Source of the DNA: Podarcis liolepis
Lineage: Eukaryota
Assembly (NCBI GenBank): GCA_965112155.1
Contig: OZ218103.1
Length of the DNA: 64,000 nt
Strand: one strand, 5' to 3'
Shown here: in pieces, positions 1-64,000 of the stretch
Layout: each line of letters starts with the position of its first letter
Position numbering within the stretch: the first letter of the stretch is position 1
The notes under the pieces: generated by a model
Databases searched by the model: none
The model's input: the letters and a program-made list of their open reading frames with translations, nothing else
Told to the model about the DNA's origin: nothing
Position numbers and translations under genes: made by a program

Positions 1-333
1 GGGATTAGTCATATGAAATTATGCAAAGCTACTGTATAAATCCCAGTGCCTTGTCAGTCATAGGTTTTGCTCCTGTAAAAATAAATAAATAAATGTGCTC
101 TTGCAGGAAGAAAACACCGAGAATACATTGGTTTCCTTTGATTGTATCTCTTAAAAATAGCCTGTGAACCCTGTGATGAAAGATAGCATGGGAAGGGCTA
201 TAATTATTGACTCTTTGTGTTTAATAAACACCTTTGTGCTGCACAAGTTGGGCCTCTGAGTACTGAGCACTGGTGTCACATATACAAGAAGCCTTTCCAA
301 AGGGTGATACAACCTGAATTCTGAATTCCTTGA

Positions 334-336
<3 letters not shown>

Positions 337-365
<29 letters not shown>
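337..365. repeat. (TG)n microsatellite
   Basis: Direct reading. Confidence 0.95.
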
Positions 366-367
<2 letters not shown>

Positions 368-704
368 AATTACATGAACACATGTTGTATTTATCCCAAA
401 TAGGTGGTCAACCAGATTTTAATAAAGGGTTTACACAATCCTAGAATACCTCATTCCACCTGAGTCAATGGAACAGAATTAGGTCAGTCCAAAGTTACGC
501 ACTTGGAAGTTCCACTGATTTCAGTGGGAAGATTAATTGCATGCTTACCAATCTGAAATCAGTGACACACATTTAGCTTTATCTTGAACCCTTACTTAGT
601 AGAGAGTGTTACAGATAGGTAGCCGTGTTGGTCTGCCATAGTAAAAATAAAAAAATTCCTTCCAGTAGGAAGGACACTGTTGGCATCTGAAGGACACTGT
701 TGGC

Positions 705-1026
705 ATCGTCTAACATTGTGTATGTCATCAAATGCCAACAGTGTCCTTCAGCTCTCTATATTGGACAAACAGGCCAAACCTTATGCCAAAGAATAAACGG
801 ACATAAATCTGACATCAAGAATCACAAAACAGAGAAACCAGTAGGAGAACACTTCAATCTCTCAGGACATTCTATACAAGATCTCAAAGTAGCTGTTTTA
901 CTACAAAGGAATTTCAGAAATAGACTGGAAAGAGAAGCTGCTGAATTGCAACTCATTACCAAACTTAAAACCATGGAGAGACCTGGTCTGAACAGAGACA
1001 TTGGATTCTTATCTCATTATACATGA
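705..1026 (+). pseudogene. C-terminal GIY-YIG endonuclease domain of a Penelope-like element (truncated, no RT)
   Basis: SNIVYVIKCQQCPSALYIGQT...RINGH...VGEHF...RLERE...PGLN: GIY-YIG with PLE-type CCHH residues, catalytic E and GLN motif. Confidence 0.9.
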
Positions 1027-1206
1027 CTAAGCCATTTTTCACCTTCTCACCCCTTGCCTTTTCCTGCAAGACCTATTGCAGTCGTTAAGAGTCGTCAACA
1101 GGCTCATCTCAGCTATCTGCCAATCACCCATTCCCACCACCCTTCTGAGTAATACCCCTCCCCACCTTCTCACTATATAGAAGGATCTGGCAACTTCTGT
1201 TTCAGT

Positions 1207-1244
1207 GTATCTGAAGAAGTGTGCATGCACACGAAAGCTCATAC
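1207..1244 (+). ncRNA. Minimal type-I hammerhead ribozyme motif (PLE-type)
   Basis: GTAT-CTGAAGA-A-GTGTG(CATG)CACAC-GAAA-GC-TC-ATAC: intact core, 4-bp stem I, stem III reduced to palindromic AGCT. Confidence 0.8.
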
Positions 1245-2614
1245 CAAGAACTAACTTAGTTGGTCTTTAAGGTGCTACTGGAAGGAATTTTTTTAGTAGA
1301 GAGAAGCAGGCTGTCACCACCGATGCCTGTTATTTCTCAAAATCAAGACTGCATGAGAGCTGCACTAGTTCAGCAAAGTTTTCTGGGCTTGATGGGAGAG
1401 ATTTTTGGGAGGGTGCAACAGCAGAAGAGTGGAGCAGCCGTGATTTTCTGCCTGAACAGCAGCACACAGTGCGTTCACCTTTAAATGATAATTTAAATAT
1501 GGCTTAAAGTGATGTGCAAACTGGGCCATCACTAGAGTAGGAGTTACTAGAGTAGGATAAAGGTTTATGTATGTGATAATTTTCTTTACAGTTTTCAAAT
1601 GTTCCAACTGTCAGTCTCATACTGAGCAACAATGTGCAGAACTCAATGGAATGGGAGACCAGTGAACCAGAAGAGTCTCAATGGTTTACTTGCCTGTAGG
1701 CAGGGTCATCGTCCAAAGTCAGGTCCAGTCCTAGGGTCAGCTGAACAGCAATCCATGTGGTCAAATGGTCCAGGGGCCAGGGAATCCAATGATCAAGGAT
1801 CAAGGTGAACAGGAGCAGCAAAGTAGGGCCAGGCACTACTGACTGCAGCTGGATGCTCTGCTTAAGAAGGCTGAAGCCAGCTGTTTCTCATCAGTGCCTT
1901 CTCCTCTGTGTCCTTGAAAGCTGATCAGCTGCAAGTGGAGTCACTCTACCTTCTCCCCTTTCAGGCTGTTCAGCAGGCAAAGCTGACTCCTGGCCCATGA
2001 TACCAGTAACTTCTCTGCTGCTTAATCTTCTGGCTTGAAAACAGATGCTGAAGCAGCCAGATGTTTCTCCCTTTGAAGTCGAGGCTTTGCTACTGGGCTG
2101 CTGCTAGCAGATGCAGGAGGCTCTGGGGAAGCAAAGGTGCTACAGTTCTCAGGTGTTCCAACTTTTAGACATCAGAAATAATGCTAACGAATTAACATCT
2201 AGTGCATTGTGCCGCTGCAAGAACCACTAGATCGCAGGGACCGGGTGTCTTACTGAGTCCAACACCACTGCCACCGCCCCATCCCAATCCCTTTGGCCCT
2301 GACTGGTTTGGCAACACACACACCATTCCCAATTTTTGGCTTATTCTCAGATTGGGAAAACCCGGATCTACAAGTGAGAATGTGTGAGATGGGGCAGAGT
2401 GGGGAGGGCATCATGAGGGCATTGCAAAATAAACAGAGACATAAGCAACCTTAAATTCCCATTAAACTCCAGTGTGGACAACCCCTCAGAGAACACTGAG
2501 TTGCAACCACTCTGGGTGGGACAACAAAGTCCCTCACCACTCCTTTTAAGGCAGACCTCTGGTCTTCTGCCTACTACGTAGACCAAACAATATGATGCTT
2601 AATGTCCTACTTTC

Positions 2615-2750
2615 CAGTGCTATTTTTCTAGAGAAAAAGGTGCCAGAACTCACCAGGAACACCTCCTTCATTCTCTTATAATGGCAAAGACACCCACCTG
2701 AGATGTGCCGGAACTGAGTTCCGGCAAGTTCTGGCTGAAAAAAAGCCTTG
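2615..2750. mobile_element. hAT-type MITE
   Basis: Imperfect TIRs CAGTGCTATTTTT / AAAAAAAGCCTTG; 8-bp TSD CTACTTTC/CTTCTTTC. Confidence 0.7.
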
Positions 2751-3299
2751 CTTCTTTCCATTACCCAACATTGAGAGAAAGCCTTTTCAGCACCAAGTGG
2801 CGCTGGGAAAGGGTCATGGCCTCTGGCAACCTGGAGGCAGGTGGCAATCAGTGATACAGTACTGAAAAGTGACTCATCTGGATTGGGGAATTTCCAGGTT
2901 TGAACTGCAGCCTCTCCTCTGGGGTGGAGATGGGAGCTGCTATAGAAATCGATGGGAGCAGAAAGGATTTTAGCATAATTGCGATTGGTCAGCAGCACCG
3001 AAAAATAAAATATATAGCAACATAAAGTGTCTGCTCTTTCAAACATAGATCTTACTTCATGTGGTAAAAACTATTTTGGGGCTTGTAAACGTTTAAAGGA
3101 ACAATCTCTACCAGTACAAACGAAGTCCATTATTCCCACAACTACAGGCTCTAGGGGTTGAAAGAGCGGCTAACATCCCTGGAGTGCAACCCATTACTAT
3201 TATTGCGGGTTAGAGGCCAGACTGATGGGGATGCCCAACAAAAAAATCCCTCACAGGAAGTTCCCATCAAATTGCAAAGAAGACCAGCCTCCTTACATT

Positions 3300-4030
3300 T
3301 CCCCCTCGCGCCCTCTCGGCGCCCGAATCCAGCGCTCATTTGCATACTGCAGTGTTTTTTCCACATAAAATTAAAACTTGGAACTTTTCTTTTCTTTTCC
3401 TTTTTTACTGGGGATGTGGGACACGTTAATGCCCAGTCACAAACACGGGGGGAACGCAGCACTTCTCCGCTGTTTTCTTCGAGTTACTGAGGAGGCGAAG
3501 AACCCAAACTCCAAAGTGCCCCCCGGGATGCGGCCTCCGTACGCACGACGTGCTTCTGCGTCTGTGCGCGACGGCCGCCGCGAGACTGTGAAGAAGCGGA
3601 AGTGACGTCGCGGCGCGTTTCCGGGCGACGGGGCTTGCGGCCTGTCCGCGTGTCTAAGGCAACGGGACGAAGGGCGACGTTGGGCGGTTTACCTCTCTGT
3701 GTGCTTTCTGCTCGGGGGCTCCTTGACAGCAATGGCGGTGCGGGCCAGCTTCGAGAATAACAACGAGATCGGCTGTTTCGCCAAGCTCACGAACGCCTAC
3801 TGCCTGGTGGCCATCGGGGGCTCAGAGGGCTTCTACAGGTAACCCCCCCCCCGAAAAAAGAGGCCTTCCTCTCAGCCTGGTCGCGCCTCGAGTCTCTCCA
3901 GGCTATTTCTGTCACTCTTTTCTCCTGCCCTTCGAACTCCGACCCTGAAACCAGGAGCCAGGCCTGGCCCGTGAAAAGGAAGCTGCCGCTCGGCAGCCGG
4001 GCTTCTTTCCCTGCCCCCCCCCCCCAATAT
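3300..4030. promoter_or_regulatory. CpG island / EIF6 promoter with composite ETS-CRE motif CGGAAGTGACGTC (3597-3609) and octamer ATTTGCAT (~3338)
   Basis: High CpG density relative to flanks around the EIF6 start codon; motifs read directly. Confidence 0.8.
3732..3838 (+). CDS. EIF6: EIF6 coding exon 1 (107 nt)
   Basis: ATG 3732 in gcaATGG context; [10 protein letters not shown]...GGSEGFY; donor AG|GTAACC. Confidence 0.96.
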
Positions 4031-4466
4031 TGCTAAAACTATGAGGGAATCCATTAAGGCTCTGGGCAAGTTATGGGTGACAGGTTTTGAACTGTTATTA
4101 ATCTCCAATGCGGCTTCCGCACTGGTGACTGGGGGACCACATCACACCAGTCCTAAAAGATCTATTATTGGCTCTCCTGGCCTGTTTCCAAGCACCACTC
4201 AAAGTACTGGTGATGACCATCAAAGCCCTAAATGGCCAGCGTCCTGTATACCCGAAGGACACTGAGGTCCAGCACTGAGGGCCTTCTTACTGTTTCCTTA
4301 TTGCGAGTAGGCCTCAGTAGTCGCACCTGCCCCGTGGCACGCCCTCTCGTCAGATGAGATAATTTATTAAGGTCAAAGACCAGCTCGCATAACACAATAG
4401 AAACAGCGTTTATAAAGATAAAATATACAATTAGATCAGATTGCAGCAATCGATCATGAGTTAAAA

Positions 4467-4509
<43 letters not shown>

Positions 4510-7500
4510 CCATACAACTGAGATTTGGGCTGCCAAATTGACCCTGAGGTGCCCCAAAGGGTGACTTCAGCTTTTCCCTAGTAAGCTATTTTATTCTAGA
4601 GGATGATCTGTGCCTACAAATCTGGGAGCAGAATCTGGATACCAGCCAGGTCTTCTTGTGATCTTTGCCCAAGAGGAGAGAATTAAGTTTAGACCTGTCT
4701 GAAAGATCGGTGAGCCTCTTCAGCAAAGGATCAGTGGTGTCTCTATGAATCTCAGCGTAAAAAGGACATCTGAAAAATATATGTTCAGGGCTTCCTATTT
4801 CCCCTGATGGGCAGAGTCCATCTCCATCTCCAGCATTGTAAAAGAGTCACTGACCCATTATTGTTGGTTGGTTTCTCTGTTTTCGTCAAAGGCTGTTTGC
4901 CTCTTCAATTGATAAATTGTTTTTCCAGTTTAGCAACAGGCTCATGTCATGCCATGTTGGTTTATGCCACAATAAAACCATATGCCAGGATAAATCTGTT
5001 ACTGGTTAAGATGCTGCGAGAGCTAATTGTATTTGCTGCAAGAGGCTCATGTGACTATTCTTGTGCAAGTTTCTCCTTTATTTGAGTCCTTGACAATGTA
5101 GTCATGTTGAATTTGGTACCGTTTTACAATTTTCATTGTGCTGTGCTTTAGTGTTTTTGAAGGGGAGCTTTCGGATACCATCCCTGTAGTTCATGCTTCA
5201 ATTGCCGGATGTCGAATCATTGGCAGAATGTGTGTGGGTAAGTTGCATTCTCCAATTGGGTTGTCTTAATCCTTCTTAAAATATAAATGCTGTAGCTCAG
5301 TGATACAGCATCTGCTTCCCAGATTCAATCTCCATCATCTTCAGGTAGGGCAGGGAATGTCCCCTGCCTGAAACTCTGGAAAGCCGCCACTGGTCAGTGT
5401 AGACAACACTGAGCTGGATGGAAAAAGAAGAGAAAAATAATTTTCAGACAATATTAATATTAACAGTAAACAGCAATGTGAACTGATGGTAGTATACTGT
5501 TATTATTACTGTTAAAGCGCTCTTACATAATGTTATCTAAGAGCTGGGAAGCAGATAGCTAATATCACTGTCCTCTTGCGACTTAAGTCACCACTGTTTC
5601 CAGGCATATATAGCAGCTGCAGAATGTCCAATTCCCAAGAGGAGGTACACCAGGTCCAGGAATAAAAATTAAAGGTGGAGACTATTTTCACTGCTTTCTA
5701 TTTTTAAAAAACGTTTTTTGTACCTTAGAAACCTGTTATCTAGCAGAAAGACAAGATATATTTTTTAAAAAATAATATAAACTTGTTTTAAGTTATGTAA
5801 ATTAACAATTAAGTTCTTCTGGCACTAGTTTGTTAGCTAGATATATTGCATTTATTATATAAAATTTTATATATCTGAATGAGTATTCGGTGACCCTGTA
5901 TTGGGGCGGGAGTATATGGCTTAGTTTACTTGCATTTGGTGTCTGTAGTTATTTGCTTTGCGAATGCATTTCTGCACTCCATTAACAGCAAGAAAGGTGT
6001 CACAGGAAGTTGGGTTAGATCCATTTCTGTGGCAGAGTTCACACAGTTAATAGTTTACTGTGAACATGCAGGTGGCCCCACTTTTCTTCTCCCCTAGTGC
6101 AAATGGGAGCTTCAAACCATGATCCCAGGATTTGTTTTCTGGGTAGTGGCTGTTTGTGTTTCTTCAAACAAACCATGATCTTAAGTCAGTGTTGTTCTTG
6201 TCTTCCCAATTGTTTGAGCAAAAGAAACCACACACCCCAGTCCCTACATAAACGAGGGATCATGTTTTGTTTCTGGTACCACTAGGGGAGGAGTGAAGCC
6301 ATCTGTGTGTTCATGGTAAACAGGTAAGTATTGTTTACTACAACCTGTGAACTCAACCAGTGATTTTTTTCATTCATTGCTTTATGGCATCCAGGTTTGG
6401 GGGAGAAAGAAAATGAAAGACCTGTTACTCCTGAATCTTGAATTGTGTCTCTTTTCTCCCCCATCCCTTTTCTTTTAGGAAACCGGCATGGCTTGTTAGT
6501 CCCAAACAATACCACGGACCAGGAGCTTCAGCACATCCGAAACAGTCTTCCAGACTCCGTACGAATTCAGCGAGTGGAAGAGCGCCTCTCTGCCTTGGGC
6601 AATGTCACTACATGCAATGACTATGTAGCACTTGTCCATCCAGACATTGACAGAGTAAATGAGTTCATTTTGATCTGAATTTTTCAGCAATTGGCATGCT
6701 ACCGCTACTTACGTTAAGTAGTGATAGTAGATAAAGGAGCCTCCTTCTTCCACACAAGGTTCAGCAGCTGAGCTGCCTGCGAACTTTGGCATCCTCTCTT
6801 CCAGGCTCTTGACACATCAGCTGAATTTTACAACTGGAAGGCAGGATGCCAGAGACATAGTTACAGAGGCAGTTGGTGGAATGGAAGAAAGGAGTTATCA
6901 TTTAAACAATTATTTTTTATTTTATTAAATTTCTATACTGCCCTTCAACTGAGGATCACAGGATGATTTACAGTATAAAAACACAAAAATTGGTGGCAGC
7001 AGCATGCTAATTCCATTCTAGTTGTAGTAAATGCTTTTAATATGGCTTTCCTTCTAGCAGTAAGAACTACATGCTGTGTGCTATTGATCACTACTGACTT
7101 GAGATTCTATGGTCAGAGGCAATGGAAACTGATCATGCTCAGTTGAAATCACCTAGCAACCTAGGAAGCTGTTTTATTTCATTGGTTCACAGAAGTCAGT
7201 ACTGTCTACACTGACTGACAGTGGCTGTCCATGGTTGAAGGCAAGAGTCTTCCTCAGCCCTGAATTGAACCTGAGATCTTCCGCATATCTCTGGTGGTGC
7301 ACTGGCACAGAGCAACAGCCCTTCCATGGCCAGTATCTAAACACAGGCTCTTCTGAACATGAGTGGTGGTTTTTGTTTATTAAACTGGGAGTTTAGTTTT
7401 CAAAAAGGCCTTTATATTAATATTGCGATCATGTGTACTTTTCTTAATGAGATAAATTGATTTGGCATTTGCTTTTAATTAATTAGGAAAGGTTTAATGT

Positions 7501-10500
7501 GTTCACAGTGCTGGTTTTAAACATTTCATATTTTTTTTACAGGAGACAGAAGAGATTTTAGCAGACGTACTAAAAGTGGAAGTATTTAGGCAGACGGTAG
7601 CAGAACAAGTGTTGGTGGGAAGTTATTGTGCTTTCAGCAACCAGGGAGGACTTGTACACCCCAAGACTTCCATTGAAGACCAGGATGAGCTCTCCTCATT
7701 GCTACAAGTCCCACTTGTGGTAACTACTCTTTCTGCTGAATATTTTTTTGAGTGCCCAGTTTTATTACACTGTGAAGAAGCTAACAGGCTGAGTTTCAGT
7801 TGTCTGCTGCTGCCCCCCACACCTAGTGGTCTCAGAAGACTGAGATCAGAGACCATACCCTCTGTATTTATGACTGAGTTAACATAGCCACACCCTGGCC
7901 AATTCAAAACACGAAATCACTTTCTAACGCCAGTTCTAACCATTCCTAAATTAATCTATTTCTTAGTATGACCCTAGGCAATGTATAAAAGCACAAGATT
8001 ACTCTCTTTTCCCAAAACAGAAAAATGTGTATATTAGAAGAATTGGTAGGGTGGGGTGGGAAGAAGAATATGAAGAGCAGTGAAGAATTTGAGTGAATGT
8101 TTACATTAACAAGAAATGCTTAATGACTTGAAAGAAATACAAGACTAATTGTTTGAGAGTGGCTTGGGGAGAGGGGTTTGAAATGTGCTTTGGGAATAAC
8201 ATTGATTAAATGAAAATGTCAGAGTGCCATTGTTACATTGGCTGCATACAGTGTTAGTGATTATAATTGGTTTCAAAAGGATCAGTCTAGAGCTATTTGA
8301 CAAGTACCCCTCTTAAGAAACTGACTTAAAAGGGATAAAAGCTTTTGATGCTGCTTCTCCTGGAATTCTGTAAAGAGAACTTTGGAGTGCCAATCTTCTT
8401 TTGATTCAACTCTTCACTTACCCAAATTGTCTGCCTTTTAGAATCCACACACTGTAAAGAGAATCCTATCAGTTACTATAGCTAACACTGAAAAGTGATG
8501 TGTACATTAACAGTTATGTTGATCACATATATTGATGATTATTTCTACATATTAATTAGCAGCCAGGGCAGCCTGTTTCTGAGCAAAAGTGGGTGTGAGG
8601 AAAATGAGGTTAACTCTATCCTCTCCGGTCCCTTCTTAGCAAGTTGCTTTCTCAGCCATGGGAGTCAGGGGATGGGGTTGTGATATGAAGTTTCCATATC
8701 TTACATGTACCGGTATATTTGTCCCCAAAACTGGGGGGGGGGGGGCAGCTCACATAGTGTGGTTTTAAGCTGTAAGAAGTTAAGCCACCTATTTTCTGCA
8801 TAGGTGGAGCTGGTTCCAGTCTTAAAGGATTGAAACAAGTGGAGAATAACATGCAGAAATCTAAGTTTTGTGTAGTTGGAGCCTACGTGGAGTGGGGTGC
8901 GGAAATGCAGAATCCCAAAACAGAAACACACCCTGTGTTTAAATTCCACACAGTAGATGAGCACTTGTGCTGTAAATTGTTTGCAAAGACCCAGTGGATT
9001 CCCCAAGTCAACTCAATGAGAATTGTGGGCTAGAGAATTGGGTCCTGGCTTTTCTGACATTTCTAAATGCTGGGCTCTATTACTTTTGAAATGATGATAA
9101 AGAGCTAACTTACATATGCCTTCCTGGTTCTGGAGGGCTTGGCTTCTATTGCCTTTTCAAATATTTTACTTAGAATTTTTCTATCCTGCCTTTCCACTAA
9201 AAAGTATTCAAGGTTACTGGTTCCAAACTAAATTATCAGTTACATATACTTTACTTCGGGCTTATAATAGATCCAATCCTAGGTGGTAGGAGGTAATAAC
9301 TCTGATGTTAGTGCATTGGGTATTGCCATTATAGATGAGCATGACCAAAAAAAAAAAATTCTCTTAGCCAGAGGTACTGTCATGAATGTCTCTCTCTTTT
9401 TTACCAGGCTGGAACTGTTAACCGTGGCAGTGAGGTGATTGCAGCTGGAATGGTTGTGAATGACTGGTGTGCCTTCTGTGGCCTGGACACAACCAGCACA
9501 GAGTTATCTGTTATTGAGAGTGTCTTTAAACTCAATGAATCACAGCCAAGTACCATTGCTACTACTATGAGAGATTCTTTGATTGACAGGTAGGTTTGAC
9601 ACTTGTTTTCTCGCAAATCCAGTAAATGCCTCAAGGTCGGTGACTGCCTGGATTCTCATTTTGCTTATTATAACTTTCCTGTGATTAATCACAAATGGTA
9701 GTTCATTTTCTTCAGTTGTCTCAGTACTTTTACATGCTTGTCACGGTCTGTGAAACTGATCTGCTAGAAGTTCCAGTACTACTTTCATCATTTGCAAAGG
9801 GAATACTTTTTCTATATATCCCACCCACCATTTTCACTCCACTTACCTGAGGGTTACATTTCATAAGTGAAATCACCCAAAGTGAGGAGCAAACCACTTT
9901 AATGGGGGTGGGGAGAGAACACAGGGAGGAGAGAGAGAGAGACTCACTCTGGAAATCGTTAGGGGCTGCTGCCCGGCTTGTCCCAAACCTGCCTGAGGGG
10001 AGTTAGTGTGCGTGGTGGTGGATGGCCACAGAGGACGAGGGCAGAACTGTTGCCAAGATGGGTGTTCAGTGGTGGGGAGAAGGCACCTCCTGCCCCATGA
10101 TGCTGGCTAGTGAAAGGCCACCTTCCCTCACTCAAGGCAGCAGCCCAGAGCAACTTCCAGGCAGCAGCCCAGAGTGAGGCAAGACCTATCTATTTTGTGA
10201 CGACCCATGTAAATATTTATTTTGTGTTGCAAAAAAATTGTGTGGGATGCGTGTAAGTGTGTATCCAGGCAATGTGCCTGTAATTAATATTTGCAGTGAC
10301 TTGATCCATGACTCGATTAAAGAATAATAAACGTAGTAAGTTTTTTTAAAAAACCTCGCACCTTCTCGTGCATCTGCTACCTGTGTGAGCACATTGTGCT
10401 TTGCTACTGGCTTACGGAATGGCCAAAAGGGGCAGTGAATAAAGTGGGAAGCCACTGGACTCTTTGCCTTTATGTGGCATGTCTAATCTCCTGACCATTG

Positions 10501-10721
10501 TGAGAATTCAGTACTGACATGGCTGTATAGCTGATATTTCTACATGCATCCAGTTAGTGACCTTCACAATGCAGTCCAGTTAGTGTGACAGGTTTTGAAT
10601 TCTCTGTTGCATCTTGCCTGGTTTTTTAGATAACGGAGATGAAAATAAGACAGTCTTGCTGGAGCCCCCAAAGTATTTTTGGCTAACCTTCATTTGTGTT
10701 TCCTTTTTTAGCTTGACATGA
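3732..10721 (+). CDS. EIF6: Eukaryotic translation initiation factor 6, complete spliced CDS (join 3732-3838,5152-5237,6479-6654,7543-7719,9408-9589,10712-10721; 738 nt = 245 aa + TGA)
   Basis: Spliced translation [21 protein letters not shown]...GNRHGLLVP...[19 protein letters not shown]...QVLVGSYC...[20 protein letters not shown]...MRDSLIDSLT*. All introns are GT-AG and phases are consistent. Confidence 0.98.
4469..4509. repeat. (TA)n(CA)n compound microsatellite
   Basis: Direct reading. Confidence 0.95.
5152..5237 (+). CDS. EIF6: EIF6 coding exon 2 (86 nt)
   Basis: tttag| [28 protein letters not shown] |gtaagt. Confidence 0.96.
5291..5422 (+). mobile_element. tRNA-derived squamate SINE (Squam3-like)
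   Basis: tgtagctcagtg (A box) ... gattcaatc (B box) ... ggtagggc...ctgcctgaaac.ctgga...gtcagtgtagacaacactgagct. Confidence 0.65.
6479..6654 (+). CDS. EIF6: EIF6 coding exon 3 (176 nt)
   Basis: ttttag| [26 protein letters not shown]...VHPDIDR |gtaaat. Confidence 0.96.
7163..7325 (-). mobile_element. tRNA-derived squamate SINE (Squam3-like), decayed
   Basis: Reverse complement of the same motifs (tgtctacactgactg, ttgaacctgag). Confidence 0.55.
7543..7719 (+). CDS. EIF6: EIF6 coding exon 4 (177 nt)
   Basis: tttacag| [20 protein letters not shown]...[11 protein letters not shown] |gtaact. Confidence 0.96.
9408..9589 (+). CDS. EIF6: EIF6 coding exon 5 (182 nt)
   Basis: ttaccag| [42 protein letters not shown]...SLID |gtaggt. 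Confidence 0.96.
10712..10721 (+). CDS. EIF6: EIF6 last coding exon (10 coding nt, ...SLT*)
   Basis: Polypyrimidine tcctttttta g|C TTG ACA TGA completes the conserved C-terminus DSLT*. Confidence 0.9.
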
Positions 10722-11543
10722 TCTGCTGCTCCCTGACCACCACAGAAGCACTGAAGGCCAGATTATGATCTTGATTGCTCACTGAAGTAAATGCTCTGTT
10801 TATTACTCTGCAGACCTAGACCAGGACGGGTATACAACAATCAGCATTTCTAAACTACAATGTTACACACCTGTGCCCCTTTTTGTTACTTCTGCTAATA
10901 TGGCCTGCTTTCATTAATTCATGAGATAATTTTCGAATTGCGAGTGTATGTTATCGAAAAATGTTTTAAAATGTCATTACATGTAATAATGGTTAAAAAA
11001 ACAAAACAAAATGGTTTTCTCCTTCTGCATTCACCGGCATGTGCCTGAACCAGCTATCATTTCTCGATCAGACACAGCTGGGATTTCTACTGGATCATTT
11101 TTACATAGCCTGCAGCCTAGATTAATGTAGCTGTCTTATGTAAATTTGGTAGTCAGACACTGCCTGTTAAAAGGACTGAAATAAGCCATGGAGCTTTTTG
11201 CCATATCCCTATAATTCTGTAAAGCCAACATGTGCTAGCAGTTCTCTGAAATGACACTGGCCTTTGTCTGTGGAGGAAGACCAGGTGAAAGACCAATCCA
11301 TCCCTCTGCTGAAGTTATGAAGAGCCTTTACTTTAGAGAAAATAGCCTGGGTGGAAATAATTTATTTTGACCTCTTTGTTGTATGCACACTTCCTTAACA
11401 ATTCAGTCATAAGAAACTACTTTGCAACCTGTATCTTAAGCCTCTTATGAGGCTCTGCTTTGTTGCGCAGCGATAGAAACAATCCTTGGAAGTAGGTGAT
11501 GGTGTCACTTGGTTGAGGCTTAATGCCAAAGGCAGTTAAAACT

Positions 11544-11549
11544 AATAAA
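11544..11549 (+). terminator. Candidate EIF6 polyadenylation signal AATAAA
   Basis: First canonical AATAAA found ~820 nt after the stop, followed by a GT-rich tract (ctgttgttctgg). Confidence 0.4.
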
Positions 11550-13644
11550 CCTTAAAGCTAGAAACTGTTGTTCTGGACATTGATACTGGTATTCAGTATA
11601 AGGGATAAGGACTGCATCAAACTTAAGAGATCTGAAAGAACACATAAGTTTTGTTAAACAATCTGGCTTTTACTTGAAAACTTTCCATAGCTACTTTATG
11701 ATTTCATAGCTTTCCCTGCTGCAGTTTACTGGCCAAAGTACCTGTTTCAATTGTGCCATCTATCTTTTCTCATTGTTCCTGGCTATTACAAAATCACCCT
11801 TGTCTTTCTCTGTAAGGTGATCCAGCACGCTCTACTCCATGTTTTACTACATCTAGCTCAAACACATCCCAGTAATGAAGCATGGTGCAAGTTAAAAGCA
11901 GCTGAAGGTGTATTACACTGGAGTGGGGAATCTTTGACCCTCCAGACAGTTCTAAAATACAGCACCCATCATCTCTGATTATTGGCTAGGCTGGCGGGAG
12001 TTGGGAGTCCAATAACATCTAGAGGGCCACAGGTTTCTTGCTCCTGTATTATACATTTAATCCTCCAGTCTTGCACTATTTGCTTACATTATTTCCCGAA
12101 TATATTACTTTCCCCACCTCCCACAATAGTGGGGTTTTGCGGTTCTTAACACGATGCTGTTAAGGGAATCTAGTGCGACAATAAATTGTTCAGCTCACAA
12201 CATATTTTCTTTATGAACTGTAGTGGTCCAATAGACTATTGAAAGCTCCTTTATCACTATAGTACTTCCTTACTGACGTTACACAAAATTCCCTACTGCA
12301 ACAGCTTTCAGGCATGTTTTTATATATATAAAACTTACCATACGTGCTTGCATTGGAACGTCTTGTAAATATCTAGCATCCATATATGCCTTTAAGTGCA
12401 GCCACATTGAATAATAATTGCTGAACCACTGTATCCCAGATGTGAGTGCAGTGGCATTTGATTTAGCTATCTGACCCACAGATGACAACTAAGAGATTGA
12501 GTGTGCACAGAGGACTAGACATTTTCTTCTGCCATGTGGCTATTTTTCTGAGAGTAGCCAGACTGCTCTGTGAAGCAAATGTAACCTTCTGCAGCAGCTT
12601 TTAAATGTGGTGTTAGCAAAAGTGATGGGTAGAATGTTTAAGAAAAGGGGAACAAATAACTTACGCAGTAACCAGTAGGAAAGAGACTACTTGGTTTTTA
12701 AAAAAATCTATTATGGATATGGAAGAAATGGAAAATACATTTAACACCTTAAGTGTGGAATCTAGAAACAAGCTCCCATCAACAGATTAGAAAAGCAAAA
12801 TATTTCTGCCTGAAAACAGCAAAAAACAAAAACTCTGAAATCCAGGAGAACCAGAAATGTAACACCTTAGGAGCAGGCAGATTTATTGGAATATTATTGG
12901 AATATTAATAAACTGGCCAGTCTCAAATTTTTAGAGAGTTTGGAAACAACAGGTGCTGTTCAAGTGTCCTGACAAGCATTCATTTAAAAATGTATGACAA
13001 GATGACAAACTCCTTTAATAAATGTGCTGGTGTTTGATTTCATGAGCACTTTGTTTGTGTGGTATGGCAAAATGACAAACTCCTTTAATAAATGTGTCAA
13101 TTTGCATTGTAACACAAGTAGATTTAGATACATAACAGTGTAGATAAGGAATTAATAAATAATGTGATTTTATCAAATTTAGATCTGACTCAAATAATAA
13201 TGAGATGGGACATTATAATAGAATGATACAGTAACATTGTAAGATAATTTTTTAGGTACTAGGGCAAGATCAAGTATCAGCAAGGAGGTGTTTTCAAAGC
13301 AGAGCTGCAAGACAAGGATGAAATCCTATTGAGTCCATAGGATGGCAGCATCTTTTAAATAAGTGGATAGTCTGACAGAATTAGATATGGGTCAAAACTG
13401 TAAATCTAGTTAATACCATATGTGATCTTGATGATGTGTTACATAGGGACCACTCAACTATTAGCAGGAGGCTTCCAAGATGTTTAAAGCAGATAAAGCT
13501 TTAGGGGCAATTTTAATTATTTTTAAAGCAAAAATGGATTGCCATAAGACGGTTATGCAACTTCTAGATTATATCAAGTATTTGCTCTGGAAATTTTATG
13601 CTTCTCAGGTGAGTAATTTCAGAACAGTAGCAGTGTTTGGAATT

Positions 13645-13852
13645 AGATTCAGGTGGGTAGCCGTTTTGGTCTGATGCAGTTGAAATAAATTAAAAAATTG
13701 TCCAGTAGCACCCTAGAGACCAACTAAGTTTGTTCTGGGTATATGCTTTCGTTGCATGCACACTTCATCAGATGGTATTTGAAGAAGTGTGCATGCACAC
13801 AAAATCTTCTACCCAGAACAAACTTGGTTGGTTTCTAAGGTGCTACTGGACA
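13645..13852. mobile_element. ORF-less palindromic PLE derivative: two decayed hammerhead/pLTR ends in inverted orientation
   Basis: 13-bp TSD AGTGTTTGGAATT (13632-13644 / 13853-13865); arms ~13698-13773 and ~13776-13853 are reverse complements and homologous to 1207-1282. Confidence 0.85.
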
Positions 13853-14300
13853 AGTGTTTGGAATTGTGCTGAAAAAAAGCTTGATAGTGTGAATATTATT
13901 CCTGGGTGCACAACTAAACCATATTAAGAGTTCCACAGAATAGCAGAGTCCCGAGCTTGCAACTTGTATGGATATTTTACTCTGCCCAACTCTTTGAAGC
14001 CTTTAGAGTCTTGCAATTAAATTCACATATAAATCAGTATTTGGGGGTGGGAAAATGCATATGAGCAAGTACTGTCAACCTGCATTTCCCTGTTTGTAGC
14101 ACTTTCACATCCGTTCAGGTTCATTGTATTGATAGTGATTGCATGCAAACCACACACAATTTACTGAGGTTTATGTTGCTTCACAGAAGCAACTCCTTAC
14201 ATGCACTGCTAAAAGTCAACATGACCTATCTAAAAACCATGCTTGCCATCCTCCCCTGAGTTGATACTTAATCAATAGCTGCAAAAAAAGGCAAAATGCT

Positions 14301-14357
14301 GTAGCACCTTGCAGATTGCCTTATTGTGGCATGAGCTTTCAAGGCAACATCAAATGT
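14301..14357 (-). mobile_element. Old decayed PLE hammerhead/pLTR fragment
   Basis: Minus strand reads ttTGATG...GAAAGCTCATGC...AAGGTGCTAC, the same layout as the young family. Confidence 0.5.
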
Positions 14358-16622
14358 ATTACGTGTATCCACTTTTAAGTATATCATGGCTTTGCTTTTC
14401 TAAACTTTCACCTGAAAGTGAAGGTAATATAAGGGAAGTATCTTCTAGTTACTGCTACATGCTGAAACTGGGACAATCCAGTGTCTCACCCGTAATACCA
14501 ATTTGATGATTTTGGGATAGTTGTGGGGGAGGGAATGGAAACCCCACCTTGAATAGTTCATGATTTTTGCCCCAATTTGAGGAGTTGGAAAGCCTAGAGT
14601 GGATGTGCAGACGACAGTCAGTGGACATGGGATAAGCACCTCTCCTCGCAAGTGGGCCCTGCATCTCCATTATTTTGGCTTAAAAAAGGTTGAGATCAGG
14701 CCACTAGCAGAACAGACACAGTTGGCAGAATGGACTGTCCCATCTCAAAATCTGCTCCAGAGGACTGGGGAACCCTCCATAGCAGATCTGGGGGGAAATT
14801 AGGAAAGGAAAGACTCTGTGATGTTGGGTGTTGTCCTTAAGTGTTTTGGCAACATGAACTTGTTATATGAAAATAAAAATTAAAACCCCAAAAGGTTTTC
14901 CTCTGATTACATTCCTATAATTTCCAATAGGTCTCTAGCATAACAGCAAGTAGAGAATCTCATGAAAAGGCAAAAAAGATTGATGTCTTGCCAACAAGAA
15001 TGACAAAAATATACTGCATCAGAATAAACCAACTTGGTTTGTCTAGCCCATGAATAAACCAGAAATACTTAGTTTTTATACCTACCTGGAAAGCAGAGTT
15101 GGATAGTTTCTACCAGGCCATCAAGAGCACAACTAGTGAATGCCATCCGGTGTAGTAGTCTAAAAGATACGTGCAGCTTTCTTGTTTTAAAGATACATGT
15201 GGCACACCAAGATCATTTAAGCACCGATAAAATACTGCAATTTACTTTATACATTTTGGTGAATTTGCCAGATTAAAGTTTCTAAATTGCAATCTTTAGG
15301 ATAACCTCCCACTCATGATTAAGTGGTATATAAACGCTTCTTGAATAAACAAACCAGATTTTAAAAACATGAATTTCCTTCTAGATGCCACTCCTTTCCT
15401 GCACTACCGCAACTACAATTCTCATAATTTTGTTAAAGAATATCAAGCATCCTAATGTACATGCCACTTGGCTTCCATTTATAAAAGAAAAAGGATCAAG
15501 GGGACTTGTATTTGCAGAGTACCATATACAGTATCAAAGGTGGTATGTTACTGAGTGCCAATCACTGGGGAACCCGCATGTCCTTGTGGCTTGCATCTGG
15601 TTGGCCACTGTAAGAACAATGTTGGGCTGGATGGACCTTTGGCCTCATTCAGCAGGAGCCTTCTTACGTTCTTAAATATCACAGAATTTACCTTTAATCT
15701 TATAATGGTAACAATTAATTTATTGTTGCCAACTTAAAATAGTGGTAATATGACATTTAAATATTTAGTACATGACAGGTTCTTAAAAACAAAGAGTTTT
15801 AAGGGCTGCATTCATGTTAGTGTTCAAACCCAATTGCTTAGTCTTGCAGACTGGTTGTATTCACAAATTTCGGTTCCTGGTTGCTGTTGTGATTTGATCT
15901 GGCTTTAGAGCTGTTTGAAGTCGTGGTCTACACAGAATTATCTCCTAAGAGCTCTTTATGTGTGTCTGCCATTGCAGAGTGGGAACATCAGCTAATTACC
16001 ATGAATGTACAAAACATCTGACCAGCAGGTATTGGAAAAAAACGGTATCCAGGTAATTGCCTGGTTCCTGTAATAAATTAAAATATTTCAGAATGACTCA
16101 GCCTCAGAATGTCTTCTTCAGAAGGTCCTGAAGTGTTCCTTTTGTGTCCCACAGTATTATCTCTCTTTTGGATGACACAAGTGTAGAAAAAAAACAACTT
16201 GTTGAGAGGTGTTTGGCTACACTGGCAAATGCTGGGTTTGAAAGAGGGCACTGAAGAAGATTGCTCGGGTGAGTTGAAAAAAGGTTGAAGCAAACTCCTC
16301 TTGAGGTCTCTGACACTCACTGAGTGGGTTGGTGAAAAATGTCACACCAAGACATACACGGCACTGAGGCAGTCAGTCAGTCAGAAGGAAAGCGGCTCCA
16401 CCGTGCAAGGCCACCTGGGTTTAATTGAATTTTGTTCCTGTTCTTTCAGTCCCAGAATTCTCTCTGACTCATCTAAGTCTCTTGAAGAGTTATGTATGTT
16501 TGTTTGGCAGGCTATCCTTCAATCTCCCCCTTTTTCAAAATGTCTGCAGCCTGTTGCCACCATCCTCAATAGTCGTCACCGTCTTCTCCCATCTTGTCAG
16601 CCCCAACGAGCTGGTGAGCCTG

Positions 16623-16960
16623 TCATACCCACTCTTGTACGGGTCGTCTGTAATAGGTCACGCTTTGCTGGACCTCTTTGTTCTTGAACTGGAAGATTGT
16701 GTATACCAGGACAAGGATACACAGAGATAAAATGCAGGGGATCACGACTGCAATTGCATTGACAGTGCTAGGCACATCGTTTATAGTCACCATAATATCC
16801 ACGTCTTCGTGAGAGAGCCGCCGGTCTTTGCTCCGTTCAACCTCCTTTTGGTTGCAGCCCATCCAGTCTTTAAGGATTGACCTGGGGTATCCCGGCTCCA
16901 CAGTCAGCCTCTGGTTATCAAACTTCCAGTATTCCTTACCTTTATAAAAGTAGGTATAAA
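16623..16960 (-). CDS. MMP24: MMP24 exon 9 coding part (338 nt; stem, TM, cytoplasmic tail)
   Basis: [35 protein letters not shown]...[24 protein letters not shown]...RPVQEWV*. Confidence 0.96.
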
Positions 16961-19900
16961 CTGGAAAAGAAAACAGATATTATTCCATTCTGTGCCATTC
17001 ACATATTCTGGAGGTGTGCAGGGAAGAGAAACTATTCTGTATATGGCAAGAGAGGTTATGTTGGAAATACAGATGGTCTGTATGATATATATTAGATAAC
17101 AACGGAGGGAAATCTATCTTACATTATGCAAAGAAAATAACTTTTGCTTCTGTACTTGCATTCATGGGGATAAGAAAAATTTATATATATTTTTATTATT
17201 AAAATTGGAGAAAAGCTCAGATGAAAACCAATCAATCACCCAGTTTAGGAAGAATATCATGTGCTATGAAACAAATATCTGCCTCAAGTTTACTTTGGGG
17301 TGGGTGGATATGTGTTATATGGGCAAGTAAATGTCCATGACTACATGTGTCTGCAATCTTGTCAATGTTCAGGCTTTAATACAATCTGAATGCAAAGTTC
17401 AACACATGGAGGATTATTAAACACCACTAAGCTGCTAAATAAGCTTAATACTTACAGCCTTCTTTACTGACAAAAGCTCCTTGCGGGGCTTGTGGGATTC
17501 CTTTCCACACAGTGATGGGTTTGGGGTAGCCGGGATCTGTTGCTCTCTTGTCTTCATTATACCTCCAATATCGGTCTCCTTTGAAGAAATAGGTTTTGCC
17601 TACAGGCTCCCACCTTAAAGCTGTGTCAATCCCTTCCCGGGGAAGACAGCTGCCCAGTTCCACTAGGTTGTGTGGGTACCCTGGCTCTGCAGTCACCTCC
17701 TTGAAAACCCAGTATTTATCGCCTAGGCAAAAAAGCGGGAGAGGAGGGTGGGTAAGATATAATCAGCAGCAGTCAATGGGACTTTGCCTTCCTCTGGAGC
17801 AGGTTTGGGGGACAACAGGAAGGGGGAGTTCACTCACACAGCGCTGGATACAACCTCAAAATGTTTACCTTTAAAGAAAACAAATTTCCCATCGGATCTT
17901 TCATAGGCAGCATCAATTTTTGCAGGGAGCCCTTTCCAGAACTGTTCGATCTGCATGGGGTAGCCTTCTTGCACTCGGTTGTTACGGAGACGCCAAAACC
18001 AGCGGTCCTGAAAGAAAAAGAAGAAGGAAAAAGAAGAGTCTTGTTAAATGTCTATATCAGATTCCAGATCAGATTAATTTTAAAATATCACAGCACCCTC
18101 AGGTTTCCTAAAGTCAGTCAGTATTCCTCTCAGGCAGAAGTAGACTCCTCCATTGCTTTGTTATCTTATATTAGGTCCCAGTCATAAAAAACCAGTCTTA
18201 CCAAGCACTAACTGCCACCTCAAAAAAGTGCCAAATAGTGCCACTAACTGCCACCTCCAAAAGCTGTAATTTCCTGCCCTGCTCAGAGCTTCTCTCACTA
18301 TTCCTACAACCAAATCATTACCCCAGACAAAATAATAGTGTACTTTATTATTTATGATATTCTCTATGTTTAAAGTCTCAAAATAAAATTCAGTAGCAGA
18401 ACCAGAGTGAATCACAGAGGGCTGTGTTCATCTTTTACTCTGAGCAGATCAATGGGTCTACTCTGAGTAAAAGTTAATTGAATACAATCTAAAGAGTCTC
18501 ACACATGTCTGATCTACACACACTGTTCATTAAGAAGGTAGAATTCTGGAATACTAGAGAAGATTCATTGATCAGGAGAAATGCTGGAAACAGGAACTAC
18601 ATCTGCAGGGCTCATTTGGAAGCAAGTGAACAATTTATATTTTTTTGTCCTTGATTTAAGAAGTTTCACTTAATTTAAGTGTTACTGAAGGAAATGCATT
18701 ATTTCAGCTATCAGAACAAACATTCGAATTTATTATCATTTCTTCAAACCAAAACATCTACCAATAAAAAAACCTGCAGAGATTAAAATACCAAGAAAAT
18801 TTGGTGGCATTTAATTAATTATACATGCATTTGTAATATATAAAGATTAATGAAAACAGCTTTGACAGGATGATTTTCACTACCTTAAAAACAAACATTT
18901 CTCCTCTGAAGAGAGCCACAGTATTGAAGTTCCCATCACAAATGTTTGGTTTACTGCCTGGGGTAGAAGGCCTGTCTCCTAGAGGAGGTCTGGGAGGTCT
19001 CGAATGTCTGTCATGCTTTCTTTCTGAAGTAGAATGGATTCTACGAACAGGAAGGGTTGGTAAAGGTCTAGTGGGTTCTAGTGGCTCAGCAGGTGGGCCT
19101 AAATAAAAATAAAAAAAGAGGGAAGAGAGAAAACTAATTAGCAGCTTGAATATTGTACCCATCATTTGAAAGACCATCACAAAGCTTGAACACTCCTTCC
19201 CATTTCTTCCTTAAAATCTTTCCTTCCACCACAGACATAATCACCATCCTCAACTTGCTGTCAAAATTATTGGCTGTAGATCACAGAATCATAGAATTGT
19301 AGAGTTGGAAGGGATCACAAGGGTCATCTAGCCCAACCCCAGCAATGCAGGAATCTTTTTCCAATGTGGGGCTTGAACCCAAGACCCTGAGATTAAGAGT
19401 CTCCTGCTCTCTCATCCCAATCATGCTCATACTTTTGTGTAACATCATCTAGCAACAGCACCTGACCTTTGCATTGGAACTGGCCCATCCATTTTCCTAG
19501 GACCTCATAGTTAATTATTATTAGATCTCTTTCCTACCTGGGACCTCATGGTGAAGGATAGGTAGGAAATCTAACAAACAAGAAGACTCTAACTTGTCCC
19601 CAAAGCCACCCTATTTTACTCCTTTGCATCCCAGTACCTCAAAAACTTAATCCAAGAGTCTAATCTAAATAAAACCTAGTAATCTAGGTTTTTAAAGTTC
19701 CCCTTGTCTTGGTTGCTGTTTCCAAAATTTGCTGTTGTATCTGCTGTATAGAATATCAGGCTCTAAAATCCCAATGAGAGCTAACTGCTCTCACTGCATA
19801 GCAATAAGGCCCTCAGAAGCAACCCTCTGCAAAAGCATGCATCAAATTCAGATAGTTTATACATATACTTTCTATTCCTTAGCCACAAACCTTGTAAAGG

Positions 19901-20758
19901 AATGTCATATAGCTGGAGTCAGGAGAGGTGTATAAGATGGAAGTGGCTATTTTCAGGTGGTGAACAGTAGGAGCCAGCTCCAGATTCTGCAAATTGAAGC
20001 TGCCTCAGGCTGGAGCCAAAGAAAAAAGTGTTGGCCCCTTTGCAAAAGGAGTAGTGTATCTGGCTGGATACAGGTGACCATTTAACCACACAACTGCACT
20101 GGGCATATCATAAGTCTCTCCCCACTCTGCACCCCGGCAACAACTTGGCAACTTGGCAGAATGATAAAGAGGGCTGATTCACACATGGTAAATTCTTACC
20201 AATTTATTTTCCTGCATTCTAGTAATCTCATTAGGCCACTGAAGTATCTCATACATGGGTCCGCCTCTGACGATTGTTCAGACACTGACTGCATTGGCAA
20301 TCTAGCCAGCCCCTGTACTTGAGCTAACTGAGACTAGGCATTATGGTCACATGTTGGTGGTTCAACTGCACTAACTCCTACGTCAAAGTGCCAGTTTGGG
20401 TTTTTAAAGCTCTTCACAATTTGGGGCCAGGGTACCTGAAGGACTGCCTGTCTCCACATGTTGGTTGTAATCTATTCTTCGTTTTCCTTATTCTTCAACA
20501 TCCAAAAGACAGCAGAACTGGCTGCCTGGGGGGAAACCTTCTCGGTGGTGACATCCTGACAGTGGAACACTCTTCATCTTGACTGAGTTCTCATTTTTAT
20601 GCTGCTTCTCATGTCATAATCACTGAGGTATTAGAAACCCTCACAATTTAGTTTTTTTGGAACACTGTTACATGGTACCAGCACCACAATATCCCATTGG
20701 AAGGGCGTGGCCTTGCTGCAAGTAGGATAACACTGAAAGGGAGAGCTCTTTTCATGGC

Positions 20759-20797
<39 letters not shown>

Positions 20798-22277
20798 TTG
20801 CTGCTCTTCTCTTCATTGTTATTTTAAGGGGGTGGTTGTCAGTAAAGATGTGTGTTCCAGTACTGGAAAGGGGGAGTCCATAGAACTACATGAAAACAGA
20901 AAAAGGAGGCAAAGGATCAAACAGTAGCAGAGTGTTGCTGTGGAAGAAAGGGCAGAAGTGCTGGAATTGGTACTATATCAATGATTTCATTTTAAAATCT
21001 GGCTAAGAATTCCTTTCCGTATTGATATTACAGTCTGAAATACTTCTTAATATGCTGACAGTTTGGGGGAAGGCGGAGGGAGTAAGAGAGGAAGATTGAA
21101 CACTGAAATATTTGTCAGACTTGAGCAACTATTCTACTAGTTGGTTATACTCACAACAGTTGTGCAGGATGGAAATGGAATATTACCAGCTAGTAGGGGG
21201 GGAATGCAATTTCCCCATGCAATTACAAGGGAAAGTCACTTCATATGCATCCTGCTCACCTGCTCAGTGACCTGTTCAATGCTCACAGTGAACATGTGGA
21301 AAGGCTTCAAGGTTCCCTGATGACAGTATTCTAAGAGTGCCCTGTTTATCAGTTACCAAGATGCAAGACATAGGAAGAGGAGGTTTTGGGTGACTGCCGT
21401 TCAGCTTTGGAAGTAATCTTTGTTTTTACTGCAGTGTGTCAAACCCAGACCCTGATCATTTTCCTGTAGAGGTTTATTTACACGAACAATTGATTGGTAA
21501 TGAAAAATAAGTGGGAGTTATTTTAAGTGTGTTTTCCCTTGCTATAAGTTTTATTAAAAAAAACAACAACATGGGCACAGCCACCACATGCCCACACATA
21601 AATATATACATCTGTATATTTCAGTACCTTAATTTGCCTGAGCTTATGGGAGGCGATGAGGAATTGGCACCCTGCCAATGGCAATTAGTAAAACATGTAC
21701 CATCTTACCATAGATCTTCTGGATTCCTTGAAGGTCATCCTGTGGTAACTTAAAGTTGTGCGTTTCCATATATTGATAAAAAGGAGCCATGATGGCGCTG
21801 GGGTCATTGGAGTGCTCAAGACCTAAGGCATGGCCCAGTTCATGCACCGCAACGAGAAAGAGGTCATTTCCTACAGAGGCAAGATGTTACAAGCATCAGC
21901 GTCAACATCCATAGGGTGTTAACAAAATTAACAAACAAGCTTAACAAAATTCTAAAGAAGAAGATAAAGCAGTTTATCCAGCAACTATAGAGGCTCAGCA
22001 GGAATACTTTTAAATATAAGTCTTGCAGTGCACCTGGTCTAATTAGATGATCATCAGATGCAGTAACTGCTGCATTGCAATTGGTAAGAGCATGACCAGG
22101 AAGTCCCTGGTTCATATTTATGGCACAACAGACACATTCATCTTTTAAGGCACCAACAGATTCTTTGCTAAATATAATGTGATAAGAGATTGCAAAAGAC
22201 TGTTGACAATGTGTAATTAAACCAGCAAAGGAGACAATGACTGAATCACTCTGCAAAACAGAGAGAATATATTTTGA

Positions 22278-22321
<44 letters not shown>

Positions 22322-25300
22322 TAAAACCTAAATCTAAAGACATATGCCCCAGATTCAATTAACTGTTTGTGAAGAAGTCCCTGATCAGCATCTTAAAAGT
22401 AAAATATGTAGCACTGGGCTTTTGGAGTTTAGAGAAAGTGAAGACTAGAAGCTAATGAGAGTTAGAACAGCATCAAAAGAAGGGAGGCAAAAATGCATCC
22501 TAGACATGCCCTTTGTTGCATCAAATGGCTTTGTTGCTCAAGGACATCTCATGAAGCAAAGGACTGAGGCAAAGGGTATTAAAAGTTTCATGGCTATGGA
22601 TTTTGGAATTCTGTTTTTCGGTACAAAAGTGTGCCTTTAAAAAATCCATTTGGAGTCTTGGGATCAGAGCAAATAAAATCAAATAAATAGTTACAAACAG
22701 TACAACAGTTTCATTTGGGAAATCGGGAGGACTGATTCTTATCAACATGAAAATGGATGTCCTCAAAGAGTGAGGGGTGATTAGCAGTCAAAACAGGAGT
22801 AATCTGATAAATAAAGACAAGGTTATTAAACAAGTAGGCCATAAAATAAATCACATGTGTGGTTGAGAGTAATGACAACAAAACCATGATTATTTAAAGT
22901 AAAATGTGGCTGATCCTAATCTGTCTATAACTGCCCTACTTTGTTATTAAACTGAGAATTAAGCTTTGCCAGCATGGCAACAATGTTATTAATGAGACAC
23001 ACTGCATTTATTTCAGTTCTGTAAGTTGAAAATAAGTGAAAGGCAGTCCTAACCGTGTAGCAGCACGTTGAAAAGTAAGAGAAATGAAACAAACATGTGA
23101 CCGGGGTCTAAACAAGTAGGAATGACAGAAGGGAGATAGTTTTAATACGATGGCAAAGATTAGATGAGCCCCTTTAATAGGATAGCAAAGCAGATAATAT
23201 AGCAAAGTAGATAAAAGAAAGTGGATAGAATGTTGAAATGGTTTCATCCACTTAAGTCAATTTTTTTCTGTCGTAATAGCTGCCTGATTTTCAGAAAGGC
23301 AACAGTGGAGAGTTCTAAGAACAGATCTTAAAACAACCTGAGAAATCAAAATTGTTTAGGAACTGCAAAAAACCTGACATGTCATCTGAAAGGTTCGGTA
23401 AGGTCTGGAGAAAAGCTCCTAATTTAGTCCAGCGTCAAGGCATAGGCATTTATTTTGTCACTAGTGGCTGTCCTTTTTAGTTCTTGCAGTACAGTGTTTG
23501 AATAAAGTACAGGTGCTATCTGAATTTAGGGTATGACAGCAAAGTGTGGAACAGCCTTATCTAAATCATGTGGTGTGGTACCGAATGAAATCATACTAAG
23601 AATAGACTCACTAACATCAGTGGACTTATCTAAGTATAGTTTGGGGGTGTTGACATTACTGCCTCAGACTGCAGTGAGTGCCCCCCATACCTCTGCTGTA
23701 AATTTCATGGCTCTCCCCCTCCCCCAATGCCACCCCACCTGTTCACATTAGCACAGCTTCATGGCTTCATTTGTTTCAGATTTGTATGCCAAGGTGTTTC
23801 ACAGCTTGTCTAGAGACAAATTAGGAATGACTTAAGGATTCCAGTCGGAGAGGCTGATTTCAGAAAAAACACATCAGACAGTAATATTTCATGGCAAAGC
23901 ACAGGATACGAATGCATTTTGGATAACGCCATGTGAACATGGAATTACAGCCTAGCACCAGAAACATAGTGAGTGCTGAGTAAATGGTTCACACAGCCTT
24001 AGTTAGGATACCACCCCCAATCAACAGTCCTTGGGGCATTATGGGTGAAGCAAAGCCATCTTGAGTTATAGGAAGGCTGCAGAGGCCCAGGATTTCTCTG
24101 TACCCAATTGTTCATGAGATGCTAATAATCCATTAAATTAGTGGTTTGTGCAATAGAACAATTTTGTTGCAGAGCCCCTGGAGCCCCTAATTACACCCTG
24201 GGCTTTTCATGCTTTTCATCACCTTTCAAAAATACTAAGTGATCCAGAATTCATTTCAGGTCACCAGCAGTCAGGTTAATCAAATAAATCCCTATACCCG
24301 CCACACCAACAACAGCCTGCATATATATATTTATATAAAATCAATGCAAATGTCAATGCCCAGGATTCAGCCTGCTGTGGATCTAGGTTCAGGACCATCA
24401 AAATCTGCATTATACCGCATGAGACCATTGTTCCATCTAGTTCAGCATCACTGACTGCTCTCCAATGTTTCCAGCAGGAGTCTGTACCAGCAGAACCTGG
24501 AGCTGTTTTACCACTGAGCTACATCCCTTCCCTAAATGTTTGGCTGTATAGCTGATGGAAGTGGTGGGGGCTAAAGAAGTATGATTTGGTAATCAGTATA
24601 ATTTTCAAAGCAAGGGAGAAAGGGACTACACTGCCAGTTTTGAAAGGACATTATTTGAGAAAATTGAGGACAAGGGTTCACCTGCCTGGGATACAGATTT
24701 TGAAAGTCTACTTCATCATGGGGGAGCGGGTGCCACCTCTCTCTCAACCAGGATGGCATATAGGAGTTAACCAATGCATCTTAAGAACTCTGAATCTGTA
24801 GTTTATTTTGCTGTGCAGTTGTTCCATATTTGTTCTGTCTTCTCTCTAATCTTTAAAAATACATTTTCATTTACAATAATTAAACATGAAGGGCTTCCTG
24901 CTTACTGGGAGAGGCACCCAAGTAAGATGCTTAGGATTGGGGAAAACAAAATATTTTAAAAATGATAATGGCTCAAGGTGGTGGTAAAATAGGATGTGGT
25001 TTCATTAACTCTAGGTAGCTGAGGAATGGCAACTTCACAATGATCTGATACGAAGTGTGAGTAGTACATAAACAACAAATGCTTAATATCCATATTACAG
25101 CATTCACAAGGAGCCCTGAAAGCAATTTTGGGCAGTAACTATACCACTTATAGCAGACTTCCTACATGAATCAACTGAAATGTATAGCAAGTCCCCAAAC
25201 TAGCACTGCAACTCCATAGGACACAAAGACTCCCACAGTGGCTTCTTAAGCAATTGTATATATAATGACAGTCATGTGGAGCCCCAACCATGCAGAAGCC

Positions 25301-28300
25301 AATTTTAGCAGCAATCACAGCCCCACATTCATGGAGGAGATACTATGTTTTTGTTATATTTATGTAATTTCTACAGTGGAGTAAGGCAACCTCATCACAC
25401 AAGATGAAACCAGAAAAATACTGTGGTGGGGAACAATAATACAAAATCAGAATAATCGGTACAAATATATATAGAGAGAGAGACTTCTGAGAACCATTGT
25501 TTTAACAAAATCCCTGAAACAATCAAGTAGTGTATCTATTTTCTCCAAGTACCCTCATCACAGCTGAGCACTCTACATCCAATTATTTCCCCCAGCCTCT
25601 GGGTAACAGCCTCAGAGGGTGGGTGGCTTCATACTGTGGTATTACCTACTTGAAGAATATACTGGGATTTAAAATATTTGTATTTCCCACATAATCACCA
25701 TAATTAGAGGAGAACATTTCACAGTGAAGCCTTGTTAAAAAATAATAATTGTATTTATAGCATGGACTTTACTGGAAAAGCATCACTGCACAGCATCGTC
25801 TCTGCAAAAGATGCTATCATCAGACCTTGGGTTACAGAATCACTCACTTGAAATTTATTTGAACCCAGATTGGACAACAGTCTTTTCTACCATCAATGGG
25901 CCTTTTTGCCCCAACTAATGGGTTGTTTTATCCCAAGAGTCTTCTGAACATTGATGCACAAGAATGATGTTTGAATAGATTGCACATCCCTAAAGTCCAA
26001 CTAGAGTAGACACAGATCCCCAAATCCAGGAATTAATTCTTCTATTTGGACTTTTGTATGTAGGGTGTTAGAAATGTACATCCTGTTCAAATGTCAATTG
26101 CACAGATCTGAGTGCAGTTTGGATCTCAAAAGCATCTGAAACATTTGATGCCATATTTACTTAGTACTTACAATAATTAATCTTTTTGTGTAAACTTAAT
26201 TTCACCAATTAATTTTCTCTCTTTTCCCTTTTCCCTTTTACCTGAGAATTGTTCTAGTTTCTCAGGTAGCTAGATCAGAGTGCCATTTAAATTTCATCTG
26301 TCGGTTCATATTGCTTTGGATTTATAAGCAAAACTGGCATTATTTTTTGGAGGGCAAACTCATGTTCTTGGGCGGGGGGGGGGAGCACGGATTTTTGTCC
26401 ACAACTTCGGACCACATTCTTACAGGAAGTCCTGTGATGACACCTCTTCCTTTCTGCAAGCCAACTGCCTCATGAAATGTCATATCAAAAATACTGTTAT
26501 AAAAACCCCACGTCATCTTACCATCATGGTTAGAATTTCCCAGTGTCCATGGTTCATCTGAATCAAAATGAGTATCGCCTCCTATCCCTGGTCCAGGAAA
26601 ATAGGCATGGGCTAGGAATCCACCCTCCCCATCAAAAGGAGAGCTGTCACCATGGAAACCAGAAGCAAAAAATATCATAATATCTGCCTCTTTTCTGTCA
26701 CTTTTAATTTCATGGTAAGGAACTTCTTCAAAGGTGAGCGGAGTCACCCTCTGCCAAACATCAAATGCTTGCCGGATGGCTTTCCTTGTATCAAGCTCTC
26801 CAACCTTGGGGGTGTAGTTGTGAACACTGTGAAGAAGATGAGAAGGGGTTTATTTAGGAGGATTCATTCAGAGAATTTCATATTCTCTGATGTTAACAAA
26901 CATGTTTCACGACTCAGATCGACACAACCGCAATACTACATTTTGAGCACTTTGATATATTTAGAGAGTCCTTTCAGGTACGGTACACATTATGAGGTTT
27001 ACAAATATTTCCTACATAATAATAATAACTAGAGGGTTTAAAAACAAAATTCAGAAAACGTAATGACTTAAAAGTATTGCATTCCAACAGCTAATCCATA
27101 ACAACAAGGCCACCACAAATAAGAGCCATTTACTGTCCTCTCAATATGAATACTCAGGGCTTGGTCAGATGACAGGTTCCTGAGCTCCCAACTGGACATA
27201 CGGGAAGTGTTTTGGAAACAGTAATATACCTTTATTTCCTAATCACAGTTCTGCACTGAATCTGGAATGCAAATTATGAAGGCTGTGCTCAACCCTTTCG
27301 GCTACCAGACTGGCAAAGCATTTATGAATACTGGAGACTGGATGGGTTGATTCAGTGTAACCTCTCCTCGCAATGTTGTCTCAGTCCAGAAACAGGAACC
27401 TATTTGGATATAGTTTAAAGGCCCCGATAAATCATATCTCTATTCAAAACCCTACATAGCAGCAAACCTGGCAGTGGGATAAACTCCACAAGCTGCTATA
27501 CAGAAAGCCAATCAGCTTGACAGTGTGGTCACTTGGTGGAATTAATCCCAGATAATCCCCATATGTAATACAGAACTGTCTCTATAGTGTAACTGCTTAG
27601 CATCCCATCCAACCGCAATGCTCAACTCTGTCCACAACGACTGCAGAATCTAGTACTAGTGCCATTTGCTTCTTGTATGGGTAAAAGTGACTGACTCAGG
27701 GATCTTAGCAGACTATAGTCTAAAAAGCATGTTGCCATTGATAATGTGCGGGATGGAAAAGGCATATGAAATGTTACACCATTGTACAAAATCAATGGGT
27801 TGCCTTCATCTAGAATACTGTGATCAGCACAGATGATTTAACCACAGGATATCACAGAATTAGAGTAATGTCAGTAAAGGATAAGAACGTTGATAGATTC
27901 TCACACGAGAAGAGTAAGAGAGAGAGGAATCAGGGTTTAGGAAAACCAGAAAGACAAAAATTAATAAATGTTGATAAAAAACAATGTTAGATGACTGGAA
28001 AGGGAGACTGGGAAATCACCTCACATGCAAAGTAAGGTACAGTGAATTAAAAGAAAGGAAGGATAGATGACATCATTACAGGAACAAGTTTTCTGAGACT
28101 CAGATGAGGAACCCCCACCTCTGACATAGCCATGAAGTCAGAGGTTTTCACTCCTTTTTTCATTTGTTTGTTTAATCATAGTTTTGCAATACAACTGAAC
28201 CTTAAAGCATGGTTTGTTCAATAAGCCATCTTTATAACCCTTCAGGGTGGAAACTCCTATTTTATCAATATGGCCAACATTCTTTGGACCTGAAATGAAA

Positions 28301-31300
28301 AGGATTGGATCTGTAACAGCCCTTAAATTGCAATTAATTGTAACAAAAATAATTATAATTTATCAATTTGACTCTATAATATTTTATTTTAGACTACCTA
28401 TTAAAATATTCTGGCCTGGATTAAACTAAGCAGTTGCACTAGGAGCAGTCAGCACAAGAAGTGCTGCTAGTGCAATGAGTCTTCCCTCCCCCCGTACCCC
28501 CCTTTTGGCTCTGTGGGGGACAGGAGAACCACCAGAACAACATGCAGGGGGAAGAGGCCTGAGAGTCTTCCACCTGGCAAGCTGAAATGTTTGTGCTGAT
28601 GGAACCATTGCTGTAGAACCATGTTGACTTCCAGCCTTGCATTCGCTCCCATGCATTCATGGACAACTGTTAACGGGCATAATCTCTGGAACACACTCTG
28701 CTCACAAAGGGCAGAGCCAAGAACAGACATGGTCACATCTCCATATCTTTGAATCCTCAGCAATAATTAATGTTCCATGGCATGCCCAAGAGTTCCTAAC
28801 TAAAAGAATAAACACAGAAACCAAAGCAAAGTCTGAAAACCTTTAAAATACCAGCACTTAAAAATTGGTTGTAGTCACCAGCATCAACCACTAGAGGGAA
28901 GCATGGCTATATATTAGTAGTTGTCAGTCTCTAGTTAAAAAGTAGCTACCAAATTTTCAGATAAAATTGTGAAACACTGCAGCCTGAAATTATGCAAGGA
29001 ATTATCAATAGGGGACTAAATCAATAGCTGACTATCAAGGCAACTAAAAGGAAAAGATTGTCTCCATATAAACGGTGATGTGGGGTCCAGAATTTTATTT
29101 TTCCGACTGTAAATGCAGTATTAAAGCAAGTTTAGCAGTCTCATGAGTCTGAGTCTGAGTCTGACCAAAACTGCAGTCTGACCAAACTGCAGGAGGCAGT
29201 GGAAGACAGGAGTGCCTGGCGTGCTCTGGTCCATGGGGTCACGAAGAGTCAAACACGACTAAACGACTAAACAACAACAACAACAACAAAGCAGTCTCAA
29301 GGTTGTAATTAATTATTTTCATTGCTATTATCTTTAGTTTTGGGACCTATAGTTGAGCAAGTTCCAGAGAGTCAGAGCTTAGTCATCTCTGGTTTACTAA
29401 ACACAAGTAAAATAATAATAGTACTAAATTAGATCATGTTCAAATCTAAGGCATCAGAAAATGTTCCGATACAAATTGACTTATGCAAATAACCCTAATC
29501 TGCATTTAAAAATTCCAAATAGTTTTAAATACAAACATTTCTGTAAAACCTGTAAAACTCTATGTTAATGGATGGCAATTTCTTTACAAACACATACCCT
29601 CCAACATTCCTCAGAAAACAGGGACATTCTAGCACACTTTTTGCTAGAAGTACAGGGAAGGAAATGGAATGGAAGTCCTGTTTGTGTTGCACATGGAGTG
29701 GAAGCCAGTTGCACATGTGGGCTGATGCCCTTTAATGCCATCCCATAAACAACATAAAGCATGCACAAATAAATAGCAAACATAGACATCTATTTCCAGA
29801 AGCACCAACGTGTTACAAACAGTAAGCACTTTTGCATGAAACTGTAGTCTGGTGCTTGTCATTCTCTGATCTGTACTAAGTGGCTTATCTTATCACATTA
29901 TGAGTGATGCAAAAGAAAGCAGGGGTTCAGCACTTTTGATAATTGTATAGAAGGCTAAATTTCAGCAGGTGTAAAGGTGCAGGGGCCCTGTCCTCTTTTG
30001 CTCCTGGCCACCACTCTACAATTCTAAACCTGAACACAACCCAAGAGAGGTGGAGCAATCTACTTCTTTTCTAAAAGAAGGATATTGTTACTATAGCAGC
30101 TATCATTAGATTGATAGCTGTGTCCATACTAGAGGTGTGTACAAAGTCTTTCAGGTGGCCAAGTATCTTAAAGAATCCCAAATCTTGAAGAATCCCAAAT
30201 CTCTATCTGTTGCTTTAAGAACACCAGTACAGAGAATCTGTATGACTCTTTGGCTCTTGGAAAGTGTTCAATTTGTCCACTTTTATCCCAATCCAGGGTA
30301 ACAAACAGGAAAACAGCACTCTCTGCTTGTGCCACAGCAAGCTTGAGAGAAGGGTGGCGAAGCCATATTGCTGCATGCTTGGAGGTTGAGGAAGGAATTG
30401 GCAAACTGTCAAGATAGATATGGAGCTGTCACACTTCAAAGGGATTTCCCCATTACTTCAATGAAAAGGGCAACACACACAAAGGAATGCATTCATGGAC
30501 ATTCTGCCAATAACTAAGCAAAGAATACAGGGGAATGGAGAGCCTAATTTAAGTCCGGTTTTATATGGAACTTTTGGCTCCTACTTTTTTTTTTATAAAG
30601 TAAGCTAAAAATACCATTATCTATTGAAATTCATCACTTAGGCAGACTGAAATGTAGCATTCTCCCTGAAGCAGACTTTGCAATCACTTCCATCTTGCAA
30701 GGTTGGAATAAATTAAGATAAAATAACTAACAAAGTCACCTTTTCAGCTAAGTTTAGAGGGAGTAAGTGTGTCAGACATCAGATTAAAGATAGCAAAAAT
30801 AAATGATTAAAGGGCTTTAAAGAAAGAAAGAAAAGACCCTGTTGTCTTTTTACTTATAAATTCCTTTGCAGTTAGCAATGAAGGAGAAATCCATTTTAAG
30901 CTAATTTTATACATGGAATTTGGCAGTTCTGACCCAGTCAAGCTTTGCCTGCATCAGACTACCTGCTGCATTGAATGTCCACTTATGTCCAAGTCACTCA
31001 TTAATTGTGTTGTTTTTTAACAAAAAGCCTGACTAATTATATCCAAAAAATGTAAGCAAAAAAGCTCAAACCCATGACTTATGCTATGGTTACTAATGTA
31101 ATACAATATAATATAATGCTTCGGTAATTGCCTGTATTTTCATTTTATAGATAGGAAACAGAAGCTGGGAGACAGTGGTTTGACTTGCCACTCCTGTCAC
31201 ATGTCTTCTGGGGCGATTTGGGAGCAGACAGTACCTCTGAAGGGAAGAGATTTGGACTAGGTGGCTCCAATTGCTTATCCTTACTGAAAATGTGTATCCT

Positions 31301-34300
31301 GGGCATTTATATGCAGCAGGCTATTAAATAAGTCAAAATTACCTAGGGATATTGATTGCTACATAACATACAAACATGCACACACACCCTATAGAACTCA
31401 GTTGAATATCTATGTATTGAACTTTAAAATACAGGATTATACACACCTGTATGTGATATGCTTCTGCCTCCACTTTTGTCCAGTTAGAGCATATCGCTTG
31501 CTCCTTCGTCTATGGCTTAGGTGGGGATGATCAGGAACACCACAGCGAGGCTTCTTCATCCACCTAGGAAGTGAAATATTCCCTAGTGAGTCTGGGAAAT
31601 ATGCTAAATGGAATGGTTATGAGCTAGGCTGTCCTGTTTGGTGGTTCAGCTACAAATAATGAATGCTAATTAATGGGCCACCGAGATAAGCTAGGAATGC
31701 AGATTACACCTGCCTGCCTAAGGGTGGTCTGCCCGGAGGGCAGGCGCTGAAATGGAATAAAGAAAAGGGCAGCTTGAACTGGGCCAGAAAAAGAGCTTTT
31801 AGAGTTTTTGAAGCAGGGTAGCAAGAAGCAATCTTGAGGGCTTGCTGTTGTTTTTGGAGACTGAAGAGGTTTAAGAACTAGTGCCACATTCATGCATGCA
31901 GTTTCTCCTATCCTTTCAAGGCACCACACATTTTCAGGATTCTCTTTCTTCACAGGGAAACCGCAGAACAACAGCAACAACAAACAAAAAAAGCACCTGT
32001 CTCTGGAATTTCCAAATCACTCAGGAAAGTGGGGAGGGAGCTTAAAACAAAATTTTAACAATGACTTGGATCCATTATAGATTAGTAAAGGAAAAGGGAC
32101 CCCTGACCATTAGGTCCAGTCGTGACCGACTCTGGGGTTGCGGCGCTCATCTCGCTTTATTGGCCGAGGGAGCTGACCATTATAGATTAGACAAAAGTAA
32201 AAATACCAATACATTTACCAATCAGTTTATCTACATTCTGAGCTGTAGGAAGCAGGAAGGGAGGAAAGTTGACATTCATATAACTATGTGTACATAAGAG
32301 CCAAACTATTTGCTCTTAATGTGTGATTTTTCTTTCAGAAGTAGCTAATGCTCCTCTGCCCACGTAAATTGAAGGAATGGGGTTCCCCTGTTCCAGATTG
32401 CAATTGCACCACAGTAGAGGGCTAAATAACTCTCTGCTCCATGCCAGGGTTCCAATATGGAACATCACTCCCCACAACCATCCTGCCCTGCTAGTTATTT
32501 CTGCAAGAAAAATCGTGTGCTCATTAATAACATCTCATGCAATCTGGCACTATGCAAATCAGTAAAGATCAGGCTCAGATTATGTCAGAGACACGTTTTG
32601 AAATAGCGTATCTTCCAGAATATAGAATGGTTTAAGATATAGAACTGCAATTCCTCTGTATATATGGGATTTAGACAAAACCCAATAATGGTTATATTAT
32701 ACATTGCACACAATGTTGTTTTTGCATGTCAGAGTTCCAGTTGTTAAACTGATTTAGTTAAACCAGCACAAATCCCTGTATGAACCCACTTATTTTGGAT
32801 TTAACATGGATTATGTTAGTTGATCAGTTCATTTCCAGTTAAATTTATTTAGCAAGAAATGGGGCTTGGTTGGCCATTTGAGCCAAGAGTCAGAGACATG
32901 TTCTGTTCCAGAGAATACATAAGCACCAAGTGAATTTATGCAGGTCCACATTATACAGGATTTCATCCAGCAATTAATGATTATTTTGGTGAATACAATG
33001 CTTTCAACTGTTTACAAAAGTAACTCTTACTCAATAGTCGTTGGGTCCAATACTCCTGTCACAGGGATGCCATAAAACTGCTGCATAGTGGTGACTGCAG
33101 ACTGCATAACTTTTCCTGAGTGCAGAGCAGACATTCGGGTGTCAGAAGGGAGCAGATAACCATAGGTTTTTAACCAGCTCTGAAAAATATGGTAAAGCAA
33201 AACCACGTTTACAACATAGTCTGATTTGACAGTATATATAAGCAGGTTAGATGTGCTATTCTTAAAGTGTTACACTCTTATTAATTTTAATATACAGTGG
33301 TACCTTGGGTTACAGACGCTTCAGGTTACATACGCTTCAGGTTACAGACTCTGCTAACCCAGAAATATTACCTCGGGTTAAGAACTTTGCTTCAGGATGA
33401 GAACAGAAATCGGGCGGCAACGGCACAGCGGCAGCAGGAGGCCCCATTAGCTAAAGTGGTGCTTCAGGTTAAGAACAGTTTCAGGTTAAGAATGGACCTC
33501 CGGAACGAATTAAGTACTTAACCCAAGGTACCACTGTAAATCCAAAGCTGAAACAGTTTGCTGCATATTTTGAGCTCATTTATTCTACTTGGTATATCTG
33601 AATACATGCTGTTTTGAGGATAACAATAAAAGTACAACATGAGCAAAGCCTGATTGCCATAATCAGTGCTAGTTTGCTAACCTCCCAGGGGTGGTTGAAT
33701 TACAGTTTGTGTGCAAATTTATCTCTTTTGTCTGCATACAGGTCATTAGTGTACATATCTCAATTTCAGCTGATGTACTTATTTTAAAGTATATGCCAGG
33801 TGGTTCTGAGGGTGGAGGGTAGGTAGATTGCCCACACATTTTTCTTTCACAATCTTGGTGTGTGTGTTTTTGTCATACCCAAAATGTATAAACCTGTTTA
33901 CGATAGTAGTCCGCATGGTTTTTGTGTTATATAGAGTTCCAATGAGAATCAAATTAGGGTTTGACAAGACAATGTAGGAAATAAATGTATTTAAATATGA
34001 CCAATACTTGAAAGGCTTTAAGAACACATTCACAGAGAAAAATTAAAACATTGCCTTATAACAGATCAGGCTATTTGTTCCTCTAGTCTCGACCACGGCT
34101 GTCCAGTCTGACTGGAGGCAGCCTCAAGCAAAGGACTGTCCTGTTTCCAAACAAAGCTTTGGTTCAAACTATATGTGACAGTGCCTGTTTAAGATCTCCC
34201 TCTATTGCATATAAAACGGGGGAAGGGAATGAATTCACCATTAGTCCATAGAATTCTAAAAGGAATGTGTACTCTTAGGCAAACAGCTAGGATTAAAATT

Positions 34301-34911
34301 TGATATTAGATTAAAAAGTGAAAAAGTTAGTTCTCTATTGAAAGTAAGTCATAAAGCAATCTTAACTGGTGTTACTACCTACATAGGATTTACCAGCATA
34401 ACACACACAGTGTTTGCAAATTCTGATGATAAGATGTTTACAGACCTGTCATGTATAGAGCAGAGCTCACAAGTTAAACCAATTCAACATATTTTCAATG
34501 TAGCAGTAATGTCTTAGGTTTTGACATCAACCAATGTAGCTCTACTGCACAACTATTACAGACTACGGTAGTAATTTACTCAAAATAGTCTACATTCTGA
34601 GGACTAAAAATGTTGCGTTGGTGACATTTTTTAAAAATAGCATGCTTTCTTTCTTCACAAAATGCAGCCGCACCAGGAGGAGGACAGGGTGGGATGCAGG
34701 GAAGAGATAATGCTTGGGACTATGACTTGGAAAGAGGGTTAGGATTGAACTCTTTATTCCATACTGTTTCTATATCAAATATCCCCACAAAGCTATTATA
34801 TACTGCAACATTTCTCCAATTATATTTGTATTTTCTCTTTCATAAATACATAGCAATATCCAGTTGTGCCCATCTACTCGTGCAATGGATTTTCACAAGC
34901 ATGACTCTGTT

Positions 34912-34951
<40 letters not shown>

Positions 34952-37900
34952 GGTATTTATGTTGCATTTAAAATGCTAAATAACTCAATCCCAGAACAAC
35001 AGTCCAGGACAAAAATAACAGCAGGTACTGATATGACAAAGAGTTGAAGAAATCAAAATTAAATGGGGTTAGACATATATAGGAATTACCGTACCATAAC
35101 AATCTAGATTAAAATTTATACCCATTGGATACACATGGCCACTAATTTTCAGTAGATAGGCACTGATCATAATCACTTGAGCTGTTTGCAAAATGATTTT
35201 ATATTTGCAGTTACCAATGAAAAATATTTCAAGACAGTTCGATTTAATGAAATCCAAAACAAATGTCTCACCTGAAGCCTGCAAAACAAAACTTCATTAA
35301 TTTGAGCCAAGCCATCCTGAAAGGCAGAAAAAAGCTTTGGTGCCCTCTGCCTCAACTATACAGCCAGCCCACCTAATTTGCACATTGTTGAGCATATTTT
35401 AGAAATGTATTTTGCTTTAATTTGAAAGCTGCATAATCCTGCTCTGCTGTTAACTTAATACATAAAAATACACAAGTTGTCTTAATTTATGTCATTAGGT
35501 CCAATAAGGCAGAATTTTTTAAAAAAATTAATGCACAATGGCATCGCAACACTGACTTACATCCATTTCAGAGGATTTACTACATGACAGCTCAGGGTGA
35601 CCACATATTTATTTATTTGCAACCATTTCCATTAGCACCTACACTGCAGAATACAGGATAAACCAATTAGTATATCAATATAGATGGATCACCTCTCAGG
35701 GAAAGCTTAGGAGAACAGGTATCTGTTAAGCAGGCACCTAAATGCCATATTGTAGGTCTCTGCCTGGTGTTCATTGCAAGCACCTTTTGAAGGGCAGGTA
35801 TCATCACACTAAAAGCTCTGGTCTTAATGGACAAAACACAAAATTCATGCAGCACTACTATAAGTGCCTCAAGCACCTGAAAATACTGGAGGTCTTGTGC
35901 ATCAAATCTGCATACTGGTAGGATTCCTACATGACAATGCCCTTGTTTTTTTCAAGGCAGAGGTGCTTTATTGTTATGGGTTTTTCTTTTTCCTTTGATT
36001 CTCATTTTGCATTCTTGAAAATATATAAAGGCAGTAAAAAGGGGTGGGGGGTGGGCAGAGGTATCAGCCAGCCAGTTTTTAGATTCCAGATGTATCAAAA
36101 TGACAAAAACAAAATCCTGAGTCATTAAGCCACAGAAAGGCTATTAGTCAGACACAACATCTGTTCATCAGTTAGCTACACAAATAATTTTTGGGGCTTC
36201 CAGGATAAGGTATCATCAATTTTAGGGCTAGCTGTTGGTTCCATGTACAAATCATTGAAAGGCAGTGTTCTCCTATATTGCTAATCAAGGAGGATTGTTC
36301 TTTGGGTATGCTTTCAAAACTAAAATCCTACCTTATTTGTCTCTGCTAATTATCTAGGATCTCAATTGCTAAACACTCCAAACTAAGATCATAGATATCT
36401 TTGATCACAAAAGCCCAATTTTGCAATCCAAAAAGTTCTGACATATTGATCTCAATTTACCACAAATACAGCTCAACAACAATCTCAACATGCCTTCTTC
36501 TCTCATTGCTTGGGCAAGCTTCCTCTAACCATACAAGAGGAGGAGCCAATACACCTTTAGCTTTTATGCACCTTTTAGGCCACTGTGGTCTGTGAGAGGG
36601 CTTATTCTGCAAGTTCCAAAGCTGTCAGAGGCCTGCTCCACAGTAATTCTGAACAGGGGCAGCCACACCGAAAGCCCTGCTCTGTGTTACAGTATTCCTG
36701 ACAAGATACAGCAAGTGCCCACTGGCTACACTTTCTGGAAACAATTGAGGACATTTTTGTTCCAGCTACATGAATGGGTTTCTGCCATGGGTGTCTATTC
36801 TGTATTGGGATATATGTTATTTGTGTGTTTATTTTTAATCGTTTAATTGTTTTTAAGGTGCTTTTATTTCACATCACATTGAGAACTGTGTGTAAGTGGT
36901 TATTAAAATATAAATAAATAAAAACACATCAATGGTAGGCAACCTTCTTCCTCAAAGAAAGAAGCTAGACCCTTCATATTTTTTCAAGGTGTGTTTATTA
37001 AAAGCAGGAAGTATTAGAATTCTTTCACACCAACATTTTACCAAATCACCAAATTACCAAGCCAAATTATCATGTTTTTGGAACTCATTTTTAATTGGGG
37101 CATCTATATGTTGTTATCATCATTTTGTAGGATTTCCCCATCTTTGTAGGATTTCCCCATCTTTTTTTCTGCAGAAAACCTGATTGTATTGAACAACACT
37201 GGAGTTCTACCTGCGGAACAGAAGTTCTTCTTCCTGCCCTGTTTCTTCCAGCCCCCATGTGCACCCTCCAAAGGGCTGGGGACCCTACAAAGCAGATTTG
37301 GGGAGATGGAGGGGGGGAGGAAAGGAAATGTTAAGCCCATTTATCCTAGTGGGTCCCCACACGCACAGCACCAGAAACCTGCTAGGTGCCCCAGAAAAAA
37401 ATGGGATATCCCATTTTTCCATGCAAGATTGCGGCAACCCTTTTGAGTGCCATACCCTTGCCCTTGCCTTTTGGGGGGTGGCGAGAGCAAGGCATGGGTC
37501 ATGTGACTCACCCAGAAGATCATCTCAGAAGACGTACAGTATGTCCCTGTCTTGGGTCTGAAAACGTCGGGTGGTACGGATACAGCCCTTAGCTGTAATA
37601 TGTGCTGTGCTTTATCGAGCAAGTGAGGCTATCCCCATGCATCTATATTAGGAGATGGAGAACCTGCAGCCATAAAAAATATTGTTGGACTCCAACTGCC
37701 CTCAGTTTCAGCAAACATGGCCAGTGGTGAGGGGTGATGGGAGTTGTAGTCTAGCAGTATCTAAAGGGCCACAGGTTCCCCATTCTTGGTACACCTGGTG
37801 CATGCCATTTTTGTGAGAGTGATGATGATGATGATGATTTTAAAAATCTGTCTTATTCGCACTAAAGTGCACTTTTGCTTGTTCATTTTAATTATTAAAA

Positions 37901-40900
37901 CAATTGTTGGTGTTTTAGCACCAACTAAAAAGGCATGACTTTCCTGGTAAGTGCCATTTTACTGGGCTACTTCCCCCACCACTACGAGTTTCCCTTTTAA
38001 TTTCAGCTTTAAAAGTTTAGCATCTCTCTTCACTTTTTTGTGTGTGTGATAATCAAACAAGAGAGCAAAAATAAAAAGCACTTAAAGCAATTATTGGGCA
38101 GAGCTAGGCGACAAGGGGAGACAAGAGAAAGCAGGCTGAAATCACTTAGTGATGACAAGGGAATTGTATAGCTGCACCCTCCCAGGCAGAAAATCAACCC
38201 ACAAAGGTAATGGTAGACATAAATGGCTGTGTTGCAGGCTGGCCTTGCCGTCAAGGCAGTTGGTATTCAACACAGATGGATCCCCCATATTCTCTCCCCT
38301 TGTTACTCTCCTGTAGCTGTACATTTTGGAGAACTAAGAATTATGCCCATCATTTCAGAATGCAAAATATTAATTTTACCTGCACTCGCTTTTGACCTTA
38401 AGACAGGTCTCAGAAATCTTTCAGCTTTCTTAGGATGTTTAAGAATTTGCCTCTGTATACTAGGCACATCATTACTTTCTCCAACTCTAGCAGAACGACT
38501 GCAGGATGACAATTTCCAAAACTATAACACATTTAAGTTAGAGGACTATTATGGGTGGCACCAAACCCATTGGCAGACCAACTCTGTGTTACAAAGATGT
38601 CTACAAACGTGACTTGAAGGCTGGCAGCATCAACAACCGCAGTGCCTGAAGACAGGCAGGCAGGTCATGAATCCATCGCAGTGGCCAGAGGAGGAATGAC
38701 CACTGGGAGGAGTGCATAGAAGAAACGTCATGGTGCGTCTGTGGCATCATAACCAGATACCTTCATCTGCCCCAACTGCAACAAAACATGTCTCTCCTGT
38801 ATCGGTCTCTACAGCCACAGCAGGCGCTGTAAATTTCTAACAGTGACTTCACTGCCAAAGGCACACTCCGCCCTGTCTGCCAACACAGACAGATGCCAAC
38901 AACAGCATATTAAGGGTGATTAGACACTGCAAAAGAAAGCTTGAAGGTGAGAATGTTTTGTTTTTCCCCAGTCTTCAGGTGACTATAAACTATATAAAAA
39001 AGAATAGCCATATAAAATGGGATAAAATTAGTTTTTTGACAGGATTGACAGCTTCCCCTTCAGAATCAGTAAAGTGGCATTCAAAACCCCACAGTGCATT
39101 AACATTTCTTACAGTGTTCCCTGAACTTTACGAAAATGACCAATTTAGTACTTTAATTCCTGCAGTGGCAGAGCTAAGGCAGAAACTAGTGTTTCTATAT
39201 TTTCACCCAAGCATCTGAAACTCCCCCCCTCCAGGGTTACAAGATTTCTTTTGGACTTAATAATTAAAACCCATTCATGAGTTTTGAGGTCCAAATTATA
39301 GGACCAAGGTATTTTAATATGCATAAAGCATTTCCCCCCTCTTCTATATACTTTTAATCTGATTAACTTTTCAGAAAGCAGAGAACTTAAAACATTCAGG
39401 TGCATGAGTTCATATAAATGATACTGCCAGAAATGTATAGGGAAATGTACTCAAACAAAATATTAACGAAGGGGGAGGGACTGAGAATCCAAATGCCTGC
39501 CTAAAACAGTTCACTGGATTTTTCACATTAAAACTATAGGCGGAACAAATATTCCAGAAAACTCATCTCTGTTCTGGGAAATTGAAACAGTTGGCATTTT
39601 ATGTACCACCCTGGAAGACAGTGGTCAGAAAGCCTATTGCTGTCATCGGAAAAAATGTTTCTTACTTTGTTTCAATTTTTTCTAGCTTCAGCTATGAAAC
39701 ACTATTTAATTCCTTAGTTGGCTATATTAAATAATTTTCTAATATTAGTGTTGCCTCTGTAAGAATCTGAATGCACTGAACAGAACTCACTTTTCCTGTT
39801 GGATAGATGAAAAGGGGTAAACCAGCTAACACTGACCTGATTCACATGGATTATTAAGTCATTTTTTAGTGTTCTGTGTGAACATTGCCCAGTGGCTCAA
39901 CTATGGTACAATTGTAGCCAACAAACCACAATCTGACGCCATGGCTTGTTGTTAGCTTATGAATCTTGCTTTGTTTTAACTATGACTTGATATTATGTGG
40001 GAAACTAGCACCCTTCCTTAACCATGGGATGTTTGGCCACCTAACCTCAGAGCTCATCAAGCTACAAAGGTTCAAGTAGCTGGAAAACAAACCAAGCTTC
40101 AAATAAATAAGCCATGGTTTGTTGATTGTCTGTGGGACAACTGGTAGCCACAGTAACTCATGGTTTCCTATATAAGCCATAGCTTAGTGTTGCATTTGAA
40201 ACAGATCAGCCAAGGGGGGCAGGGAGGGGCAGCTGCCCCCCATCAATAAAATTCAATAAAAATACATAGCAAACTGAGGTTCTGCCCCCCCTAACAAAAG
40301 GCCTGCCCCCCCCTAACAAAAATCCTGGATACGCCCATGCTTGAATCTATCTTTAACTTATTGCCCCCAAAATGCCTAATGTTTTAAATATTCAGTCATT
40401 GATATAGTAGACAGGAATTCAATATCAAAATTATAACAGATTATGGCAAGGTGAAAGAACATGGACTACATAATAAGAATGTGTTTAGTGGAGGTCTTTG
40501 GTGAACTGCCAAAAACTGGTAAACTGATGTATCCAATTTAGACTGATATTAAACAAACTATGATAGACGTTAGCATACATTGCAGCCTAACTGATCACAC
40601 ACGTATGTTATGTACAAACATTTCCCATAAGAAAAAGAAGTAACATAGGATGGTACCCAATGAATTAGTTATGTTAGTGCAAGGATTTCAGGTTGTATAA
40701 CAGAACTTCTCCATCCTCTCCTCCCCCTACATCCCTAAACCTATTCTGTGTCATCCCACCCCCAACCCCTGGAGAAGGCTTGTGGTGTGTAAGAGGGGGA
40801 AAGAGAGGAAGGGGAGCTTCACTGTACAAACACAAATCCTTGTGCTAATGCAATTTATTTTGTTAGATGCTGCCCATAATTCTGGAAACGTTAAACAGAA

Positions 40901-43900
40901 CTTGCTGTGGAGGAAAGGTATTTAATAACACTTTTAGTAGCTTCATCAAAACTACTAAAGTCAAAGCTACTTCAAAGTCAAAGAAAACCAAACTTAAATG
41001 TGAAAATTATTTTTATGAAGACATCAAGTCAATAGAGTAGAGGACAATGTTTAAAGCTTCTCAAGGTACATTAAGAACAGAAATAAACAACTGAACCGAA
41101 AAGGAGAGAGCAGTAACCACATAACTCAACATTACTGTGATTATGGAGAAAGTTACAGTTACAGTATTTATTTACCCCTGTAAAATGGAAGCTGAGACAT
41201 GGACTCCTAATGATCCAACAGAATATTTTAACATGATCATCTCTTCACTCTATCTGAAGGTATCTGAAGAAGTGTGCATGCACACGAAAGCTCATACCAA
41301 GAACTAACTTAGTTGGTCTTTAAGGTGCTACTGGAAAGAATTTTTTTATCTTCACTCTACAGTTAGTGTTAGAAACTGCATGATATTGATTCTTATGGTT
41401 AGAGTAAAATGGCTGTGATCCAAAGAACCACATAGCTGGCTCCATACACCTGAGGAGGGCTGTGCTAAACACTCCTTCCAACATTTTGTATTCCCTATAA
41501 GGATTGCCTCAGTTGACCAGTAGCTTGAAGCAGGACAGCCATATCTGGTCTGCAACAATTTCAGTTTCATGGAGATTTAAATAATTTATATTCTCTTGCA
41601 TTATATTTTAATTATGAGCAGACAAACCGATACCTGAAGGAAAGCTTCTATGAGTTCTACAATGCATGCCTCAAATGACTAACAGCCCAATCTCAACACA
41701 TGCTGCATCAGCAAACAATTCCTTCAGATGGAATATATTGACTGCTGTTTCAACATGTCACAAAAAGGATCTTGGGAAGATAAAAAATTCATTATCACCT
41801 AAACTGACGTTGGTTCACATCTGTGTTTGGATTATGGGAAGAACTATGGTGTAATTTCTGTTGGGTGAAATCTTTCTGATATTGTCACTCAAGACAAACT
41901 CAAGAGTTTGTGCAAGGGGAGAGATATTTTTGTTTCAAAGAACTACCAACCACCAACAAATGTCTAGCAATGTAAACTGAACTTTAGAATAAATATTCAG
42001 AGATTTGAATTAAGGCTCAAAGCAAACAGGCAATTGCCCTAAAAATGGCAATATATATATATCTTTGTATTTACCTTTTAGGCCTGTTTCAACAATTCAC
42101 ATAAGTGCCTAGTAGAAATATCATTTATGGAAATAGCAGGATTTACTGTATACAAATGGGTCTTACTAAAAAATGCCAGAAAGCTACTTTGCAACTACTC
42201 ATTTCTAACCTAGGATTACCTCCTCTGCAAGGAGACAGCAGCTTCAAGCCTAATGATAGAACCACCCCATGCTAGTTAATGTCAACCTACACAACAGCTG
42301 CACCTTGTGTTCATTGATCTGATGCTGAAGTCCGCAAAGTACTTAGTACTTCAGTACTTAGCAAGTGAATATAAAGTAAAGCACCAAGGACTTCATGCAT
42401 CCGTAGACTGACAAACCCAAGGGGGGGGGGGAGAGCTATAAATTTACTTGAAAATTGCATGCCTAATGGTACCTGTAGCATATTTGCCTCTCATTTCTAT
42501 TGCTTATGAATTGCTTATGAGGATGGCTTTTCTCTATACTTTTCATACACAGCTATGCTGCCTCCACAATACAAAACAACAACAACAACCACCAGTATGA
42601 ACCTGTGCCAGGTAGTGTGTACAACCTTGACCATTAACAATATAATTCAGGGCTCGAGACCCAACTATTCATTCAAATATTTCTATATTCAAATAGATTT
42701 CTTGTAAATGCTTCTATAAAACTCAAGCAAATTATGTCATATTATTTTCTGTCATTTGAACGAACTTGAGAATGGTAGCTACTCCTAGTTCAAATGGCTT
42801 GAGAACTAATGGTTCAAACTTCATGAAAAATGGCACCCAGGAGGACATATCTAGTTTAAGAAATACTTGGGTAAATACTGTTAATGACTCTATTGTTTCA
42901 ATTCATTTTATGCTTCTTTACATTTATGTTTCTAGCTTTCATTTCCCTCCTCTACTCTTCCCCTGCTCCATATCATAAATCCAGATAGCATAACTGCATA
43001 GTTTTACATATATTTATTGATTGCATAGCATGTAATTAATCTATTGATCATTCACATTGTCAATTAAACTTGGCTCCATTAGCCTATGTTTGCAACTAAG
43101 GCTGTAATCCATCTGTCCCCTTCTGCTTGTCAGTGGGAGATGGAAAGCAGAGCTCACTCCATCAGCTCTGCTGTGACAGACCAGCTCCATCAGGACTCCT
43201 CTCCCTCAACTTTCACCTTGAAGCAGCCATTTCATCAGACTGCCTCTGTGAGAAAGATAGGAAGCAGGGCTCATTCCATCAGCTTGCCATCAGGCACCTC
43301 CTACCTCTGAATTGTACCAGAAGCTGGTCATTATAAGAACAGAACTGGGGCCTGAGTTGGATTTTGTGTGCAGGAAGGGACTATATATATACGTATTAAA
43401 ATGTATTGTATGGGAGCCTTTTTGGCTAAAGAGCAGGGTACAAACCCTCTAAATAAATATATAAATCCTAACCATGGCTACTCAGAAGTCAGTCCCATTT
43501 ACTCACAGTTAAATGGGGTTGGGATTACAGTATAAGACTGGAATCCTATACCCACTTACCTTGGGGCACATGCAACTGAACTCGAATGGGAATTACTTCT
43601 GAACAGATATGCATATATTTCACTGTAAAGGAGGATCTCTCTGCAATTGCAACCCTGCATCCAGTTACTCAGGTACAGAACTCATTAAATTAAAGGAAAC
43701 TTAACCATGCATAATTAAGGGCAGGAATGCACCCACAGCTATCACACAGCAGCACTACCACTGGGGGTGCACACATGCCATGGTAGTTTCTCCGTTCATA
43801 GAATCCTATCCAGAGAATGTTAGGCTACAGACCTACACACATTTACATGGGAGTAAATCCTATTGAACTGAATGGAATTCCTTCTAAGGAAACATCTTTA

Positions 43901-46351
43901 AGAATGCACTATTAGTTTCACTTAACATTAGCTGTGATGTGATCCACTTATCCCATTGATTTCAAATGACCAAAATGTAACTTTCTCCAAATTGGGGCCA
44001 CAGAACTGTAGCATATTAAATGTAATTAGCACAAGCTCCTTCATTACAGGAACATTCACCTGCACATACACAGCCAACTCTACAGATTAGCCTTTCTCAG
44101 CCTTGGGTCCCCAGATGTTGGACTACAACACCCATTATCCCTAGCTAGCAGGACCAGTGGCCAGGGATGATGGAACTAATGGAACTTATTTCAGCTACTT
44201 GAGGCATGCCCAAATGCTTGGCTGCACCCATAATGATACAACATCCCCACCCCATCTCCCAAACTACTTTAGAAAGTTTCCTCAGTCTATGGATGTATAA
44301 ACCTGCCAATTCCACTTTCTCTTTCTTCCAGTCTTAAATTCAGTTATCCATATCCGCACATCAGCTTGAGATTTATTTATTTTTAAAAGTTCACGAAAAT
44401 TTGGCCTTTTCGTACAAATTTCTCCTAATACAGTATACACTCTTGTATGTAACAAAGGTAAAGGGACCCCTGACCATTAGGTCCAGTCATGACCAACTCT
44501 GGGGTTGCGGCGCTCATCTTGCTTTATTGGCCAAGGGAGCCGGCATACAGCTTCCGGGTAATATTGCCTAAAATATACCTTTTTTGCCAAACAAATTTCC
44601 CTAATGCATTTTGTATATTATTTTCAAGAATATATATATCTGAATGCACATTTTACTAGAGTATATGCATTTCTGTACATAGTACTTATCTGAAGGACAG
44701 CACTGCAAGATCTGAGAAAGTGCTTATTTCAAAGAATGGTTGTTCATGTATTGCTGCAGAAAACGTGGATTAAGCAGATTTGCTCTTAAATGCAAACAAA
44801 AAAAAATTTCTTCCCCAGTCCGATCTCAGGGTCAATAGTGGTTTAGCATGTGATGTGAGGGGCTGCTGCTGCTGTGCGAGCAATGTCAGCTACAAGATCC
44901 TTGGGGCATCTCACCAGCAACCATTGGTCAGTAGCAGGTCAATGTTAAGAAACAGACCAGCAGTTCCCATGTATCAGAAGTTTTATGCACAGGTTTGCTA
45001 GCCTGTCACTGCTCTGTGAAGGTTCTACAGTTGCAGTTAACGGGACTGTCCTTATCTCCTACCCACCTCATTAATTTAACCCTTCCAAATCGGTATATTC
45101 AAGACCGAGTAGGTAATAACACTCAGCTATATTGACAAACAAAACTGCACACCTCATATAACTGGCCAACCTCATCCTAAACGCTAAAATGTGCATTGTC
45201 AACCATGCATATCTTCGTCCTTAAAAGTTGTGCCTGGTTGCATTTTCACACCATGTTTTTCTATTATTCCTATTATTGATGGAAGGCATTAACACGGAGA
45301 CATGTACCAAACAACACCATAAAAAGCTAGCAAAAGGAAGAGGGTACAGGAATATAATTACAGACCCAAAATCAACAGCACCATTAACGTTTAGCCAGCG
45401 CCGTACTTCTCCCTCTGTGCCTGCGCTGCTGGCCGCAAAAGCTGTGCATGCTGCTCAATAACATGTATGCACGTTCCTATATACTGGCAGATCTTTCCCA
45501 TGAACGCACCATTAGGGACGAAAAAGAAAGAACATTTTCGAGTCGCCCCCCCACCCCGGGAGAAGCTGGCTCACATGTTTCATGTGCCCATTTCCATTAG
45601 ACCAGGGCACCCCGATTCACCTTTCTCTCCCTCTCGCATCCTAGCCACCGTCCTCCATGGCATTCCCCCTGACCCCCACAATCGCCGCCGCCGCCCCTTA
45701 TTCCCTGCAGGCGGAAGAGAGCAGCTCAGGCCCCTTCCCCTGAGGACCCCACGCCAGACCTCCCAGGCAGTGGCACCCAAACATATCTCCCCCCCATCAG
45801 CAGCCTTCCTGGAGATCCCCACTCCTTCCTCTGAGGGAAGGAAAACAGCCAACAACACCCCCCAGGCGCCGGGAGGAGCCCCTCGACCCGCGTCCACCTT
45901 CATTTAATTGGAGACAACGCCGCCGTGCCAGGAGGAGAGCGAGGAAGGGGGGCACCCCAGCAGCCCCTCCCTGTCTCTGCCAGCCTTGCCAGCCTGGGGA
46001 AGGCGCACTGGTCCAGCTCCACCTCGCCTCCACCTGCCCTCCCTTCAGCCGGGGGGCGACCCAGCAGGCCGGGCCCCCCCCCAGGTTGCCGTGCCCGGGG
46101 GCTGGGAGCGGGGGCGACGCCCGGGGATGGAGAGGAAGGAGCCCTCCGGGCGGCAGCTTCCCATTTGTCTCCCTCACGGCACCCACCCAGGGAGGCGGCT
46201 CGCCGCTCCCTGTCCCTACCGGGCCGACGCTGGTGTCCCCAGAAGCGCAGAGCAGGGGGGCGCGGAGGAGGAGGAGGAGGAGCAGGCGGCGGCACCCCCA
46301 GGCAGGGGCTCCACGGCATCCCCGCTGCCTCCGCTCCATGGCGGGGCCCAT
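16623..46351 (-). CDS. MMP24: Matrix metalloproteinase-24 (MT5-MMP), 9 coding exons; exons 2-9 total 1692 nt (563 aa + stop)
   Basis: Signal peptide, PRCGVPD cysteine switch, RRRSKR furin site, [11 protein letters not shown] zinc motif, Met-turn, hemopexin repeats, TM segment and C-terminal ...RPVQEWV*. Introns are GT-AG and in phase. Confidence 0.97.
17456..17722 (-). CDS. MMP24: MMP24 exon 8 (267 nt)
   Basis: [49 protein letters not shown]...FVSKEG. Confidence 0.96.
17869..18007 (-). CDS. MMP24: MMP24 exon 7 (139 nt)
   Basis: [46 protein letters not shown]. Confidence 0.95.
18884..19098 (-). CDS. MMP24: MMP24 exon 6 (215 nt, hinge + hemopexin start)
   Basis: [20 protein letters not shown]...[22 protein letters not shown]. 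Confidence 0.96.
19279..19410 (-). mobile_element. tRNA-Lys-derived SINE with CR1-type (ATTCTRTG)n tail
   Basis: Minus strand agagcaggagactcttaatctcagggtcttgggttcaagccccacattgg (tRNA-Lys CTT-like) followed by gacccttg...ttccaactctacaattctatgattctgtg. Confidence 0.7.
20760..20794. repeat. (TG)n microsatellite
   Basis: Direct reading. Confidence 0.95.
21709..21870 (-). CDS. MMP24: MMP24 exon 5 (162 nt, zinc-binding motif)
   Basis: [34 protein letters not shown]...GIQKIYG. Confidence 0.97.
22284..22318. repeat. (AG)n microsatellite
   Basis: Direct reading. Confidence 0.95.
26522..26826 (-). CDS. MMP24: MMP24 exon 4 (305 nt, catalytic domain)
   Basis: [37 protein letters not shown]...[37 protein letters not shown]. 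Confidence 0.97.
29144..29289 (+). mobile_element. RTE-BovB LINE 3' end with (CAA)n tail
   Basis: gcctggcgtgctctggtccatggggtcacgaagagtc..acacgactaaacgactaaacaacaacaa; 10-bp TSD AGCAGTCTCA. Confidence 0.85.
31447..31563 (-). CDS. MMP24: MMP24 exon 3 (117 nt, cysteine switch + furin site)
   Basis: [38 protein letters not shown]. Confidence 0.96.
32086..32176 (-). mobile_element. 5'-truncated Sauria SINE 3' end
   Basis: aaagg..aaagggacccctgaccattaggtccagtcg (reverse of ACCTTT-type tail); 14-bp TSD CCATTATAGATTAG (32072-32085 / 32177-32190). Confidence 0.8.
33031..33179 (-). CDS. MMP24: MMP24 exon 2 (149 nt, propeptide)
   Basis: ttcag| [50 protein letters not shown] |gtaag. Confidence 0.95.
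33295..33536. mobile_element. Tc1/mariner-pogo (Tigger-like) MITE
   Basis: Perfect 18-bp TIR CAGTGGTACCTTGGGTTA with TA TSD on both sides. Confidence 0.88.
34915..34947. repeat. (CA)n microsatellite
   Basis: Direct reading. Confidence 0.95.
37648..37790. mobile_element. Common squamate hAT-like MITE (other copies ~11920-12045, ~44095-44175, ~50720-50800, ~60620-60755)
   Basis: gatggagaacctg...gttggactccaact...tgggagttgtagtc...gggccacaggttcccca palindromic layout recurring in the window. Confidence 0.6.
38545..38905 (+). mobile_element. RTE-clade LINE 3' fragment
   Basis: Decayed ORF end: [16 protein letters not shown] ... [23 protein letters not shown] (C-terminal zinc-finger-like motif typical of RTE). 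Confidence 0.7.
40205..40340. mobile_element. GC-rich MITE (PIF/Harbinger-like)
   Basis: cagccaaggggggcagggaggggcagctgcccccc ... ctgccccccctaacaaaaatcctggatacgccc; internal duplicated ctgccccccctaacaaaa. Confidence 0.45.
41253..41348 (+). mobile_element. 96-bp hammerhead-only PLE insertion in MMP24 intron 1
   Basis: 11-bp TSD TCTTCACTCTA (41242-41252 / 41349-41359); 41260-41346 matches 1207-1293 with one substitution. Confidence 0.88.
41260..41297 (+). ncRNA. Minimal type-I hammerhead ribozyme motif (identical to 1207-1244)
   Basis: GTATCTGAAGAAGTGTGCATGCACACGAAAGCTCATAC. Confidence 0.8.
43465..43965. repeat. Cluster of ~5 decayed copies of a short palindromic repeat (aatccta...ttact...agt...cccattgaa...atggga.ttacttct...)
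   Basis: Motif recurs serially here and singly at ~485-560, ~46820-46880 and ~63670-63735. Confidence 0.5.
44454..44560 (-). mobile_element. Sauria SINE fragment
   Basis: aaaggtaaagggacccctgaccattaggtccagtc...cagcttccgggt, near-identical to the 32086 copy. Confidence 0.8.
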
Positions 46352-46850
46352 CCCTGCACCTGCTCAGGCAGGGAGAGCAGGGCCTGGCCGACCGCGCATG
46401 CGCCCGGCCACAGAGGTGGGAAGGGGACGCGATGCAACTCAACCCCGCTGGTTCCTTGAGGTAATCGCGCGCGCGCGCGCGCGCAAACACAGGCACACAC
46501 ACACAGAGACGCACACTCAGACAGTGCCCACCACCCGCCCTGGGAGCCTCCTTCCCAGGTGGCGGGAAAGAAGGGTTTCCGTTCCAGGTCTGCCTGTCTG
46601 AAGGGCGCGCCTTGGAGAAGCTCGCCAAGGGTGGGCACCATGGGTGGCAAACGCGGCGCCGCTTGAGGAGAAGGGCGGGCGGGCGAGGGTTGGTCTTAGA
46701 CCGGGTTGGAAAGACGGCACTAAAAAAAAAAAAAAAAGGCTGAAGGGCTCAAAGATGCTCGCCAAATCATGGGGGGAAAGTATCAGCAACAGAACGGGCT
46801 CTAAAGTTCTTTTGGCGCGCAATCCTCACCATGCCTACTTGGAAGTCAGT
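45500..46850. promoter_or_regulatory. CpG island / MMP24 promoter with NRF1 palindrome GCGCATGCGC (46394-46403), (CG)9 tract (46466-46484) and GC boxes (~46673-46685)
   Basis: Very GC/CpG-rich block over MMP24 exon 1; motifs read directly. Confidence 0.8.
46187..46351 (-). CDS. MMP24: MMP24 exon 1 (signal peptide); 3' boundary uncertain (in-frame donors would end the exon at 46220, 46187 or 46034)
   Basis: [10 protein letters not shown]...[18 protein letters not shown] hydrophobic leader inside a CpG island. Confidence 0.65.
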
Positions 46851-47210
46851 CCTTTTGAATTCAGTGGCGCTTGCAACCTTAGATATCAAGTGTCTTGACT
46901 GCAGATGGTCACCGTGTGAAAGTTCCTGATGCTGTTAACCTGGATTATTCAATCTGAAATTATCCACCACTGGCTACCCCTTTAAAGCGTCTTTGGTATT
47001 TTATTTTTATTTTTTAATACATGCAGACTTGAATTACAACCCAATTCTATTTAACACAATGACTAAGTAAAATTTTATAACGGAGCTAACTTTCAAGTGG
47101 TTTCCCTCCCCATTATTATCCTTTTTACTCCAGTCTCGGAATCCCTTCATTTACTAGTAAATTTGCTTCAAGGTGATGCTTATCACTTCCATCTCCCTAA
47201 TTATTATGAC

Positions 47211-47290
47211 CAGTGCTTTTTTTTCATAGAAAAAAAGGTGCAGTGCTGGTACTGAGTACCCTTGAATACCCCTTGGGGAAAAAAGCACTT
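47211..47290. mobile_element. 80-bp hAT-type MITE
   Basis: TIRs CAGTGCTTTTTT / AAAAAAGCACTT; perfect 8-bp TSD ATTATGAC. Confidence 0.8.
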
Positions 47291-48184
47291 ATTATGACCC
47301 AACACTCCCCCCCCCCAGAGGTTTAAGTGTATTGAGAGGTAACTGAAGTAAGTTTAAATGTGCAGACTTGTGGTTCTCATACCAAGTGAGAAAGCAGGGG
47401 TAAACCAAGCTCTGAGAAATATCGTTTAGCTTTTTCATTCTAGATATGGAATGCTAAATTAGCAGGTTAGAGATCTATGATGACAAAATACGAGGCACTA
47501 CACTTCTGTAAAACAAGAAAATCCTGAATAAAATATATATTTTTTTTTAAAAAGAGAGATCTATGATGACTGTGCCACAATGTCATGGTCTGGTTGGACG
47601 CAGAGGAATGGTGGGAGGAACGAGCTGGAGAACCACCAAGAGAATAAGGCTCAGAGCCCAGGGAGGAGTGATGGGACCACGACTCCAGTTTTCCAGTTCT
47701 CTTAAAGGTGGCCTGGAGGACCAATTGTGTTGAAAGAGACAGAGAGAGACCGTCTTGATGTACGGTAAGTGCAGCCATGATTGCTTCTCTCTCAGTCAGA
47801 CTTTGCTAGCAAGCAGCATGACCTATTTAGCTGGTACCTGCTCTTCTTAGAAAAAGTTACACTGTTAACCTGACACACTTTGCGGTTGGAAGTTTACTGT
47901 CAGTGTCAAAAAGGCAATGTCCAAGGAGATGGTAGAAACCTGTGGAAGCCTGCTTTTTAGGGACCTAAGCCTAGTCCTAACTGAATGCTGACCAGAGTGT
48001 TTTTCCATTTTGATACCCATGTCTAAGATGGATGCTAATTAACAAGGAGTTGAATGCTTGTTTTTAGACAATCATTTATGTATTTCTATGATCATGCATG
48101 TATGTGACCAATAGGTAACATGGTCAGACTTTTTTTTTCATGTAACAGTGTATTGGGACCTTAAAGGTACTGACCAGGCACTCT

Positions 48185-48420
48185 GAGGAGTTGCAGTGAT
48201 TTTTTGGGTGTTAAACCTATTGAAATGGATCTAGAAAATCAGTTTCCTCCAAGAGCACATGGATGTGGTCTGCAACCACCCACTCAAGAACCTTGCCCAA
48301 GGAGGAGAAATTGGCACCTGGCCAGTAGTTACTTAGATTTTCCAAGTCCAGGGTTTCTTGAGGAGTGGTTTTACTGCTGCCTGATTCAAGCAGGCAGGGA
48401 CTACTCCCTCTCACAAGGAG
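48185..48420 (-). mobile_element. L2/CR1-group LINE RT N-terminal fragment, inverted relative to 48590-49280
   Basis: LENLSNYWPGANFSSLGKVLEWVVADHIHVLLEETDFLDPFQ (NYRP..N...L.K.LE...LDPFQ RT motif). Confidence 0.75.
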
Positions 48421-48589
48421 GCATTCATCACCTCCCTGCCTAGCCAGCTGTGCCCTCCCTGCTATTTTTTAGCAGAATCACTCCAGAGCCAGTCACCTTG
48501 GCATGGATGACACTTTGTCAGACCTAGTGGAAACTCCACTATTAAAAATAAGTGCTTTGCTCAAGTAATGGTTACAATTGGATAATAAG

Positions 48590-49280
48590 TTATCTCTCTC
48601 ACAGGTTGCTGGGTGGGGTTATCCGGAGGTTGTCAGCAGTATGCTGATGACCCTCAGCACTATTTCTCCTTACACCTGCAGGTGAGGCAGTGGAAGTGCT
48701 GGACCAGTATCTTGCCTCGGTAATGGACTGGATGAGAGCGAATAAACAGGAACTCAATCCAGATAAGACTGAGGCACTGTTAGCGGGTGGTTCCCTAGCC
48801 CAGATGGATGGGAGATCGCCTGCCTCTTGATGGGGTTACACTTCCTCTGAAGGAGCAGGTTCATAGCTTGGGGGTACTCCTGGATCCATTGCTGTCGCTC
48901 GAGGGTCATGTGGCCTCAGTGAGCCAGAGTGCCTTCCATCAGCTTCGGCTGGTGGCCCAGCTACACCCCTATCTGAACAGGGACAGCCTAACTACTGTTG
49001 TCTATGCTCTGGTAACCTCAAAGACAGATAACTTCAATGCATTATACATAGGGCTGCCTCTGAAGATGGTTCAGAAATTTCAGCCTGTGCAGAATTAAGA
49101 CGGTTTGAGCATATTGCACCGATCCTGGTCTGACTGCACTGGATACCAATTAGTTTCCGGGCCCAATTCAAAGTGCTGGCTTTGACCTATAAAGCCTTAA
49201 ACGGCTCAGCACCACAATACCTCAAGATACCTATTTCCATATGAACCTACCGGGACCCCGAGATCACCTTCTGAGTTCTC
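48590..49280 (+). mobile_element. L2/CR1-group LINE RT 3' fragment (decayed)
   Basis: QYADD motif at ~48636; LNPDKTE; SLGVLLD; LVTSK.DNFNALYIGLPLK; HWIPISFRAQFKVL. Confidence 0.85.
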
Positions 49281-49379
49281 CAATATGGCATACCTGTGCA
49301 TGCCTCTGTTACTGAAACTTGTAAATGACATTTTGATTCAACTGCAAAACATGCTCTATTAGTTAATTGAAAGGTCTGC

Positions 49380-49385
49380 TTTATT
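49380..49385 (-). terminator. Candidate LZTR1 polyadenylation signal AATAAA
   Basis: tttatt on + strand ~1.07 kb downstream of the LZTR1 stop, just before the L2 insertion; an alternative lies at ~49614. Confidence 0.45.
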
Positions 49386-50455
49386 CAGATACATTTTTGT
49401 TTCCATTTGTGTATACTGTGTATATACGGACAATGACAATAAATTTATCTAAATCTACAGTGAGAGTAGAGAAGCAAGCAAAAAGAAAGCAAGCCAGCAA
49501 TTCAGCTACGCTCCCTTTGTGGACGGGGGGGGGGGGGGGAGAGATGTTGAGGTTGCTAATGAAAACATGTATTTTTTTTAAAAAAAAAATTGCAGACAAA
49601 CAAGGAGACAACTTTTATTTGATCAATTTCTATGTGAATGTTTCAAGGTATACTGAGAACTTAAGTGTGCAAAATATCAGGTATTAATGTTCCCTAATTA
49701 AAAGATTGCGTCAAAGGCTTTCAAGAGTACACCACATTCCAATATACATTTCTTTGCCACTCTGCTTTTCAGAAAGTATATTCAACCTTTAAACTACAAA
49801 CAGACACAATGAAAGGTATAACATTGTTTTGAAAAGAGTCTTTGGTGACATCTGCTTAGATGCTGGGAAAGGAAAAACATCTACGACTTAACAAATATAT
49901 GCTGGATGCACCTTGTCAACAGATGCTCCATGTAGTGACTTGTTACACTGACGGAGAAGCAGAACACAGTTTTGGCTGCTCTACTGCATTCATAATTACC
50001 TGAAGCCATCAGGCACTGAATCGTTTTTCCTTCAGCTTCTATATCTCAGTCCACCTGATTAAATGTGCCAGGCATCAGAAGTGTACTGATGGGAAAAGGA
50101 AGCAACTTCTGTGTTTGGATAAAACCATCTTGTCGTGGTTCAAATGTGATGCTCTCAAGGACAAAGAATCAAAGAGGCATTATCAGTAATAAAGTTAAGT
50201 AAATATTTGTATCAGGCTTGTTTCTTAGTAGTGCCAACATGCCTGAGAACTGTCGTATCGTCTTCTCTTTGCATCCCTGTGGTCAGGTTCAGGTTCAAAT
50301 TTACCTTTCACACATTCAAAGGTTTTCATGCTTTGAGGACGTTCTTCACCAGATCAACGTGGAATGGTAACAAAGGTTAGACAGAGACTGGTGGTACAGG
50401 TAGGAAAAGTGCCATCTCTTGAAGAAAAAGTGCAATATGAAGAATACAGGAAATC

Positions 50456-63487
<13,032 letters not shown>

Positions 63488-63922
63488 CTGAAGTAGAAAA
63501 CAAAATGTTTTAGTGGCTCAGTCCCTGAAGACACACATGAATCCATATACACAACTATGTTATCTTTCATTCTCATAGCATACATGATATCAATTCTATA
63601 GCTCTTTTCTTTATGTGTATATTATGTGTTTTGGATCTGTTGTCTTGTCTAAGATGCAATGCTCACTCAGACTGCAATCCTAATGACAATCCTGAATACA
63701 GTGGGATTATTTCTGAACAGACATACGATTGTGCTATTTCTTTTAAACTTTAAATGCATTGGTACAATGAATTTTGTTTGTAAGCAATAAATGTAAACAT
63801 TTGCAACATTCTCATAGCATACCACAAGCTGTAGTATTATATCAATTGTATAGCTCTTTTCTTTATGACTGCAATCGTAATTACAATCCTGAATACAGTG
63901 GGATTATTTCTGAACAGACATA

Positions 63923-64000
63923 AAGCTAAAGGTAAAGGGCCCCTGACCATTAGGTCCAGCCGTGCCCGACTCTGGGGTTGTGGCGCTCATCTTGCCTTAT
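63923..64000 (-). mobile_element. Sauria SINE fragment (runs off window)
   Basis: aaaggtaaagggcccctgaccattaggtccag... Confidence 0.75.

Follow-up and report, generated by a model that had tools for sequence, protein, structure and literature searches.

Structure of the insert and its empty site

The window, i.e. the whole stretch of 64,000 nucleotides analysed here (one strand of contig OZ218103.1, Podarcis liolepis assembly GCA_965112155.1), contains a membrane-type MMP gene on its minus strand, with exon 2 near position 33180 and a probable exon 1 near 46340-46210. Between these exons, in the first intron of the gene and antisense to it, lies an insert of 96 bp (41253-41348) that is framed by two copies of TCTTCACTCTA (Table 1). 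A preliminary description of this DNA had placed the insert antisense to MMP24 pre-mRNA; the antisense position in an MMP intron was confirmed, but the name MMP24 stems from that description, and the best solved-structure match in our analysis was MMP16. In three RNA runs of a relative, the two strands of the ribozyme region were covered at a ratio of ~1.1:1 (summed depth of 1,027 vs 903 in three bins), a value too confounded by inverted pairs and by the small number of loci to bear on the suggested purging of sense-strand self-cleaving copies from introns.

Table 1. Coordinates of the insert, its parts and related features in the window
Feature	Position	Strand	Basis
Left copy of the target-site duplication (TSD), 11 bp, TCTTCACTCTA	41242..41252	+	Sequence; single copy at the empty site in 4/4 DNA runs
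7-nt templated stutter TCTGAAG, a second copy of element +6..+12	41253..41259	+	Sequence comparison
Minimal type I hammerhead motif, element +3..+40	41260..41297	+	Sequence; fold of the 41-nt core
Remaining 5' UTR, extending to the U-rich tract at +91 (the first 3'-end cluster of two; putative priming sites)	41298..41348	+	3' ends of 100 arms; ATG near +99
Right TSD copy, 11 bp, TCTTCACTCTA	41349..41359	+	Sequence; empty-site comparison
Longer copy, also of the young subfamily and 5'-truncated; comprises endonuclease end, promoter region and hammerhead	704..1295	+	Sequence comparison
TATA-like box TATATAGA in the longer copy, 30 nt upstream of A1204; putative promoter, which the stub lacks	1174..1181	+	Sequence
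Predicted hairpin in read-through RNA, CUGAAGA core paired with upstream sequence, -14..+24	1190..1228	+	Folding prediction only
Initiator-like TTCAGT (A1204 = 0, G1205 = +1, G1207 = +3); breakpoint peak, predicted transcription start	1201..1207	+	Sequence, breakpoints
Head-to-head pair of the older subfamily, 13-bp duplication	13632..13867	.	Sequence comparison

The insert had been credited with its own 11-bp TSD, and this was borne out by the framing repeats together with the empty site, which was present in its joined form in 4/4 DNA runs (from at most three samples), with 107 bp skipped and 11 letters that fit on either side. Over ~690 bp, the flanks in run X15 depart from the window at one letter and in one indel of 5 bp. 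From these nearly identical flanks without the insert, it follows that the insertion at 41253-41348 is very recent, and it is probably polymorphic. The empty site between such flanks in another sample also makes the insert a possible presence/absence marker; as a single insert, it is otherwise ordinary. Run X15 carries five additional letters (TACAG) at window position 41223, 18 bp upstream of the insertion site.

In the numbering used throughout, +1 of the element is window position 1205 and position 0 is A1204, and the insert comprises element +3..+91. Within the window, 41260-41348 and 1207-1295 are identical at 88/89 positions, with the sole mismatch at 41337, in agreement with the single difference over ~87 nt that had been noted relative to the copy 40 kb away. 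This longer copy also has a short inverted arm at about 612-668. The stutter noted at the 5' junction of the insert could likewise be verified: TCTGAAG is joined to the target via a 2-nt TA microhomology, the TA that completes TATCTGAAG being part of the duplicated target, and the last G of the stutter sits at the place where a frequent extra G occurs (see below). The preliminary description had further portrayed the insert as the hammerhead plus the 3' end of the pLTR. The hammerhead is indeed there, but since the ATG of the ORF follows ~99 nt after the 5' edge of the hammerhead at stem I (hereafter, the edge), the insert is better described as the 5' UTR of the element.

The hammerhead shows the features of the minimal type I class, namely CUGANGA and GAAA boxes, a stem II, a short stem I, a palindromic remnant of helix III and a UH cut site. 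In the insert, the boxes are CUGAAGA at 41264-41270 and GAAA at 41286-41289, stem II spans 41272-41285, stem I is formed by GUAU/AUAC, and self-cleavage is predicted after 41293. Structure predictions for the 41-nt core give both stem I and stem II; the 89- and 96-nt folds were not more stable than those of shuffled sequences (z of 0.43 and -0.20), and the Rfam hammerhead models gave no match to the window at gathering scores. The same architecture, with a long stem II, a short stem I and no real helix III, is described for the minimal hammerheads in the pLTRs of metazoan Penelope-like elements (PLEs); in that study, one minimal hammerhead on its own showed no cleavage in vitro (PMC4209133).

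The parent element and its family

A 34-mer of the spacer has 14,332 exact matches in the 1.57-Gb genome, and a 28-mer of the ORF start has 77. Tandem parents with a 3,008-bp period bear an intact 910-aa ORF (locus L166), which carries the Pfam domain RVT_1 together with GIY-YIG at its C terminus. The linker between reverse transcriptase (RT) and endonuclease (EN) is cysteine-rich and Zn-finger-like (CNKPRCQLCCHIH), and a linker of this kind is named as a feature of Neptune and Nematis (PMC8557442). Judged by its ORF layout, the parent is an EN+ PLE of the Neptune type. Tandem or partial-tandem parents, inverted arms, an optional tail and target duplication are all present in the family. RT with C-terminal GIY-YIG, the cysteine-rich linker, tandem parents and head-to-head arms are common to this element and to EN+ PLEs of the Neptune type, as are target duplications of ~9-13 bp and inserts that are truncated at the 5' end and have a pLTR, an inverted arm and, optionally, a tail (PMC8557442, PMC3846280).

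At loci L166-L168, tandem and inverted full-length parents are 99.9% identical and have an intact ORF, and the family therefore probably remains active. An older subfamily has 542 exact matches in the genome, and the head-to-head pair at 13632-13867 belongs to it; one of its arms begins at +5 and the other, preceded by an extra G, at +3, which upholds the earlier remark that the element at 13645 inverts at the same hammerhead edge. In two paralogous copies located 30 kb apart on contig C1 (L119 and L120), an identical short insertion was found, and its presence in both copies implies that it predates the local duplication.

Copies of the element start preferentially at the edge

The 5' ends of copies were mapped in two sets whose anchors are both independent of the 5' end. 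Set A consists of the first 100 of the 14,332 listed spacer matches (start of contig C1) and set B of 89 arms, obtained at 90 of the 100 matches listed first for a tail pattern (279 in total; contigs C1-C4), neither of them being a random draw. Three matches duplicating other loci and the last seven were left out of set B, one duplicate was collapsed, and two loci are common to both sets. All breakpoint counts exclude 30 loci retrieved with a stutter-containing query, which is biased, and 30 further loci from the search for extra Gs.

The sharp peak of 5' ends expected at stem I was present in both sets, as 40/100 (A) and 26/89 (B) arms ended within 8 nt, at -2..+5. Upstream of the edge we counted 34 (A) and 18 (B) ends, and downstream 26 (A) and 45 (B). 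Expressed per nucleotide at risk, the stop rate at the edge was 0.089 (A) and 0.104 (B), i.e. ~20 times the upstream rate (0.004 and 0.005), and it was 0.007 and 0.006 downstream; the peak stood out against both neighbouring regions in both samples (binomial p < 1e-18). Among the arms that reach the edge, 40/74 (A) and 26/44 (B) stop there. Thus, in contrast to the variable 5' truncation described for EN+ PLEs (PMC8557442, PMC3846280), more than half of the edge-reaching arms stop within 8 nt. Genome-wide counts of 20-mers fell from 14,402 just inside the edge to 4,201 just outside and 3,356 another ~50 nt upstream, the 3.4-fold inside/outside drop being overstated by an inside 20-mer that is common to older subfamilies. 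In the older subfamily, 34/94 arms were at the edge.

The 3' ends were bimodal: in set A, 49 lay at +85..+102, 50 at +126..+139 and one at the reference end. Most arms of this set (74/100) are paired head to head, and solo edge copies like 41253-41348 make up 12/189 arms. Stutters of the terminal bases were found in 8/66 edge arms, in 0/46 upstream-ending and in 1/51 downstream-ending arms. The edge also delimits copies that run into the ORF: of 51 ORF-start matches (out of 77) examined by eye, 14 reach at least -40, 11 start at -2..+5 and none starts between -39 and -3. Where a further unit is joined behind an ORF-start fragment, this unit begins at -2..+3 in 17/27 cases (by eye), a pattern that suggests jumps off the end of a template in which the leader precedes the ORF. 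Hammerhead-cleaved RNA was rejected as the main template, since around the cleavage site there was one end per 471 nt at risk (A) and none per 355 (B); one junction lies at exactly +37 (L145). For the Anolis element Poseidon PAc, uncleaved RNA is likewise reported to be the main template (PMC11167929).

Two further observations concern the junctions. The ends of ORF-start fragments (L136-L188) cluster near +190..+210 and +320..+345, the first cluster being partly an anchor effect, and these positions are perhaps further internal priming or re-entry sites. At four loci (L246, L112, L020 and L013), the junctions contain at least three short repeats of the first 8-12 bases of the element, a pattern that recalls repeat addition of the telomerase kind or polymerase-theta insertions.

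Putative promoter motifs, predicted start site and extra G

TATA boxes and initiators follow established rules of consensus and spacing. The older subfamily has TATATATAAG at the place of the TATA-like box, and the TATA and initiator-like motifs are kept in both subfamilies. Promoters are known in pLTRs (PMC2377424, PMC3846280), and Adineta Pen2a has TATA/initiator motifs in its pLTR, as does the lizard element (PMC8557442, PMC3846280).

In copies that start at +3, the preceding base was a G in 1,966 cases, compared with 1,075 for A or C together, and in the older subfamily 11/13 starts at +3 had such an extra G. A native G variant was rejected as its source in the young subfamily, given that only six upstream-extending copies have a G before +3. 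In full-length L1 inserts, an extra G is taken as a mark of cap copying (PMC11702581), and cap copying would likewise account for the excess of G at the +3 starts here. Starts at +1 were preceded by a T in 20/25 cases, as would be expected of an untemplated A on the cDNA. The extra G, the T before +1, the ORF-start pieces that share the edge and the edge-specific stutters would all fit a real RNA end at this position. We therefore consider it probable that the edge is the transcription start of the element and that the stubs, as we call short copies such as 41253-41348, are run-off products at the capped 5' end of its RNA.

Several observations qualify this interpretation. The modal end of the young subfamily is +1, the initiator A (position 0) is the end of only 2/66 edge arms, and only 3/25 starts at +1 have an extra G; a candidate block at a methylated cap-adjacent A would explain both the +1 mode and the few extra Gs. 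Many of the extra Gs could also stem from microhomology, shared with the flank or with the partner arm (this applies to the 41253-41348 insert too), or from a fold-back of 1 nt on stem I, although the cDNA end at +3 is predicted to be paired only 5-10% of the time. In the three RNA runs of the relative, we found loose ends at +3, from copies read in passing, and no pile-up of molecule starts there. An advance prediction, namely that the second TATA register of the older subfamily would move the mode to +3, yielded six ends at +1 and five at +3 in 60 fresh regions (p = 0.49; binned p = 0.055), and the first 30 loci, which had suggested the shift, are not independent support.

A probable run-off origin of the stubs

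Retroviral minus-strand strong-stop DNA is a short cDNA whose extent is set by an internal primer site and by the capped end of the RNA. The stubs would arise in a comparable way, with the difference that they would be primed from target DNA and integrated directly. Tandem parents would be transcribed from the TATA/initiator promoter in the upstream repeat, with a start at 0 to +3, just before stem I. The enzyme would then cut AT-rich DNA and prime at one of two internal sites, as the bimodal 3' ends observed here suggest. Each priming site would lie near the 5' as well as the 3' end of the mRNA: use of the 3' copy would give rise to long, variably truncated inserts and use of the 5' copy to a run-off product of 90-135 nt, analogous to strong-stop DNA. 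About half of the edge-reaching arms stop at the edge, as two equivalent priming sites would give. Upon reaching the template end, the enzyme may copy the cap (extra G), add an untemplated base, stutter or jump, and end joining would close the gap; the corresponding junctions were observed, their cause being the conjectural part.

Internal priming about 90-130 nt downstream of the edge followed by run-off would thus leave stubs without a promoter. In the case of 41253-41348, the reverse transcriptase likely primed ~90 nt into its own mRNA and then ran off the capped 5' end, and the resulting promoterless stub is likely a dead end. With run-off, neither a stall at the ribozyme nor a SINE is needed.

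Internal priming has been demonstrated in vitro for the related Anolis element Poseidon PAc, whose two internal priming sites match tail ends, similar to the two 3'-end clusters described above; that study treats 3' ends, and its main text does not describe run-off products from the 5' copy of a priming site (PMC11167929). Most minimal hammerhead motifs of metazoan PLE pLTRs are reported to be single dispersed copies that probably derive from truncated PLEs, and the available text of the same source neither maps the starts of single copies nor ties the edge to a transcription start or an occluding hairpin (PMC4209133). Accordingly, single short copies of the hammerhead that derive from truncated PLEs are already known, as are tails, inverted arms and internal priming, and 41253-41348 is a real, young and probably dead stub of a known class, which exemplifies a strong family-wide pattern with a testable mechanism. 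An explanation of the stubs by run-off at the transcription start was not found in our literature search, whose reach did not include subscription journals, Repbase notes and some supplements. The regeneration of the pLTR in PLEs was left open, with 'no obvious mechanism' (PMC2377424), and what the PLE hammerhead does is not settled (PMC4209133, PMC11167929). Should the stubs be run-off products, the genome would hold, in thousands of junctions, a base-resolution record of where transcription starts, of cap copying and of template jumps.

Alternative explanations of the edge

RNA or cDNA structure might create the edge on a continuous template, through a stall at the hammerhead or at the upstream hairpin (-14..+24), a nick of the RNA in its loop (+2..+6) or fold-back of the cDNA, an explanation that we regard as unlikely. 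According to the predicted folds, the hairpin at 1190-1228 is the main rival route, as its core (-7.8 kcal/mol) is stronger than stem II (-4.1 kcal/mol) and its loop at +2..+6 lies inside the breakpoint peak. There is also a mild excess of ends at stem II (0.010 and 0.015 per nt), and 7/66 edge arms begin at -1, a position at which pairing of the cDNA end is predicted. However, a block should halt the enzyme at the 3' edge of a helix (+15, +24, +28 or +40) and not past it, the exact hairpin fold-back junction occurred in 0/86 junction strings (with a loose pattern that admitted ~5 rows that were not head to head), and a nicked RNA without a cap would leave the excess of G unexplained. The same consideration weakens the earlier suggestion that reverse transcription stalls at the ribozyme fold: the peak is at the 5' edge, which is reached only after the entire ribozyme has been copied.

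Quite unlikely, in our view, is a separate short non-autonomous RNA that is mobilised in trans in a SINE- or retrozyme-like manner, for example as transcripts of thousands of promoter-bearing truncated copies. Potential sources are plentiful, as ~4,200 copies retain the sequence just upstream of the edge vs 77 with the ORF-start 28-mer, and trans-mobilisation through pLTRs has been reported (PMC3846280). Yet the pieces that run into the ORF bear the same edge, both tail variants occur in short (3 and 12) as well as in long (1 and 17) arms (a small sample with one marker), the daughter copies lack the predicted promoter and would not be able to found a lineage, and the template of the related Anolis protein has to include the first 172 nt of the ORF (PMC11167929). 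A SINE would have its own internal promoter; here, the copied part begins downstream of the TATA and initiator motifs. Given the shared edge, the distribution of the tail variants and the monomeric state of the insert, the tiny SINE- or retrozyme-like ribozyme RNA invoked in the preliminary description is not needed.

Non-LTR retrozymes are short hammerhead repeats related to pLTRs, for which dispersed monomers have been noted, and they comprise at least two tandem hammerhead units (bioRxiv 10.64898/2026.07.22.740005), whereas 41253-41348 is a single unit between TSDs and falls outside that definition. For their origin, this preprint proposes local amplification of terminal repeats rather than run-off and template jumps. 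In the three RNA runs of the relative (6-12% of each run covered; not small-RNA libraries), we found no joints of the circular-RNA type.

Alternatively, the edge might be a 3' splice site (CTTCTGTTTCAG|TG at +1|+2) and the stubs copies of spliced or part-spliced RNA. Although the sequence has a pyrimidine tract and a CAG, with a branch-point-like CTCAC at 32 nt upstream, and the intron of Drosophila virilis Penelope ends at helix I (PMC4209133), we consider this very unlikely: in 0/66 edge arms is the edge preceded by at least 11 nt of upstream element sequence in sense, no joint skipping into the site was seen in the three RNA runs of the relative (~490 nt upstream covered), and neither the spread of ends over -1..+5 nor the extra G at +3 would be explained.

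Finally, ordinary random 5' truncation, with stem I as a chance end point, has next to no standing, as the scattered upstream ends of 34/100 and 18/89 arms are what it predicts but the sharp peak in both samples refutes it for the family and shows that the class of 41253-41348 is not random truncation, even if a single insert could have arisen in this way.

Folding of the leader

The predicted hairpin bears on the fold of the hammerhead as well. With upstream sequence present, the CUGAAGA core paired with a probability of 0.92-0.99 in folding predictions and stem I was near 0, whereas in RNA beginning at 0, +1 or +3 stem I formed at ~0.9; the hairpin cannot form in RNA that starts at 0..+3. 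The upstream pairing segment of the hairpin is nearly unchanged in the older subfamily.

Building on the run-off origin favoured above, we tentatively suggest that the Penelope leader may be a position-sensing switch as well as the seed of the element's architecture, an idea to which we attach less than even odds. The hammerhead would be free to fold in the capped 5' copy alone, being hairpin-locked in the 3' read-through copy, and leader-primed, strong-stop-like cDNAs would be integrated singly, in head-to-head pairs or following jumps back to the ORF start, giving rise to pLTR tandems and to hammerhead tandem repeats (retrozymes), as in L179. At this locus (G000:C7:59194000-59195700), positions 438-1241 on the minus strand hold three head-to-tail units of ~335, 337 and 135 nt, each of which begins at the hammerhead edge. 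The array could be a nascent hammerhead tandem repeat and could show how retrozymes originate.

Other features of the window

Apart from the PLE copies, another short repeat occurs at 32087-32173, 44454-44540 and 63927-64000, with copies that are 90-94% identical, and two diverged repeats at 33437-33549 and 56411-56522 lie in opposite orientation and are 77% identical. The segment 3001-4000 is a CpG island (GC content of 0.54, observed/expected ratio of 0.92), which is probably the promoter of a neighbouring gene.
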